Shown here: one piece after another, positions 1-64,000 of the stretch
Numbering within the stretch: position 1 is the first letter of the stretch
Layout of the letters: each line of letters opens with the position of its first letter
Assembly: GCA_963828255.1 (NCBI GenBank)
Contig: CAWHDZ010000011.1
Location: 160,001 to 224,000, forward strand
DNA: 64,000 nucleotides
Direction of reading: 5' to 3'
Origin: an uncultured delta proteobacterium
GTDB lineage: Bacteria; Myxococcota; Myxococcia; Myxococcales; Anaeromyxobacteraceae
Notes under the pieces: model-generated
What the model was told of the DNA's origin: nothing
The model's database searches: none
The model's input: only the letters and a program-made list of their open reading frames with translations
Translations under genes and position numbers: made by a program

Positions 1-530
1 CCGTCCACGGCTGCCCCGTCCGCCTCGACGATCACCTCCCCGGGCGCGAGGTCGGGATCGGTCACGAGGATCACCCCTGCGGCTGAGGAAGGGAATCCCC
101 CGTCCCCCTCCCCGGCGCGGAAGGCCTCGGCGTCCCCGGCGCTGACCCGCAGCGCCACGGGCCTGCTCCCGCGGAGCTCGGCGAGCGCCCTCCCGGCCGC
201 GGCGACGGCATCGCCCCCGGGCCGCACCTCCCGGGCCAGGATCCGCCCGGCCATCTCCACCGCGAGCCCGATGAGCTCGCCGGCGCACCCGGCCAGCACG
301 CGGTCCCGCTCCGCCGCGCCCCGCACCACCTGGGCCGCCGCCCGCGCGAGCCCCTCCGCGTGGCCGGACTCGACGGCCTGCGCCCGCGTGCGCGCGACCT
401 CCCCCGCCGCCCCTGCCCGGAGCTGTCGGGCCTCCTCCTCCGCGCCGGCGAGCAACTCCCGCGCCGCCCGGCGCGCCTCCCAGACCTCGGCGGAGATGCG
501 CCGCGGCGCGGGCGCCGCTCCCCCCGTCAC
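1..530 (-). CDS. FliH/SctL (HrpE/YscL)-like type III export stator protein, 3' end outside window
   Basis: Not in ORF track. Hand translation from GTG at 530 (RBS GGGAGG): MTGGAAPAPRRISAEVWEARRAARELLAGAEEEARQ...GHAEGLARAA...LAVEMAGRILAREV...VALRVS...VTDPDLAPGEVIVEADGAAVDG; helical AxxxG-rich N-terminus plus FliH-type C-terminal motif. Confidence 0.7.
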   Translation of the reverse strand, partial: MTGGAAPAPRRISAEVWEARRAARELLAGAEEEARQLRAGAAGEVARTRAQAVESGHAEGLARAAAQVVRGAAERDRVLAGCAGELIGLAVEMAGRILAREVRPGGDAVAAAGRALAELRGSRPVALRVSAGDAEAFRAGEGDGGFPSSAAGVILVTDPDLAPGEVIVEADGAAVD

Positions 531-630
531 CGTTCCTCCCAGGACCGTCCGCCCTGCGTTCGCTCCGTCCACGCCACGACCTCCCCGGAGCCGCTCATCC
601 CGCCCACGGCGCCGCCTGCCGCCTCCCGTG

Positions 631-668
631 CAAGCGAAAGGCCCACCCCGCGCGGCGGAGTGGGCCTT
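631..668 (-). terminator. Probable intrinsic terminator after sigma factor gene
   Basis: Inverted repeat AAGGCCCAC...GTGGGCCTT followed on the minus strand by TCGCTTG. Confidence 0.5.
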
Positions 669-693
669 GGTCGAGGCGCGATGTCCGGAGGGA

Positions 694-1449
694 CTAGGCG
701 GCTTCCTCGGCGTTGCCGATCTGCCCCGTCTCCACCGACTCGACCGACTCGAGGTAGCGGTGAAGGAACTGCTTGGTCTTCAGCTCCACCTGGCGGACCC
801 GCTCGCGCGAGACGCCCCAGCGCTTGCCGATCTCCTCCAGGGTCTTCGGAGAGTCCTGCTGGAGCCGGTTGTGGATGATGTCCCAGCCCAGCTCGCCGAT
901 GCGCTTGCGGACCTTGCCGAGCGCGTCGCGGACCTCGCGGTCGCCCTCACCCGACAGGTACCCGCCCTCGGGGCCGGGACCCTCGTCCTCGATGCGCTCG
1001 AGGTGCGAGACGTCGCCGTCCTCGTCGATGTAGCTGTCGAGGGAGAGGTCGGGCTGCGCCACCGTCCCGCTCTGCGGCCGGACCGTGCTGCGCGCCTCCT
1101 TGAGGTACTTGCCGACGTAGGCGCGGATCCACCACACCGCGTACGTCGAGAAACGGGTTCCGGCGTGCGGGTCGAACTTCTCGACGGCGCGCATGAGGCC
1201 GACGTTGCCCTCCTGGATCAGGTCGTCCAGTCGGACCGTCCCGCGACGCTGCTTGCGGGCGATGGCCACGACGAAGGCCAGGTTGTGCCGGACGAGCTTC
1301 TGCTTCGCCCCGACCTCGCCCTTGCGGGCCTTGAGCGCGAGAGCGTGTTCCTCGTCGCGGGTGAGCGGTGGGTAGTCTCGGACCGCCTTGAGATATGGGG
1401 CGAGCTCCTCGAACTCCCTGCTTCCGCGCTGGATACCGGCGGTCTTCAT
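694..1449 (-). CDS. Alternative sigma-70 family RNA polymerase sigma factor (RpoD/RpoH-like regions 1.2, 2 and 4; region 3 very short)
   Basis: YLKAVRDYPPLTRDEE, DLIQEGNVGLMRAVEKFD, RFSTYAVWWIR, TLEEIGKRWGVSRERVRQVE; ATG 1449 with GAGG RBS. Confidence 0.92.
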   Translation of the reverse strand: MKTAGIQRGSREFEELAPYLKAVRDYPPLTRDEEHALALKARKGEVGAKQKLVRHNLAFVVAIARKQRRGTVRLDDLIQEGNVGLMRAVEKFDPHAGTRFSTYAVWWIRAYVGKYLKEARSTVRPQSGTVAQPDLSLDSYIDEDGDVSHLERIEDEGPGPEGGYLSGEGDREVRDALGKVRKRIGELGWDIIHNRLQQDSPKTLEEIGKRWGVSRERVRQVELKTKQFLHRYLESVESVETGQIGNAEEAA

Positions 1450-1519
1450 CCTCGTTTGCCTCTCCACTGTCCGTGCAGGCTGCCGGGTCTTCCGGAATGC
1501 CGGACAGTTACGTTACGGC

Positions 1520-1548
1520 ATATTACGAATCTGGACTTCTTCAGTCAA
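1520..1548 (-). promoter_or_regulatory. sigma70-type promoter of the sigma factor gene
   Basis: TTGACT-17 bp-TAATAT on the minus strand in an AT-richer intergenic region. Confidence 0.65.
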
Positions 1549-1860
1549 CCACCAAAGCCAAGTATCCGTCATGATTGATTTGTAATACCGACACATGACT
1601 CCTTTTCCTGGTTTGTCCCGTCCCGATTTTCATGACGCGGCAAATCACGAAAGGGCTGGTACTCTTTCTTGAACGCCCGGGATCCACGGAATAGTTCCGC
1701 CATCCCACACCGGGACGGGGCGTCCCGGACGGCCAGTCCCGTACGCCCCTTAAGGGTATGACGAGCCCCTTCTTGGGTCCCGTCCCATACCCCCCGAAAA
1801 GGGCGATGGCCCGAGGCTCTCGCCCCGGGCCACCGGTCGAATCCCTGGGAGGTCCTTCGG

Positions 1861-6024
<4,164 letters not shown>

Positions 6025-6068
6025 GTCTCGTCCCTCGATGCGGCGTTCGGGTTCCGGGTCATCTGCGC

Positions 6069-10313
<4,245 letters not shown>

Positions 10314-10440
10314 CGAGCAGGTTCCTCTTTTCCCCGGAAGGAGTCTCGTCACAAGCACTACGAGCCGGCGCGAGGCCGGCTCATGACTTCATGCCCGGCG
10401 GTGAGGCCGGGGGACGGGGATGGGCATGGGGGGGACGTGG

Positions 10441-10469
10441 TTATTAACCACTCTGACCCTCCGTGTCAA
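10441..10469 (-). promoter_or_regulatory. sigma70-type promoter between rplL and rpoB
   Basis: TTGACA-17 bp-TAATAA. Confidence 0.65.
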
Positions 10470-10539
10470 AAGTCCCGTCCCGGGAGGGAGGGGGGGGCCG
10501 GCCACCGGGCCGTCCATCCCCCCCGACCCGCGCACCGGA

Positions 10540-10914
10540 CTACTTGATCTCGACCTTCGCTCCGGCGGCCTCGAGCTTCTTCTTGACCTCCTCGGCCTCG
10601 GCCTTGGGAACGCCCGTCTTGACCTCCTTGGGGGCCCCCTCGACCAGGTCCTTGGCCTCCTTCAGGCCCAGGCCGGTGATGGCGCGGACTTCCTTGATGG
10701 TGTTGATCTTGTTGGCGCCGGCGTCCAGGAGGACCACGTTGAACTCGGTCTTCTCCTCGACCGGGGCGGCTGCGGCCCCCCCACCGGCGGCCATCATCAC
10801 CGGGGCGGCGGCGGCGCTGACGCCCCACTTCTCCTCGAGGGTCTTCACGAGCTCGGCGGCCTCGAGGATGGTGAGGCCGGAGAGCTGCTCCACGATTGCG
10901 TTCAGGTCTGCCAT
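10540..10914 (-). CDS. rplL: 50S ribosomal protein L7/L12
   Basis: [30 protein letters not shown]. Confidence 0.98.
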
Positions 10915-10999
10915 GACTTCGTCTTCCTTTTTTCTTGGGGGGCGACTGAAGCGCCCCGCGTCCATGCCCGCGCTGTCGCGCGGGCGGGTTCACGTACCG

Positions 11000-11527
11000 T
11001 CAAGAAGCCTTCTTCTCCAGCTGTTCCCTGCGCGCGCCGAGGACCTGGGCAAGCTGCTGGCCAGGTGCGGCGAGCAGCCGCACGAGCTTCGACGCCGGCT
11101 GGGCGATGGTTCCCGCGATCTTCGAGCGCAGCTCGGGGAGCGAGGGCAGCTTCGCGAGGGCCATGATGCCCTTCACGTCGATGACCTTTCCCTGCACCAC
11201 TGCGATGCGGAGCGTGAAGTTCTCACGGTCCTTGACGAAGTCCGCCAGGATCTTCGCCGGGGCGACCACGTCGTCGTACGACATGACGAGCGCCGTCGGT
11301 CCGACGAACTTTCCCGCCAGCTGCTCGAGGTCCGTGCCCTTGGCGGCACGGATGGCCAGGGAGTTCTTGACGATGCGGTACTCCACCTTGGCTTCGCGGC
11401 ACTTCCTGCGAAGCTCGGTGACCGTCGCCACGTTGAGTCCCCTGGGCTCCGCAAGGATGGCGGCCTTGGCCTTGGCCATCTTGGCGTGGAGGTTCCCGAT
11501 GACTGCTTCTTTTTCCGTCCGGTTCAA
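11000..11527 (-). CDS. rplJ: 50S ribosomal protein L10
   Basis: RGLNVATVTELRR, VKNSLA, GPTA, LAKLPS; TTG start; synteny. Confidence 0.96.
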   Translation of the reverse strand: MNRTEKEAVIGNLHAKMAKAKAAILAEPRGLNVATVTELRRKCREAKVEYRIVKNSLAIRAAKGTDLEQLAGKFVGPTALVMSYDDVVAPAKILADFVKDRENFTLRIAVVQGKVIDVKGIMALAKLPSLPELRSKIAGTIAQPASKLVRLLAAPGQQLAQVLGARREQLEKKAS

Positions 11528-11641
11528 GTGTTCTCACTTCCTTCCCGACCGGCCGCAAAGCGGCTCGGCGTGATGTGGGCCACGGACCGGACGTCGGTAC
11601 GGACCCCCTGGCCAAGCAGGGGACGCTGCAATCGCAACTTC

Positions 11642-11733
11642 CCGTCTCGGCGGGTCGGGCTCGAATCGCCCGCTTGGCCACCCATCCCCTTCTCGCTTCT
11701 CGCACCCGGGGACGGGCAGGCCCGCTGTCTTGG
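11642..11733 (-). promoter_or_regulatory. L10 leader (ribosomal protein autoregulatory RNA)
   Basis: CCAAGACAGCGGG...CCCGCCGAGACGG in the rplA-rplJ spacer matches the AGACAGYRGG...CCYRCCGAG pattern. Confidence 0.7.
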
Positions 11734-11788
11734 ACCAGGAAACACCCGCCGGCGACGCGCCGGAGGGCAAACCTGGAAATGCGGTCTC

Positions 11789-12499
11789 CTATGCTGCCGT
11801 GTGGTGGGCGCTGAGCTCGGCCGGGTCGAGCCTGATGCCCGGCCCCATGGTCGTGCTCACGGTGACACCCTTCAGATACACGCCCTTCGCCGTCTGGGGG
11901 CGCGCCTTGAAGATGACCTCCATGATGGCGTTGAAGTTGTCCTTCAGCTTGTCCGGGGTGAAGGAGGCCTTGCCGAACGGCACGTGGACGATCCCGGCCT
12001 TCTCGACCCGGAACTCCACCTTGCCGGCCTTCTGCTCCCGGACCGCGCGGCCCACGTCGGCGCTGACCGTGCCCACCTTGGGGTTCGGCATGAGGCCGCG
12101 GGGACCGAGCACCTTGCCGAGCCGGCCGACCACTCCCATCATGTCGGGGGTGGCGATGACCTTGTCGAAGTCCATGAAGCCGCCCTGGATCTTCTCGGCC
12201 AGGTCCTCGGCGCCGACGAGGTCGGCTCCGGCCTCCGTGGCCTCGCGGGCCTTGTCGCCCTTGGCGAAGACCGCCAGCCGGATGGTCTTGCCCATTCCGT
12301 GGGGGAGCACCACCGCGCCGCGGACCACCTGGTCGGCGTGCTTGGGGTCCACGCCCAGGTTGATGGCGGCGTCCACCGACTCGTCGAACTTGCGGACGGC
12401 CGTGCTCTTCACGAGCGCCAGCGCGTCGTCGAGCTTGTAGCGCCTGTTGCTGTCGACGTTCTCGGCGGCCTTCTTGAACTTCTTTCCGATGTGAGCCAT
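11789..12499 (-). CDS. rplA: 50S ribosomal protein L1
   Basis: [29 protein letters not shown]. Confidence 0.98.
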
Positions 12500-12515
12500 G
12501 TGCGTGTCTCCCGGC

Positions 12516-12962
12516 CTAACCGACGATCTCGATGCCCATGGACCGGGCGGTGCCCTCGACGGTCCGCATCGCGGCCTCGAGGCTCCCCGCCGTCATGTCC
12601 TGCATCTTCATCTTGGCGATCTGCTCGAGCTGCGTGCGCGACACCTTCCCGACCTTCTCCTTGCCGGGGGCGTGCGCGCCGCTGCCCTTCTTCTTCTCGG
12701 TGTGCAGTCCGGCGGCCTTCTTGAGCAGGATCGACGCCGGGGGCGTCTTGAGGATGAAGCTGAAGGAGCGATCCTGGTAGACCGTGATGATCACCGGGAT
12801 GATGAGCGCTTCCTTCGCCTGCGCCTGCGTGGCCGCGTTGAACTGCTTGCAGAACTCCATGATGTTCACGCCGTGCTGGCCGAGCGCCGGACCCACCGGG
12901 GGCGCCGGGTTGGCCTTCCCAGCCGGGATCTGCAGCTTGATCTGCCCTGTGACCTTCTTCAT
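12516..12962 (-). CDS. rplK: 50S ribosomal protein L11
   Basis: [30 protein letters not shown]. Confidence 0.98.
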
Positions 12963-13000
12963 GCCTCGTCATCCTTCCGGGCCCGTGCGGCTGGCCCTGC

Positions 13001-13029
13001 GTGGTCTTCCGGGCGGCGAGCCCTTCCAC
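13001..13029 (-). promoter_or_regulatory. Putative L1-binding leader upstream of rplK
   Basis: GTGGAAGGGC-loop-GCCC-ggaag-ACCAC, the GUGG(G/A)AG...ACCAC internal-loop pattern. Confidence 0.55.
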
Positions 13030-13136
13030 GCTCTGTGAACTGCGGGTGCGGCGGGTGAGGCCTCGACTGCGCTTGCGGTTCCGTCGTTCGGGACGGCGCC
13101 GCGGAGTGGCTCTTGCGGCGGCTGAAACCGCCGCTG

Positions 13137-13682
13137 CTACGTCTTCTCCACCTGCATGAAATCGAGCTCGACCGGGGTGGCCCGGCCGAAGATGGACACC
13201 AGCACGCGGACCTTGCCCTTGTCGGGCTTGACCTCTTCCACCGTGCCGTTGAAGTTGGAGAAGGGGCCGTCGGTCACGCGGACCTGGTCGCCCTCCTCGA
13301 ACTGGACCTTGGGCTTGGGCTTGAGGGTGCCCTCGGAGATCTGGCTGGTGAGGCGGGCAACCTCGACGTCGGAGATGGCCGGGACGTCCTTGGGGATCTT
13401 GGCGCTCCCGACGAAGCCGGTGACCTTGGCGGTGCCCTTCACGAGGTGCCAGGTGCGGTCGTCCATCTCCATCTGGACCAGCACGTAGCCGGGGAAGAAC
13501 TTCCGCTTGGAGGTCTTCTTCTCCCCCTTCACCATCTCCACGACCTGCTCCATGGGGATGAGGATCTCTCCGAAGCTCTCCTGGAGATCCTCCTGGCGCA
13601 CGCGCTCCTCGAGCGACTTCTTCACCTTGTTCTCGAAGCCCGAATACGTGTGCACCGCGTACCACTTCTTCGCCATTGCCAT
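13137..13682 (-). CDS. nusG: Transcription termination/antitermination factor NusG
   Basis: [22 protein letters not shown] domain [18 protein letters not shown]. Confidence 0.98.
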
Positions 13683-13735
13683 GTTCTCCCGACGCTCGGT
13701 GCGCCGCCTCCGGGCGCTCCGCGCCCGGCAACCTG

Positions 13736-14128
13736 CTAGTAGACCAGCGACGAGAGACGCGACCAGACCACGTCGAAGATGCCGAGCAGGAACGCCGCGA
13801 GGAAGGTGAAGACCACCACCGCGACGGTGGAGGCCCGCGTCTCGCGGAGATTGGGCCACGAGACCCGCTCCAGTTCCTGGGCGACCTGCATGGACACCGC
13901 GTTGACGCGCGGGGACCGCCAGGCCAGCACCGCCAGCGCTGCCGCGATGCCGTACCCGAGCAGCGTGGTGAGGGTCCAATCGTCCCCCAGCACGGCCACG
14001 TCGTTCAGGCGCGCGTACGAGAAGCCGAGGGCAAGGATCTTCTCGAGGAAGATCCCGACCACGACCGCCGCGAAGAAGTAGAAGATCGCGACGACTCGCT
14101 TCGGCTCGACGCCAGGTCCCTTTTCCAT
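13736..14128 (-). CDS. secE: Preprotein translocase subunit SecE (3-TM form)
   Basis: ELERVSWP motif followed by a TM helix; synteny with nusG. Confidence 0.92.
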   Translation of the reverse strand: MEKGPGVEPKRVVAIFYFFAAVVVGIFLEKILALGFSYARLNDVAVLGDDWTLTTLLGYGIAAALAVLAWRSPRVNAVSMQVAQELERVSWPNLRETRASTVAVVVFTFLAAFLLGIFDVVWSRLSSLVY

Positions 14129-14146
14129 GCTGCCCTTCCGCTGAAC

Positions 14147-14222
14147 TGGCAGGCCAGGAGGGATTCGAACCCCCAACCCGCGGTTTTGGAGACCGCTGCT
14201 CTACCGTTCGAGCTACTGGCCT
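14147..14222 (-). tRNA. tRNA-Trp(CCA)
   Basis: 76-nt cloverleaf, anticodon loop CT-CCA-AA, GTTCGAATC, CCA end. Confidence 0.97.
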
Positions 14223-14241
14223 TCGAAATCCCGGTACAGGA

Positions 14242-14400
14242 CTACTTCGTTTCCTTGTGCGTCGCGTGCTTGCGGCAGCGCGGACAGAACTTGGAACGCG
14301 AGAGCTTGTCCTGGGTCTTCTTCTTGTTCTTGGTGGTGCTGTAATTCCGCTCCTTGCAGGTCGTGCACTCGAGCGTGATGATCGTCCTGTTGCCGGCCAT
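14242..14400 (-). CDS. rpmG: 50S ribosomal protein L33 (zinc-binding form)
   Basis: Hand translation [52 protein letters not shown]. Confidence 0.96.
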
Positions 14401-14457
14401 GGCTTTCCGTCCTCACTGAGATGACGGCCGGGGCGGACTTCTCCTCGACCGTGATGC

Positions 14458-14533
<76 letters not shown>

Positions 14534-14563
14534 CTTTCTTCCTTTCTTCGTGACCTTGCGACC

Positions 14564-14641
<78 letters not shown>

Positions 14642-14661
14642 ACCTCGTCAATCTCCTGGAG

Positions 14662-14744
14662 TGGAGGGGGGTGGATTCGAACCACCGAAGGCGTAAGCCG
14701 GCAGATTTACAGTCTGCTCCCTTTGGCCGCTCGGGAACCCCTCC
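14662..14744 (-). tRNA. tRNA-Tyr(GTA), CCA not encoded directly after discriminator
   Basis: GGAGGGG/CCCCTCC acceptor, anticodon GTA, long variable arm. Confidence 0.95.
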
Positions 14745-14799
14745 TTGACCACTTCGAACCTGAACCTAAGGACCACGACGATCGATGCGACGGGCCAGC

Positions 14800-14875
14800 T
14801 GGAGCTGGCGGTGGGATTCGAACCCGCGACCTGCTGCTTACAAGGCAGCTGCTCTGCCAACTGAGCTACGCCAGC
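14800..14875 (-). tRNA. tRNA-Thr(TGT)
   Basis: 76-nt cloverleaf, anticodon TGT, CCA end. Confidence 0.96.
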
Positions 14876-14945
14876 GAATCCCCAGAAGTTTCTGGCTCTG
14901 GCCACCCGGCGCGAGGGACACCCGTCCCCGGCGTCGGAGCGGGGT

Positions 14946-14974
14946 CTTGTACAAGACGCTCCCGGCCTTGTCAA
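14946..14974 (-). promoter_or_regulatory. sigma70-type promoter of the tRNA/r-protein operon
   Basis: TTGACA-17 bp-TACAAG followed by GC-rich sequence. Confidence 0.7.
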
Positions 14975-15728
14975 GGCAGGATCTTGCCTGTGCTTTCGCC
15001 CCGCTGGCGCGCCGCTTCGTAGAGCGCGATGGCCCCCGCGGCCGACGCGTTCAGGCTGCCCACCTTGCCCAGCATGGGGATGCGGACGGCGTGGTCGCAG
15101 TTCTTCCGGACGAGCGGCCGGATCCCCTGCCCTTCCCCCCCAGGACGAGCGCGATCGGCCCCCGGAGGTCCACCGAACGGAGCTCCTCGGTCCCGTCCGG
15201 GACGGTGGCGACCGTCCAGATCCCCGCCTCGCGGAGCTCCTCGATGCAGCGGACCAGGTTCGTGACCCGGGCGATGGCCATGTGCTCCACCGCCCCGGCC
15301 GATGCCTTGGCGGCCGACGGGGTCACGCCCGCCGCCCGGTCCCGGGGCAGCACCACGCCGTGGGCCCCCAGAGCGTGGGCCGACCGGACGATGGCGCCGA
15401 GGTTGTGGGGATCCTCCACGCCGTCGAGCAGGACGAGCAGCGGGGGGCGCCCGGACTCGCCGGCCGCGGCCAGGATCTCGTCGAGATCCCGGTAGCGGTA
15501 GTCGGCGACCACCGCCACGATGCCCTGGTGCTGGGTCAGCCCGGCCAGCCGGTCGAGCTTGGTGCGTGGCGCCGTTCGCACCTTGGCGCCCCGGTCGCGC
15601 GCGCCCTTCTCGAGATCGGCGAAGGCGCGGGGACGGTCCCCGCCCTCGGCGAGCCAGAGCTCGGTGATCCCCTCCGCGCCGGAGCGGAACAGCTCACGGA
15701 CGGGGTTCATCCCGTAGACGACGCGCAT
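14971..15728 (-). pseudogene. rlmB: 23S rRNA Gm2251 methyltransferase RlmB (TrmH family), apparent 1-nt frameshift in a G7 run at 15135-15141
   Basis: [29 protein letters not shown]; adding one G restores [35 protein letters not shown]. May be a sequencing error. Confidence 0.85.
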
Positions 15729-15735
15729 GCCGGCC

Positions 15736-16161
15736 TCACTTCACGTCGATGGCGACGGTGACGGTCTTCGTCTGGGGGACGCACCAGGTGTCGCTGCAGA
15801 TGGCGAACCGCATGTGCACCGTAACCTGTTGCCCCCCCTTGGCCACGGCCCTGACCGGGATCTCGAAGCTCGGGTTCTCGGCCTTGGGATCCACCGCGTC
15901 CTCGCGCTTCCACTCGACCTTGTCCACCACGAGCCCGGCCGACGGCGTCACCTTGTACTTGAGGGGGAACTCCCGGTTCACGTGGATCCCCTTCTCGAGC
16001 GAGACCACGTCGACGACCACCTTCCCCTTCCTTCCCACCTCGAGGGTGCGGGACGAGCCGTCGGTCACGACCTTGTAGGTGCTGGCCGCGTTCGCACCGT
16101 CGCCGGCGTGGGCGGGAGGCGCGAGTGCGACGGCGAGTGCGACGAGGGCGATGCGGACCAT
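15736..16161 (-). CDS. Exported protein resembling the DsbD N-terminal Ig-like domain
   Basis: Signal peptide MVRIALVALAVALAPPAHA; HVN..FP; C-terminal FAICSDTWCVP; RBS GGAGGAG. Confidence 0.6.
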   Translation of the reverse strand: MVRIALVALAVALAPPAHAGDGANAASTYKVVTDGSSRTLEVGRKGKVVVDVVSLEKGIHVNREFPLKYKVTPSAGLVVDKVEWKREDAVDPKAENPSFEIPVRAVAKGGQQVTVHMRFAICSDTWCVPQTKTVTVAIDVK

Positions 16162-16220
16162 GTCTCCTCCTCCGGGTTCCGGGGCGGGTATACCAGGGAC
16201 GGGCCTCCCTGCCCTCCGAT

Positions 16221-17156
16221 TCAGCGAGCGCGGCGAGGGGAGGGACGGACCCGCCGGCGGCGGCGCGGCGCCACGGCCGGGGCGCCCAGCATCTCGGCGG
16301 CGCGCTCCACGATGGCGCCGGCCAGGTCGACCCCGCAGGCCTCCTCGGCCTCCCGGATGCCCGGCGAGCTGTGGACCTCGAAGACCCTGGGACCGCCCGG
16401 AGCGTCGAGCATGTCCACCGCGCAGACCTCGAGCCCGATGACCCGGGCGGCCGCCAGGGCGGCCTGCTCGGCGCCGGCGTCGAGCGCGGCGGCCTCGAAG
16501 CGCGCCCCCTGGCCGAGGTTGCGCGAAAGGCGCCCCACCCGGGGGCGCCGGCGCAAGGCGGCGAGCGCCCGCCCGCCGACCACGAAGGCGCGCAGGTCCC
16601 CCCCGCGCCGTCCCCCCACGTACTGCTGCACCATGGTGTTCTGGCCGAGCCGCAGGATGGCCTCGAGCGCGGATTCCAGCGCCTGACGGCTCTCGCAGAC
16701 GATGACGCCGGTCTTCTCGTTGCCCCGCAGGAGCTTCACCAGCACCGGCAGCCCGCCGACGTGGCGGACCATCTCGCGCAGCCCGGAGGGCTCGGAGGCC
16801 ATCACCGTGCGCGGCACCTCGACCCCGCTCGCCGAGAGCAGCTGCAGCACCCGCATCTTGTTGCGGGCCAGCCCGATGGCCGGCGCCCCGTTCAGCACCG
16901 GCAGGCCGAGGCTCTGGAGGTGGTTCACCACCGCGAGCCCGTACTGGCTGATGGACGGGGCGATGCGCGGCACCACCACGTCGGTGGACGGGAAGGCCCC
17001 TCCGCGGTGGAAGATCTCCGGCCCCTCCCGGCCCAGCCGCATCTCCACCTGGAGCGGGTCGATCACCCGGGCCACGTGGCCCCGGGATCGCGCCGCCTCG
17101 ACGATTCGCCGGGTGGTGAAGATGCCGGCCGAGCGGGAGAGGACCGTCAGGTGCAT
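16221..17156 (-). CDS. rimK: RimK family alpha-L-glutamate ligase (ATP-grasp)
   Basis: DVVVPRI, ARNKMR, VPRT, GGLPVLVKL, GDLRAFVVGG, AVDML, EVHSSPG. Confidence 0.82.
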   Translation of the reverse strand: MHLTVLSRSAGIFTTRRIVEAARSRGHVARVIDPLQVEMRLGREGPEIFHRGGAFPSTDVVVPRIAPSISQYGLAVVNHLQSLGLPVLNGAPAIGLARNKMRVLQLLSASGVEVPRTVMASEPSGLREMVRHVGGLPVLVKLLRGNEKTGVIVCESRQALESALEAILRLGQNTMVQQYVGGRRGGDLRAFVVGGRALAALRRRPRVGRLSRNLGQGARFEAAALDAGAEQAALAAARVIGLEVCAVDMLDAPGGPRVFEVHSSPGIREAEEACGVDLAGAIVERAAEMLGAPAVAPRRRRRVRPSPRRAR

Positions 17157-17165
17157 CGGCGCAGG

Positions 17166-19070
<1,905 letters not shown>

Positions 19071-19097
19071 GTGTGCGAAGCCTCCCTTGTGAGAAGG

Positions 19098-19125
19098 AGG
19101 CTAAGTACTCACCGCGACGAGTCAA
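19098..19125 (-). promoter_or_regulatory. Putative dnaK promoter
   Basis: TTGACT-16 bp-TAGCCT upstream of the GGGAGG RBS. Confidence 0.5.
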
Positions 19126-19303
19126 ACGCCTCCTCCCCGGAAAATCGCACCCCATCCGGGGGTTGGCGGGGGCTCCCGCGCCCCGGGTGGGTGCGTAGAG
19201 CGCTTCGCAGTATGGAACCTTTTCTACCCGATCGTGACCGGAGCCACGTGGCATCCCCGGCACCGGATCGTTGAAATTCCGTCACTTTCGGGACGACGCA
19301 GTG

Positions 19304-19319
19304 TGGCATCCGGCTTGCT
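19304..19319 (+). promoter_or_regulatory. sigma54 (-24/-12) promoter
   Basis: TGGCATC-cggc-TTGCT, 46 bp before the ATG of the lipid kinase gene. Confidence 0.75.
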
Positions 19320-19365
19320 CCCCTGGAGTGCGACGCCGCAGTCATACCCTTGGACAGGGGACTCG

Positions 19366-20424
19366 ATGCTCCAGGCCTACACCGCGCGCCGCAACCAAGA
19401 GCAGACCGCCATCCTCCTGAACGCCAACGCCAAGCAGGTGAGTCCGCGCGTCCGCGACTCCCTCTCGGGGCTGGTGCCTGCGGAGAGCCTCTTCTTCTCC
19501 CGCGACCGGGACGACGCACACCGCATCGCCGATGTGGTCGTCTCCCGCGGCTTCGGAACCGTCTTCACCGGCGGGGGGGACGGGACCTTCGTCTCCTGGG
19601 TGAACCACATCCTCGACCGGGCCGAGACCCGCTCCGTCCCGTCGCCCCGCTTCGGCGTCCTGGCGCTCGGCACGGGCAACGCCGTGGCCGAGATGGTCGG
19701 CGCCGGACGCCCCATCGACGACCTCCGCCGCCACCTCTCCGGCGAGGTCCTGCCGGGCCGGCGGCTCGACCTGATCAGCTGCGAGGGACGGCGCACCCCG
19801 TTCGCGAGCGTCGGGCTCGATGCGGCCGTCCTGAACGACTACAACTGGATCCGCGCCAGGCTGGGCGGCAAGGCCGGCCGCCTCGCCCGCGGGATGCGCG
19901 GCTACGGCCTCGCCATCGCGCTCCGCTCCGCGCCCCGCCAGGTGTTCCAGCGGGCCCCGGTCCACTGCGAGATCCTGAACACCGGCGCCCCGGCCTGGCG
20001 GCTCGACGCCTCGGGCGACCGGGTGGGCCGCGCCGTCGAGAACGGCGAGCTGCTCTACGCCGGCCCCTGCATGCTGGCGGCCGGCAGCACGGTGCCCTAC
20101 TACGGATTCAAGCTGCGGGCCTTCCCCTTCGCCGGCCGGCGCGCCTCCACCATGAACCTGCGCGTGTTCACCCGGATCCCGGTGCCCGCCATGGTCCTCC
20201 AGGCCAGGAAGATCTTCACCGGAGAGTTCCAGCACCCCGGCCTCCTCGACTTCGAGGCCGAGCAGGTGGAGATGAGCTTCGACCGCCCCGTCCCCTTCCA
20301 GGTGGGCGGCGACGCCGAGGGGCACCGCGACAGCCTGACGCTGGGCATCGCGCGGCGCAGCGTGGAGCTGCTCGACTACACCGGCCGCACCAGCATCCTC
20401 CCGGCCCCGGCCACCCTGCACTAG
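19366..20424 (+). CDS. Diacylglycerol/lipid kinase family protein
   Basis: LLNANA, GGGDGT, LALGTGNA, GLDA, FQVGGD. Confidence 0.85.
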   Translation: MLQAYTARRNQEQTAILLNANAKQVSPRVRDSLSGLVPAESLFFSRDRDDAHRIADVVVSRGFGTVFTGGGDGTFVSWVNHILDRAETRSVPSPRFGVLALGTGNAVAEMVGAGRPIDDLRRHLSGEVLPGRRLDLISCEGRRTPFASVGLDAAVLNDYNWIRARLGGKAGRLARGMRGYGLAIALRSAPRQVFQRAPVHCEILNTGAPAWRLDASGDRVGRAVENGELLYAGPCMLAAGSTVPYYGFKLRAFPFAGRRASTMNLRVFTRIPVPAMVLQARKIFTGEFQHPGLLDFEAEQVEMSFDRPVPFQVGGDAEGHRDSLTLGIARRSVELLDYTGRTSILPAPATLH

Positions 20425-20426
20425 CG

Positions 20427-21752
20427 TTACAGCAAGTTTGCAGCCAGCTCGGCGAGGGGAGACCGCTCCCCCTTCGAGAGGGTCACGTGGGCAGCCAGCT
20501 TCTCCTGCTTGAAGCGGTTCACCACGTGCACGAGGCCGTTGTTGGTCTGGTCCACGTACGGGTTGTCGATCTGGTAGGGGTCGCCGGTGAGGACGATCTT
20601 CGTCCCGTCGCCGACGCGGGTGATGATGGTCTTCACCTCGTGCGGCGTCAGGTTCTGCGCCTCGTCCACGATCATGAACTGGTTGGGGATGGAGCGGCCG
20701 CGGATGTAGGTGAGCGGCTCGATCTCGAGGATCCCCAGGTCCACCAGCTCGTGGTAGCCGCGCCCCAGCTTCTTGTCGGAGCGCGAGAGGTTCATGAGGT
20801 ACTCGACGTTGTCGAAGATGGGCTGCATCCAGGGGTTCAGCTTCTCCTCGACCGACCCGGGCAGGTAGCCGATGTCCCGCCCCAGCGGGAAGATCGGGCG
20901 CGAGACCAGGAGCTTCTGGTAGGCGGTCTCCTCCATGGTCTTGTGGAGGCCGGCGGCGATGGCGAGCAGGGTCTTGCCGGTGCCCGCCTTCCCCACGATG
21001 GTGACCAGCCGGATCTCGTCGTTGAGCAGCAGGTCGAGCGCGAACGACTGCTCCTTGTTGCGCGGCCGGATGCCCCAGATCCCCTCCTTGGGGAGCTTGA
21101 TGAGGGGCACGTAGGCCTGCCGCGGGGCGCTGAACTTCCCCACGGCGCTGTGCTGGAGGTTGTCCCGGTCGCGCAGCACCACGAACTCGTTGGGCGGCGG
21201 AGTGGGGCCGTCGGGTGGGAGCGGGACGACGCCCTGGGCGTAGAACTGGTTCACCGCCTCGGCATCCACCACCTCCTCGGCCACCCCGCTCCAGAGCTCG
21301 TCGAGGTCGACGCCCTCGACGTCGTAGTCCTCGGTGGTGAGCCCCATGGCGTCGGCCCGGATGCGCAGGTTCGTGTCCTTCGACACGAAGACCGCCGGGA
21401 GCTCGCGCTCGCGCTGCGAGATGTCGAGCGCCACCGCCAGGATCCGATCGTCGGTCGTGGAGTGGCCGTTGCGCAGCTCGGGCGGCAGCTGCCGGTCGGT
21501 GAAGAGGACCCTGACCGTCCCCTTCCCTGCGCCGATGGGAACTCCCTCCTTGAGCCGCCCCTGCGAGCGGAAGTCGTCGAGGCTCCGCGCCACCGCCCGG
21601 GCGTTCCGGCCCAGGCTGGAGAGGTCGCGCTTGAAGTTGTCGATCTCCTCGATCACGTAGATCGGGATGACGACGTTGTTGTCGTCGAAGGCGAAGATCG
21701 AGCGCGGATCGTGCAGCAGGACGTTGGTGTCGAGGACGAAGTTCTTCTTCAA
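20427..21752 (-). CDS. PIN-PhoH (PhoH2/YlaK-type) RNase-ATPase
   Basis: N-terminal PIN FVLDTNVLLHDP, SKDTNLR; GKAGTGKT, IGYLPG, RGRS, DEAQN, GDPYQID. Confidence 0.93.
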   Translation of the reverse strand: MKKNFVLDTNVLLHDPRSIFAFDDNNVVIPIYVIEEIDNFKRDLSSLGRNARAVARSLDDFRSQGRLKEGVPIGAGKGTVRVLFTDRQLPPELRNGHSTTDDRILAVALDISQRERELPAVFVSKDTNLRIRADAMGLTTEDYDVEGVDLDELWSGVAEEVVDAEAVNQFYAQGVVPLPPDGPTPPPNEFVVLRDRDNLQHSAVGKFSAPRQAYVPLIKLPKEGIWGIRPRNKEQSFALDLLLNDEIRLVTIVGKAGTGKTLLAIAAGLHKTMEETAYQKLLVSRPIFPLGRDIGYLPGSVEEKLNPWMQPIFDNVEYLMNLSRSDKKLGRGYHELVDLGILEIEPLTYIRGRSIPNQFMIVDEAQNLTPHEVKTIITRVGDGTKIVLTGDPYQIDNPYVDQTNNGLVHVVNRFKQEKLAAHVTLSKGERSPLAELAANLL

Positions 21753-21803
21753 GGCCCACCTGCCCGGGGACGGTTCGCCTTCGGCCCGGGGTCGTCCGGG
21801 AGT

Positions 21804-24095
21804 CTAGCAGGGGGTCCGGCCGCCGGACAGGTCGGACGAGCGGACGGTGCGGTTCCGCCCGGTGCGCTTGGCCTGGTAGAGGCACGCATCGGCCACCTCG
21901 ACGAGGCGCGCCTTCTCGGTCCCGTCCTCGGGGAAGGTGGCGATCCCGAGCGAGATGGTGACGTGGAGCGGACCGGACTCGGTGGGGAACGTGGTGGCCT
22001 CGAGGCGCTGCCGGACCCGCTCGGCGATGATCCGCGCCCCTTCCCCGTCGGTCTCGGGCATGACGATGGCGAACTCCTCGCCGCCGTAGCGGGCCACGAG
22101 GTCGGTGCCGCGGGCCTCCTTGCCGAGGACGTGCCCCACCCCGCGCAGCACCAGGTCGCCCACCGGGTGGCCGTGCGCGTCGTTCACCGACTTGAACCGG
22201 TCCACGTCGCAGAGCACGACCGAGAGCCGCTTGCCGTGGCGCTGGGCCAGCCGGAGCTGCTCGTCGAGGCGGGACTGGAAGGTGCGGTGGTTGTGCAGGC
22301 CGGTCAGGCCGTCGGTGCTGGCGAGCCGCTCGGTCTGCTCGAAGAGGCGGGCCCGCAGGAGCGCGTCGGCCACCTGCATGGCGATCACCTCGAGCTGGCG
22401 GGCCGCCCCCCGGGCGAAGGCGTCGGGGCGCCTCGACCCCACCACCAGCGTTCCCATGGCCTGGTCACCCGACTTGAGCGGGAAGACCCGGATCGATCCC
22501 AGCCCCTTCAACCGCGTGCCCTCGTCGAAGACGCGCATCCGGTCCACCCGATCGCCCTGCCCGGGGAGCGACGAGCCGTGCCGCACCGCCGAGGCCACCA
22601 GCCCGCTCTGGGCGGAGAAGCGCAGCCCCAGGATCTCGGAGGGCTGCCACCCCTGCGGGGAGGAGGTCACCGCCTTCACGACACGGTGGGGGCGCCGGGC
22701 CTCCTCCGGCTCGTGGAGGGTCACCGCGCCGAAGTCGAGATCGACGATGCGCGCGGCCACCTCGATGGCAGCGTCGAGGACGTCCTGGGTCTTGGAGGTG
22801 CGGTTGAGCTGCTCGATGGCCGCGTAGAAGAGCTCCTTCTCGTCCCGCTCGGTCTGGAGCGACACCAGGATGCGCTCCGACTCGACGGCGCGGATGAGCT
22901 CCCCGGCCACGCGCGCGACCAGGCTCTCGTCCGACTCGTCGAAGGGCAGGTTCTCGAGCCGGTCGGCCACCAGCACCCCGCGGACGTGGCCGCCGCGCCG
23001 GTCCACCAGGGGCGCCGCCACGAGGGCCCTGGGGCGCGTCCCGTCGTCGTAGTAGGTGGCGGAGCGGATCTCGCCGGAGAGGCGCAGGGGCGCGCGCCGG
23101 GAGATGACGCTGCCCAGGACCCCCTCGGCGGCCGGGAGCGGCTGGCGCGAGACGTGGTCGGAGAGCGACCGGCACTCCCGGAGCGTGATCGTCGCGTCGT
23201 CCGGCGACAGCAGGAAGAGCGCGCAGGTATGGCAGCGCAGCGCGGCCTCGGCGACCTCCATGGCCCCGGCCATGGCGGCCTCGACCTGGACCGCCGCGGC
23301 CCGTCCGCGCAGGAGCGCCCGCTCCTCGTCGGCGGATGCGCCGCGATCGAGCCCGCGCGGGGACAGCAGCCGCATCTCCCGGGCGCGCTCGTCGAGGTCC
23401 CTCAGGCGCCGGTCCACGGCCTCGCGCTCGTTGCGCTGCGCCGCCGCGAGCCGGGCCCAGAGCACCGCGTGGTAGAGGACCGCGAAGAGGAGGATGAACC
23501 CCACCCGGGCCAGCATCCCGGGCAACCCGGACGGTTCCGCGCCGGCGTTCCACCAGACCCCGAGCTGAAGCGCCGCCGCCAGCCCCACGAGCGCGAGCCC
23601 CACCGGCAGGGAGAGGAAGGAGACCGCCACCGCGGCCGTCAGGTAGACGAGCGGGAAGAGCGGCCCCTCGCCGCTCCCCGACGACGTGAGCTGGGCCAGC
23701 GCGGCGGCGCCGACCACGAAGATGGCGCCGATCTCCAGCTGCTCGCCGACGCGCGCCACGCGCCCGTCGGCCGAGCGGCGGACGGCGCGCACCGACGAGA
23801 CCGACGCGGCCGCGCCGAGCAGCAGGAGGACGCCCCACTCCTCGAGCCCGACGCCGGGGCCGGCGAACCAGCCGCGGGCGACTCCGGCCGCGGCCAGCAC
23901 CGCGGCGGCGCCGGGGAGCGTCCGGCCCGCGGTGCGGGCGGCGCGGCGGCGCACCGGGGGACCGAGGAGACCGTCGTCCCGGTACCAGGCGCCGTGGATG
24001 GCGGCGTGGATGCGACTCCGGGTGACGCGCCCGTCGAGGACCTGGCGCCTCCTCCGCACCGCGCCGGCCGCTGCGCTGGCGGGGGGCGGGCTCAC
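21804..24095 (-). CDS. Membrane-bound GAF-GAF-GGDEF diguanylate cyclase (DmxA-like)
   Basis: Several TM helices, two GAF-like regions, TDGLTGL, RGTD I-site, RYGGEEF; start uncertain (GTG overlapping the ftsB stop). Confidence 0.88.
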   Translation of the reverse strand: MSPPPASAAAGAVRRRRQVLDGRVTRSRIHAAIHGAWYRDDGLLGPPVRRRAARTAGRTLPGAAAVLAAAGVARGWFAGPGVGLEEWGVLLLLGAAASVSSVRAVRRSADGRVARVGEQLEIGAIFVVGAAALAQLTSSGSGEGPLFPLVYLTAAVAVSFLSLPVGLALVGLAAALQLGVWWNAGAEPSGLPGMLARVGFILLFAVLYHAVLWARLAAAQRNEREAVDRRLRDLDERAREMRLLSPRGLDRGASADEERALLRGRAAAVQVEAAMAGAMEVAEAALRCHTCALFLLSPDDATITLRECRSLSDHVSRQPLPAAEGVLGSVISRRAPLRLSGEIRSATYYDDGTRPRALVAAPLVDRRGGHVRGVLVADRLENLPFDESDESLVARVAGELIRAVESERILVSLQTERDEKELFYAAIEQLNRTSKTQDVLDAAIEVAARIVDLDFGAVTLHEPEEARRPHRVVKAVTSSPQGWQPSEILGLRFSAQSGLVASAVRHGSSLPGQGDRVDRMRVFDEGTRLKGLGSIRVFPLKSGDQAMGTLVVGSRRPDAFARGAARQLEVIAMQVADALLRARLFEQTERLASTDGLTGLHNHRTFQSRLDEQLRLAQRHGKRLSVVLCDVDRFKSVNDAHGHPVGDLVLRGVGHVLGKEARGTDLVARYGGEEFAIVMPETDGEGARIIAERVRQRLEATTFPTESGPLHVTISLGIATFPEDGTEKARLVEVADACLYQAKRTGRNRTVRSSDLSGGRTPC

Positions 24096-24400
24096 CGCTG
24101 CGCTCCCGGAGGCGGCAGCTCGTACACCCGCTCGCCGGGGCGCACGTAGCCGAGCTCCTCCCGGGCGGCCCGTTCCAGCGCCGCCGGGTCCCCGGCCAGC
24201 GCGCGGGCCTCGCGCCGCAGCTTCTGGTTCTTCTCGCGGAGCTTCTCGTTCTCGTCGGCGACGCGCCGCACGTCGGCAGCCAGCGCCCGGTGCTTTCGCA
24301 GGCCGGCGGGGTGCAGCGCCGAGGCGACGAACAGGGCCGCCACGACGCCGGAGTAGGCGATGAGCCATGGTTTCGCGCGCTTCACGGGCCTCGCGGCCAC
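24092..24400 (-). CDS. ftsB: Cell division protein FtsB/DivIC (septum formation initiator)
   Basis: TM helix, coiled coil, ALERAAREELGYVRPGE. Confidence 0.88.
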   Translation of the reverse strand: MAARPVKRAKPWLIAYSGVVAALFVASALHPAGLRKHRALAADVRRVADENEKLREKNQKLRREARALAGDPAALERAAREELGYVRPGERVYELPPPGAQR

Positions 24401-24469
24401 CCTACCAGGGGGGTCGGGACCGTCCAGAAATCGGCCGATAGCCGCCGGTGGAGGCGGTGGCCGGCGCCG

Positions 24470-25144
24470 TCAGCCCTTCTCGACCCGCTTCAGGAAGATC
24501 TCGCTGGCGATCTCCGGGTCGATGGCCACCGTGGTCTCGCCGATGTCGAGGACGTAGGCGGGGGAGCGCTGGTGGAGCCGGACCTCGCTCCCGGGGACAA
24601 CGCCCAGGGCGGCGAGCTTGTCCATCCGCTCGTGGAAGCGGGGGGCGATGAAGACGATCCGGCCGGTCGCGCCGATGGGGAAGTGGGGCAGCCCGGTGAC
24701 GAGCGACTGCACGCTGCGGTGGGCGGCGCTGCAGCAGTCCCCCGGCGGGATCGACTTCCCGTGAGGACAGGTGGGCGGGTGGCCGAGCAGCGTGCAGACC
24801 GAGTCGGTCGCCTCCGGGGAGAGGATGTGCTCGAACTCGCAGGCCTGGCTCTCCGCCACCCCCTCCGACAGGTCGAGCAGGTCCCGGAAGAGCCGCTCCG
24901 CCAGGCGGTGGCGCCGGATCACGCCGCGGGCCCGGGCCGTCCCGGTCTCGGTCAGGGTCACCCGGTCGCCCTCGACCCGGACGAGCCCCATTCCCGCCAG
25001 GGTGCCGAAGTCGGCGGCGCCGGAGCCGGGGGCGTGGTCGCCCACCCGCGAGAGCACGCTCGCCACGTCGTCCTGCCCGATCTCCGCCTCGGCGAAGACC
25101 GCCTCGAGGAACTCCTCCGCCCTGCGTGCATCCATGCCGCTCAC
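24470..25144 (-). CDS. DtxR/IdeR/MntR-family metal-dependent regulator with C-terminal FeoA domain
   Basis: RRHRLAERLF, ACEFEH, LLGHPPTCPHG, then FeoA-type KLAALGVVPG...IGETTVAID. Confidence 0.88.
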   Translation of the reverse strand: MSGMDARRAEEFLEAVFAEAEIGQDDVASVLSRVGDHAPGSGAADFGTLAGMGLVRVEGDRVTLTETGTARARGVIRRHRLAERLFRDLLDLSEGVAESQACEFEHILSPEATDSVCTLLGHPPTCPHGKSIPPGDCCSAAHRSVQSLVTGLPHFPIGATGRIVFIAPRFHERMDKLAALGVVPGSEVRLHQRSPAYVLDIGETTVAIDPEIASEIFLKRVEKG

Positions 25145-25356
25145 CGTGCCGCCTCCTTGCGCCGATCCAGCCAGCCCTTCAGCTTGCCCGCCCACCCGGT
25201 CTCCTGGGGAAAGGAGTACCCGCAGGACGGGCAGCACACCACCCGGCACCCGGTGGCCAGAGGGCAGGACGGGCGGCAGCCCTGTCCCTCGGCGTCGAAG
25301 GCCATCCCGCAGAGCGGGCACCGTTCCTGTCGCTGGACGAGGGCCGGCACATTCAC
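25141..25356 (-). CDS. Small Cys-rich protein (8 Cys) between feoB and the DtxR-FeoA gene
   Basis: MNVPALVQRQERCPLCGMAFDAEGQGCRPSCPLATGCRVVCCPSCGYSFPQETGWAGKLKGWLDRRKEAAR; fills the gap exactly and overlaps the next start. Confidence 0.75.
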   Translation of the reverse strand: MNVPALVQRQERCPLCGMAFDAEGQGCRPSCPLATGCRVVCCPSCGYSFPQETGWAGKLKGWLDRRKEAAR

Positions 25357-25358
25357 CC

Positions 25359-27419
25359 CTAGTAGAACCTGCGCATGAGGAGGTTCACCGCGGCGCCCAC
25401 GCCCACCGAGAAGGGGAGCACGAAGGCGGCGATGGCGAGCCCGGTCTTCCATCCACGCTCCTTCAGGATCATGAGGAAGTTGGCGATGCAGGGGATGAAG
25501 AGGGTCACGGTGACGAGCGCCACGGTGACCTGGATCTCCATCACCCGGGTCATGGTCCCGGTGGTCATGAAGGGCTGGTAGATCTGGAAGAGCCCGGCGG
25601 CGGCGTAGTCGCGCCGCAGGAACCCCAGGATGAAGGCGCTGGCCGCCTGCTCGGGCAGCTGCAGGATTCCGACCACCACCGGCGCCGCCGCCCGCTCCAC
25701 GAGCCCCAGCAAGTGGGTCCGGTCGAGCACCCAGAGGAGCAGCGTGCCCAGGACGAAGAGCGGGAGCGCCTCGCGCAGGTACCACTCCATGCGCGCCAGC
25801 GTCTTCACGAGCACGTTGCCGAGCTGGGGGACGCGCAGCGGCGGGAGCTCGAGAACGAAGTCGGAGCCCCGCCCGGGGATGACCCGCGCCGCCAGCCAGC
25901 CCACCAGGAAGAGCACGAGGACGATCACCGCGGAGAACCAGAGCGAGGCGGCGAAGGAGAGCCCCTGGAGCATCGCGAAGATGACGGCGATCTGCGCGCT
26001 GCAGGGCACCGCGAGCGCCAGGAGCAGCGTGACGATCACGCGCTCCTTGCGGGTCTCCATGATCCGGGCGGTCATGGTGGCCATGGTGTCGCAGCCGAGG
26101 CCGAGCACCATGGGCAGGACGGCCTTGCCGTTCAGCCCCATCCACTTGAAGACCCGGTTCACCATCACCGCGAGCCGGGGCAGGTAGCCCGAGTCCTCGA
26201 GGACGCTGAAGGAGAGGAAGAAGGTGGCCACGATGGGCAGCACGATGGCCATGCCGTAGGCCAGCCCCATGGAGACCAGGCCGTACCTCCCGATGATGAA
26301 GCCGCTGGTCTCCCGGAAGGGAAGCCCGGGCGGACCGACCAGGAACTCCTGGATCGCTCCGGCCGGAACGACGAAGCGCAGGAAGGCCTCCGTCCAGGGC
26401 ACGACGTGATCGTAGAAGACCGTGTTCTCGAGGAAGTCCACCAGCGTCTTGGCGCCGAACACGCCCACGAAGAAGTAGGCGGCGGCGAGCACCAGCAGGA
26501 GGACGGGGATGCCCTTGACCGGGTCGGTGGACCAGGCGCCGATGCGGCGGGCCAGCGCGCTTCCCGCCGAGGCCTTCCCCCGGGTGACCACCTGGTCGTG
26601 CAGCCGGTCGGCGGCGGCGAGCCGCTGCCGGGCCACCACGAAGCGGAGCGACTCGGGGTACCGGCTGGCCAGGGCGCGCCGGATCCCCTCGATGCGCTGC
26701 AGCCTCTCGGCGGACGCCCCGGAGAACAGCCAGGGCTGGAGCGAGTCGTCGCCGGCCAGCACCATGAGGCCGAGGGAGCGCCGGGAGAGGCGCGCCGCGG
26801 GCAGGAGCGGCTCGAGGTCGGAGAGCGCCGACTCGATGGCCGGGTCGTAGCGCGGCCGGAAGCTGGAGACGCCCGCCTCCGGGATCCGCTCGAGCAGGAG
26901 CGGCAGGCCGGTGCGCTGCACCGCCACGGTGGAGATCACGTCGATCCCCAGCGCGGCGGAGAGCCGGTCGGTGTCGATGCGGATCCCGCGGGCGGCGGCC
27001 TCGTCGGCCATGTTGAGCGCCAGCGTGAAGGGGACGCCGGCCTCGGCGAGCTGGCAGGCCAGCAGGAGCCCGCGCCGGAGGTTCTTGGCGTCGCACACCT
27101 GAAGGCAGACGTACTCCGGCTCGCGGAGCAGGATGTCGCGGGTCACCTGCTCGTCCTCGGACATGGGGAGCAGGTTGTTGGTGCCCGGGGTGTCGAGCAC
27201 GTGCCAGCGCAGGCCGCCGATCTCGGCCGCGCCCCGCGTGACCTCCACGGTGGTGCCCGGGTAGTTCGAGACGGTGACGTACTTGCCGGTGAGCGCGCCG
27301 AAGAGGACGCTCTTGCCGACGTTGGGGTTGCCCACCAGCACCAGCGTGCGCGGGGCGGCCACGATCTCCTTGTGGTCGAGCGGCTGGCTGCGGGCGGAGG
27401 CGCCCGACGCGGGGGTCAC
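25359..27419 (-). CDS. feoB: Ferrous iron transporter FeoB
   Basis: GNPNVGKS, NYPGTTVE, DTPG, NMAD, LEDSGYLPR, GLGC, VPCSA, FVLELP. Confidence 0.97.
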   Translation of the reverse strand: MTPASGASARSQPLDHKEIVAAPRTLVLVGNPNVGKSVLFGALTGKYVTVSNYPGTTVEVTRGAAEIGGLRWHVLDTPGTNNLLPMSEDEQVTRDILLREPEYVCLQVCDAKNLRRGLLLACQLAEAGVPFTLALNMADEAAARGIRIDTDRLSAALGIDVISTVAVQRTGLPLLLERIPEAGVSSFRPRYDPAIESALSDLEPLLPAARLSRRSLGLMVLAGDDSLQPWLFSGASAERLQRIEGIRRALASRYPESLRFVVARQRLAAADRLHDQVVTRGKASAGSALARRIGAWSTDPVKGIPVLLLVLAAAYFFVGVFGAKTLVDFLENTVFYDHVVPWTEAFLRFVVPAGAIQEFLVGPPGLPFRETSGFIIGRYGLVSMGLAYGMAIVLPIVATFFLSFSVLEDSGYLPRLAVMVNRVFKWMGLNGKAVLPMVLGLGCDTMATMTARIMETRKERVIVTLLLALAVPCSAQIAVIFAMLQGLSFAASLWFSAVIVLVLFLVGWLAARVIPGRGSDFVLELPPLRVPQLGNVLVKTLARMEWYLREALPLFVLGTLLLWVLDRTHLLGLVERAAAPVVVGILQLPEQAASAFILGFLRRDYAAAGLFQIYQPFMTTGTMTRVMEIQVTVALVTVTLFIPCIANFLMILKERGWKTGLAIAAFVLPFSVGVGAAVNLLMRRFY

Positions 27420-27934
27420 GGCCGCGCTTCCCTGGATCCGGCCTCGCCGCTGCGGCAGCGGTCGCAGCGCCCGTAGAGCTCCAGCTTGTGGCTCTCCACG
27501 TCGAAGCCGTGGCTCCGGGCCACGCGCTTCTGCAGCTCCTCGATCTTCTCGTTCTCGAACTCCACGATCCGCCCGCAGCCGGTGCAGATGAGGTGGTCGT
27601 GGTGGGAGCGGCCGGTGGCCGGCTCGTAGCGGGTCTGCCCGTCGTCGAACCGGCGGGGCACGGCGATCCCGCACTCGGCGAGGAGCTTCATGGTCCGGTA
27701 CACGGTGGCCACGCTGACCCGGGCGTCCAGGGACCGCACCCGCGCCACCAGGCCGTCCACCGGGACGTGCCCGCCCATCCCGTAGAAGGTCTCGACGATG
27801 ACGTCGCGCTGCCGGGAGTGCTTGAGCCCGCGCTCCTCCAGCCAGGACCCGAGCCGGGAGAGCGCGGCCTGGGCCTCGACCTTCCCGTCCGACGTCCGTT
27901 CCTCTTCCTGGACCGCCCTGCGTCGCGTGGCCAT
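27416..27934 (-). CDS. fur: Ferric uptake regulator Fur
   Basis: SRQRDVI, VSVATVYRT, HHDHLICTGCG, LYGRCDRC. Confidence 0.93.
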   Translation of the reverse strand: MATRRRAVQEEERTSDGKVEAQAALSRLGSWLEERGLKHSRQRDVIVETFYGMGGHVPVDGLVARVRSLDARVSVATVYRTMKLLAECGIAVPRRFDDGQTRYEPATGRSHHDHLICTGCGRIVEFENEKIEELQKRVARSHGFDVESHKLELYGRCDRCRSGEAGSREARP

Positions 27935-27937
27935 GTT

Positions 27938-27956
27938 GATAACGATTCTCATTATC
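27938..27956. promoter_or_regulatory. Fur box
   Basis: GATAACGATTCTCATTATC, 16/19 match to GATAATGATAATCATTATC, 3 bp from the fur ATG. Confidence 0.88.
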
Positions 27957-28001
27957 CCATGGCGAACGGGAAGGCAAGCGAGAACGCGCCCCACCCCGCT
28001 C

Positions 28002-28607
28002 CTAGGGCGGAAAAGCCACGCCGCGCGCGGACCAGTAGGCCCGCCAGCGGTCGGCCGCGTCCGGCCCCTCGCCGCCGACGTCCTCCCGGGCCATCGCCGC
28101 AAGCGAGGCGCGGGCCTGGCGGCGGACCTCGGTGGCCGGGTCGGACAGCAGGGCCACCAGGCGCGGGACGTAGCGGCGGGCGTCCTCGGGACGGCGGTGG
28201 CGGACCAGCTCGGCGGCCATGGCGCGGGCCTCCGGATCGACGGAACGGAGCTGCCGGGTCAGGTCGACGGGGGGGGTGGCCCCCGAGGCCTTCCAGCGCT
28301 CGACGGAGCCCGGGACGAAGAGGAAGAGCACGAGGCCGAGCAGCCCCACCTGCACGAAGGCCTTTCCCGCGTGGTACTTGCCGCTCCGCACCAGCGTGAA
28401 CCGGTACGCCGTGAATCCGATGGCGAAGGCGCCCAGGAGGACCGGGGCGACGAGCAGCTCGGCGCGCCTGCCCAGGCCGGTGCCGGGCGCGTTCTCGGTG
28501 GGGATGAGGAGGGCCGCCGCGGCCGCCGCCAGGAGGAGCAGGTACAGCGCCACCCGGGCGGAGCGTGCCGCAGGGGAGAGCTCCACGTCGCGGGGAATTG
28601 GGGGCAT
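28002..28607 (-). CDS. Membrane protein (about 3 TM) with C-terminal HEAT-like repeat
   Basis: Three hydrophobic segments then LRSVDPEARAMAAE...LVALLSDPATEVRRQARASL; start uncertain (28607 or 28616). Confidence 0.65.
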   Translation of the reverse strand: MPPIPRDVELSPAARSARVALYLLLLAAAAAALLIPTENAPGTGLGRRAELLVAPVLLGAFAIGFTAYRFTLVRSGKYHAGKAFVQVGLLGLVLFLFVPGSVERWKASGATPPVDLTRQLRSVDPEARAMAAELVRHRRPEDARRYVPRLVALLSDPATEVRRQARASLAAMAREDVGGEGPDAADRWRAYWSARGVAFPP

Positions 28608-28729
28608 CGGCGCCATCTTACCAATCGGGCGGCCGCACTCCACGATTCTCCTGATCGATTCCGGCGGGTGGGGCGCCGCGACGGTCCGCCGACTTGACTG
28701 GGCGGTCGCCGCGTCGCACCTTGCCCGCG

Positions 28730-29833
28730 ATGCCGGAGATCGACAGGGAGATCCTCGACCGCGCCATGCGGTGGTGCGCCGAGTCGGGACGCCCGGTGCA
28801 CGAGGACGTGGTGCGCCACCTGCTGCTGCCGCTGGGGTGGGACGAGTTGCTGGCCGTGAAGGCCATCCTGGCCGACCCGCCGCCCTCGCGCGACCTCTCC
28901 CCCGCAGACCTGCTCGCCCTCTCCCGGGGCGTCGTGCCCGGGCCGGGGTCGGCGGCGAAGCGGGCCCCTCGCAAGGAGGGGCGCGGCGGCGCGCGAGCCC
29001 CCCGCCCGGTGGCCGGCCCGAGGATCCGCAGGGTCCGGGACCGCGTGGAGCCCACCCCTCCCTCCCCCGCCTCGGCGCCCTCCATCGACCTGCTCTACCG
29101 GGAGTCTGGGCGCGCCGTCCTCGACCGGCTGGTGCGGAAGTGCGGCGCCAACCGGACCGCGATCCTCGCCGCCCTCGCGGCCGGCTGGTCGGCCGGGGGC
29201 GGAGCGCCGACCTCCGCGGACCTCGACCGCCTCCTCGACCACCACGGCCTCGCCCGGGGCTTCACGGAGCGCGAGCGGTCGCTGGTGCTCCACGCCTTCC
29301 GCAAGCACGGCGGGGTCGCGATCCGGGTGGCCCGCGACCTCGGGGCCTCGCCCGCCGACCTCCGGAGCACGCTCGTGCGGCTCGAGCTGGCCCGGCCGGT
29401 CGAGGCCATCCGGGAGGCCCGCCGCCGCGTGCTGGAGCGCAAGGCGACCCTGGCCGATCGGGCCCGGCTGATCGACGAGGAGGAGGAGTCCCTCTCCGAC
29501 CTCGGGCTCCTCCCCCGCTTCGAGGAGGACCTCCGGAAGCGGCTGCCCGAGCAGCTCCGGGCCCTCTCCGGCGGCGGCCGGAGGCCCAGCGCCGCCGACC
29601 TGGGGCGCAGCCTCTCCCTCTCCCGCGCCGCGGTGGACCGGCTCGTCCTGCGCTTCTCGTTGCCCCTGCGCCCTTCCCCGCCGGAGCGTCCCGATCGTCG
29701 CGAGGGACGCGAGGGACGTGGCGGGCCGCGTGGCGCTCCACGTGGCGGAGCCCGGAGCGGGCCGGGGGGCAGGCCGGCCGCCACTCCCGGTCGCCGCCCC
29801 CCCTCCGCGCGCGCTCCCCGCCGCGATCGTTAG
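28730..29833 (+). CDS. Hypothetical protein with degenerate Fis-like HTH segments
   Basis: ERERSLVLHAFRKHGGVAIRVARDLGASPADL; upstream TTGACT-17-CACCTT promoter. Confidence 0.6.
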   Translation: MPEIDREILDRAMRWCAESGRPVHEDVVRHLLLPLGWDELLAVKAILADPPPSRDLSPADLLALSRGVVPGPGSAAKRAPRKEGRGGARAPRPVAGPRIRRVRDRVEPTPPSPASAPSIDLLYRESGRAVLDRLVRKCGANRTAILAALAAGWSAGGGAPTSADLDRLLDHHGLARGFTERERSLVLHAFRKHGGVAIRVARDLGASPADLRSTLVRLELARPVEAIREARRRVLERKATLADRARLIDEEEESLSDLGLLPRFEEDLRKRLPEQLRALSGGGRRPSAADLGRSLSLSRAAVDRLVLRFSLPLRPSPPERPDRREGREGRGGPRGAPRGGARSGPGGRPAATPGRRPPSARAPRRDR

Positions 29834-29880
29834 CACGCATCCCCTTTGAAGACCGGACCTCCGGCTCCTATGATCGACGC

Positions 29881-30258
29881 ATGCCGATCTACGAGTACCT
29901 CTGCGAAGTCTGCGGGATGGTCAACGAGAAGCTGCAGAAGGTGAACGACCCCCCGCCGGCGCGCTGCGACGAGTGCGGCAGCCGGAAGCTCGCCAAGCTG
30001 GTGTCGCGAAGCGCCTTCCAGCTCAAGGGAGGCGGCTGGTACTCGGACCTCTACGCCTCGAAGAAGAAGGAGGCCCCGGCCAAGGAGGGGGCGGAGGGCG
30101 CCGCCGCCGCCAAGCCGGAGACGAAGGCCGACGCCACCGCCGCCGCCAAGGCGGACGGCGCCGCGGCGCCTCCGGCTCCGGCTCCGGCTCCGGCAGCCGC
30201 GCCGAAGCCCGCCGCCGCCGAGGGGCCATCGAAGAAGGGGCGCAAGAAGGCGGGCTGA
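29881..30258 (+). CDS. FmdB family zinc-ribbon protein with Ala/Lys/Pro-rich tail
   Basis: MPIYEYLCEVCG...CDECG...SAFQLKGGGWY. Confidence 0.9.
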   Translation: MPIYEYLCEVCGMVNEKLQKVNDPPPARCDECGSRKLAKLVSRSAFQLKGGGWYSDLYASKKKEAPAKEGAEGAAAAKPETKADATAAAKADGAAAPPAPAPAPAAAPKPAAAEGPSKKGRKKAG

Positions 30259-30275
30259 AGCCCTCCCCGCGCCGC

Positions 30276-30638
30276 CTACTTGGCCTTGGGCGCCGCCTTG
30301 CCCTTCTCGAAGGTGGCGTTGTCGCCGTAGCGGGCCACGATCTGCTTCTTGGTCTTGAGGCCGGTCTGCTCGATGACGAAGTTCGGGACCCGGCGGGCGT
30401 GCCGGTCGGCCACCCACTTCTCGAGCGCCGGACGCGCGGCGCCGCGCCCCCTGGCCACGCGCCCGCCGCGCCCCTTCCCGACGGCCTTCGCGACCTGCGC
30501 CTTCAATTCCTCGTCGATGCGCGCCGCAAGGATATCGGAGATTGCCCGGGCGATACCGGCAGAGGCCCGATCGACGATGCTCTCGACGGCCTTGAGGATG
30601 ACGTCTTCGGCGCTGGCGCGACCTTTTCCACGGGGCAT
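30276..30638 (-). CDS. Small basic hypothetical protein, possible nucleoid-associated protein
   Basis: 120 aa; helical N-terminus, RGG-rich linker, C-terminal WVADRHARRVPNFVIEQTG; RBS AGAGGAG. Confidence 0.7.
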   Translation of the reverse strand: MPRGKGRASAEDVILKAVESIVDRASAGIARAISDILAARIDEELKAQVAKAVGKGRGGRVARGRGAARPALEKWVADRHARRVPNFVIEQTGLKTKKQIVARYGDNATFEKGKAAPKAK

Positions 30639-30755
30639 TCGTGCTCCTCTGGGATTGCTTTCGGATATGGCGATGGGAGTGCTTCGATTGCGCGCTGGAA
30701 TACCTTGAAATGATCCATTGCGCAAACAATCGCCGGATCTGCTAGGTTCCCGGCG

Positions 30756-30839
30756 GGCCCTCTGGCGAAACGGTAGACGCGCTCGACTCAAAATCGAGTG
30801 GGGTCACCCCCCGTCCCGGTTCGATTCCGGGGAGGGCCA
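30756..30839 (+). tRNA. tRNA-Leu(CAA), CCA not encoded
   Basis: GGCCCTC/GAGGGCC acceptor, CTCGA-CTCAAAA-TCGAG anticodon arm, long variable arm, GTTCGATTC. Confidence 0.93.
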
Positions 30840-30886
30840 TTTCCCCTTGCGGCGCCGGGCCAGCGCCGTGTATCCATCCGGTCCAT

Positions 30887-31609
30887 ATGTACAACCTCCT
30901 CATCAGCCTGGCCGCCGGCCTCGCCGTGACCCTGGCGATCGCCTTCGGCACCAATGTCGGCTGGGTGGGATCCATCCTCCCGGGGATGCTCGCCCTGGGC
31001 GTGGCCTACTTCGTCCTGGCGCGCCGGAGCTGGAAGCAGCTCGAGGCGCTCATGGGAACGGTGCAGAAGGAGGTGATGGCCCAGAAGTTCGACCGGGCCC
31101 TGCAGACCCTCCAGGGCGGCTTCGCGCTGGCCCCCTGGCAGTTCCTCGTGGCCTCCCAGATCCACTCCCAGCTCGGCGTCCTCCGCTACGTGCGGCAGGA
31201 CTTCGCCGGCGCCCAGCCGCACCTCGAGAAGAGCTTCTCCCGTCACGGCGTGGCGAGGGCGATGCTGGCCGTCACCCACTACCGGAAGAAGGACCTCGAG
31301 AAGATGCGCAAGGTCTTCGACGAGGCCGCCAAGGACAACAAGAAGGAAGGGCTCGTCTTCGCGACCTGGGCATGGATCGAGGAGAAGGAGGGCAAGCACG
31401 ACCAGGCCATCGCCGTGCTGGCCCGCGGGCTCAAGGCCAATCCCGGCGACGAGAAGCTCAAGTCGGCCGCGAAGGCCCTCCAGAACGACAAGCGGCTCAA
31501 GCTGGGCAAGATCTACGGGGAGCAGTGGTTCCAGTTCCACCTGGAGAAGATGCCGCCTCAGATGGTCTCGCCCTCGGGCGGCCGGCGCGTCGTCTACCAG
31601 CGGCGCTGA
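30887..31609 (+). CDS. Membrane-anchored TPR-like protein
   Basis: Two N-terminal TM helices followed by TPR-like helical repeats. Confidence 0.75.
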   Translation: MYNLLISLAAGLAVTLAIAFGTNVGWVGSILPGMLALGVAYFVLARRSWKQLEALMGTVQKEVMAQKFDRALQTLQGGFALAPWQFLVASQIHSQLGVLRYVRQDFAGAQPHLEKSFSRHGVARAMLAVTHYRKKDLEKMRKVFDEAAKDNKKEGLVFATWAWIEEKEGKHDQAIAVLARGLKANPGDEKLKSAAKALQNDKRLKLGKIYGEQWFQFHLEKMPPQMVSPSGGRRVVYQRR

Positions 31610-31636
31610 TGCACCATCATTCTCCGCCGGTCCGCC

Positions 31637-31665
31637 TTTACACTGCGGCGGCGCGCCTGTAGCCT
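31637..31665 (+). promoter_or_regulatory. sigma70-type promoter upstream of the REC-GGDEF gene
   Basis: TTTACA-17 bp-TAGCCT. Confidence 0.55.
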
Positions 31666-31768
31666 TTTTCCGGACACAGACGCGGAGACGCAAACGAGCA
31701 CGGAGCGTGGCACGGGCGGGGGGCCGGGGAGCGGATCGGGCGACCCCGATCGCGCGTCGCGCCCCGAC

Positions 31769-32901
31769 GTGGGCTCGCAGACCGATCGCCTCTGCGCCGA
31801 GATCCGCGACCGGGCCCGCTACCTCGCCGAGCGGGCCCGCGGCCTCTCGGCCCCCGACACCGGCGCCGGCGCCGGACGCCACGCCCGCGCGCGCCTCCTC
31901 GAGGTTGACGCCGAGACGCTCGCCGATCTGGCCGAGGACCTGCTCCGCGTGGCCGCCGGCCTGGCGGCCTCGGCCTTCGTGCCTGCGCCCCGCGACATCG
32001 GAGGCGGCACGTCGCCGGGCGCACGCCCCCGCATCCTGGTCGCCGAGGACGACGACGACGAGCGGGAGGCCATCGCGGCCGGGCTCGAGGGCGACTACGA
32101 GGTGGCGGCGGTCTCCGACGGCAGCCAGGCGCTCGCCTCGGCCCGCCTGGGGATGCCCGACCTGGTCGTCCTCGACCTGCGGCTCCCCGGGATCGACGGC
32201 CTGGCCGTGCTCGACTCGCTGCGCTCCGACCTGCTCACCGCCGAGGTCCCGGTCATCCTGCTCTCCGGCCAGGCCGACGACGCCACGCGGGTCCGCGCGC
32301 TCGACCTGGGCGCCGCCGACTTCGTCCAGAAGCCCGCCTCGCTCCAGGAACTCCGGGCCCGCATCGAGCGGACGCTCCGGCTCACCCGGCGCCAGTCGCA
32401 CCTCCGGGCGCTGGCCCAGACCGACGTGCTGACCGGGCTCGCCAACCTGCGCGCCTTCCGGGGCCGGCTCGACGACGAGGTCCGGCGCGCCCGCCGCTAC
32501 GGGACGTCCCTGACCTGCATCATGGCCGACATGGACCACCTGAAGCCGGTCAACGACGCCTTCGGCCACGCGGCCGGCGACCGGGCCATCGCGGCGGTCG
32601 CCGAGGTGCTGCGCTCACAGCTCCGCGCCACCGACATGGGGGCCCGCTACGGCGGCGACGAGTTCGTGCTGCTCCTGCCCCACACCGGCGCCGGGGACGG
32701 CCGCATCCTCGCCGAGCGTCTCTGCCAGCGCCTGGCCGCCGCCGACCTCTCGGTGGGGGACCGCAAGGTCTCCTTGCGGACCTCCTTCGGGGTGGCCGAG
32801 CTGGGACCGGAGGCCGGCCTCGACGACGGCGCCGATCTGGTCCGCCACGCAGACGAGGCCCTCTACGCCGCCAAGCGCTCCGGGCGCGGCAGGGTCGAGG
32901 T

Positions 32902-32926
<25 letters not shown>
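31769..32926 (+). CDS. Response-regulator diguanylate cyclase (REC-GGDEF)
   Basis: ILVAEDD, DLVVLDLRLP, FVQKP, TDVLTGL, RATD I-site, RYGGDEF. Confidence 0.92.
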
Positions 32927-34257
<1,331 letters not shown>

Positions 34258-34268
34258 CGGTGGTCCCG

Positions 34269-34763
34269 CTATCCCGGCTTGCCGGGCGTGACCGACCGCG
34301 CCGTCCCGGTGCCCTCGGGCTCGACGTCGGGGCGGGCCGGGACGGTGAGCTCGGTGAGCTCGATGCCCAGCCTGCTGGCGTGGTCGAAGATGCGCTCGTC
34401 CCGGTAGAACTCCCCGAAGACGATGCGCTTCGCCCCCGAGTTGGCGATGAGCTTGAAGCAGGGCCAGCAGGGCGAGGCGGTGGTGTAGATGGTGGCCCCG
34501 TCGATGGCCACCCCGTTCTTGGCGGCCTGGATGATGGCGTTGGCCTCGGCGTGCACGGTGCGCACGCAGTGGCCGTCCTCCATCATGTGCCCCTCCTCGC
34601 TGCAGTGCCCGAGCCCCCGGATGGAGCCGTTGTAGCCGGTGGAGAGCAGGGTCCGGTCCCGCACCAGGACGGCGCCGACGTGCTTGCGGTCGCAGGTGGC
34701 CCGCGTGGCCACCATGCGCGCGATGTTCATGAAGTACTCGTCCCAGCTGGCCCGCCGATCCAT
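34269..34763 (-). CDS. dCMP deaminase family protein (ComEB-like)
   Basis: WDEYFM, RATCDR, TGYNG, HAEANAI, SPCWPC. Confidence 0.92.
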   Translation of the reverse strand: MDRRASWDEYFMNIARMVATRATCDRKHVGAVLVRDRTLLSTGYNGSIRGLGHCSEEGHMMEDGHCVRTVHAEANAIIQAAKNGVAIDGATIYTTASPCWPCFKLIANSGAKRIVFGEFYRDERIFDHASRLGIELTELTVPARPDVEPEGTGTARSVTPGKPG

Positions 34764-34897
34764 CCGTCTCCCCCGTTGCTTCGGCCGCGCCGGAAGGGCG
34801 CGGCAGGGCCATCATGGTAGCGCAGGACACCGCCCCCAGGGGGCGGGCCGAGGCGGAAATTCCCGGACAGGCTCCCGTGGTGTAGCCTCGGAGCACC

Positions 34898-36427
34898 GTG
34901 GGAGAGACGGCGCGCGACACCATCATCGGGATCGACCTGGGCACCAGCAACTCCTGCGCCGCAGTGGCCAGCGAGTCGGGCGAGGTCCGCCTCATCCCCT
35001 ACAAGGGCGGCGACTTCATCATCCCCTCGATCTTCGCCATCGACGACAAGGGGAACGAGCTCATCGGCCACGAGGCCAAGCGGCAGTGGCAGCTCAACCC
35101 GCGCAACACCCTCTACGCCACCAAGCGGCTCATCGGCCGCTCCCCCATGGACGACGTGGTGGAGACCGTGCAGCACTCGGTGCAGTACAAGGTGCACGCC
35201 GGGGCCCGCAACGACGTGGAGCTCGACTGCCACGGCCGGTCCTTCCAGGTCTCCGAGGTGGCCGCCCGCATCCTGGCCAAGATCCGGGACGTGGCCTCCG
35301 ACCACCTGGGCTTCCGGGTCCTGCGGGCGGTGGTGACGGTGCCCGCCTACTTCACCGACCGTCAGCGGCAGGCGGTGAAGGAGGCCGGCAAGCTGGTGGG
35401 GCTCGAGGTGGTGCGGATCATCAACGAGCCGACCTCCGCGGCGCTGGCCTACGGCCTGGGAAAGAACCTGCGCGAGCGGGTGCTGGTCTACGACCTGGGC
35501 GGCGGCACCTTCGACGTCTCCATCATCGACATCCGCGACCGGGTCTTCGAGGTCAAGGCCACCGCCGGCGACATCTTCCTGGGAGGCATCGACTTCGACA
35601 ACGCGCTCATCGCCTACGTGCTCGCCGACTTCCGGCGCAAGCACGGGGTGGACCTCTCCTCCGACCCGGTGGCCATGCAGCGCATCAAGGACCTGGCCGA
35701 GCGGACCAAGATCGACCTCTCCTCGCGCCCCGAGGCCCCCTTCTCCATCCCCTTCATCACCATGACCCCGCAGGGGCAGCCCCTCAACATCGACATGCGG
35801 GTGGACCGGGCGCTCCTCGAGCAGCTCACCGACCCGCTCCTCGACCGCAGCATGGAGATCCTGGCCCGGGTGCTCACCGACGCCGGGATGTCCACCGGGG
35901 ACATCGACAAGGTCATGCTGGTGGGCGGCCAGACCCGCATGCCGGCCATCCAGGAGCGGCTCACCGCCTTCTTCGGCCGCCCCCCGTCGAAGGGGGTCCA
36001 CCCCGACGAGGCGGTGGCCATCGGCGCGGCGCTCTACGGCTGGTCGCTGCAGGCCGGGAACGAGCAGCGGCTCCAGCTTCTCGACGTCATCCCCATGGCC
36101 ATCGGCATCGAGCAGGCCGGCGGGGGCACCCACGTGATCTTCGGGCGCAACGCCGCCATCCCCAACGCCCGCGCCATCTCGGCCACCAACTCGCGCGACG
36201 GGCAGACCGAGCTCGTGCTGCGCATCGTGCAGGGCGACCACCCCCAGGCGGCCAAGAACGAGACCCTCGGCGAGTTTACTTTTAGTGGGGTGCGGGCCGG
36301 CCGGGCCGGCGAGGCGCGGCTGGAGATCCTCTTCGAGGTGAACGTGGAGGGGATCCTCTCGGTGCACGCCCGCGACCTGGACACCGGGCGCGAGATGAAG
36401 AGCACCGTGCGGGTGACGCAGAGCTAG
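34898..36427 (+). CDS. Hsp70/DnaK-family protein lacking the C-terminal helical lid
   Basis: [41 protein letters not shown]; ends after SBD-beta (509 aa). Confidence 0.92.
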
Positions 36428-37708
36428 CTACGCCGACTTCTTCTCCTTCTCGAAGGAGAGCAGCGGCGGCTCGCGGCGCAGGATCACACCATCGGTGATC
36501 TTGCACTCCTTCACGCCCTCCCGGTACGGCACGTCGTACATGATGTCGAGCATCGACTGCTCGAGGATCGACCGGAGTCCACGCGCGCCGGACTTGCGGC
36601 GCATGGCCTCGCGGGCGGTGGCCCGCAGCGACTCCTTGGTGAAGGACAGCTTCACCTTCTCGAGCTCGAAGAGCTTCTGGTACTGCTTCACCAGCGCGTT
36701 GCGCGGCTGGGTGAGGATGGTGACGAGGTCGTCCTCGGTGAGCTCGGAGAGCGTGGCGATGATGGGGATTCGCCCCACGAACTCCGGGATCATCCCGAAC
36801 TTCACCAGATCCTGCGGCTCGATGCGGGAGAGCAGTTCCCCGAGCGAGGCCTCTTCCCGCGCCTCGATCTTGGCCCCGAACCCCAGCCCCTTCACGCCCA
36901 CCCTCCGGCGGATGGCCTGCTCGATGCCGCAGAAGGCGCCGCCCACGATGAAGAGGATGTTGGAGGTGTCGACCTGGATCGACTCCTGCTGGTTGTACTT
37001 CTTGCCCCCGCGGGGCGTCACGTTGGCGCGGGTCCCCTCGACCACCTTGAGGAGCGCCTGCTGGACGCCCTCCCCGCCCACGTCGCGGGTGGCGGACGGT
37101 GAATCTCCCTTGCGGGCGATCTTGTCGATCTCGTCGATGTAGACGATGCCGCGCGAGGCCTTCTCCACGTCGTAGTCGGCGTTGTGGAGCAGGTTCTGGA
37201 TGATGTTCTCGACGTCCTCGCCCACGTAGCCGGCCTCGGTGAGGCTGGTGGCGTCGGCGATGGTGAAGGGGACGTTGAGGAAGCGGGCCAGCGACTGGGC
37301 CAGCAGGGTCTTGCCGGCGCCGGTGGGGCCGATGAGCAGGATGTTCGACTTCTGGAGTTCGACCTCGTCGCCGGCGCGTCCGGGCACGGGGCGCTGGGCC
37401 CGGGGCGCGCGCCGCGCGTGGATGCGCTTGTAGTGGTTGTAGACGGCCACCGCGAGCACCTTCTTGGCGCGGTCCTGGCCGACCACGTAATCGTCGAGGA
37501 AGGCCTTCACCTCGGCGGGCGTGGGGAGCGAGACCGGGGGGCGGCCGTCCTCGCGCTCCCCCTCCTCGGCGATGATGTCGTTGCAGAGCCGGATGCACTC
37601 GTCGCAGATGTAGACCGTGGGGCCGGCGATGAGCTTGCGGACGTCCCGCTGCCCCTTCCCGCAGAAGGAGCAGCTCAAGCTTCCGTGATGTGGGTCTTTC
37701 CGGCTCAA
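36428..37708 (-). CDS. clpX: ATP-dependent Clp protease ATP-binding subunit ClpX
   Basis: CSFCGK..ICDEC zinc finger, [36 protein letters not shown] loop. Confidence 0.97.
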
Positions 37709-37842
37709 TCTGCCCTCTCGCGCGATGCTCTCCCGATGCTACACCAGAGACGCGGGCTCCCCAAGGATCCCCGCGCCGGGAAATCCTAATCGGCGTCCGG
37801 ACCCTGCGCCGCATGACGCTCCGGCGCGGGGGGCGGGCCTCT

Positions 37843-38445
37843 TCAGTCCCCGGCCAGCCGGTCGAGCGCGTCGGCCAGGTCCCGGGCCGCCCTCCGCACG
37901 GGCGTGGGCACCTGCCGCTCCCCCTCGCAGGCCTCGGCGAGCCGCCTGGCCAGGCCGGCGATGCGGGCCACCCGCTCCCCGGCGCCGGGCTGGGGCGGCT
38001 TCGGAGGCGGACCGAATCGCTCGGCGATCTTCCGGCTCACCTCTGCCTTGCCCGCCTCGCCGTCGAGCACTCCGTCCCGCATCTCCCCCCAGGCCGCTCC
38101 GTCCATGCGCCCGGCAGCCTCGGCGCGCGAGAGCACCTCGATCACCTCGAAGGGGGGCGCCGAGCGCAGTTCCCGGGACCGCGCCATCTCCGGTTCGTGC
38201 TTCTCGAGAAACCCGTAGGACATGGCCAGCTTCTCGGCGGTCGCCCGCCGCAGGAAGAGCTCCTTCGTGCAGTAGTCCTCGAAGCTCGACCAGCCCCACT
38301 CCCGCCAGGCCTCCTCGCGCCGGACCTGGGCGAGCATGCGTCCCAGGTCCACCCAGGAGGCCTTGAAGCGACGCGCGCTCTCGAGCACCTTCCGGCGCAG
38401 CGAGCCCTCCGGGAGCTCGCCGATGCGGGCGTCAAGCTTCGTCAC
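37843..38445 (-). CDS. Hypothetical protein with DUF3102-like motif
   Basis: LGRMLAQVRREEAWREWGWSSFEDYCTKELFLRRATAEKL; GTG start with GGAG RBS. Confidence 0.65.
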   Translation of the reverse strand: MTKLDARIGELPEGSLRRKVLESARRFKASWVDLGRMLAQVRREEAWREWGWSSFEDYCTKELFLRRATAEKLAMSYGFLEKHEPEMARSRELRSAPPFEVIEVLSRAEAAGRMDGAAWGEMRDGVLDGEAGKAEVSRKIAERFGPPPKPPQPGAGERVARIAGLARRLAEACEGERQVPTPVRRAARDLADALDRLAGD

Positions 38446-38532
38446 GGCTCCGGTCCCCACGCTCGAAAGGCCTCCTCGCTCCCGCCGGGGCGCGATGGCG
38501 CCGGCCGCGCGGGCGTGCGAACGTAGCACGGC

Positions 38533-39321
38533 GTGGAGAAGCGACGGTATGCGATGCGGATCGCCTACGACGGGGGCGCGTTCCGGGGATTCCAGCGCCA
38601 GCCGGGGCTCCCCACCGTGGAGGAGACCCTCCTCCGGGCGCTCGCCCCTCTCGGGCTCGATCCCCGCCTCGAGGTCGCCGCCCGCACCGACGCCGGGGTC
38701 CACGCCCTGGCGCAGGTGGTGAGCTTCGCCGCCCGCGCCGACGTGGACCCTGAGGTGCTGCGCGCCACCGTGAACCGGGAGACGCCGCCGTCGATCGCCT
38801 GCCTGGCTGCCTGGCGGACCTCGCCGTCGTTCCACGCCCGGGCCAGCGCCACGTCGAGAACCTACGTCTACGTGGTCGGGTCGCCGCCCCCGGAGGGGTT
38901 CGAGGGGCGGGCCTGGGCGCTGCCGGACGAGCGGGCGTTCCCGGGGATCCCGTCCCGTGACCTGGATCTTGCGTCGATGGCTGACGCCATCGCAGCCGCC
39001 GTGGGCGAGCACGACTTCGCCGGATTCGCGCGGCCGGGCGAGCAGCGTGGCTCGGTGAGGACGCTGCTCCGCGCCGAGGTCGCGCGCGCCTCCTGGGCGC
39101 CGCTCTGGACCTTCACCCTCGAGGGCCGGGGATTCCTCCGGGCCCAGGTGCGCCACCTGGTCGGCACGGCCGTCGCCGTCGGACTCGGCCTCTCCCCGGT
39201 CTCCCGGATCGCGGAGATCCTCCGGGACCGGGAGCGATATCGGGGAGTCCGGGCTCCGGCCTGGGGGCTCACCCTGATCGGCGTGAGCTACCCCCCGGGA
39301 GACTCACCCCCATCAGGGTGA
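38533..39321 (+). CDS. truA: tRNA pseudouridine(38-40) synthase TruA
   Basis: AYDGGAFRGFQRQ, RTDAGVHA, FHARASA, GEHDF, GFLRAQVR. Confidence 0.93.
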   Translation: MEKRRYAMRIAYDGGAFRGFQRQPGLPTVEETLLRALAPLGLDPRLEVAARTDAGVHALAQVVSFAARADVDPEVLRATVNRETPPSIACLAAWRTSPSFHARASATSRTYVYVVGSPPPEGFEGRAWALPDERAFPGIPSRDLDLASMADAIAAAVGEHDFAGFARPGEQRGSVRTLLRAEVARASWAPLWTFTLEGRGFLRAQVRHLVGTAVAVGLGLSPVSRIAEILRDRERYRGVRAPAWGLTLIGVSYPPGDSPPSG

Positions 39322-39546
39322 GGTGGCGACGTCGTTCCCGACCTCGTTGTCGCCGTACTTCATGAGCAGGTCGGAGACCGCCTCGCGGAGGTAGTCCGAC
39401 TGGCGGATCCGCGTCGCCCGTGCCAGGCGGCGAAGCCTGGCGGCCAGCTCGGGCGGGAGCCGGACGAGCATCGGCTCGAGGCGGGTGGCGGAGCCCCCCA
39501 TGAGGGGCATCTGGTGAATCGTCCGGGGGATCTCGATGGGTCGCAT
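39313..39546 (-). CDS. Ribbon-helix-helix protein (CdbA/CdbB-like)
   Basis: VRLPPELAARLRRLARATRIRQSDYLREAVSDLLMKY; RBS GGGAGG. Confidence 0.8.
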   Translation of the reverse strand: MRPIEIPRTIHQMPLMGGSATRLEPMLVRLPPELAARLRRLARATRIRQSDYLREAVSDLLMKYGDNEVGNDVATSP

Positions 39547-39637
39547 GTAGGTTCTTGCCTCCCTGTGACTACGTTTGCCTACACGCTACCACCCGATAGC
39601 CTGAAGTCAAAAAATCCCCAATTGACAATTTCTGGAA

Positions 39638-40495
39638 TCAGGGAGAGGTGGGCGGGGAGCCGCCGTCCACCTCGTTCAGCCGCCCCGACCGGAACGGCTC
39701 GAGGTCCAGCGCGGCCAGCGCGAAGCCGGCCCTCCGCACGGCGAGCGCCACCCCGGCGCGGCAAGCGAAGGCCCGATCCATCTCCTCCGCCGCGATCTCC
39801 ACCCTCCCGATGAGTCCGTGATCGCGCACGCGGAACTGCCGGAGACCGAGCGCGCGCACGCCCGCCTCGGCCGCCTCGATGCGGGCCAGCCGCTCGGGGG
39901 TCACGGGGGTACCGTGCGGGATGCGCGAGGCCAGGCAGGCCATCTGCGGCTTGTCCCAGGTGGGCAGCCCGTAGGCCTCGCTCCAGGCCCGGACCTCGTC
40001 CTTGGTGAGCCCCGCGTCGGCGAGCGGCGAGATCACCCGGTGCTCGCCCGCGGCCCGCTGTCCCGGGCGGTGGTCGCCCCGGTCGTCGGCGTTGAAGCCG
40101 TCGAGCACGGCGACGAGCCCGAGCCGCGCGCAGGACTCTTCGCAGATCCGGTAGAGCTCGCTCTTGCAGAAGTAGCAGCGCTCCGGGGTGTTCTCCCGGT
40201 AGCGCGGGTCGTCCACCTCGCGGCTCTCGACCTCGATGTGGCGCGCGCCGATCCGCCTGGCCAGCGCCCGGGCCTCCTCGCGCTCCGCGCCGGGCACGCT
40301 GGGCGAATGGGCGGTGAGCCCGACGGCCCGGTCGCCCAGGACCTCGCGGGCCACGGCGAGCACCAGCGTGGAGTCCACCCCGCCCGAGAACGCGACCAGC
40401 ACGCCCCCGACGGCGCGCACGGCGTCTCGCATCCCGTCGAAGCGTCCACGGGACCGGTCGCGCAACCGCGCCCGGTCCTCCTGCGTTGCGGTCAT
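39638..40495 (-). CDS. larE: LarE family ATP-dependent sulfur transferase
   Basis: PP-loop SGGVDS, RCYFCK, DHRPG, ACLASRIP. Confidence 0.9.
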   Translation of the reverse strand: MTATQEDRARLRDRSRGRFDGMRDAVRAVGGVLVAFSGGVDSTLVLAVAREVLGDRAVGLTAHSPSVPGAEREEARALARRIGARHIEVESREVDDPRYRENTPERCYFCKSELYRICEESCARLGLVAVLDGFNADDRGDHRPGQRAAGEHRVISPLADAGLTKDEVRAWSEAYGLPTWDKPQMACLASRIPHGTPVTPERLARIEAAEAGVRALGLRQFRVRDHGLIGRVEIAAEEMDRAFACRAGVALAVRRAGFALAALDLEPFRSGRLNEVDGGSPPTSP

Positions 40496-40504
40496 GCGCG
40501 GATC

Positions 40505-41233
40505 CTACCCGCGCCGCCCCTTCGCCGCCTTCTTCACCTTGGCGGGCGCCGCCGCGGGCTTCTTCGCCGGCTTGGCCGCCTTCGCCGGCTTGGCCGCCTT
40601 GGCCGCCTTCGCCTTGGGCGGGGGGACGGCCTTCGGGGGCTTGGCTCCGCCCTTGCGCGGGCGCAGCCCTCCGGTGAGCAACGCGAACTCGGCGGGGGTG
40701 ACGTACTTCATGTCCACGAGCTTCTGGAAGAGCCGCCCGAGGGCCGCGTCGGGCTTCTCCTGGTCGGTCCGGACGACCAGCTCGGCGTGGACCGGAGGCT
40801 CGTACGGGTCGTCGATCCCGGCCACGTTGGTGATCTCGTGCGCGAGCGCCTTGCGGTACATGCCCTCGGTGTCGCGGGCGATGAGCGTGTCCATGGGCGC
40901 GTCGACGAAGACCTCGACGAAGCGGCGCACCTCCTTGCGCACCGTGTCGCGGGCCTCGCGGAAGGGGGAGAGCGACGCCACCACCACCACGGCGCCGTGC
41001 CGGACCAGCATGCGGGAGATGGTGCCGAAACGTCGGACCGCGGTGTCACGGTCCTCCTTGGTCACGCCCAGGCCGCGGGTGAAGAGCTCGTTCGGCGCGT
41101 CGCCGTCCATCACCTCGGCTGGCCGGCCGGCCGCGACGAAGCGCTTCGAGAGCTGGAGGGCGAGCGTGGACTTGCCCGCTCCCGCCATGCCCGTGAGCCA
41201 GATGACGAACCCCGTCCCGTGCTGCTGATCCAT
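40505..41233 (-). CDS. Divergent adenylyl-sulfate kinase (CysC-like) with Lys/Ala/Pro-rich C-terminal tail
   Basis: WLTGMAGAGKST, DGD, EDR, EVFVDAP, GIDDPYEPP; tail AKAAKAAKPAKAAKPAKK. Confidence 0.82.
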   Translation of the reverse strand: MDQQHGTGFVIWLTGMAGAGKSTLALQLSKRFVAAGRPAEVMDGDAPNELFTRGLGVTKEDRDTAVRRFGTISRMLVRHGAVVVVASLSPFREARDTVRKEVRRFVEVFVDAPMDTLIARDTEGMYRKALAHEITNVAGIDDPYEPPVHAELVVRTDQEKPDAALGRLFQKLVDMKYVTPAEFALLTGGLRPRKGGAKPPKAVPPPKAKAAKAAKPAKAAKPAKKPAAAPAKVKKAAKGRRG

Positions 41234-41358
41234 GCTCCCTCCCAGGTTCACTCGGCGCGAATGGCGCAATATACCGGAAGCCCGCGGAAAATGCGTCGGC
41301 TCCGATGGGGGCGATTTCGCTCTGGGTGCGCCCCGCTCGACGCGCCATGCCGGCGGGG

Positions 41359-41769
41359 TCAGAGGTCGGCGACCGGCGAGAAGCCCGAATCAGTCCACCT
41401 AAATACCCGTACTTCCATCACTTTACCTGCATCGAGGCCGAGCACGATCTGATCGGCCCCGGGCAGCGCCGGGCCGTTCCCCACGACCGCGCCGGCGAGA
41501 TCCGAGGCCGAGAGCCGCGCCGGACCGTCCACGTGCGAGTGGAAGACGGCCGCGATCCGCCCGCCCTCCCTGCGGAGACGCCGGGAAAGGGCGAGGTGCG
41601 CGGCGGGATCGGCCTCGAAGGCCTGCCCACCCTCCCGGGCCACGTTCCGGACCGGGACCACCTCGAGCTTCCCGGAGGCTCCCTCCACGACGAAGCCGCA
41701 GACCTCGCTCCGCGGGTCGGCCTCGGCCAGGGAGGAGAGCCGGGTGGCGACGGGCGAATAGTCGGTCAC
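41359..41769 (-). CDS. Mov34/MPN/JAMM metalloprotease (Mec-like)
   Basis: EVCG...FHSHVDGPARLSASD (E-xn-HxH-x7-S-x2-D). Confidence 0.92.
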   Translation of the reverse strand: MTDYSPVATRLSSLAEADPRSEVCGFVVEGASGKLEVVPVRNVAREGGQAFEADPAAHLALSRRLRREGGRIAAVFHSHVDGPARLSASDLAGAVVGNGPALPGADQIVLGLDAGKVMEVRVFRWTDSGFSPVADL

Positions 41770-41793
41770 GCTGGGGCCCGGCCCGGGACGCCG

Positions 41794-42495
41794 TCAGGGG
41801 GCGAGGCCGGCGGCGAGCGGCCCGGCGCAGGCGCAGCCCGGCTGCCGCGCCGTGGCCCGCACGAGGGGCGTGCCCCGGAAGACCTCGATGCGGCGCGCCC
41901 GCGGCTCCTGCGACGCCCCTGTGAGGAGGAGGATCAGCTCCAGCGCGGCGAGGGACCCCATCGTCGCCCCTCCCTCGGCGGTGGGTGCGCCCCCCAGCCC
42001 GGGCCTGGTGGCGCAGGAGTAGCAGGGCGACCCGACCGGCACCGACGTCACCGCGCCGCCCTGCCCGTCCACGTCGGCCACCACGTGCGGGAGCTGGAGC
42101 AGTCGCGCCTCGTCGGCGATGGCCCGGGAGACGTCGGGCGACGAGCCGCAGACGAGGAGCGCCGTGGGGCGCGACCCGGGGCGGAAGAGGTCGGCGGTGA
42201 CGAGGCCGCTGGCCCAGCGGGCGAACCCGGCCAGCGCCGCGCCCCGTGGACGCCCGAGGTCGTCCGGTCCGAGCGCGAAGCCCGCGCCGGCCTCCGGCTT
42301 CACCTCGTCGGGGTCGTCGAACCAGAGCGTCCCGACCCCCGCCGCGGCCAGGTAGTAGGTGGCCGGCGCCACCGCGAGCCCCCCGCCGGTCACGCGGATG
42401 CGGGCCTCGCGCAGCGCCTCCTGCGCCGCCTCTCCCATTCCCGGGAGCAGGAGCTGCCTCGCGTAGCGCGCCACCTCCGCATCGGTCAGGGCCAT
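41794..42495 (-). CDS. ThiF/MoeB/E1-like protein with degenerate adenylation site
   Basis: RYARQLLLPGMGEAAQ, LAAAGVG, PCYSC, PGCAC; lacks GxGGLG and SNLxRQ. Confidence 0.85.
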   Translation of the reverse strand: MALTDAEVARYARQLLLPGMGEAAQEALREARIRVTGGGLAVAPATYYLAAAGVGTLWFDDPDEVKPEAGAGFALGPDDLGRPRGAALAGFARWASGLVTADLFRPGSRPTALLVCGSSPDVSRAIADEARLLQLPHVVADVDGQGGAVTSVPVGSPCYSCATRPGLGGAPTAEGGATMGSLAALELILLLTGASQEPRARRIEVFRGTPLVRATARQPGCACAGPLAAGLAP

Positions 42496-42761
42496 GTCCG
42501 TGCCTCCGCCGGAGCTCCGCGCTCGAGCCACACCCGCCACGTTCCACTTCCCTCCTCGGGCGCCGCCTCGAGCCGGACCACCCGGTGGCCGTCCTCCTCG
42601 GCGCTGCGCGGGACGTTCTCGCGCGGCTCCCCGTCGCGGAGCAGGACCTCGAGGACCTCCCCCTCGGCGATGCGCGAGAGGGCGATGCGGGCCTTCACCC
42701 AGGTGACCGGGCAGGTGTGGGCCCGGACGTCGAGGCGCGCCGAGGGGACCCGGGCGCTCAT
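42486..42761 (-). CDS. TusA/SirA family sulfur carrier
   Basis: LDVRAHTCPVTWVKARIAL...GEVLEVLL; ATGA overlap with the upstream E1 gene. Confidence 0.88.
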   Translation of the reverse strand: MSARVPSARLDVRAHTCPVTWVKARIALSRIAEGEVLEVLLRDGEPRENVPRSAEEDGHRVVRLEAAPEEGSGTWRVWLERGAPAEARTWP

Positions 42762-43465
42762 GCCGGCCCCTGGGTCGAGGCGGCCACGGCGCTGCAGGCC
42801 GGGCAGCCCGCGCGGATGCGGAGGGGCACCAGGCGCGACCGGCCGGAGCGGGCCTCGAAGGCCACGAGCCGACCTGCGTAGGCGCCCCGCTCGCCGGCCA
42901 GGAGGCGCAGGGCCTCGGCCCCCATCAGCGCACCGGCGAATCCGGCCAGGGCCCCCAGCACCCCGGCCTGGGCGCAGGTGGGCACCGTACCCTCGGCCGG
43001 CGGCGCCTCGAAGAGGCAGCGGAGGCAGCCGGTCTTGCCGGGCATGACGGTGAGGAACTGGGCGGTGTAGCGGAGCACGGCGCCGTGGACCAGCGGCCGC
43101 CGGGCGGCGAGCGCCACGTCGTTGGCCAGGAAGCGGGTGGCGAAGTTGTCGGAGGCGTCCACGACCACGTCGCAGCCGCGCACGAGGTCCTCGGCGCAGT
43201 CGGGGCCGAAGCGCAGGTCCCGCCCCTCGACCCTCACCTCGGGATGGAGCAACGAGATGCGCGCCGCCGCGACCGGCGCCTTGCGCTTCCCCAGGTCGGC
43301 GTCGCCGAAGAGGGGCTGCCGGTTCAGGTTGGAGAGCTCGACCTCGTCCTCGTCGAGGAGGACGAGCCTCCCGACCCCTCCCGCGGCGAGCGCCAGCGCG
43401 GCCGGGCCGCCCAGGCCTCCCGCTCCGATGACCAGCACGCTCGCGCCCGACAGCTTCACGGCCAT
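42758..43465 (-). CDS. ThiF/MoeB/E1 adenylyltransferase, N-terminally short
   Basis: GAGGLG, DEVELSNLNRQ, DASDNFATR, GCLRC, PTCAQAGVLG, CPAC. Confidence 0.93.
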   Translation of the reverse strand: MAVKLSGASVLVIGAGGLGGPAALALAAGGVGRLVLLDEDEVELSNLNRQPLFGDADLGKRKAPVAAARISLLHPEVRVEGRDLRFGPDCAEDLVRGCDVVVDASDNFATRFLANDVALAARRPLVHGAVLRYTAQFLTVMPGKTGCLRCLFEAPPAEGTVPTCAQAGVLGALAGFAGALMGAEALRLLAGERGAYAGRLVAFEARSGRSRLVPLRIRAGCPACSAVAASTQGPA

Positions 43466-43479
43466 CCGGACCTTCTAAC

Positions 43480-43854
43480 CTAGAATGAGAGGACGTGCCC
43501 CTGGCCGGCGGTGCGCCACTGGTCGGGGAGGCTGCGGACCGCGTCCAGGTGCGGGCGGGCCGCATCCGGGTCGATCCCGGCCAGCCGGAGCTCGGTGCCG
43601 CAGGCCACGACCTCCACCCCCAGGTCGCGCCTCCCGTCCTCGACCATCTGGCGGAGCGAGCCCACCAGCGAGGCCTCCGGCGCCGCCGGGCAGCCCTCGT
43701 CGAAGCGCCCCTCCACCCAGGCGCGCAGCGGCTCCCCGGAGAGGGCGATCGACACCCGGTGGCCGAATGCGGCCGCCGTGAGCGCGACCGAGGCGGCGCG
43801 CCGGCGCGCGTCCCAGCCGGCGCCTCCGAGCAGGATGAGGCAAGGCTTGCCCAT
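43480..43854 (-). CDS. DsrE/DsrF-like protein
   Basis: ALTAAAFGHRVSIALSGE, VEVVACGT, C-terminal VLSF; RBS GAGGAGG. Confidence 0.7.
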   Translation of the reverse strand: MGKPCLILLGGAGWDARRRAASVALTAAAFGHRVSIALSGEPLRAWVEGRFDEGCPAAPEASLVGSLRQMVEDGRRDLGVEVVACGTELRLAGIDPDAARPHLDAVRSLPDQWRTAGQGHVLSF

Positions 43855-43875
43855 GTCGTCCTCCTCTGCTAGAAA
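43847..43875 (+). promoter_or_regulatory. Promoter of tRNA-Leu(GAG), overlapping the start of the DsrE-like gene
   Basis: TTGCCC-17 bp-TAGAAA with TG extension. Confidence 0.5.
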
Positions 43876-43891
43876 CCGACCCGCTTTCAAC

Positions 43892-43976
43892 GCCCAGGTG
43901 GTGAAACTGGTAGACACACCATCTTGAGGGGGTGGCGCCGTAAGGCGTGCGAGTTCGAATCTCGCCCTGGGCACCA
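43892..43976 (+). tRNA. tRNA-Leu(GAG)
   Basis: GCCCAGG/CCTGGGC acceptor, anticodon GAG, long variable arm, CCA end. Confidence 0.97.
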
Positions 43977-43994
43977 GTCATCGCGCCGAAGAGG

Positions 43995-44021
43995 AAGGGA
44001 CCCGTCGCCGGGTCCCTTTTT
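43995..44021 (+). terminator. Intrinsic terminator between converging tRNA-Leu and secG
   Basis: AAGGGACCC-loop-GGGTCCCTT plus T-tract on the + strand. Confidence 0.75.
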
Positions 44022-44048
44022 CGTTTCCGGGGGCGCGAGGCCCCCAGG

Positions 44049-44405
44049 TCACTTCGCCGGGGCGGGCGCGGGTGCGGCCGGCGCGCCCTGGACGGGCAGC
44101 GCGGGAGCCGACTGCAGCGGGGCCGACTGCACGGGGGCCGGCGCGGTGGGCGCCGGGGCCTCCTTGACCACCGACCCGGAGCGGGTCGAGAGGTAGGAGA
44201 GCGAGAGGGAGGTGAGCATGAAGACCGCCGCCGAGGCGGAGGTCACCTTGCCGAGGAAGGTCTGCGCCCCGCGCCCTCCGAAGACGGCCTGCGTGCTGCC
44301 GCCGAAGGCTCCGCCAAGCCCGCTGCCCTTTCCGGCCTGGAGCAGGATGACGATGACGAGGACGGCCGAGACGATGACGTGGAGGACGATGAGAAAGGTG
44401 TTCAA
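44049..44405 (-). CDS. secG: Preprotein translocase subunit SecG
   Basis: [26 protein letters not shown] start overlapping the tpiA stop. Confidence 0.93.
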
Positions 44406-45163
44406 CGGATGGCTCCCTGGATGATCCCTGTGAAGTCTACTGCCTTGAGGCTGGCTCCGCCCACCAGCGCGCCGTCGACGTCGGGCTGCGACAGGAGCTC
44501 GGCTGCGTTGTCGGGCTTGACCGACCCGCCGTAGAGGATGCGGACGGAGTCGGCGACGCCCTGGGCCAGCTCCCGGAGGATGGCGCGGATGGCGGCGTGG
44601 ACCTCCTGCGCCTGGGCCGAGGTGGCGGTCTTCCCGGTTCCGATGGCCCAGACCGGCTCGTAGGCCACGGTCAGGCTGCCCACCTGGGCCGGGGTGAGGC
44701 CGGAGAGCGCGGCGCGGACCTGCCGGCCCACCACCTCGAGGGTGCGGCTCGACTCGCGCTCGGGCAGGGTCTCGCCCACGCAGACGACGGGGTGCAGGCC
44801 GGCGGCCAGCGCCGCCCGGGTCTTCTTCTGGACCGCCTCGTCGGTGTCCCCGAAGAACTGGCGCCTCTCGCTGTGGCCGCAGAGGACGTACCGGCACCCG
44901 GCGTCGACGAGCATGGGGGCGGACACCTCGCCGGTGAAGGCCCCCTGAGACTCCCAGTGAAGGTTCTGCGCCGCGAGCCCGATGCGCGATCCGGCCAGCT
45001 CGGCGGCGACCGCGAAGAGCGCCGTGAACGGCGGCGCCACGGCCACGTCCACGCGGTCGGCCAGCGGCTCGGCGGCCGCGCGGAGCTCGCGCACCAGCGC
45101 GCGCGCCTCGGCGGCGGTGCGGTGCATCTTCCAGTTGCCGCAGACGAACTTCTTCCTGGCCAC
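44402..45163 (-). CDS. tpiA: Triosephosphate isomerase
   Basis: [40 protein letters not shown]. Confidence 0.98.
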
Positions 45164-45165
45164 GT

Positions 45166-46362
45166 TCACTCCTCGAGGATCTTGACGCCGGGGAGCTCGC
45201 GCCCCTCGATGAATTCCAGGCTGGCGCCGCCTCCCGTGGAGACGTGCTTCATCCTGTCCACCAGCCCGGCCTCCTCCACCGCCGCGGCGCTGTCCCCGCC
45301 GCCCACCACGGTGATGGCCGGCGACTCGGCCATGGCCCGGGCCACTCCGAACGTGCCCTCGGCCCATGGCTTCTGCTCGAAGAGCCCCATGGGGCCGTTC
45401 CAGAAGACGGTCTTCGCGGCCAGGATGCGCTGCCGGTAGCGGTCCAGCGTCTTCGGGCCGATGTCGAGCCCCATGAGGCCGTCGGGGATGGCCTGGGCGT
45501 TCACCACGACCCGCTCGGCCGTCTCCTTGGGCTCGGCGCCGCAGACGTGGTCCACCGGGAGCTCGAAGTCCAACCCCTTGGCCTTGGCCTTGTCGAGGAT
45601 CTGCCGGGCCAGCTCGAGCTTGTCCTGCTCGACGCGGCTCTTGCCGACCGGTACGCCCTTGGCGGCCAGGAAGGTGTAGGCCATGGCGCCGCCGATGAGC
45701 ACCGAGTCGGCCTTGCCGATGAGGTTCTCGAGCACCTTGATCTTGTCGGAGACCTTGGCGCCGCCCAGGATGGCGACGAAGGGGCGCTCCGGCTTCGCGA
45801 GCACGCGGCCGAGGTACTCGACCTCCTTCTGGATCAGGAAGCCTCCCGCCTTCTCCTTGACGAACCTCGCCATGCCCGCGGTGGATGCGTGGGCCCGGTG
45901 CGCCGTGCCGAAGGCGTCGTTCACCCAGACGTCGGCGAGGGACGCGAGCTCGCGGCAGAAGCCCTCGTCGTTTGCCTCCTCGCCCTTGTGGAAGCGGAGG
46001 TTCTCGAGGAGGAGCACCCTGCCCTCGCCGAGGTCCGCGACCGCCTTCTTCACGCCGTCGCCGATGCAGTCGTCGGCCAGGATGACATCGGCGCCGAGCA
46101 GCTCGGAGAGACGCTGCGCCGCCGGCTCGAGCGTGAACTTCGCCTTGTCGGAGGGATTGCCCTTGGGGCGCCCGAGGTGGGAGGCCAGGATGACCCTGGC
46201 CTTCTTCGCGATGGCGTGGCGGATGGTGGGGAGCGCGGCGCGGATGCGGGCGTCGTCGGTGACCCGCCCCTTGTCGTCGAGCGGGACGTTGAAGTCCACG
46301 CGGATGAAGACCCGCTTGCCGGCGAGGTCGAGCTGGTCGATGGTCCGGATCTGGGCCGCCAT
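45166..46362 (-). CDS. pgk: Phosphoglycerate kinase
   Basis: [31 protein letters not shown]. Confidence 0.98.
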
Positions 46363-46380
46363 GATCTCCCCCGGCCTTCC

Positions 46381-47382
<1,002 letters not shown>

Positions 47383-47431
47383 GACAGGGGCCTCCCTCTC
47401 CCGGATTGCCGGGGATGGTAAATGGGCCGCA

Positions 47432-47460
47432 AAGCTACTCGCGGGGCCACGGGGTGTCAA
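47432..47460 (-). promoter_or_regulatory. sigma70-type promoter of the gap operon
   Basis: TTGACA-17 bp-TAGCTT. Confidence 0.7.
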
Positions 47461-47556
47461 ACGCAAACCCTTGGTAGTTCAGGGCCTTGAAAAACGTGAA
47501 ACGGCGCCGGGTTCGAGCCGGCGCCGCCGTCCTGCGCGGTGGTCGGGAGCGGCCGC

Positions 47557-47757
47557 CTAGGGGGCCAGCGCCTCGGAGGATGCCTCGACGGAGGGCCGGG
47601 CGTCTCCCTGGGCGCGCAGGTCGCGGGTCACGAGGTCGATGAGCTCGGTGGAGAGCCCCAGGATCTGGTTGGCGTTGTAGCCGCTGGCGCGAAGCTCCTT
47701 GAAGAGGGACTTGGCGAGGATCTTGGTTCCCTTGGCGTCGAGCATGGGTGCGAGCAT
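47557..47757 (-). CDS. Small helical hypothetical protein (66 aa)
   Basis: KILAKSLFKELRASGYNANQILGLSTELIDLVT; RBS GAGAGGA; typical high-GC codon usage. Confidence 0.75.
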   Translation of the reverse strand: MLAPMLDAKGTKILAKSLFKELRASGYNANQILGLSTELIDLVTRDLRAQGDARPSVEASSEALAP

Positions 47758-47807
47758 CGGTGTCCTCTCGGGCGGCAGCCGCCCAGTGAACCAGCGATGG
47801 ATGTCCT

Positions 47808-47823
47808 AGCAACGCCCAGGCCA
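47808..47823 (-). promoter_or_regulatory. sigma54 (-24/-12) promoter of the 66-aa gene
   Basis: TGGCCTG-ggcg-TTGCT. Confidence 0.68.
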
Positions 47824-47995
47824 GCCAGGACAAAGCGGTCACTTTCAGCAATGTCGGGCGCTTGCCAGCGCGACATCTCCCCCTGAGACGCGCCGGTGCG
47901 TAGCACCTTACGCACGGGCCCCCTCCGGGGCGGGAGGCATGCGCGAAGGCTGCTTCGCAGCGCCGACAGCTTCCCGAAGCTAGATAGCCACCCCC

Positions 47996-49588
47996 GTGCG
48001 CTACCGCGTCCCCGGAATCCAGCTCTGGCTCGACGAGCCGGCCGACACGCTCGAGCGGCGCGTGGCCGAGCGGCTGGGCGTGCGACGGGACGACCTGTTG
48101 CGCGTCTCGGTGTCCCGGAGGTCGCTCGACGCACGCCGCAAGGGACATCCACGCTGGGTCATCGACGCGGAGGTGGAGCTCGAGGGCGACCTCCCCGCCC
48201 TGCCCACCGGGGTGGACCCCATGCCCGAGCCGGAGCCGCCGCCGCGCCCCGTCCGCGCGCCCGACCTCCCGCCGGTCATCCTGGGAGCGGGTCCGGCCGG
48301 GCTCTTCTGCGCCTGGGGACTGCTGGAGCGCGGCGTCCGGTCGGTCGTGGTGGACCGCGGCAAGCAGGTGAGCCCGCGGCGCCGCGACGTGGCCAGCCTG
48401 ATGCGCGACGGCAGTCTCGACCCGGAGTCGAACATGAACTTCGGCGAGGGGGGCGCCGGCGCCTACACCGACGGGAAGCTCTCCACCCGCATCCGCCACC
48501 CCGCCGTGCGCAAGGTGGTCGAGCTCTTCGCACGCTTCGGGAAGGCCGAGGAGATCAAGGTCCAGGGCAAGCCGCACGTCGGCTCGGACGTGCTGCCCGC
48601 CGCGGTGTCGGCCATGCGCGAGGAGCTGGAGCGGGGCGGCTGCGTGTTCTTGTGGAACGCGCGGGCCACCGACGTCGAGGTCGCCCTCGGGCGGGTCCGC
48701 GGCCTCGTGCTCGCCGACGGGCGCACCCTCCCCTGCGACCGGCTGGTGCTCGCACCGGGGAACAGCGCCCGCGAGCTCTACGAGCGCTTCGCGGCCCGCG
48801 GCTGGGCCCTCGAGGCGAAGCCCTTCGCGGTCGGGTTCCGGGTGGAGCACCCGCAGTCGCTCATCGACCGGATCCAGTACGGCCGCGCCGCCGGGGCCGA
48901 GGGGCTACCCGCCGCCGACTACCGGCTCGCCGAGAACCCCAGCGTGGGCGGGAAGGCCCGCGGCGTCTTCTCGTTCTGCATGTGCCCGGGTGGCGTGGTG
49001 GTGCCCACCCCCACCGAGCCGGAGATGCAGGTCACGAACGGCATGTCCAACTCCGGGCGCTCCTCCCCGCTCGCCAACGCAGGCCTGGTGGTGGCGGTCT
49101 CGCCGGACGACTTCGCGACCGAGGGATTCACCGGGCCGCTCGCCGGCCTCGAGTGGCAACGCAAGTGGGAGCGTGCGGCCTACACCCTCGGCGGTGGTGG
49201 GTACCGCGCGCCGGCGCAGCGCCTCTCCGCCTGGCTCTCCGGCCAGCCTGGGCAGCCCCCCGGGAAGAGCTCCTACAGGCCCGGGCTCACCCATGCCGAC
49301 CTGTCCCGGCTCTACCCGCCCCAGGTCCACGAGGCGCTTCGGGCCGCGGTCCGGGGCTTCGAGCACCGCATGCGCGGGTTCATCTCGGACGAGGCCCTGC
49401 TCATCGGGATCGAGAGCCGCACCAGCGCTCCCTGCCGCATCCCCAGGGGCGAGGACATGCAGGCGCCCGGGCTCCTGGGGCTCTACCCGGCCGGCGAGGG
49501 AGCCGGCCACGCCGGCGGGATCGTCTCGTCGGCGGTGGACGGCATGAAGGTGGCCGAGGCCATCTGCCGGGAGCTCGGCGAGCCGTAG
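47996..49588 (+). CDS. FAD-dependent oxidoreductase (uncharacterised NAD(P)/FAD-dependent family)
   Basis: GAGPAG, FGEGGAGAYTDGKL, FCMCPGG, GEGAGHAGGIVSSAVDG. Confidence 0.88.
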   Translation: MRYRVPGIQLWLDEPADTLERRVAERLGVRRDDLLRVSVSRRSLDARRKGHPRWVIDAEVELEGDLPALPTGVDPMPEPEPPPRPVRAPDLPPVILGAGPAGLFCAWGLLERGVRSVVVDRGKQVSPRRRDVASLMRDGSLDPESNMNFGEGGAGAYTDGKLSTRIRHPAVRKVVELFARFGKAEEIKVQGKPHVGSDVLPAAVSAMREELERGGCVFLWNARATDVEVALGRVRGLVLADGRTLPCDRLVLAPGNSARELYERFAARGWALEAKPFAVGFRVEHPQSLIDRIQYGRAAGAEGLPAADYRLAENPSVGGKARGVFSFCMCPGGVVVPTPTEPEMQVTNGMSNSGRSSPLANAGLVVAVSPDDFATEGFTGPLAGLEWQRKWERAAYTLGGGGYRAPAQRLSAWLSGQPGQPPGKSSYRPGLTHADLSRLYPPQVHEALRAAVRGFEHRMRGFISDEALLIGIESRTSAPCRIPRGEDMQAPGLLGLYPAGEGAGHAGGIVSSAVDGMKVAEAICRELGEP

Positions 49589-49615
49589 CGCCGGCCGCCC
49601 GGCCAGGGGCGAGGT

Positions 49616-49978
49616 CTACGTCCCCGCCCTGCCGTAGGCGTCCTCGAGCCGCACCACGTCCTGCACCTCGGGGGTCGAGACCTCGAGGATGTCGCAGTCG
49701 GTGATCGCCACCATGCGGTGCTTCGTGAAGGGCTTCACGTGGTAGCTCTCGCCGGGGCGCATGACGTGCTCGACGAGCCCCTCCCCCTCGTCGAGGACGA
49801 GCCGGAGCTCGCCGCTCCAGAGGTGGATCGTCTCGTCCTTCTTCTCGTGGTACTGCAGCGAGAGCTTCTGGCCGGCCTTCACGTGCAGGAGCTTCCCCAC
49901 GTAGCGATCGGTCTGGGCCCACCAGAGCTCGTGCCCCCAGGGCTTCTCGACGCGCTTCGGCTGGTCGAACTTCTTCAC
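49616..49978 (-). CDS. Cupin domain protein (mannose-6-phosphate isomerase type II C-terminal-like)
   Basis: VEKPWG, LSLQYHEKKDET, EVSTPE..DVVRLEDAYGR. Confidence 0.85.
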   Translation of the reverse strand: MKKFDQPKRVEKPWGHELWWAQTDRYVGKLLHVKAGQKLSLQYHEKKDETIHLWSGELRLVLDEGEGLVEHVMRPGESYHVKPFTKHRMVAITDCDILEVSTPEVQDVVRLEDAYGRAGT

Positions 49979-49994
49979 GGGGCGGCCTCCTGGC

Positions 49995-50855
49995 TCAGTT
50001 GGCGCTGGCGACGAATCCCTTCGCTCCGGTGCTCTTCTCCATGTCCTTGAGGTAGCGGTCGGCGGCCTCGCGGGACTCGAAGGAGCCCACCCGGACGCGG
50101 TACCAGCGCCCCTTCCCGGGGACGTCGGCCACGGTCACCTTGGCTCCCCTGGAGGCGAAGCGGGCGGCGATCCGGTCGGCCTCGAAGCGCTCCTGCGTGG
50201 ACCCCACCTGGACCACCCATGCCCCCCTGGCCGAGGCGGGCGGCCGGAACGCAGGGGTGGCAGCCGCGGCGGAGGGCGGCGGGGCCGGCTTCTGCTCGGG
50301 CTTCGGTTCGGGCTTGGCCGCCGGCTTCGGTGCGGGTGGCGTGGATGGCGCAGCGACCGCGGCTGCGCTGGTCGGGGCTGCGGATGCCGGCGCTGGGTTG
50401 GTCGTCGAAGGAGTGGTGGTGGATGCGGCGAGCGCCGCAGAAGCCGCAGGTGCGGCGGAGGGAGCGACCGACGGCGAGGGCGAGGGCGCGACCACGACCG
50501 GAGCCTGGACCTTGCCCGGAGCCGGTGAGGGAGCCTGCGCCCCCTGGACCTTGGGAGCAGGGGGGAGCCGGTCCGGGGGGGGCCGGGGGCTCGTCAGCGA
50601 ATCGTGGAAGGTGAGCCGGGTCGACGGCTCGGTGCGGGGAGCGTTGTCGAGGGCCGCGAGCGCATCGGCGGGCGGAGGCGCCTTCGCCGCGGGTCGCGAA
50701 GCCGCGGCAGGACGCTCGGCCACGCCCTGTCCGAGCGCGTGCCCCAGGAAGAAGGCGAGCCCGAGCGCGCCGAGCGATCCCAGGATCACCCCGGCCACCT
50801 GCCTCGCGTCGAGGGAGAAGTCGAACCTCTCCCGTGCTGGTCTGTTTCCCGCCAT
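49995..50855 (-). CDS. SPOR domain cell division protein (FtsN-like)
   Basis: TM helix, Pro/Ala linker, VQVGS...WYRVRVGSF; follows argS. Confidence 0.88.
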   Translation of the reverse strand: MAGNRPARERFDFSLDARQVAGVILGSLGALGLAFFLGHALGQGVAERPAAASRPAAKAPPPADALAALDNAPRTEPSTRLTFHDSLTSPRPPPDRLPPAPKVQGAQAPSPAPGKVQAPVVVAPSPSPSVAPSAAPAASAALAASTTTPSTTNPAPASAAPTSAAAVAAPSTPPAPKPAAKPEPKPEQKPAPPPSAAAATPAFRPPASARGAWVVQVGSTQERFEADRIAARFASRGAKVTVADVPGKGRWYRVRVGSFESREAADRYLKDMEKSTGAKGFVASAN

Positions 50856-50885
50856 GGTCGGATCCCCGCTGGGCCCGGACCGATT

Positions 50886-52673
50886 CTAGACGTCTTCGGC
50901 GAGGTCTCTACTTTCCATCCGCTCGGGGGCCGAGACGCCCAGGATGGTGAGCCCGTTGGCGAGCGCCTGCTTGAGGGCCAGGGCCAGGGCCAGCCGGGCC
51001 GCCGTCTTCACCGGGTCGGCGCCGATGAAGCGCTCTCCGGTCCGCTTTCCCTGCGTGTAGTAGGAGTGGAAGGCCCCGATGGTCTCCTGCAGCCAGAAGG
51101 CCACGCGGTGCGGCTCCCAGGCCAGAGCGGCGCCGGCCACCATGTCGGGGAAGGAGAGGATGCGCTTCACGAGATCCATCTCCTCCGGCGCCTTCAGCAC
51201 CGAGAGCGTCTCGGCGTCGAAGCGGGCCTGCGGGGCGCCGGCGGCGGCCGCCTTCTCGAGGATGCGGGCCAGCCGTGCGTGGCCGTACTGCACGTAGAAG
51301 ACGGGGTTGTCGAGGGTCTGCCGCTTGGCCAGCTCCAGGTCGAAGTCGAGCTGGGCGTCGGCGCGGCGGGTGAGGAAGATGAACCGGGTGGCGTCGCGCC
51401 CCACCTCGTCCACCACCTCCTGGAGCGAGACCACCGTGCCGGCCCGCTTGGACATCTTCACCGCCTCGCCGCCGCGGGTCAGGTTCACCATCTGGATGAG
51501 CACGACGTGCAGGTCGCGGCGGGAAGCGCCGAGCGCCTCCAGCGCGGCCTCGAGCCGGGGCACGTAGCCCCCGTGGTCGGCGCCCAGCACGTCGATGAGC
51601 AGGTCGGCCCGCTGCCGCTTGTCCCAGTGGTAGGCGATGTCGGCGCAGAAGTAGGTGGGCGTCCCGTCGGCCTTCTTCACCGGCCGGTCCACCTCGTCGC
51701 CGTGGCGGGAGGAGCGGAAGAGAAGCAGGTTCTCGCTCTCGGTGATCCCCTCCTCGTTCGGCGCAGCGACGACGGGCGCCGGCTGCCCCTTCTTCGACTT
51801 GGGGGGCGGGAGCTTCCCCCAGTAGACGAGGTCCTTCGCCTCGAGCTCCTCGAGGAAGCGCTGGACCGTTCCCGACTCGTAGAGCCGCTTCTCCGAGGAC
51901 CAGACGTCGAAGGAGATGTGGACGGCCTCGAGATCGCTCTTGATCATGCCGAGCACGTGGGCGACGGCGCGGTCGCGGAAGAGGTCGAGCCAGTCGGCCT
52001 CGGGTGCGTCGAGGAAGCGCGGTCCGAACTCGGCCTCCAGGGACCGGGCGATCTCGATGACGTAGGCCCCCGGGTAGCTCTTGGGAGGCATGGTCACCGC
52101 CCGGCCGAGCAGTTCCTGGTAGCGCAGGTGGACGGAGCGGGCCAGGGTCTGGACCTGGGCCCCGTAGTCGTTGACGTAGTACTCCCGGGTGACGACGTGG
52201 CCGCTCCAGTCGAGCAGGCTCGCCACCGCGTCGCCGGTGACGCCTCCCCGGCCGTGCCCCACGTGCATGGGGCCGGTGGGGTTGGCCGAGACGAACTCGA
52301 CGTTGACCCGCTTCCCCTGCCCCACGTCGCTCCGGCCGAAGCGAGCCCCCTGCCGCTCCACGTCGGCGAGGCCGGCCAGCCACACCTCCGGGCGCAGCTT
52401 CAGATTCACGAACCCCGGACCGGCGATCTCCATCGACTCGATGGTGCGTCCACCGTCCTCGGCGCGGATGGCCTCGACGATGCCCTGGGCCAGTTCGCGC
52501 GGAGGGCGCCCCGCCGGCTTCGCGAGCACCATCGCCGCGTTGACGGCGAAGTCCCCGTGACGGGGGTCGCGCGGCGGATCGACGGTGAAGGGGGTCTCGA
52601 GCGCGGGCCAGCGCCCCTCGGCGGCACCGCGGGAGAGCGCCCTTCGCACGACGTCGACGACGTGTTGTCGCAT
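50886..52673 (-). CDS. argS: Arginine--tRNA ligase
   Basis: EFVSANPTGPMHVGHGR, KMSKRAG, NPVFYVQYGHAR, GVSAPERM. Confidence 0.98.
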   Translation of the reverse strand: MRQHVVDVVRRALSRGAAEGRWPALETPFTVDPPRDPRHGDFAVNAAMVLAKPAGRPPRELAQGIVEAIRAEDGGRTIESMEIAGPGFVNLKLRPEVWLAGLADVERQGARFGRSDVGQGKRVNVEFVSANPTGPMHVGHGRGGVTGDAVASLLDWSGHVVTREYYVNDYGAQVQTLARSVHLRYQELLGRAVTMPPKSYPGAYVIEIARSLEAEFGPRFLDAPEADWLDLFRDRAVAHVLGMIKSDLEAVHISFDVWSSEKRLYESGTVQRFLEELEAKDLVYWGKLPPPKSKKGQPAPVVAAPNEEGITESENLLLFRSSRHGDEVDRPVKKADGTPTYFCADIAYHWDKRQRADLLIDVLGADHGGYVPRLEAALEALGASRRDLHVVLIQMVNLTRGGEAVKMSKRAGTVVSLQEVVDEVGRDATRFIFLTRRADAQLDFDLELAKRQTLDNPVFYVQYGHARLARILEKAAAAGAPQARFDAETLSVLKAPEEMDLVKRILSFPDMVAGAALAWEPHRVAFWLQETIGAFHSYYTQGKRTGERFIGADPVKTAARLALALALKQALANGLTILGVSAPERMESRDLAEDV

Positions 52674-52717
52674 GGGGGCACGGTCATACCCGCGCCCGCC
52701 GCCCCCGGCAAGCAGCC

Positions 52718-53806
52718 TCACCCGTAGGCGTCGAAGGTCCCGCAGCGGGGGCAGCGCCAGCTCCGCACCGCCGCGCCGCCACCGCAGCGCCGGCAGCGCA
52801 GGAGCCCCGCGCTGCGCAGCAGCGCCGCGGCCATGAGGTCGTGCCTCCCGGCCAGCTCTCCCGGACCGGGCGGGGCCGCCCCCCGGAGGATCTCGCGCAG
52901 CGCCAGGGTCACCTCGCCGTCCTGGTCGCCGGCGAGTGCTTCCCGCAGCGGGGCCAGCGCCTCGGCCGACCGACCCGCCGCGGCGAGCAGCCGCCCACGC
53001 AGGGTGAGCAGCCGTGGGTCGCCGGGACGCATCGCGAGCGCGCGGTCGAGCGCCAGGGTCGCCCCGGCGGGGTCGAGCGCGGCGAGGGCCGGCCAGGAGA
53101 GCAGCGCCGACTCCGGCGCCGCGGCGAGCGCCCGCTCGAGCGCCTCCACCGCCCCCGCCCCGTCGCCGCCGGCGGAAAGGGCCTCGGAGAGCGCGATCAG
53201 CGCGTCGGCGTTCCCCGGGTCCACCTCCACCGCCTCCCGCGCCGCGGCGAGCGCGGCGGACGGATCCTCGTCGCGAAGCCCCCGGCCCATCGCGGCGAGC
53301 AGGTGGGCCAGGAGCCGGGTGTCCGGGGCGCAGCGGTTCCGGTGGACCTCGACCGCCTCGGCGTGCCGCTTCTGGTCCACGAGGACGTCGCGCAGCCCGG
53401 CGGCGGCCAGCCCGTCACCCGCCTCCATGAGCTTGCGGTAGGCCCCGGCCGCGTCCTCCAGCATCCCGGCGCGCCGGTGGTCGTCGGCCAGCTCCCGCTC
53501 CACCTCGGCGCGGCGGCTGGCCGGGAGCCCGGGCCGGTGCAGCATGTTCCGGTGGAGGCGGATGGCCCGGGGAACGTCCCCCTCCCGCTTGAAGAGGTCG
53601 CCGAGCGCCAGGTAGGTCTCGATCGCCTCGGGGCTGGAGAGCCGGGCCGCGTCGGAGAGGGCCTCGATGGCGGCGTCCGGGTCGTCGGAGATCATCGACC
53701 GGACGCCCTTGAGATAGGCCCGCGCCTGCTCCCGCCTGCGGCGGAGCCGGTGGGCCAGGAACGCGGCCACCACGGCCAGCCCGACGGCGATGAGGAGCCA
53801 GTTCAT
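52718..53806 (-). CDS. LapB-like TPR protein with C-terminal rubredoxin-like motif
   Basis: YLKGV, YLALGDLFKREGDVPRAIRLHRNM, CRRCG...WRCPRCG. Confidence 0.8.
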   Translation of the reverse strand: MNWLLIAVGLAVVAAFLAHRLRRRREQARAYLKGVRSMISDDPDAAIEALSDAARLSSPEAIETYLALGDLFKREGDVPRAIRLHRNMLHRPGLPASRRAEVERELADDHRRAGMLEDAAGAYRKLMEAGDGLAAAGLRDVLVDQKRHAEAVEVHRNRCAPDTRLLAHLLAAMGRGLRDEDPSAALAAAREAVEVDPGNADALIALSEALSAGGDGAGAVEALERALAAAPESALLSWPALAALDPAGATLALDRALAMRPGDPRLLTLRGRLLAAAGRSAEALAPLREALAGDQDGEVTLALREILRGAAPPGPGELAGRHDLMAAALLRSAGLLRCRRCGGGAAVRSWRCPRCGTFDAYG

Positions 53807-53830
53807 TTGGACGCGCGGCCTTCGGCGCCC

Positions 53831-54322
53831 TCAGGCGCCGAAGCCGTCCCGGATCCTCTTCCAGCTCGTCTCGAGGTGCTCGACCATGACCTTGGTGTCG
53901 GCCAGCACCGGCATGAAGTTGGTGTCGCCGCCCCAGCGCGGAACCACGTGCCAGTGCAGGTGGTCGGCGATCCCCGCCCCCGCCACCTTGCCGAGGTTCA
54001 TGCCGACGTTCAGCCCCTCGGGAACGTAGGCGGCGCGGACCACCCCCACGGTGAGGCGCAGCTCGGCCTGGAGATCGGCGAAGTCGTCGGCGGGGAGATC
54101 CTCGAGCCGGGCCACGTGGGCGCGCGGCACCACCATGACGTGGCCGTTGTTGTACGGGAAGCGGTTCAGGATGGTGAAGGAGCGGGGCGAGCGGTGCACG
54201 ATCAGGTTCCGCCGATCGGCCTCCTCCCCCGCCTCGGCCGGGAAGAGGCAGAAGATGCACCCGGCTGGCTTCCCGGCCTGGATGAACTCCATCCGCCACG
54301 GCGCCCAGAGCGGCTTCTCCAC
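53831..54322 (-). CDS. HIT family hydrolase (Ap4A phosphorylase-like)
   Basis: LWAPWR, CIFC, NRFPYNNGH, HLHWHVVPRW. Confidence 0.92.
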   Translation of the reverse strand: MEKPLWAPWRMEFIQAGKPAGCIFCLFPAEAGEEADRRNLIVHRSPRSFTILNRFPYNNGHVMVVPRAHVARLEDLPADDFADLQAELRLTVGVVRAAYVPEGLNVGMNLGKVAGAGIADHLHWHVVPRWGGDTNFMPVLADTKVMVEHLETSWKRIRDGFGA

Positions 54323-54333
54323 GATCCCTCCGC

Positions 54334-55437
54334 CTAGCGCGCCAGGAAGTAGACGCCCGGCCCTTCCGCCGTGTTTGACTGCCGGTGCATCTCGGCCCGC
54401 ATGGTCTCGGCCACGGTCTGGGCCACCCTCTGGGCCACTCCGCCCATCAGGTCCTCCAGGAAGCGGGCCCGGTCGTCTGGCGGGTAGACCAGGCGCGGCT
54501 CGCCGCGGATCTCGGCCAGCTCCTTGGCCAGGTCCACCGCGTCCTGGAAGCCGCCCAGCTCGTCGACCAGCCCCAGCTCGACCGCCTGCTCGCCGGTCAC
54601 CACCCGCCCGTCGGCGAACTTCTCCACCTGCTCGACCGGAAGGTCGCGCCCCTCGGCCACCGCCCGGATGAACTGGCGGTGGATGCGGTCGGCCAGCTCC
54701 TGCCAGTAGGCTCGGTCACTCGAAGTGAACTCACGGAAGGGGCTGCCGGCGTCCTTGAGCTTCCCGGAGGTGACGGTGTTCATCTCGACGTCGAATCGCT
54801 GCATCAGCCCACGGACGTTGGGGAACGCGCTGATCACCCCGATCGACCCGGTCAGCGTCCCGGGCTCGGCCACGATGCGGTCGCAGCCCATGGCCACGAG
54901 CAGGCCCCCCGAGGCGGCCAGGTTTCCCATGGCGCAGACCACCACCTTGTCCTCGGCCAGCCGTCGCAGCCCGTCCAGGATCTCCTGGCTCGTGCCCACC
55001 GCGCCGCCCGGCGAGTCGATGCGCACCACCACCGCCTTCATGTCGGAGTCGTCGCCGTAGCGCTTGAGGAGCTTCAAGAGCGGCTCGGACTCCACCGAGC
55101 CGCGCCCCATGCCGATGGGCCCCTTGATGTCCACCACGCCGATGCGCGGGCCGGAGGCGAGGCGCGGGGTCTCCCCCTTCACGGCGCCGTAGGCCAGCCA
55201 GAGGAAGGCGAAGAAGACCAGGAAGAGGCCGCCGAAGACGAAGAGCACCACCGCCAGCGCGGCCCGGTCGCGGCGCGGCGGGGGCTGGGGCGGCAGCGGT
55301 GGCTGGGCCCAGCCCGGAGGGGGCGGGCCCCAGGGTTGCTGCGCCCAGGGGGGCGGAGCAGCCGAGGCGGGCGGCGCGGCGGGGGCCTGCGTTGCGGGTG
55401 TGGTGGGCAGCGGTTCCGGGTTCTCGTTCTCGCTCAT
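54334..55437 (-). CDS. sppA: Signal peptide peptidase SppA (S49)
   Basis: RIDSPGG, AASGG, TGSIGV, ADGRV, GLVDELG. Confidence 0.92.
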   Translation of the reverse strand: MSENENPEPLPTTPATQAPAAPPASAAPPPWAQQPWGPPPPGWAQPPLPPQPPPRRDRAALAVVLFVFGGLFLVFFAFLWLAYGAVKGETPRLASGPRIGVVDIKGPIGMGRGSVESEPLLKLLKRYGDDSDMKAVVVRIDSPGGAVGTSQEILDGLRRLAEDKVVVCAMGNLAASGGLLVAMGCDRIVAEPGTLTGSIGVISAFPNVRGLMQRFDVEMNTVTSGKLKDAGSPFREFTSSDRAYWQELADRIHRQFIRAVAEGRDLPVEQVEKFADGRVVTGEQAVELGLVDELGGFQDAVDLAKELAEIRGEPRLVYPPDDRARFLEDLMGGVAQRVAQTVAETMRAEMHRQSNTAEGPGVYFLAR

Positions 55438-55600
55438 GACCGCCGGAGAAGACCACGGGCCGCCGGGAGCCGCAACTGATCGCGAAAGCGAAACGCGCAC
55501 CGGCGCCAGGGGCGACCGATGCGCGTTCACCGTCCCTTCCGACCACACCCGGATGAGGCGGTGCGGTGGGAGGTTCTTCCGCCGGCCGAAGCCGGCGGTG

Positions 55601-57313
<1,713 letters not shown>

Positions 57314-57482
57314 TTTGATTGGAACCCGGTCCTTTGGGCTTGGGCCGGCGGGGCGTGGCGTGAACCGCGCTCCTGGGTTGCCGGCGAAAGCAGCGACGCC
57401 CCCTTTGTTGGCCTGAGCCGCTTCCCCGGGGATCGAGGGACTCGACGGGTCACCGGGACGCTCCCGGCGACGAAGGCGAGGC

Positions 57483-57511
57483 AAGCTACACGGGCGGGAT
57501 CACTGCGTCAA
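57483..57511 (-). promoter_or_regulatory. sigma70-type rpsA promoter in the 3' end of ispH
   Basis: TTGACG-17 bp-TAGCTT. Confidence 0.6.
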
Positions 57512-58358
57512 GCATCGGCAGACCCTGCATGGCGCCCAGGCGGGCGGCCACCCCGTCGATGACCCAGTCCGGCGTGGAGGCGCCGGCGGAGACGCCCACC
57601 ACCGCGCACCCGTCGAACCACTCCGGACGGAGCTCCTCCTCCGTCTCCACGTGCCAGGTACGGGGCTGGATCTCCTTGCAGATCTCGGCCAGGTGGCGCG
57701 TGTTGGCGCTGTTCTTCCCGCCCACCACCACGACCGCATCCACCTCGGTGGCCAGCTGGCGGGCATCGGCCTGCCGCTCGTCGGTGTCGGCGCAGATGGT
57801 GTTCACCGCGCGGACCTCCTTGTGCCGAAGCGCCAGCGCGCCCACGACCCGCTCGAAATCCGCACCGATGCAGGTGGTCTGGGCGATGACGGCGACCTTC
57901 TTGGCGTCGATGGGGGGGATCTCGGCGCCGGGCTTCACCACGGTGCAGGGCCCCGTCCCGTAGCTCACCACGCCCTTCACCTCGGCGTGGTTGGGGTCGC
58001 CCACGATGACGAGGTGGTAGCCCTGGTGCGAGAGGCGCTGGGCCATGGCCTGCGGATACTTCACGTAGGGGCAGGTCCCGTCCACGACCTCCAGCCCCCG
58101 CTCCCGGGCCGCATCGAGTTCCGGCTTCACGGCGCCGTGGGTCCGCACCACCACGGTGGTCCCGGCCTCCACCTCGGCGACGCGCTCGACCGTGCCCACG
58201 CCCATCTGGCGGGTGCGGGACACGAACTGCGGGTTGTGGATGATGGGGCCGAGGGTGACCACCGGCGCCTGCCGCTCGCGGGCGACGTCCATGAGCTGAT
58301 CGACGGTTCGCCGGACACCCCAGCAGAATCCCGCCGTCTTCGCGACCTTGACGTGCAT
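57486..58358 (-). CDS. ispH: 4-hydroxy-3-methylbut-2-enyl diphosphate reductase
   Basis: GFCWGV, IHNP, DGTCPYV, TICADT, NSANT, AGASTP. Confidence 0.95.
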   Translation of the reverse strand: MHVKVAKTAGFCWGVRRTVDQLMDVARERQAPVVTLGPIIHNPQFVSRTRQMGVGTVERVAEVEAGTTVVVRTHGAVKPELDAARERGLEVVDGTCPYVKYPQAMAQRLSHQGYHLVIVGDPNHAEVKGVVSYGTGPCTVVKPGAEIPPIDAKKVAVIAQTTCIGADFERVVGALALRHKEVRAVNTICADTDERQADARQLATEVDAVVVVGGKNSANTRHLAEICKEIQPRTWHVETEEELRPEWFDGCAVVGVSAGASTPDWVIDGVAARLGAMQGLPMLDAVIPPV

Positions 58359-58413
58359 CAATTCGTCTCCCGGACCCGGTATAACCGTCTCCGCCCGGCG
58401 GGTCCAGCCGGAC

Positions 58414-59136
58414 TCAGGCGGATCCGGCCCGTGCGGCGACGCGCGCCAGGACCACCTCGGCGAGCCGCTCGACCACCTCGTCGAGCGAGACCCCCCCGGT
58501 GTCCACGGTCACCGCGTCATCGGCGGCGCGCAGGGGCGCCACGTCCCGGGAGCTGTCGTCCCGGTCTCGCTTGCGCTGGTCGGCCAGCACCGCCTCGAAC
58601 GCCTGCGGATCTCCCTTGGACTGCAGCTCGACGAATCGCCGGCGCGCCCGGACCTCGTCGGCGGCGGTCAGGAAGAACTTGGCGTCGGCGTCGGGGAAGA
58701 CCACCGTCCCGATGTCCCTCCCCTCCAGCACCGCCCCGCGGTTCCCGGGGGCCGTGGCGAGCCGCCGCTGGAGCTCGAGCAGCCCCGCCCGCACCACCGG
58801 CCGGGCCGACACGGCGCTCGCGCCCAGCGACATGGGGGGAGTCCGGATGGCCTGCGAGACGTCCTCGTCTCCGATGAACACCCGCTGCCCCTCCGCCTCG
58901 GCGCCGGGCGGGGCCGGCTCGAAGCGGATGCGGACCGCGGGGAGGAGCGCGCCGAGCCGGGCATCGTCGTCGAAGGCGACCCCACCCCGGCTCGCGGCCA
59001 GTGCGACGGCACGGTAGATGGCGCCGGTGTCGACCATGGCGAAACCGAGTCGCGACGCCAGCCTCCGCGAGGTGGTGCTCTTTCCCGCGCCCGCCGGGCC
59101 GTCCACCGCCACGATGAACGGCCGGCGCGCCGTCAC
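58414..59136 (-). CDS. cmk: Cytidylate kinase
   Basis: DGPAGAGKST, DTGAIYR, EGRDIGTVVFPDA. Confidence 0.97.
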   Translation of the reverse strand: MTARRPFIVAVDGPAGAGKSTTSRRLASRLGFAMVDTGAIYRAVALAASRGGVAFDDDARLGALLPAVRIRFEPAPPGAEAEGQRVFIGDEDVSQAIRTPPMSLGASAVSARPVVRAGLLELQRRLATAPGNRGAVLEGRDIGTVVFPDADAKFFLTAADEVRARRRFVELQSKGDPQAFEAVLADQRKRDRDDSSRDVAPLRAADDAVTVDTGGVSLDEVVERLAEVVLARVAARAGSA

Positions 59137-60227
59137 CGCGCGAGGACCTTCCGGAGCGCGGCGAGCACCTTGAGGTTCTCGGCGTGGGTCCCGATGGTGA
59201 TGCGCTGCGCGGTGGGGAATCCGTAGCCCGCCACCGGCCGGACCACGACCGCCTCGCGGAGAAGGGCGTCGAAGAGCGCCATGCCCGGCCTGCCGGGGAA
59301 GTCGGCCAGCACGAAGTTGGCCTGCGAGGGGACCACCGTGGCCCCCAGCGCCCGGAGCCCGGCCTCGAGGAAGGGGCGCTCGCTCCGGACCAGCTGGCGG
59401 CTCAGGAGGACGTGCTCCTCGTCGTCGAGTGCGGCGACGCCGGCCGCCTGGGATACCAGGTTCACGTTGAAGGGAGCGCGCACGCGGTCGAGGTAGGCGG
59501 TGACCTCGGGCCGGGCGAAGGCGTAGCCGAGCCGCAGCCCGGCCATCCCGTAGATCTTCGAGAAGGTCCGCAGCACCACCAGGTTGGGGAAGCGCTTGCG
59601 CAGCGAGAGCGCGTCCTGGAAGCCCTCGGCCTCGACGAACTCGACGTACGCCTCGTCGAGCACCACCAGCGTGTCGGGGGAGACCGCACCCAGGAAGCGG
59701 AGCAGCTCGTCCTCGAGGAACCAGGTACCGGTGGGGTTGTCGGGGTTGGCGAGGAAGACCACCTTGGTCCGCGGGGTTAGCCGGGCGCGGATGGCGTCGA
59801 GGTCGTAGTGGAAGACGTCCTTCATGGGCGCCTCCGAAAGGGTCCGCCCGTGGGCGTGGGCGGCGAGCTTGTAGGCCACGAAGCTCTTCGCGCTGGTGAG
59901 CACCTCCTCGCCCTCGAGGACGAAGGTGCGCACGAGGAGCTCGATGAGCTCGTTCGAGCCGTTGCCGACCAGGATCTCCTCGACCGGGACCGAGAAGCGC
60001 CGCGAGAGGGCCCGCTTGAGGAGGAAGGCGCTGCCGTCCGGGTAGAGGTGGATGCGGGAGCAGGCCTCCCGGGCGGCGCGGAGCGCCAGCGGGGAAGGGC
60101 CGAGCGCGTTCTCGTTGGAGGCCAGCTTGGCGACGTCGGTGACGCCGTATTCCCGCTCCACCTCCTCGATGGGCTTGCCCGGGACGTAGGGCTGGAGCGA
60201 CGCGACGTGCGGAGGGACGAGGGCCAC
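59133..60227 (-). CDS. hisC: Histidinol-phosphate aminotransferase
   Basis: KLASNEN, NPDNPTG, DEAY, RTFSKIYGMAGLRLGY. Confidence 0.95.
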   Translation of the reverse strand: MALVPPHVASLQPYVPGKPIEEVEREYGVTDVAKLASNENALGPSPLALRAAREACSRIHLYPDGSAFLLKRALSRRFSVPVEEILVGNGSNELIELLVRTFVLEGEEVLTSAKSFVAYKLAAHAHGRTLSEAPMKDVFHYDLDAIRARLTPRTKVVFLANPDNPTGTWFLEDELLRFLGAVSPDTLVVLDEAYVEFVEAEGFQDALSLRKRFPNLVVLRTFSKIYGMAGLRLGYAFARPEVTAYLDRVRAPFNVNLVSQAAGVAALDDEEHVLLSRQLVRSERPFLEAGLRALGATVVPSQANFVLADFPGRPGMALFDALLREAVVVRPVAGYGFPTAQRITIGTHAENLKVLAALRKVLAR

Positions 60228-60233
60228 GCGGTT

Positions 60234-61205
60234 CTAGCCCTCGACGGTGAAGACGCCCATGGCCCGGAACTTCTGGTAGCGCTGGCGCACCAGCTGCTCG
60301 GGGGTGAGCGCCTTCAGATCTGCGAGCTGGCGCCGGATGGCGCCGGCCAGGTTCTCGGCGGTGAGCCTGGGGTCGCGGTGCGCGCCGCCGGGCGCCTCCT
60401 TGATCAGCTCGTCCACGATGCCGAAGCCGGCCAGGTCCTTGGCGGTCAGCTTGAGGTTCTCCGCCGACTTCTGGGCCTTGGAGGCGTCGCGGTAGAGGAT
60501 CGAGCTGCAGCTCTCGGGGGAGATGACCGAGTAGGTGGAGTACTCGAGCATGAGGATCTTGTTGGTCACTCCCAGTGCAAGGGCCCCGCCCGAGCCGCCC
60601 TCCCCGATGACGATGGAGATGGAGGGAACCCCGAGCGACGACATCACCTCGAGGTTCACGGCGATGGCCTCGGCCTGGCCGCGCTCCTCGGCCCCGATGC
60701 CGGGGTAGGCGCCGGGGGTGTCGATGAAGGTGATGAGCGGCCGGCGGAACCGGTCGGCCATGTCGTAGAGCCGGCGCGCCTTGCGGTACCCCTCCGGCCG
60801 GGGCATGCCGAAGTTGCGCAGCATGTTCTCCTTGGTGCCGCGCCCCTTCTGCTCGCCGACGATCACCACCGGCTCGCCCTCGAAGCGGGCCAGCCCGGCC
60901 ACGATGGCGTGGTCGGCGCCGAAGCGGCGGTCCCCCTCCAGCTCCATCCAGTCGGTGAAGATCATCTGGAGGTAGTCGAGGGTGTAGGGACGGTTGGGGT
61001 GGCGGGCCAGCTGGACCACCTGCCAGCGGGAGAGATCGCGGAAGATCTCGGCCTGGAGCTTCTTGGCCTTGCGCTCCAGCTTGACGATCTCGTCGCTGAA
61101 ATCGACCCCGGCGCCGCCGGAGAGCTGCTTCAGCTCCTCGATCTTCGACTCGAGGGCGGCGAGGGGCTTCTCGAACTCTGTCGTGAACGGAACGCGGGTG
61201 GCCAC
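60234..61205 (-). CDS. accA: Acetyl-CoA carboxylase carboxyltransferase alpha subunit
   Basis: ARHPNRP, PEGYRKA, IDTPGAYPGIGAEERGQ, GEGGSGGAL. Confidence 0.97.
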   Translation of the reverse strand: MATRVPFTTEFEKPLAALESKIEELKQLSGGAGVDFSDEIVKLERKAKKLQAEIFRDLSRWQVVQLARHPNRPYTLDYLQMIFTDWMELEGDRRFGADHAIVAGLARFEGEPVVIVGEQKGRGTKENMLRNFGMPRPEGYRKARRLYDMADRFRRPLITFIDTPGAYPGIGAEERGQAEAIAVNLEVMSSLGVPSISIVIGEGGSGGALALGVTNKILMLEYSTYSVISPESCSSILYRDASKAQKSAENLKLTAKDLAGFGIVDELIKEAPGGAHRDPRLTAENLAGAIRRQLADLKALTPEQLVRQRYQKFRAMGVFTVEG

Positions 61206-61237
61206 GGCGACCGCTTATAACACGAGGGAGCCGGGAA

Positions 61238-62152
61238 TCACGGCGCACTGCGCAACGCGCGGGAGAGGCCGGCGGCGTCGAACGGCGGCGCGAGCCACTC
61301 CACGTCCTGCTCCCGCCGCAGCCAGATCACCTGCCTTCGGGCGTACCGGCGGTGGTGGAGCGCGATGCGCGCGGCCAGCTCCCCGGCGTCGATCTCCCCC
61401 CGGGCGCAGGCCACCGCGTCGGCGTAGCCGATGGGCAGGCGCGGGAGCGGCTCCTGGAAGCGGGAGAGCAGCGCACGGGCCTCGTCCACGATGCCGCCGC
61501 CGGCCATGGAGAGGGCCCGCTCCCCGATGCGCCGGTGCAGCTCCTCGCGGGGGACGTCGAGGGCGAGCAGCCGGTAGCGGTAGCGCCGCGGCGCGAAGCG
61601 GTGGGCCTCGAAGAGCTCGCTCTGCGTGCGCCCGCCGGCCGCGATCTCCAGGGCGCGCACGATGCGGACGAGGTCGTTCTCCCGGATGCGCGCGGCGGCG
61701 CGCGGATCCACCTCGGCGAGCCTCCGGTGCAGCGCGGGGCGCCCGTGGACCTGCGCCTCCTCCTCGAGCCGGGTGCGCAGGGCCGGGTCCCTCCCGGGCG
61801 CGTCCACAACGCCGTGCAGGAGCGCCCGGACGTAGAGCCCCGTCCCTCCGACCACGACGGGGAGCCTTCCGCGCGCCGACACCTCGGCGATGGCCGCGTC
61901 GGCGAGCGCCACCCACCGGGCCGCGTCCATCCCCTCCCCGGGCTCGACGAGGTCGAGCAGGTGGTGGGGAACGGTGGCGCGCTCCTCGGGGGTGGGCTTG
62001 GCCGTGCCCACGTCGAGGCCGCGGTAGACTTGCTGGGAGTCGGCGTTCAGGATCTCGCCACCGGCGAGACGCGCGATCTCGACGGCGAGGCGGGACTTGC
62101 CCGAGGCGGTGGGGCCGGCCAGGACGGCGACGAACGGGAGGGAGGCCGGCAT
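61238..62152 (-). CDS. miaA: tRNA dimethylallyltransferase
   Basis: GPTASGKS, DSQQVYRGLDVGTAKP, VGGTGLY, YARRQ. Confidence 0.96.
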   Translation of the reverse strand: MPASLPFVAVLAGPTASGKSRLAVEIARLAGGEILNADSQQVYRGLDVGTAKPTPEERATVPHHLLDLVEPGEGMDAARWVALADAAIAEVSARGRLPVVVGGTGLYVRALLHGVVDAPGRDPALRTRLEEEAQVHGRPALHRRLAEVDPRAAARIRENDLVRIVRALEIAAGGRTQSELFEAHRFAPRRYRYRLLALDVPREELHRRIGERALSMAGGGIVDEARALLSRFQEPLPRLPIGYADAVACARGEIDAGELAARIALHHRRYARRQVIWLRREQDVEWLAPPFDAAGLSRALRSAP

Positions 62153-62173
62153 GCCGGGGCCTTGTGCCCCGAC

Positions 62174-63427
62174 TCAGGCGGGGGTGGGACGGAAGCGCGC
62201 GGCGAGGTCGGAGAGCGCCACTGGCGTCTCCTCGCGCGTGACCATGTCCTTGAGCTTCGCCTGGCCGCTCGACGCCTCGTTGCCGCCGATGACCACGGCG
62301 TAGCGTGCGCCCACCCGCTCGGCCTGCTTGAACTGCCGGGCGAGCTTGCCCCCGCGCGCGTCGAGGTCGCAGGCCACCCCGGCACGGCGCAGGTCGGCGG
62401 CGCGGCGCATGGCCTCCCGCCGCCCGGCGTCGTCGGCCGAGACGAAGAAGACGACGGGGCGGGTCAACGGCACGGGCCGCCCGGCGGCCTCGAGGATGAG
62501 CGCGAGCCGCTCCTCCCCCATTCCGAACCCGATTCCGGGAGTGGGCGGCCCTCCCAGGGTCTCGACGAGGCCGTCGTAACGCCCTCCGCCGGCCACGGCC
62601 GACTGGGATCCCAGGGCGTCGCTGGTGAACTCGTAGGCGGTGCGGACGTAGTAATCGAGGCCGCGCACCAGGCGCGGGTTCACCTGGTAGGGCACGCCGA
62701 GGTCGTCGAGCCCCTGCCGGACCGCCTCGAAGTGGGCGCGGCAACCGTCGCAGAGCCGGGCGAGGAGCCGGGGCGCCTCGGCCAGCACCGGCTGGCAGGA
62801 GGGGACCTTGCAGTCGAGCACCCTGAGCGGATTGCGCTCGGTCCGCTCCCTGCAATCGGAGCAGAGGACGGCGCCGCGCTCGCGCAACCAGCCGCGCAGC
62901 TCCTCCAGGTAGGCGGGGCGGCAGGCCGCGTCGCCGACGCTGTTGACCTGCACCACCGGTGCGACCCCGAGCCTGCGGAACAGGTCGGCGAGCATGGCGA
63001 TCTGCTCCACGTCGACGTCCGGCTCGGCGATGCCGAAGGCCTCCACGCCGATCTGGTGGAACTGCCGGTAGCGCCCCTTCTGCGGCCGCTCGCGGCGGAA
63101 CATGGGGCCGACGTAGAACCACTTCTGCGGCCCTTCGACGTGGGCGCCGTGCTCGATGTAGGCGCGGACGGTCCCGGCGGTCCCCTCGGGACGGAGGGCG
63201 AGCTTCTCCTCCCCCTTGTCCTCGAAGACGTACATCTCCTTGTTGACGATGTCGGTCGCCTCGCCCACTCCGCGGGCGTAGAGGGCGTAGGGCTCGACGA
63301 CGGGCGTCCGGACCTCGCGGTAGCCATGCAGCGCGAAGACCTCGCGCGCCACCTGCTCGATCTCCTGCCAGCGGCCGACCGCCGCGGGCAGGATGTCGTT
63401 CATCCCCTTGACGCCGTTGATCTTCAC
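62174..63427 (-). CDS. hisS: Histidine--tRNA ligase
   Basis: KGMNDILP, LRPEGTA, FRRERPQKGRYRQFHQ, LVRGLDYY, GGGRYD. Confidence 0.98.
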   Translation of the reverse strand: MKINGVKGMNDILPAAVGRWQEIEQVAREVFALHGYREVRTPVVEPYALYARGVGEATDIVNKEMYVFEDKGEEKLALRPEGTAGTVRAYIEHGAHVEGPQKWFYVGPMFRRERPQKGRYRQFHQIGVEAFGIAEPDVDVEQIAMLADLFRRLGVAPVVQVNSVGDAACRPAYLEELRGWLRERGAVLCSDCRERTERNPLRVLDCKVPSCQPVLAEAPRLLARLCDGCRAHFEAVRQGLDDLGVPYQVNPRLVRGLDYYVRTAYEFTSDALGSQSAVAGGGRYDGLVETLGGPPTPGIGFGMGEERLALILEAAGRPVPLTRPVVFFVSADDAGRREAMRRAADLRRAGVACDLDARGGKLARQFKQAERVGARYAVVIGGNEASSGQAKLKDMVTREETPVALSDLAARFRPTPA

Positions 63428-63459
63428 GCGGGCCGTTCTAGACCACGGTTCCGCAGCGG

Positions 63460-64000
63460 TCAAACCGCGCGGCCGCCGATGGCCTCGCCCACCCGGACCC
63501 GGGCGCCCGGCACGAGCCCGGGAGCGAAGGCCACCCGCCCCGGCTCGAAGAGCAGGATCACGGTGGAGCCCATCTCGAAGGCCCCGAGTTCCTGCCCCTT
63601 CGCGACCGGGATGGGCGTGGCGTAGTCCCTGGCCTGCGCCCCGGCCCCGGCCAGGTTCGTCACCGGGACCTCGGGGTCGTAGCTGGCCCGCACCCGCCCC
63701 ACCACGGTGGCCCCGACCGCCACGATGGCGACGAGCCCGAGCGGCGAGTCGAGCAGCGTGACCAGCCGCTCGTTCACCGTGAAGAGCCCGGGCACGTTCT
63801 TCACCGAGGCCGCGTTCACCGGCCAGAGCTTCCCCGGGACGTAGCGCCAGCCCAGGACGCGCCCGGGGAGCGGGAAGTGGATGCGGTGGTAGTCCCGCGG
63901 CGAGAGGTAGAGCGTGGCGTAGCGGCCGCCCTCGAGCCGCGCCCCCACCCGCTCGTCGCCCACCAGGGCCGACGCGGTGTAGTCGATGCCCTTGGCCTGG
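63460..64000 (-). CDS. psd: Phosphatidylserine decarboxylase, 5' end outside window
   Basis: [29 protein letters not shown] self-cleavage motif. Confidence 0.93.

Follow-up and report, generated by a model that had tools for sequence, protein, structure and literature searches.

A sulfur-relay operon with two ThiF/MoeB-family genes

The window (the whole stretch of DNA analysed here, 64,000 nucleotides) contains an operon on the minus strand with the gene order small DsrE-like gene, A, TusA, B, JAB, CysC and LarE. Genes A and B both encode proteins of the ThiF/MoeB fold, and the TusA gene located between them was missing from the first-pass annotation. The features of the locus are as follows.

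43480-43854, minus strand: small protein upstream of gene A, possibly DsrE-like, with no Pfam match of its own
43475-43477, minus strand: in-frame TAG, followed by three codons (KVR) and the ATG of gene A; bars an N-terminal extension
42758-43465, minus strand: gene A, N-terminally truncated ThiF/MoeB adenylyltransferase with the full catalytic motif set, predicted active subunit (235 aa; Pfam ThiF 6.9e-64)
42486-42761, minus strand: TusA/SirA sulfurtransferase with an HTCP motif (Pfam TusA 1.8e-17), overlapping A at its stop codon and B at its start codon
41794-42495, minus strand: gene B, ThiF/MoeB-fold protein predicted to be the inactive subunit; adenylation motifs lost, N-terminal arginine arm and one CxxC/CxC zinc site retained (233 aa; Pfam ThiF 1.1e-12)
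42454-42468, minus strand: RYARQ arm of gene B (residues 10-14), mapping onto R11..R14 of MoeB, with R13 equal to MoeB Arg14
41359-41769, minus strand: JAB/JAMM metalloprotease (Pfam Prok-JAB 2.4e-12; E...HSH-x7-S-x2-D motif in the sequence)
40505-41233, minus strand: adenylyl-sulfate (APS) kinase CysC (NCBIfam TIGR00455 over cut-off)
39638-40495, minus strand: LarE-type ATP-dependent sulfur transferase (TIGR00268 over cut-off)

Three of the four counterparts of the small upstream protein that were scanned have weak DsrE/DrsE_2 matches below the cut-off (best 7e-4). A tRNA-Leu(GAG) gene (43892-43976, plus strand) is divergent from the first gene of the operon. At the other end, the window's CysC possesses a long Lys/Ala-rich C-terminal tail, which also occurs in relatives across the order. 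Contig cover of the locus in three sequencing runs is patchy in freshwater DNA and in one metatranscriptome, and is uninformative on expression.

The window's operon contains neither a sulfur carrier nor CysM. Two good ThiS-family matches are present in the same genome, both outside the operon: a ThiS with GGG at its C-terminus, encoded beside thiG, and a MoaD-MoaE fusion with a GG junction. The latter (G000:C15:21011-21664, internal PPVSGG junction) is a candidate substrate of the window's JAB protease. In addition, a full-length MoeZ is encoded elsewhere in the genome, adjoining an O-acetylhomoserine sulfhydrylase-like gene (named from sequence), and most relatives also have MoeZ. A third, weak ThiF-family match is presumably TcdA.

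Gene A retains the catalytic motifs and lacks the arginine arm

The sequence read in gene A is MAVKLSGASVLVIGAGGLG, together with SNLNRQ, DASDNF, CLRC, PTC and CPAC. In an ungapped phmmer alignment with E. coli MoeB (1JW9; offset 24), residues G14-G19 of gene A constitute the P-loop GxGGLG, and R49, K62 and D106 correspond to R73, K86 and D130 of MoeB. The zinc pairs are C147/C150 and C221/C224, and the crossover-loop cysteine is C164 (MoeB C187). The earlier claim that gene A has complete catalytic motifs is thus borne out by both the motifs and the alignment. These motifs are also kept in relatives: among the 109 sequences of the A set, R49 and K62 are each found in 99, D106 in 101 and Cys164 in 98. 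The alignment to MoeB is free of insertions, and no inserted CYS/SCCH domain or UFD is found in the 235 residues. Both A and B score under every listed cut-off of the NCBIfam MoeB/ThiF/MoeZ equivalogs.

Residue A6 of gene A is located opposite MoeB residue 30; the protein starts at about MoeB residue 28, and approximately 27 N-terminal residues are absent. The lack of an RYxRQ helix and the in-frame TAG upstream had been recorded previously, and both are confirmed here. The KVR|M start is identical in a 97%-identical relative (L002), indicating that the short start is not an assembly error. Moreover, a stop lies 3-10 codons from the start of A in all nine complete same-genus A genes, not counting the window's own. 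An N-terminal extension or a frameshift of gene A is excluded by the in-frame TAG and the conserved start in relatives. A pattern search found no RYxRQ arm upstream of A in 108 of 109 A loci; the lone regex match (L216) lies in apparently non-coding sequence ahead of the likely start. In several Myxococcaceae loci (L185, L189-L193 and L197), the A protein has a His-rich N-terminal leader replacing the arm, again with no RYxRQ.

Gene B retains the arm and has lost the adenylation motifs

The AF2 model of gene B (pLDDT 85.8) matches ThiF/MoeB structures in Foldseek with TM scores of 0.78-0.80. Its glycine loop reads GGGLAV, SNLxRQ and DxxDN are absent, and CYSC and CAC are present. This agrees with the first-pass reading of RYARQ, one CxxC (PCYSC), a CAC, the altered loop and no SNLxRQ. 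A further statement of that annotation, that PTC has become PTA in gene B, has to be abandoned: the crossover loop of B is about nine residues shorter than that of A and contains no cysteine, and the PTA is not conserved among B orthologues, so the two motifs are not homologous.

Neither GxGGLG nor [ST]NLxRQ occurs in any of the 77 B sequences examined. Across the B set (n = 111), R13 is found in 107 sequences, Q25 in 106, L49 in 108 and G53 in 110, and the P-loop is variable. No other functional residue of B is as conserved as the arm arginine, which is invariant in an 18-sequence alignment that extends down to 25% identity. Gene B is under purifying selection like A, with an omega of about 0.18; the dN/dS check proposed for the degenerate copy therefore yields a value comparable to that of A and not near 1. 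The pairwise NG86 medians in three groups are 0.18, 0.21 and 0.36 for B and 0.18, 0.21 and 0.27 for A (36, 36 and 28 pairs), all of them probably inflated by high GC3.

Genes A and B occur together

We assembled 111 B loci, comprising the window, 45 named records, 60 loci under our own handles and five second copies; L002-L024 were omitted as duplicates of records. Gene A is adjacent to B in 109 of them, and the other two stop at contig edges. Within the family, B is found at orthologue level in 43 of 44 genomes and A in 32 of 33, and the genome missing from both counts is one 670-contig assembly, which shows a fragment of B where a contig ends. Broader profiles extend the range of the pair to other families of the same order and to three families beyond it. 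Public records contain identical proteins from Anaeromyxobacter dehalogenans, Vulgatibacter incomptus, and Myxococcus, Corallococcus and Pyxidicoccus species, and annotate both genes as ThiF/MoeB family.

Co-occurrence across Myxococcota, a check suggested in the first-pass annotation, was also examined in 46 genomes chosen mostly for weak B scores. A and B are adjacent in 33, both are missing in 12, A is alone in one and B is alone in none; the counts lack independence owing to the relatedness of these genomes. A profile scan of the 33 A-B loci detected TusA in 23, a GG-ending carrier in 19, CysM in 12, JAB in 24, CysC in 26 and LarE in 27. Many relatives have a CysO/MoaD-like carrier gene located between A and B, frequently accompanied by the gene of a CysM-type synthase. 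The single genome among the 46 that keeps the short E1 with no B found is G257 (95% complete), where it lies in a CysO/CysM/JAB operon (L188). Two further loci, L176 and L180, had appeared to be of the same type, giving three apparent cases; inspection by eye revealed an arm-like stretch in both that the pattern had missed. No claim made here depends on the unpublished genome G169.

In the complete genome G043, A and B are the only genes over the ThiF cut-off, and a single ThiS is located beside thiG. No full-length E1 is available in this genome, which leaves the A-B pair as the sole candidate for activating ThiS. Further ThiF-family genes are present in the other four genomes checked alongside it. 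Among the 46 genomes, seven have A as the sole match to the A profile at E <= 1e-25.

Where A is intact, B carries the arm arginine in 97 of 98 loci, and in the remaining one the arginine lies across an assembly frameshift. Assembly edges or frameshifts interrupt another four copies of A. Substituted catalytic residues in A are found at seven loci, which represent about two lineages (five are second copies, and the other two come from two genomes of a single genus). At four of these seven loci, B keeps the arginine; at one it lacks the arginine, and at two the entire arm.

The five second copies (L132-L136) are located at unrelated loci with no TusA or JAB nearby, and their A lacks SNLxRQ and D130; judged from their sequences, both subunits look dead yet remain together. 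In the two complete genomes of one genus (L209 and L210), the catalytic motifs of A and the arm of B are lost, and the carrier, JAB, CysC and LarE are retained. A full-length MoeB-like protein in a small genome in which B was not found (L247:612-1280) has the arm RFESH, with no equivalent of Arg14.

Fusions, structural model and phylogeny

A B-profile search of 1.84 billion representatives yielded several fusions among the best 150 matches. These include three B-A proteins (P0201, P0298 and P0270), two A-TusA-B proteins (P0186 and P0194), one A-linker-B protein (P0217), two carrier-B proteins and one B-JAB protein, all of them singletons or pairs in the protein collection. The B-A fusion P0298 is recorded from a Myxococcota bacterium. 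When P0298 was used as query against 301 genomes of the phylum (E <= 1e-62, with no positive control), zero matches were returned, which is uninformative; with the N-terminal half of P0201 as query, close relatives were absent among the 15 matches.

The AF2 model of P0298 has a pLDDT of 84.2 and a pTM of 0.88. In a VIA alignment, its residues 12-396 superpose on BilD (8TZ0), the top structural match, with a Z of 31.7 and an rmsd of 3.5 over 345 aligned residues, and the model matches the IAD and AAD of UBA1 and UBA6 with a Z of about 27. Foldseek with the same model matched single ThiF domains only. The model shows that B-type and A-type domains can be modelled as a pseudo-dimer. The modelled protein is a different one, approximately 43% identical to A over the aligned part, and AF2 has seen MoeB dimers and UBA1. 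The arm region is of low confidence in the model (pLDDT 46-65 for residues 1-30).

Further fusions are found within the operons. The carrier is joined in frame to the N-terminus of B via GG in L070:5716-6684, L062, L067 and L077, and in the proteins P0163 and P0197. Such a fusion would need cleavage to expose the carrier C-terminus, perhaps by the adjacent JAB. Other cases are A-TusA (L177:5835-6716), A-carrier (L236, a single open frame with GG at its end) and B-JAB (L233 and P0283).

In a quick IQ-TREE tree of 85 rows, all 26 A rows, four full-length E1s and five of the six active halves of fusions are placed on one branch with a support of 95, and MoeZ is located apart. The B rows form long branches whose placement the tree leaves unresolved.

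Candidate mechanism and alternative readings

We consider that A and B probably constitute a heterodimeric E1 with one active site that adenylates sulfur carriers, the binding and the chemistry being proposed by analogy with MoeB, ThiF and MoeZ. TusA is known from work in E. coli for its role in persulfide relay, and JAB-type cleavage of MoaD-MoaE fusions occurs in other bacteria. In the proposed reaction, A would bind ATP and adenylate a small sulfur-carrier protein at its C-terminal glycine; B would contribute both the partner surface and the arm with Arg13 that is missing from A. TusA would then hand persulfide sulfur to the adenylated carrier, producing a carrier thiocarboxylate that would be used by CysM, if encoded, or in the synthesis of thiazole and molybdopterin. 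Trimming or recycling of the carrier would fall to the JAB protease, and that of the window could release MoaD from the MoaD-MoaE fusion. The CysO/MoaD-like carrier and CysM in the operons of relatives point to cysteine synthesis. Since both have been lost from the window's operon, the candidate substrates there are the ThiS beside thiG and the MoaD half of MoaD-MoaE.

In MoeB and ThiF, the arm arginine comes from the neighbouring subunit and acts on the site of its partner, according to PMC13139853; the same paper reports that the arginine fingers of both enzymes are non-essential and that TcdA has none. B may be mainly structural, with the arginine raising the rate without being essential. 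A structural need for B is plausible because the deletion in A takes the whole arm and not only the arginine. The first-pass annotation had proposed an obligate heterodimer with one active site. Its one-site heterodimer part gains support from the co-occurrence, the purifying selection on B, the fusions and the fusion model, whereas the part that makes the pair obligate through the arginine is unproven. Several observations also count against a heterodimer: UBA3 is reported to work without APPBP1 (PMC6031683), no B was found in G257, whose short E1 lies in a CysO/CysM/JAB operon, shared operon membership would make two genes co-occur and decay together with or without binding of their products, the arginine of B is kept in four of the seven dead-A loci, and a full-length MoeZ is encoded in the window's genome.

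These observations bear on several other readings. It is unlikely, in our estimate, that A is active alone as an armless homodimer in the manner of TcdA, with B as a separate accessory such as a carrier-binding adaptor or an optional regulator exchanging into dimers. The non-essential arginine fingers (PMC13139853) and the short E1 of G257 agree with such a homodimer, as does the report in PMC6031683 that UBA3 activates NEDD8 without APPBP1; in addition, the in-frame fusions of B to the carrier (L070, P0163 and P0197) or to JAB (L233 and P0283) tie B to those partners. However, the best-conserved residue of B is the one that acts on the partner site in MoeB/ThiF (PMC13139853), and the site of B itself is gone. 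Moreover, B is never found without A, the B-A fusion models as a pseudo-dimer, and the arm is lost in three of the seven dead-A loci and in none of the intact-A loci. Given that the window's genome and most relatives encode a full-length MoeZ, A could instead borrow its arm from that protein, with an unrelated role for B. This is very improbable: no gene of G043 other than A and B passes the ThiF cut-off, A is the sole match to its profile (E <= 1e-25) in seven of 46 genomes, and the conserved arginine of B would be left unexplained.

Another reading accepts the heterodimer and places it in ubiquitin-like conjugation of the SAMP/TtuB style, via Cys164 of A and reversed by JAB, rather than in sulfur relay. 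The retention of Cys164 in 98 of 109 A sequences and the presence of JAB in 24 of 33 loci, against CysM in only 12, would fit with this. But the neighbours TusA, CysM, CysC and LarE are sulfur genes, CYS domain and UFD are both absent, inspection of the neighbourhoods revealed no recognisable E2 gene, and MoeB and ThiF carry the same cysteine and form no thioester according to PMC13139853; we give a conjugation role very little credence. The loss of all adenylation motifs and the long branches could also suggest that B is a decaying, functionless duplicate. Such a pseudogene is hardly tenable, as it is already contradicted by the omega of about 0.18, similar to that of A, and by the occurrence of B in 43 of 44 family genomes and across the phylum.

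Relation to known E1 systems

A shares the fold and the catalytic residues of E. coli MoeB and ThiF (1JW9 and 1ZUD), and B shares their fold and arm. MoeB and ThiF are homodimers with two sites, whereas here the arm and the active site are divided between two genes. The pairing of inactive and active adenylation subunits is a feature of SAE1-SAE2 and NAE1(APPBP1)-UBA3, and the binding of A to B is predicted here. Residue A3 of gene A is opposite SAE2 residue 13, a similar start point, and the N-terminal parts of SAE1 and APPBP1 are matched by the B profile. Unlike SAE and NAE, the A-B pair contains no CYS/SCCH, FCCH or UFD, no E2 is seen in the inspected neighbourhoods, and the setting is one of sulfur relay. 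Convergence with the eukaryotic heterodimeric E1s is more likely than common origin. The pair is predicted to work like the IAD/AAD core of SAE, NAE, UBA1 and BilD, outside those families.

BilD of type II Bil systems (8TZ0/8TYZ) has one active site, with Arg9 provided by the inactive domain, as described in PMC10557695. BilD is a single polypeptide with a CYS domain and an E2 partner and acts in anti-phage conjugation, whereas A and B are two genes of about 235 aa each. Yeast Tcd1-Tcd2 is a heterodimer of ThiF-family paralogues with one catalytic centre (PMC13139853). The inactive Tcd subunit is required for the solubility of its partner and gives a non-essential arginine, the mutant of which loses 26% (same source). 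This system differs in being eukaryotic, of the TcdA branch and tRNA-modifying, and its active subunit lacks the whole-arm deletion seen in A.

The operon corresponds to the class 4e sulfur operons of PMC1779556, whose gene set comprises a carrier, JAB, a rhodanese-less E1, SirA/TusA and APS kinase; the window's operon contains the rhodanese-less E1, SirA/TusA, JAB and APS kinase. In the part of that paper available, one E1 per operon is described and no truncated/dead pair. Mycobacterial MoeZR sulfurates both CysO and MoaD, according to PMC3227635. An unrelated cluster (L260:397-2283) contains small ubiquitin-like, E2-like, JAB-like and ThiF genes, and by eye resembles a bacterial ubiquitination operon.

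Implications

In the literature covered, including the available parts of the reviews PMC12596934 and PMC11354881, no published case of a two-gene bacterial MoeB heterodimer was found; subscription papers (such as the 2009 E1-superfamily survey) and supplements lie outside this scope, and their neighbourhood tables may list inactive E1 copies. All known bacterial E1-like proteins except the fused BilD are homodimers, as stated in the preprint PMC10557695. Precedents for the A-B pair are the fused BilD and yeast Tcd1-Tcd2.

The pattern itself is real and conserved, and well supported by comparative evidence; the binding of A to B and the role of the arginine are predicted. One of the two genes labelled ThiF/MoeB, gene B, has no adenylation motifs, and its annotation is corrected accordingly.

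With some reserve, we favour the view that the core activation of sulfur carriers in Myxococcota is carried out by a minimal IAD/AAD E1 encoded by two genes. The split pair, the B-A fusions with the domain order of UBA1 and BilD, and the A-TusA-B fusions would then be living stages between the MoeB homodimer and the canonical E1 layout, which would have been reached within sulfur metabolism and ahead of any CYS domain or E2, and the pair would be the sole ThiS activator in at least one complete genome. Cultured species of Myxococcus, Corallococcus, Vulgatibacter and Anaeromyxobacter possess the two-gene pair, which would allow direct tests of what the inactive half and its arginine contribute. 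If this view is true, the pair would be the simplest model for the transition from the symmetric MoeB dimer to the active/inactive design of ubiquitin-type E1s.
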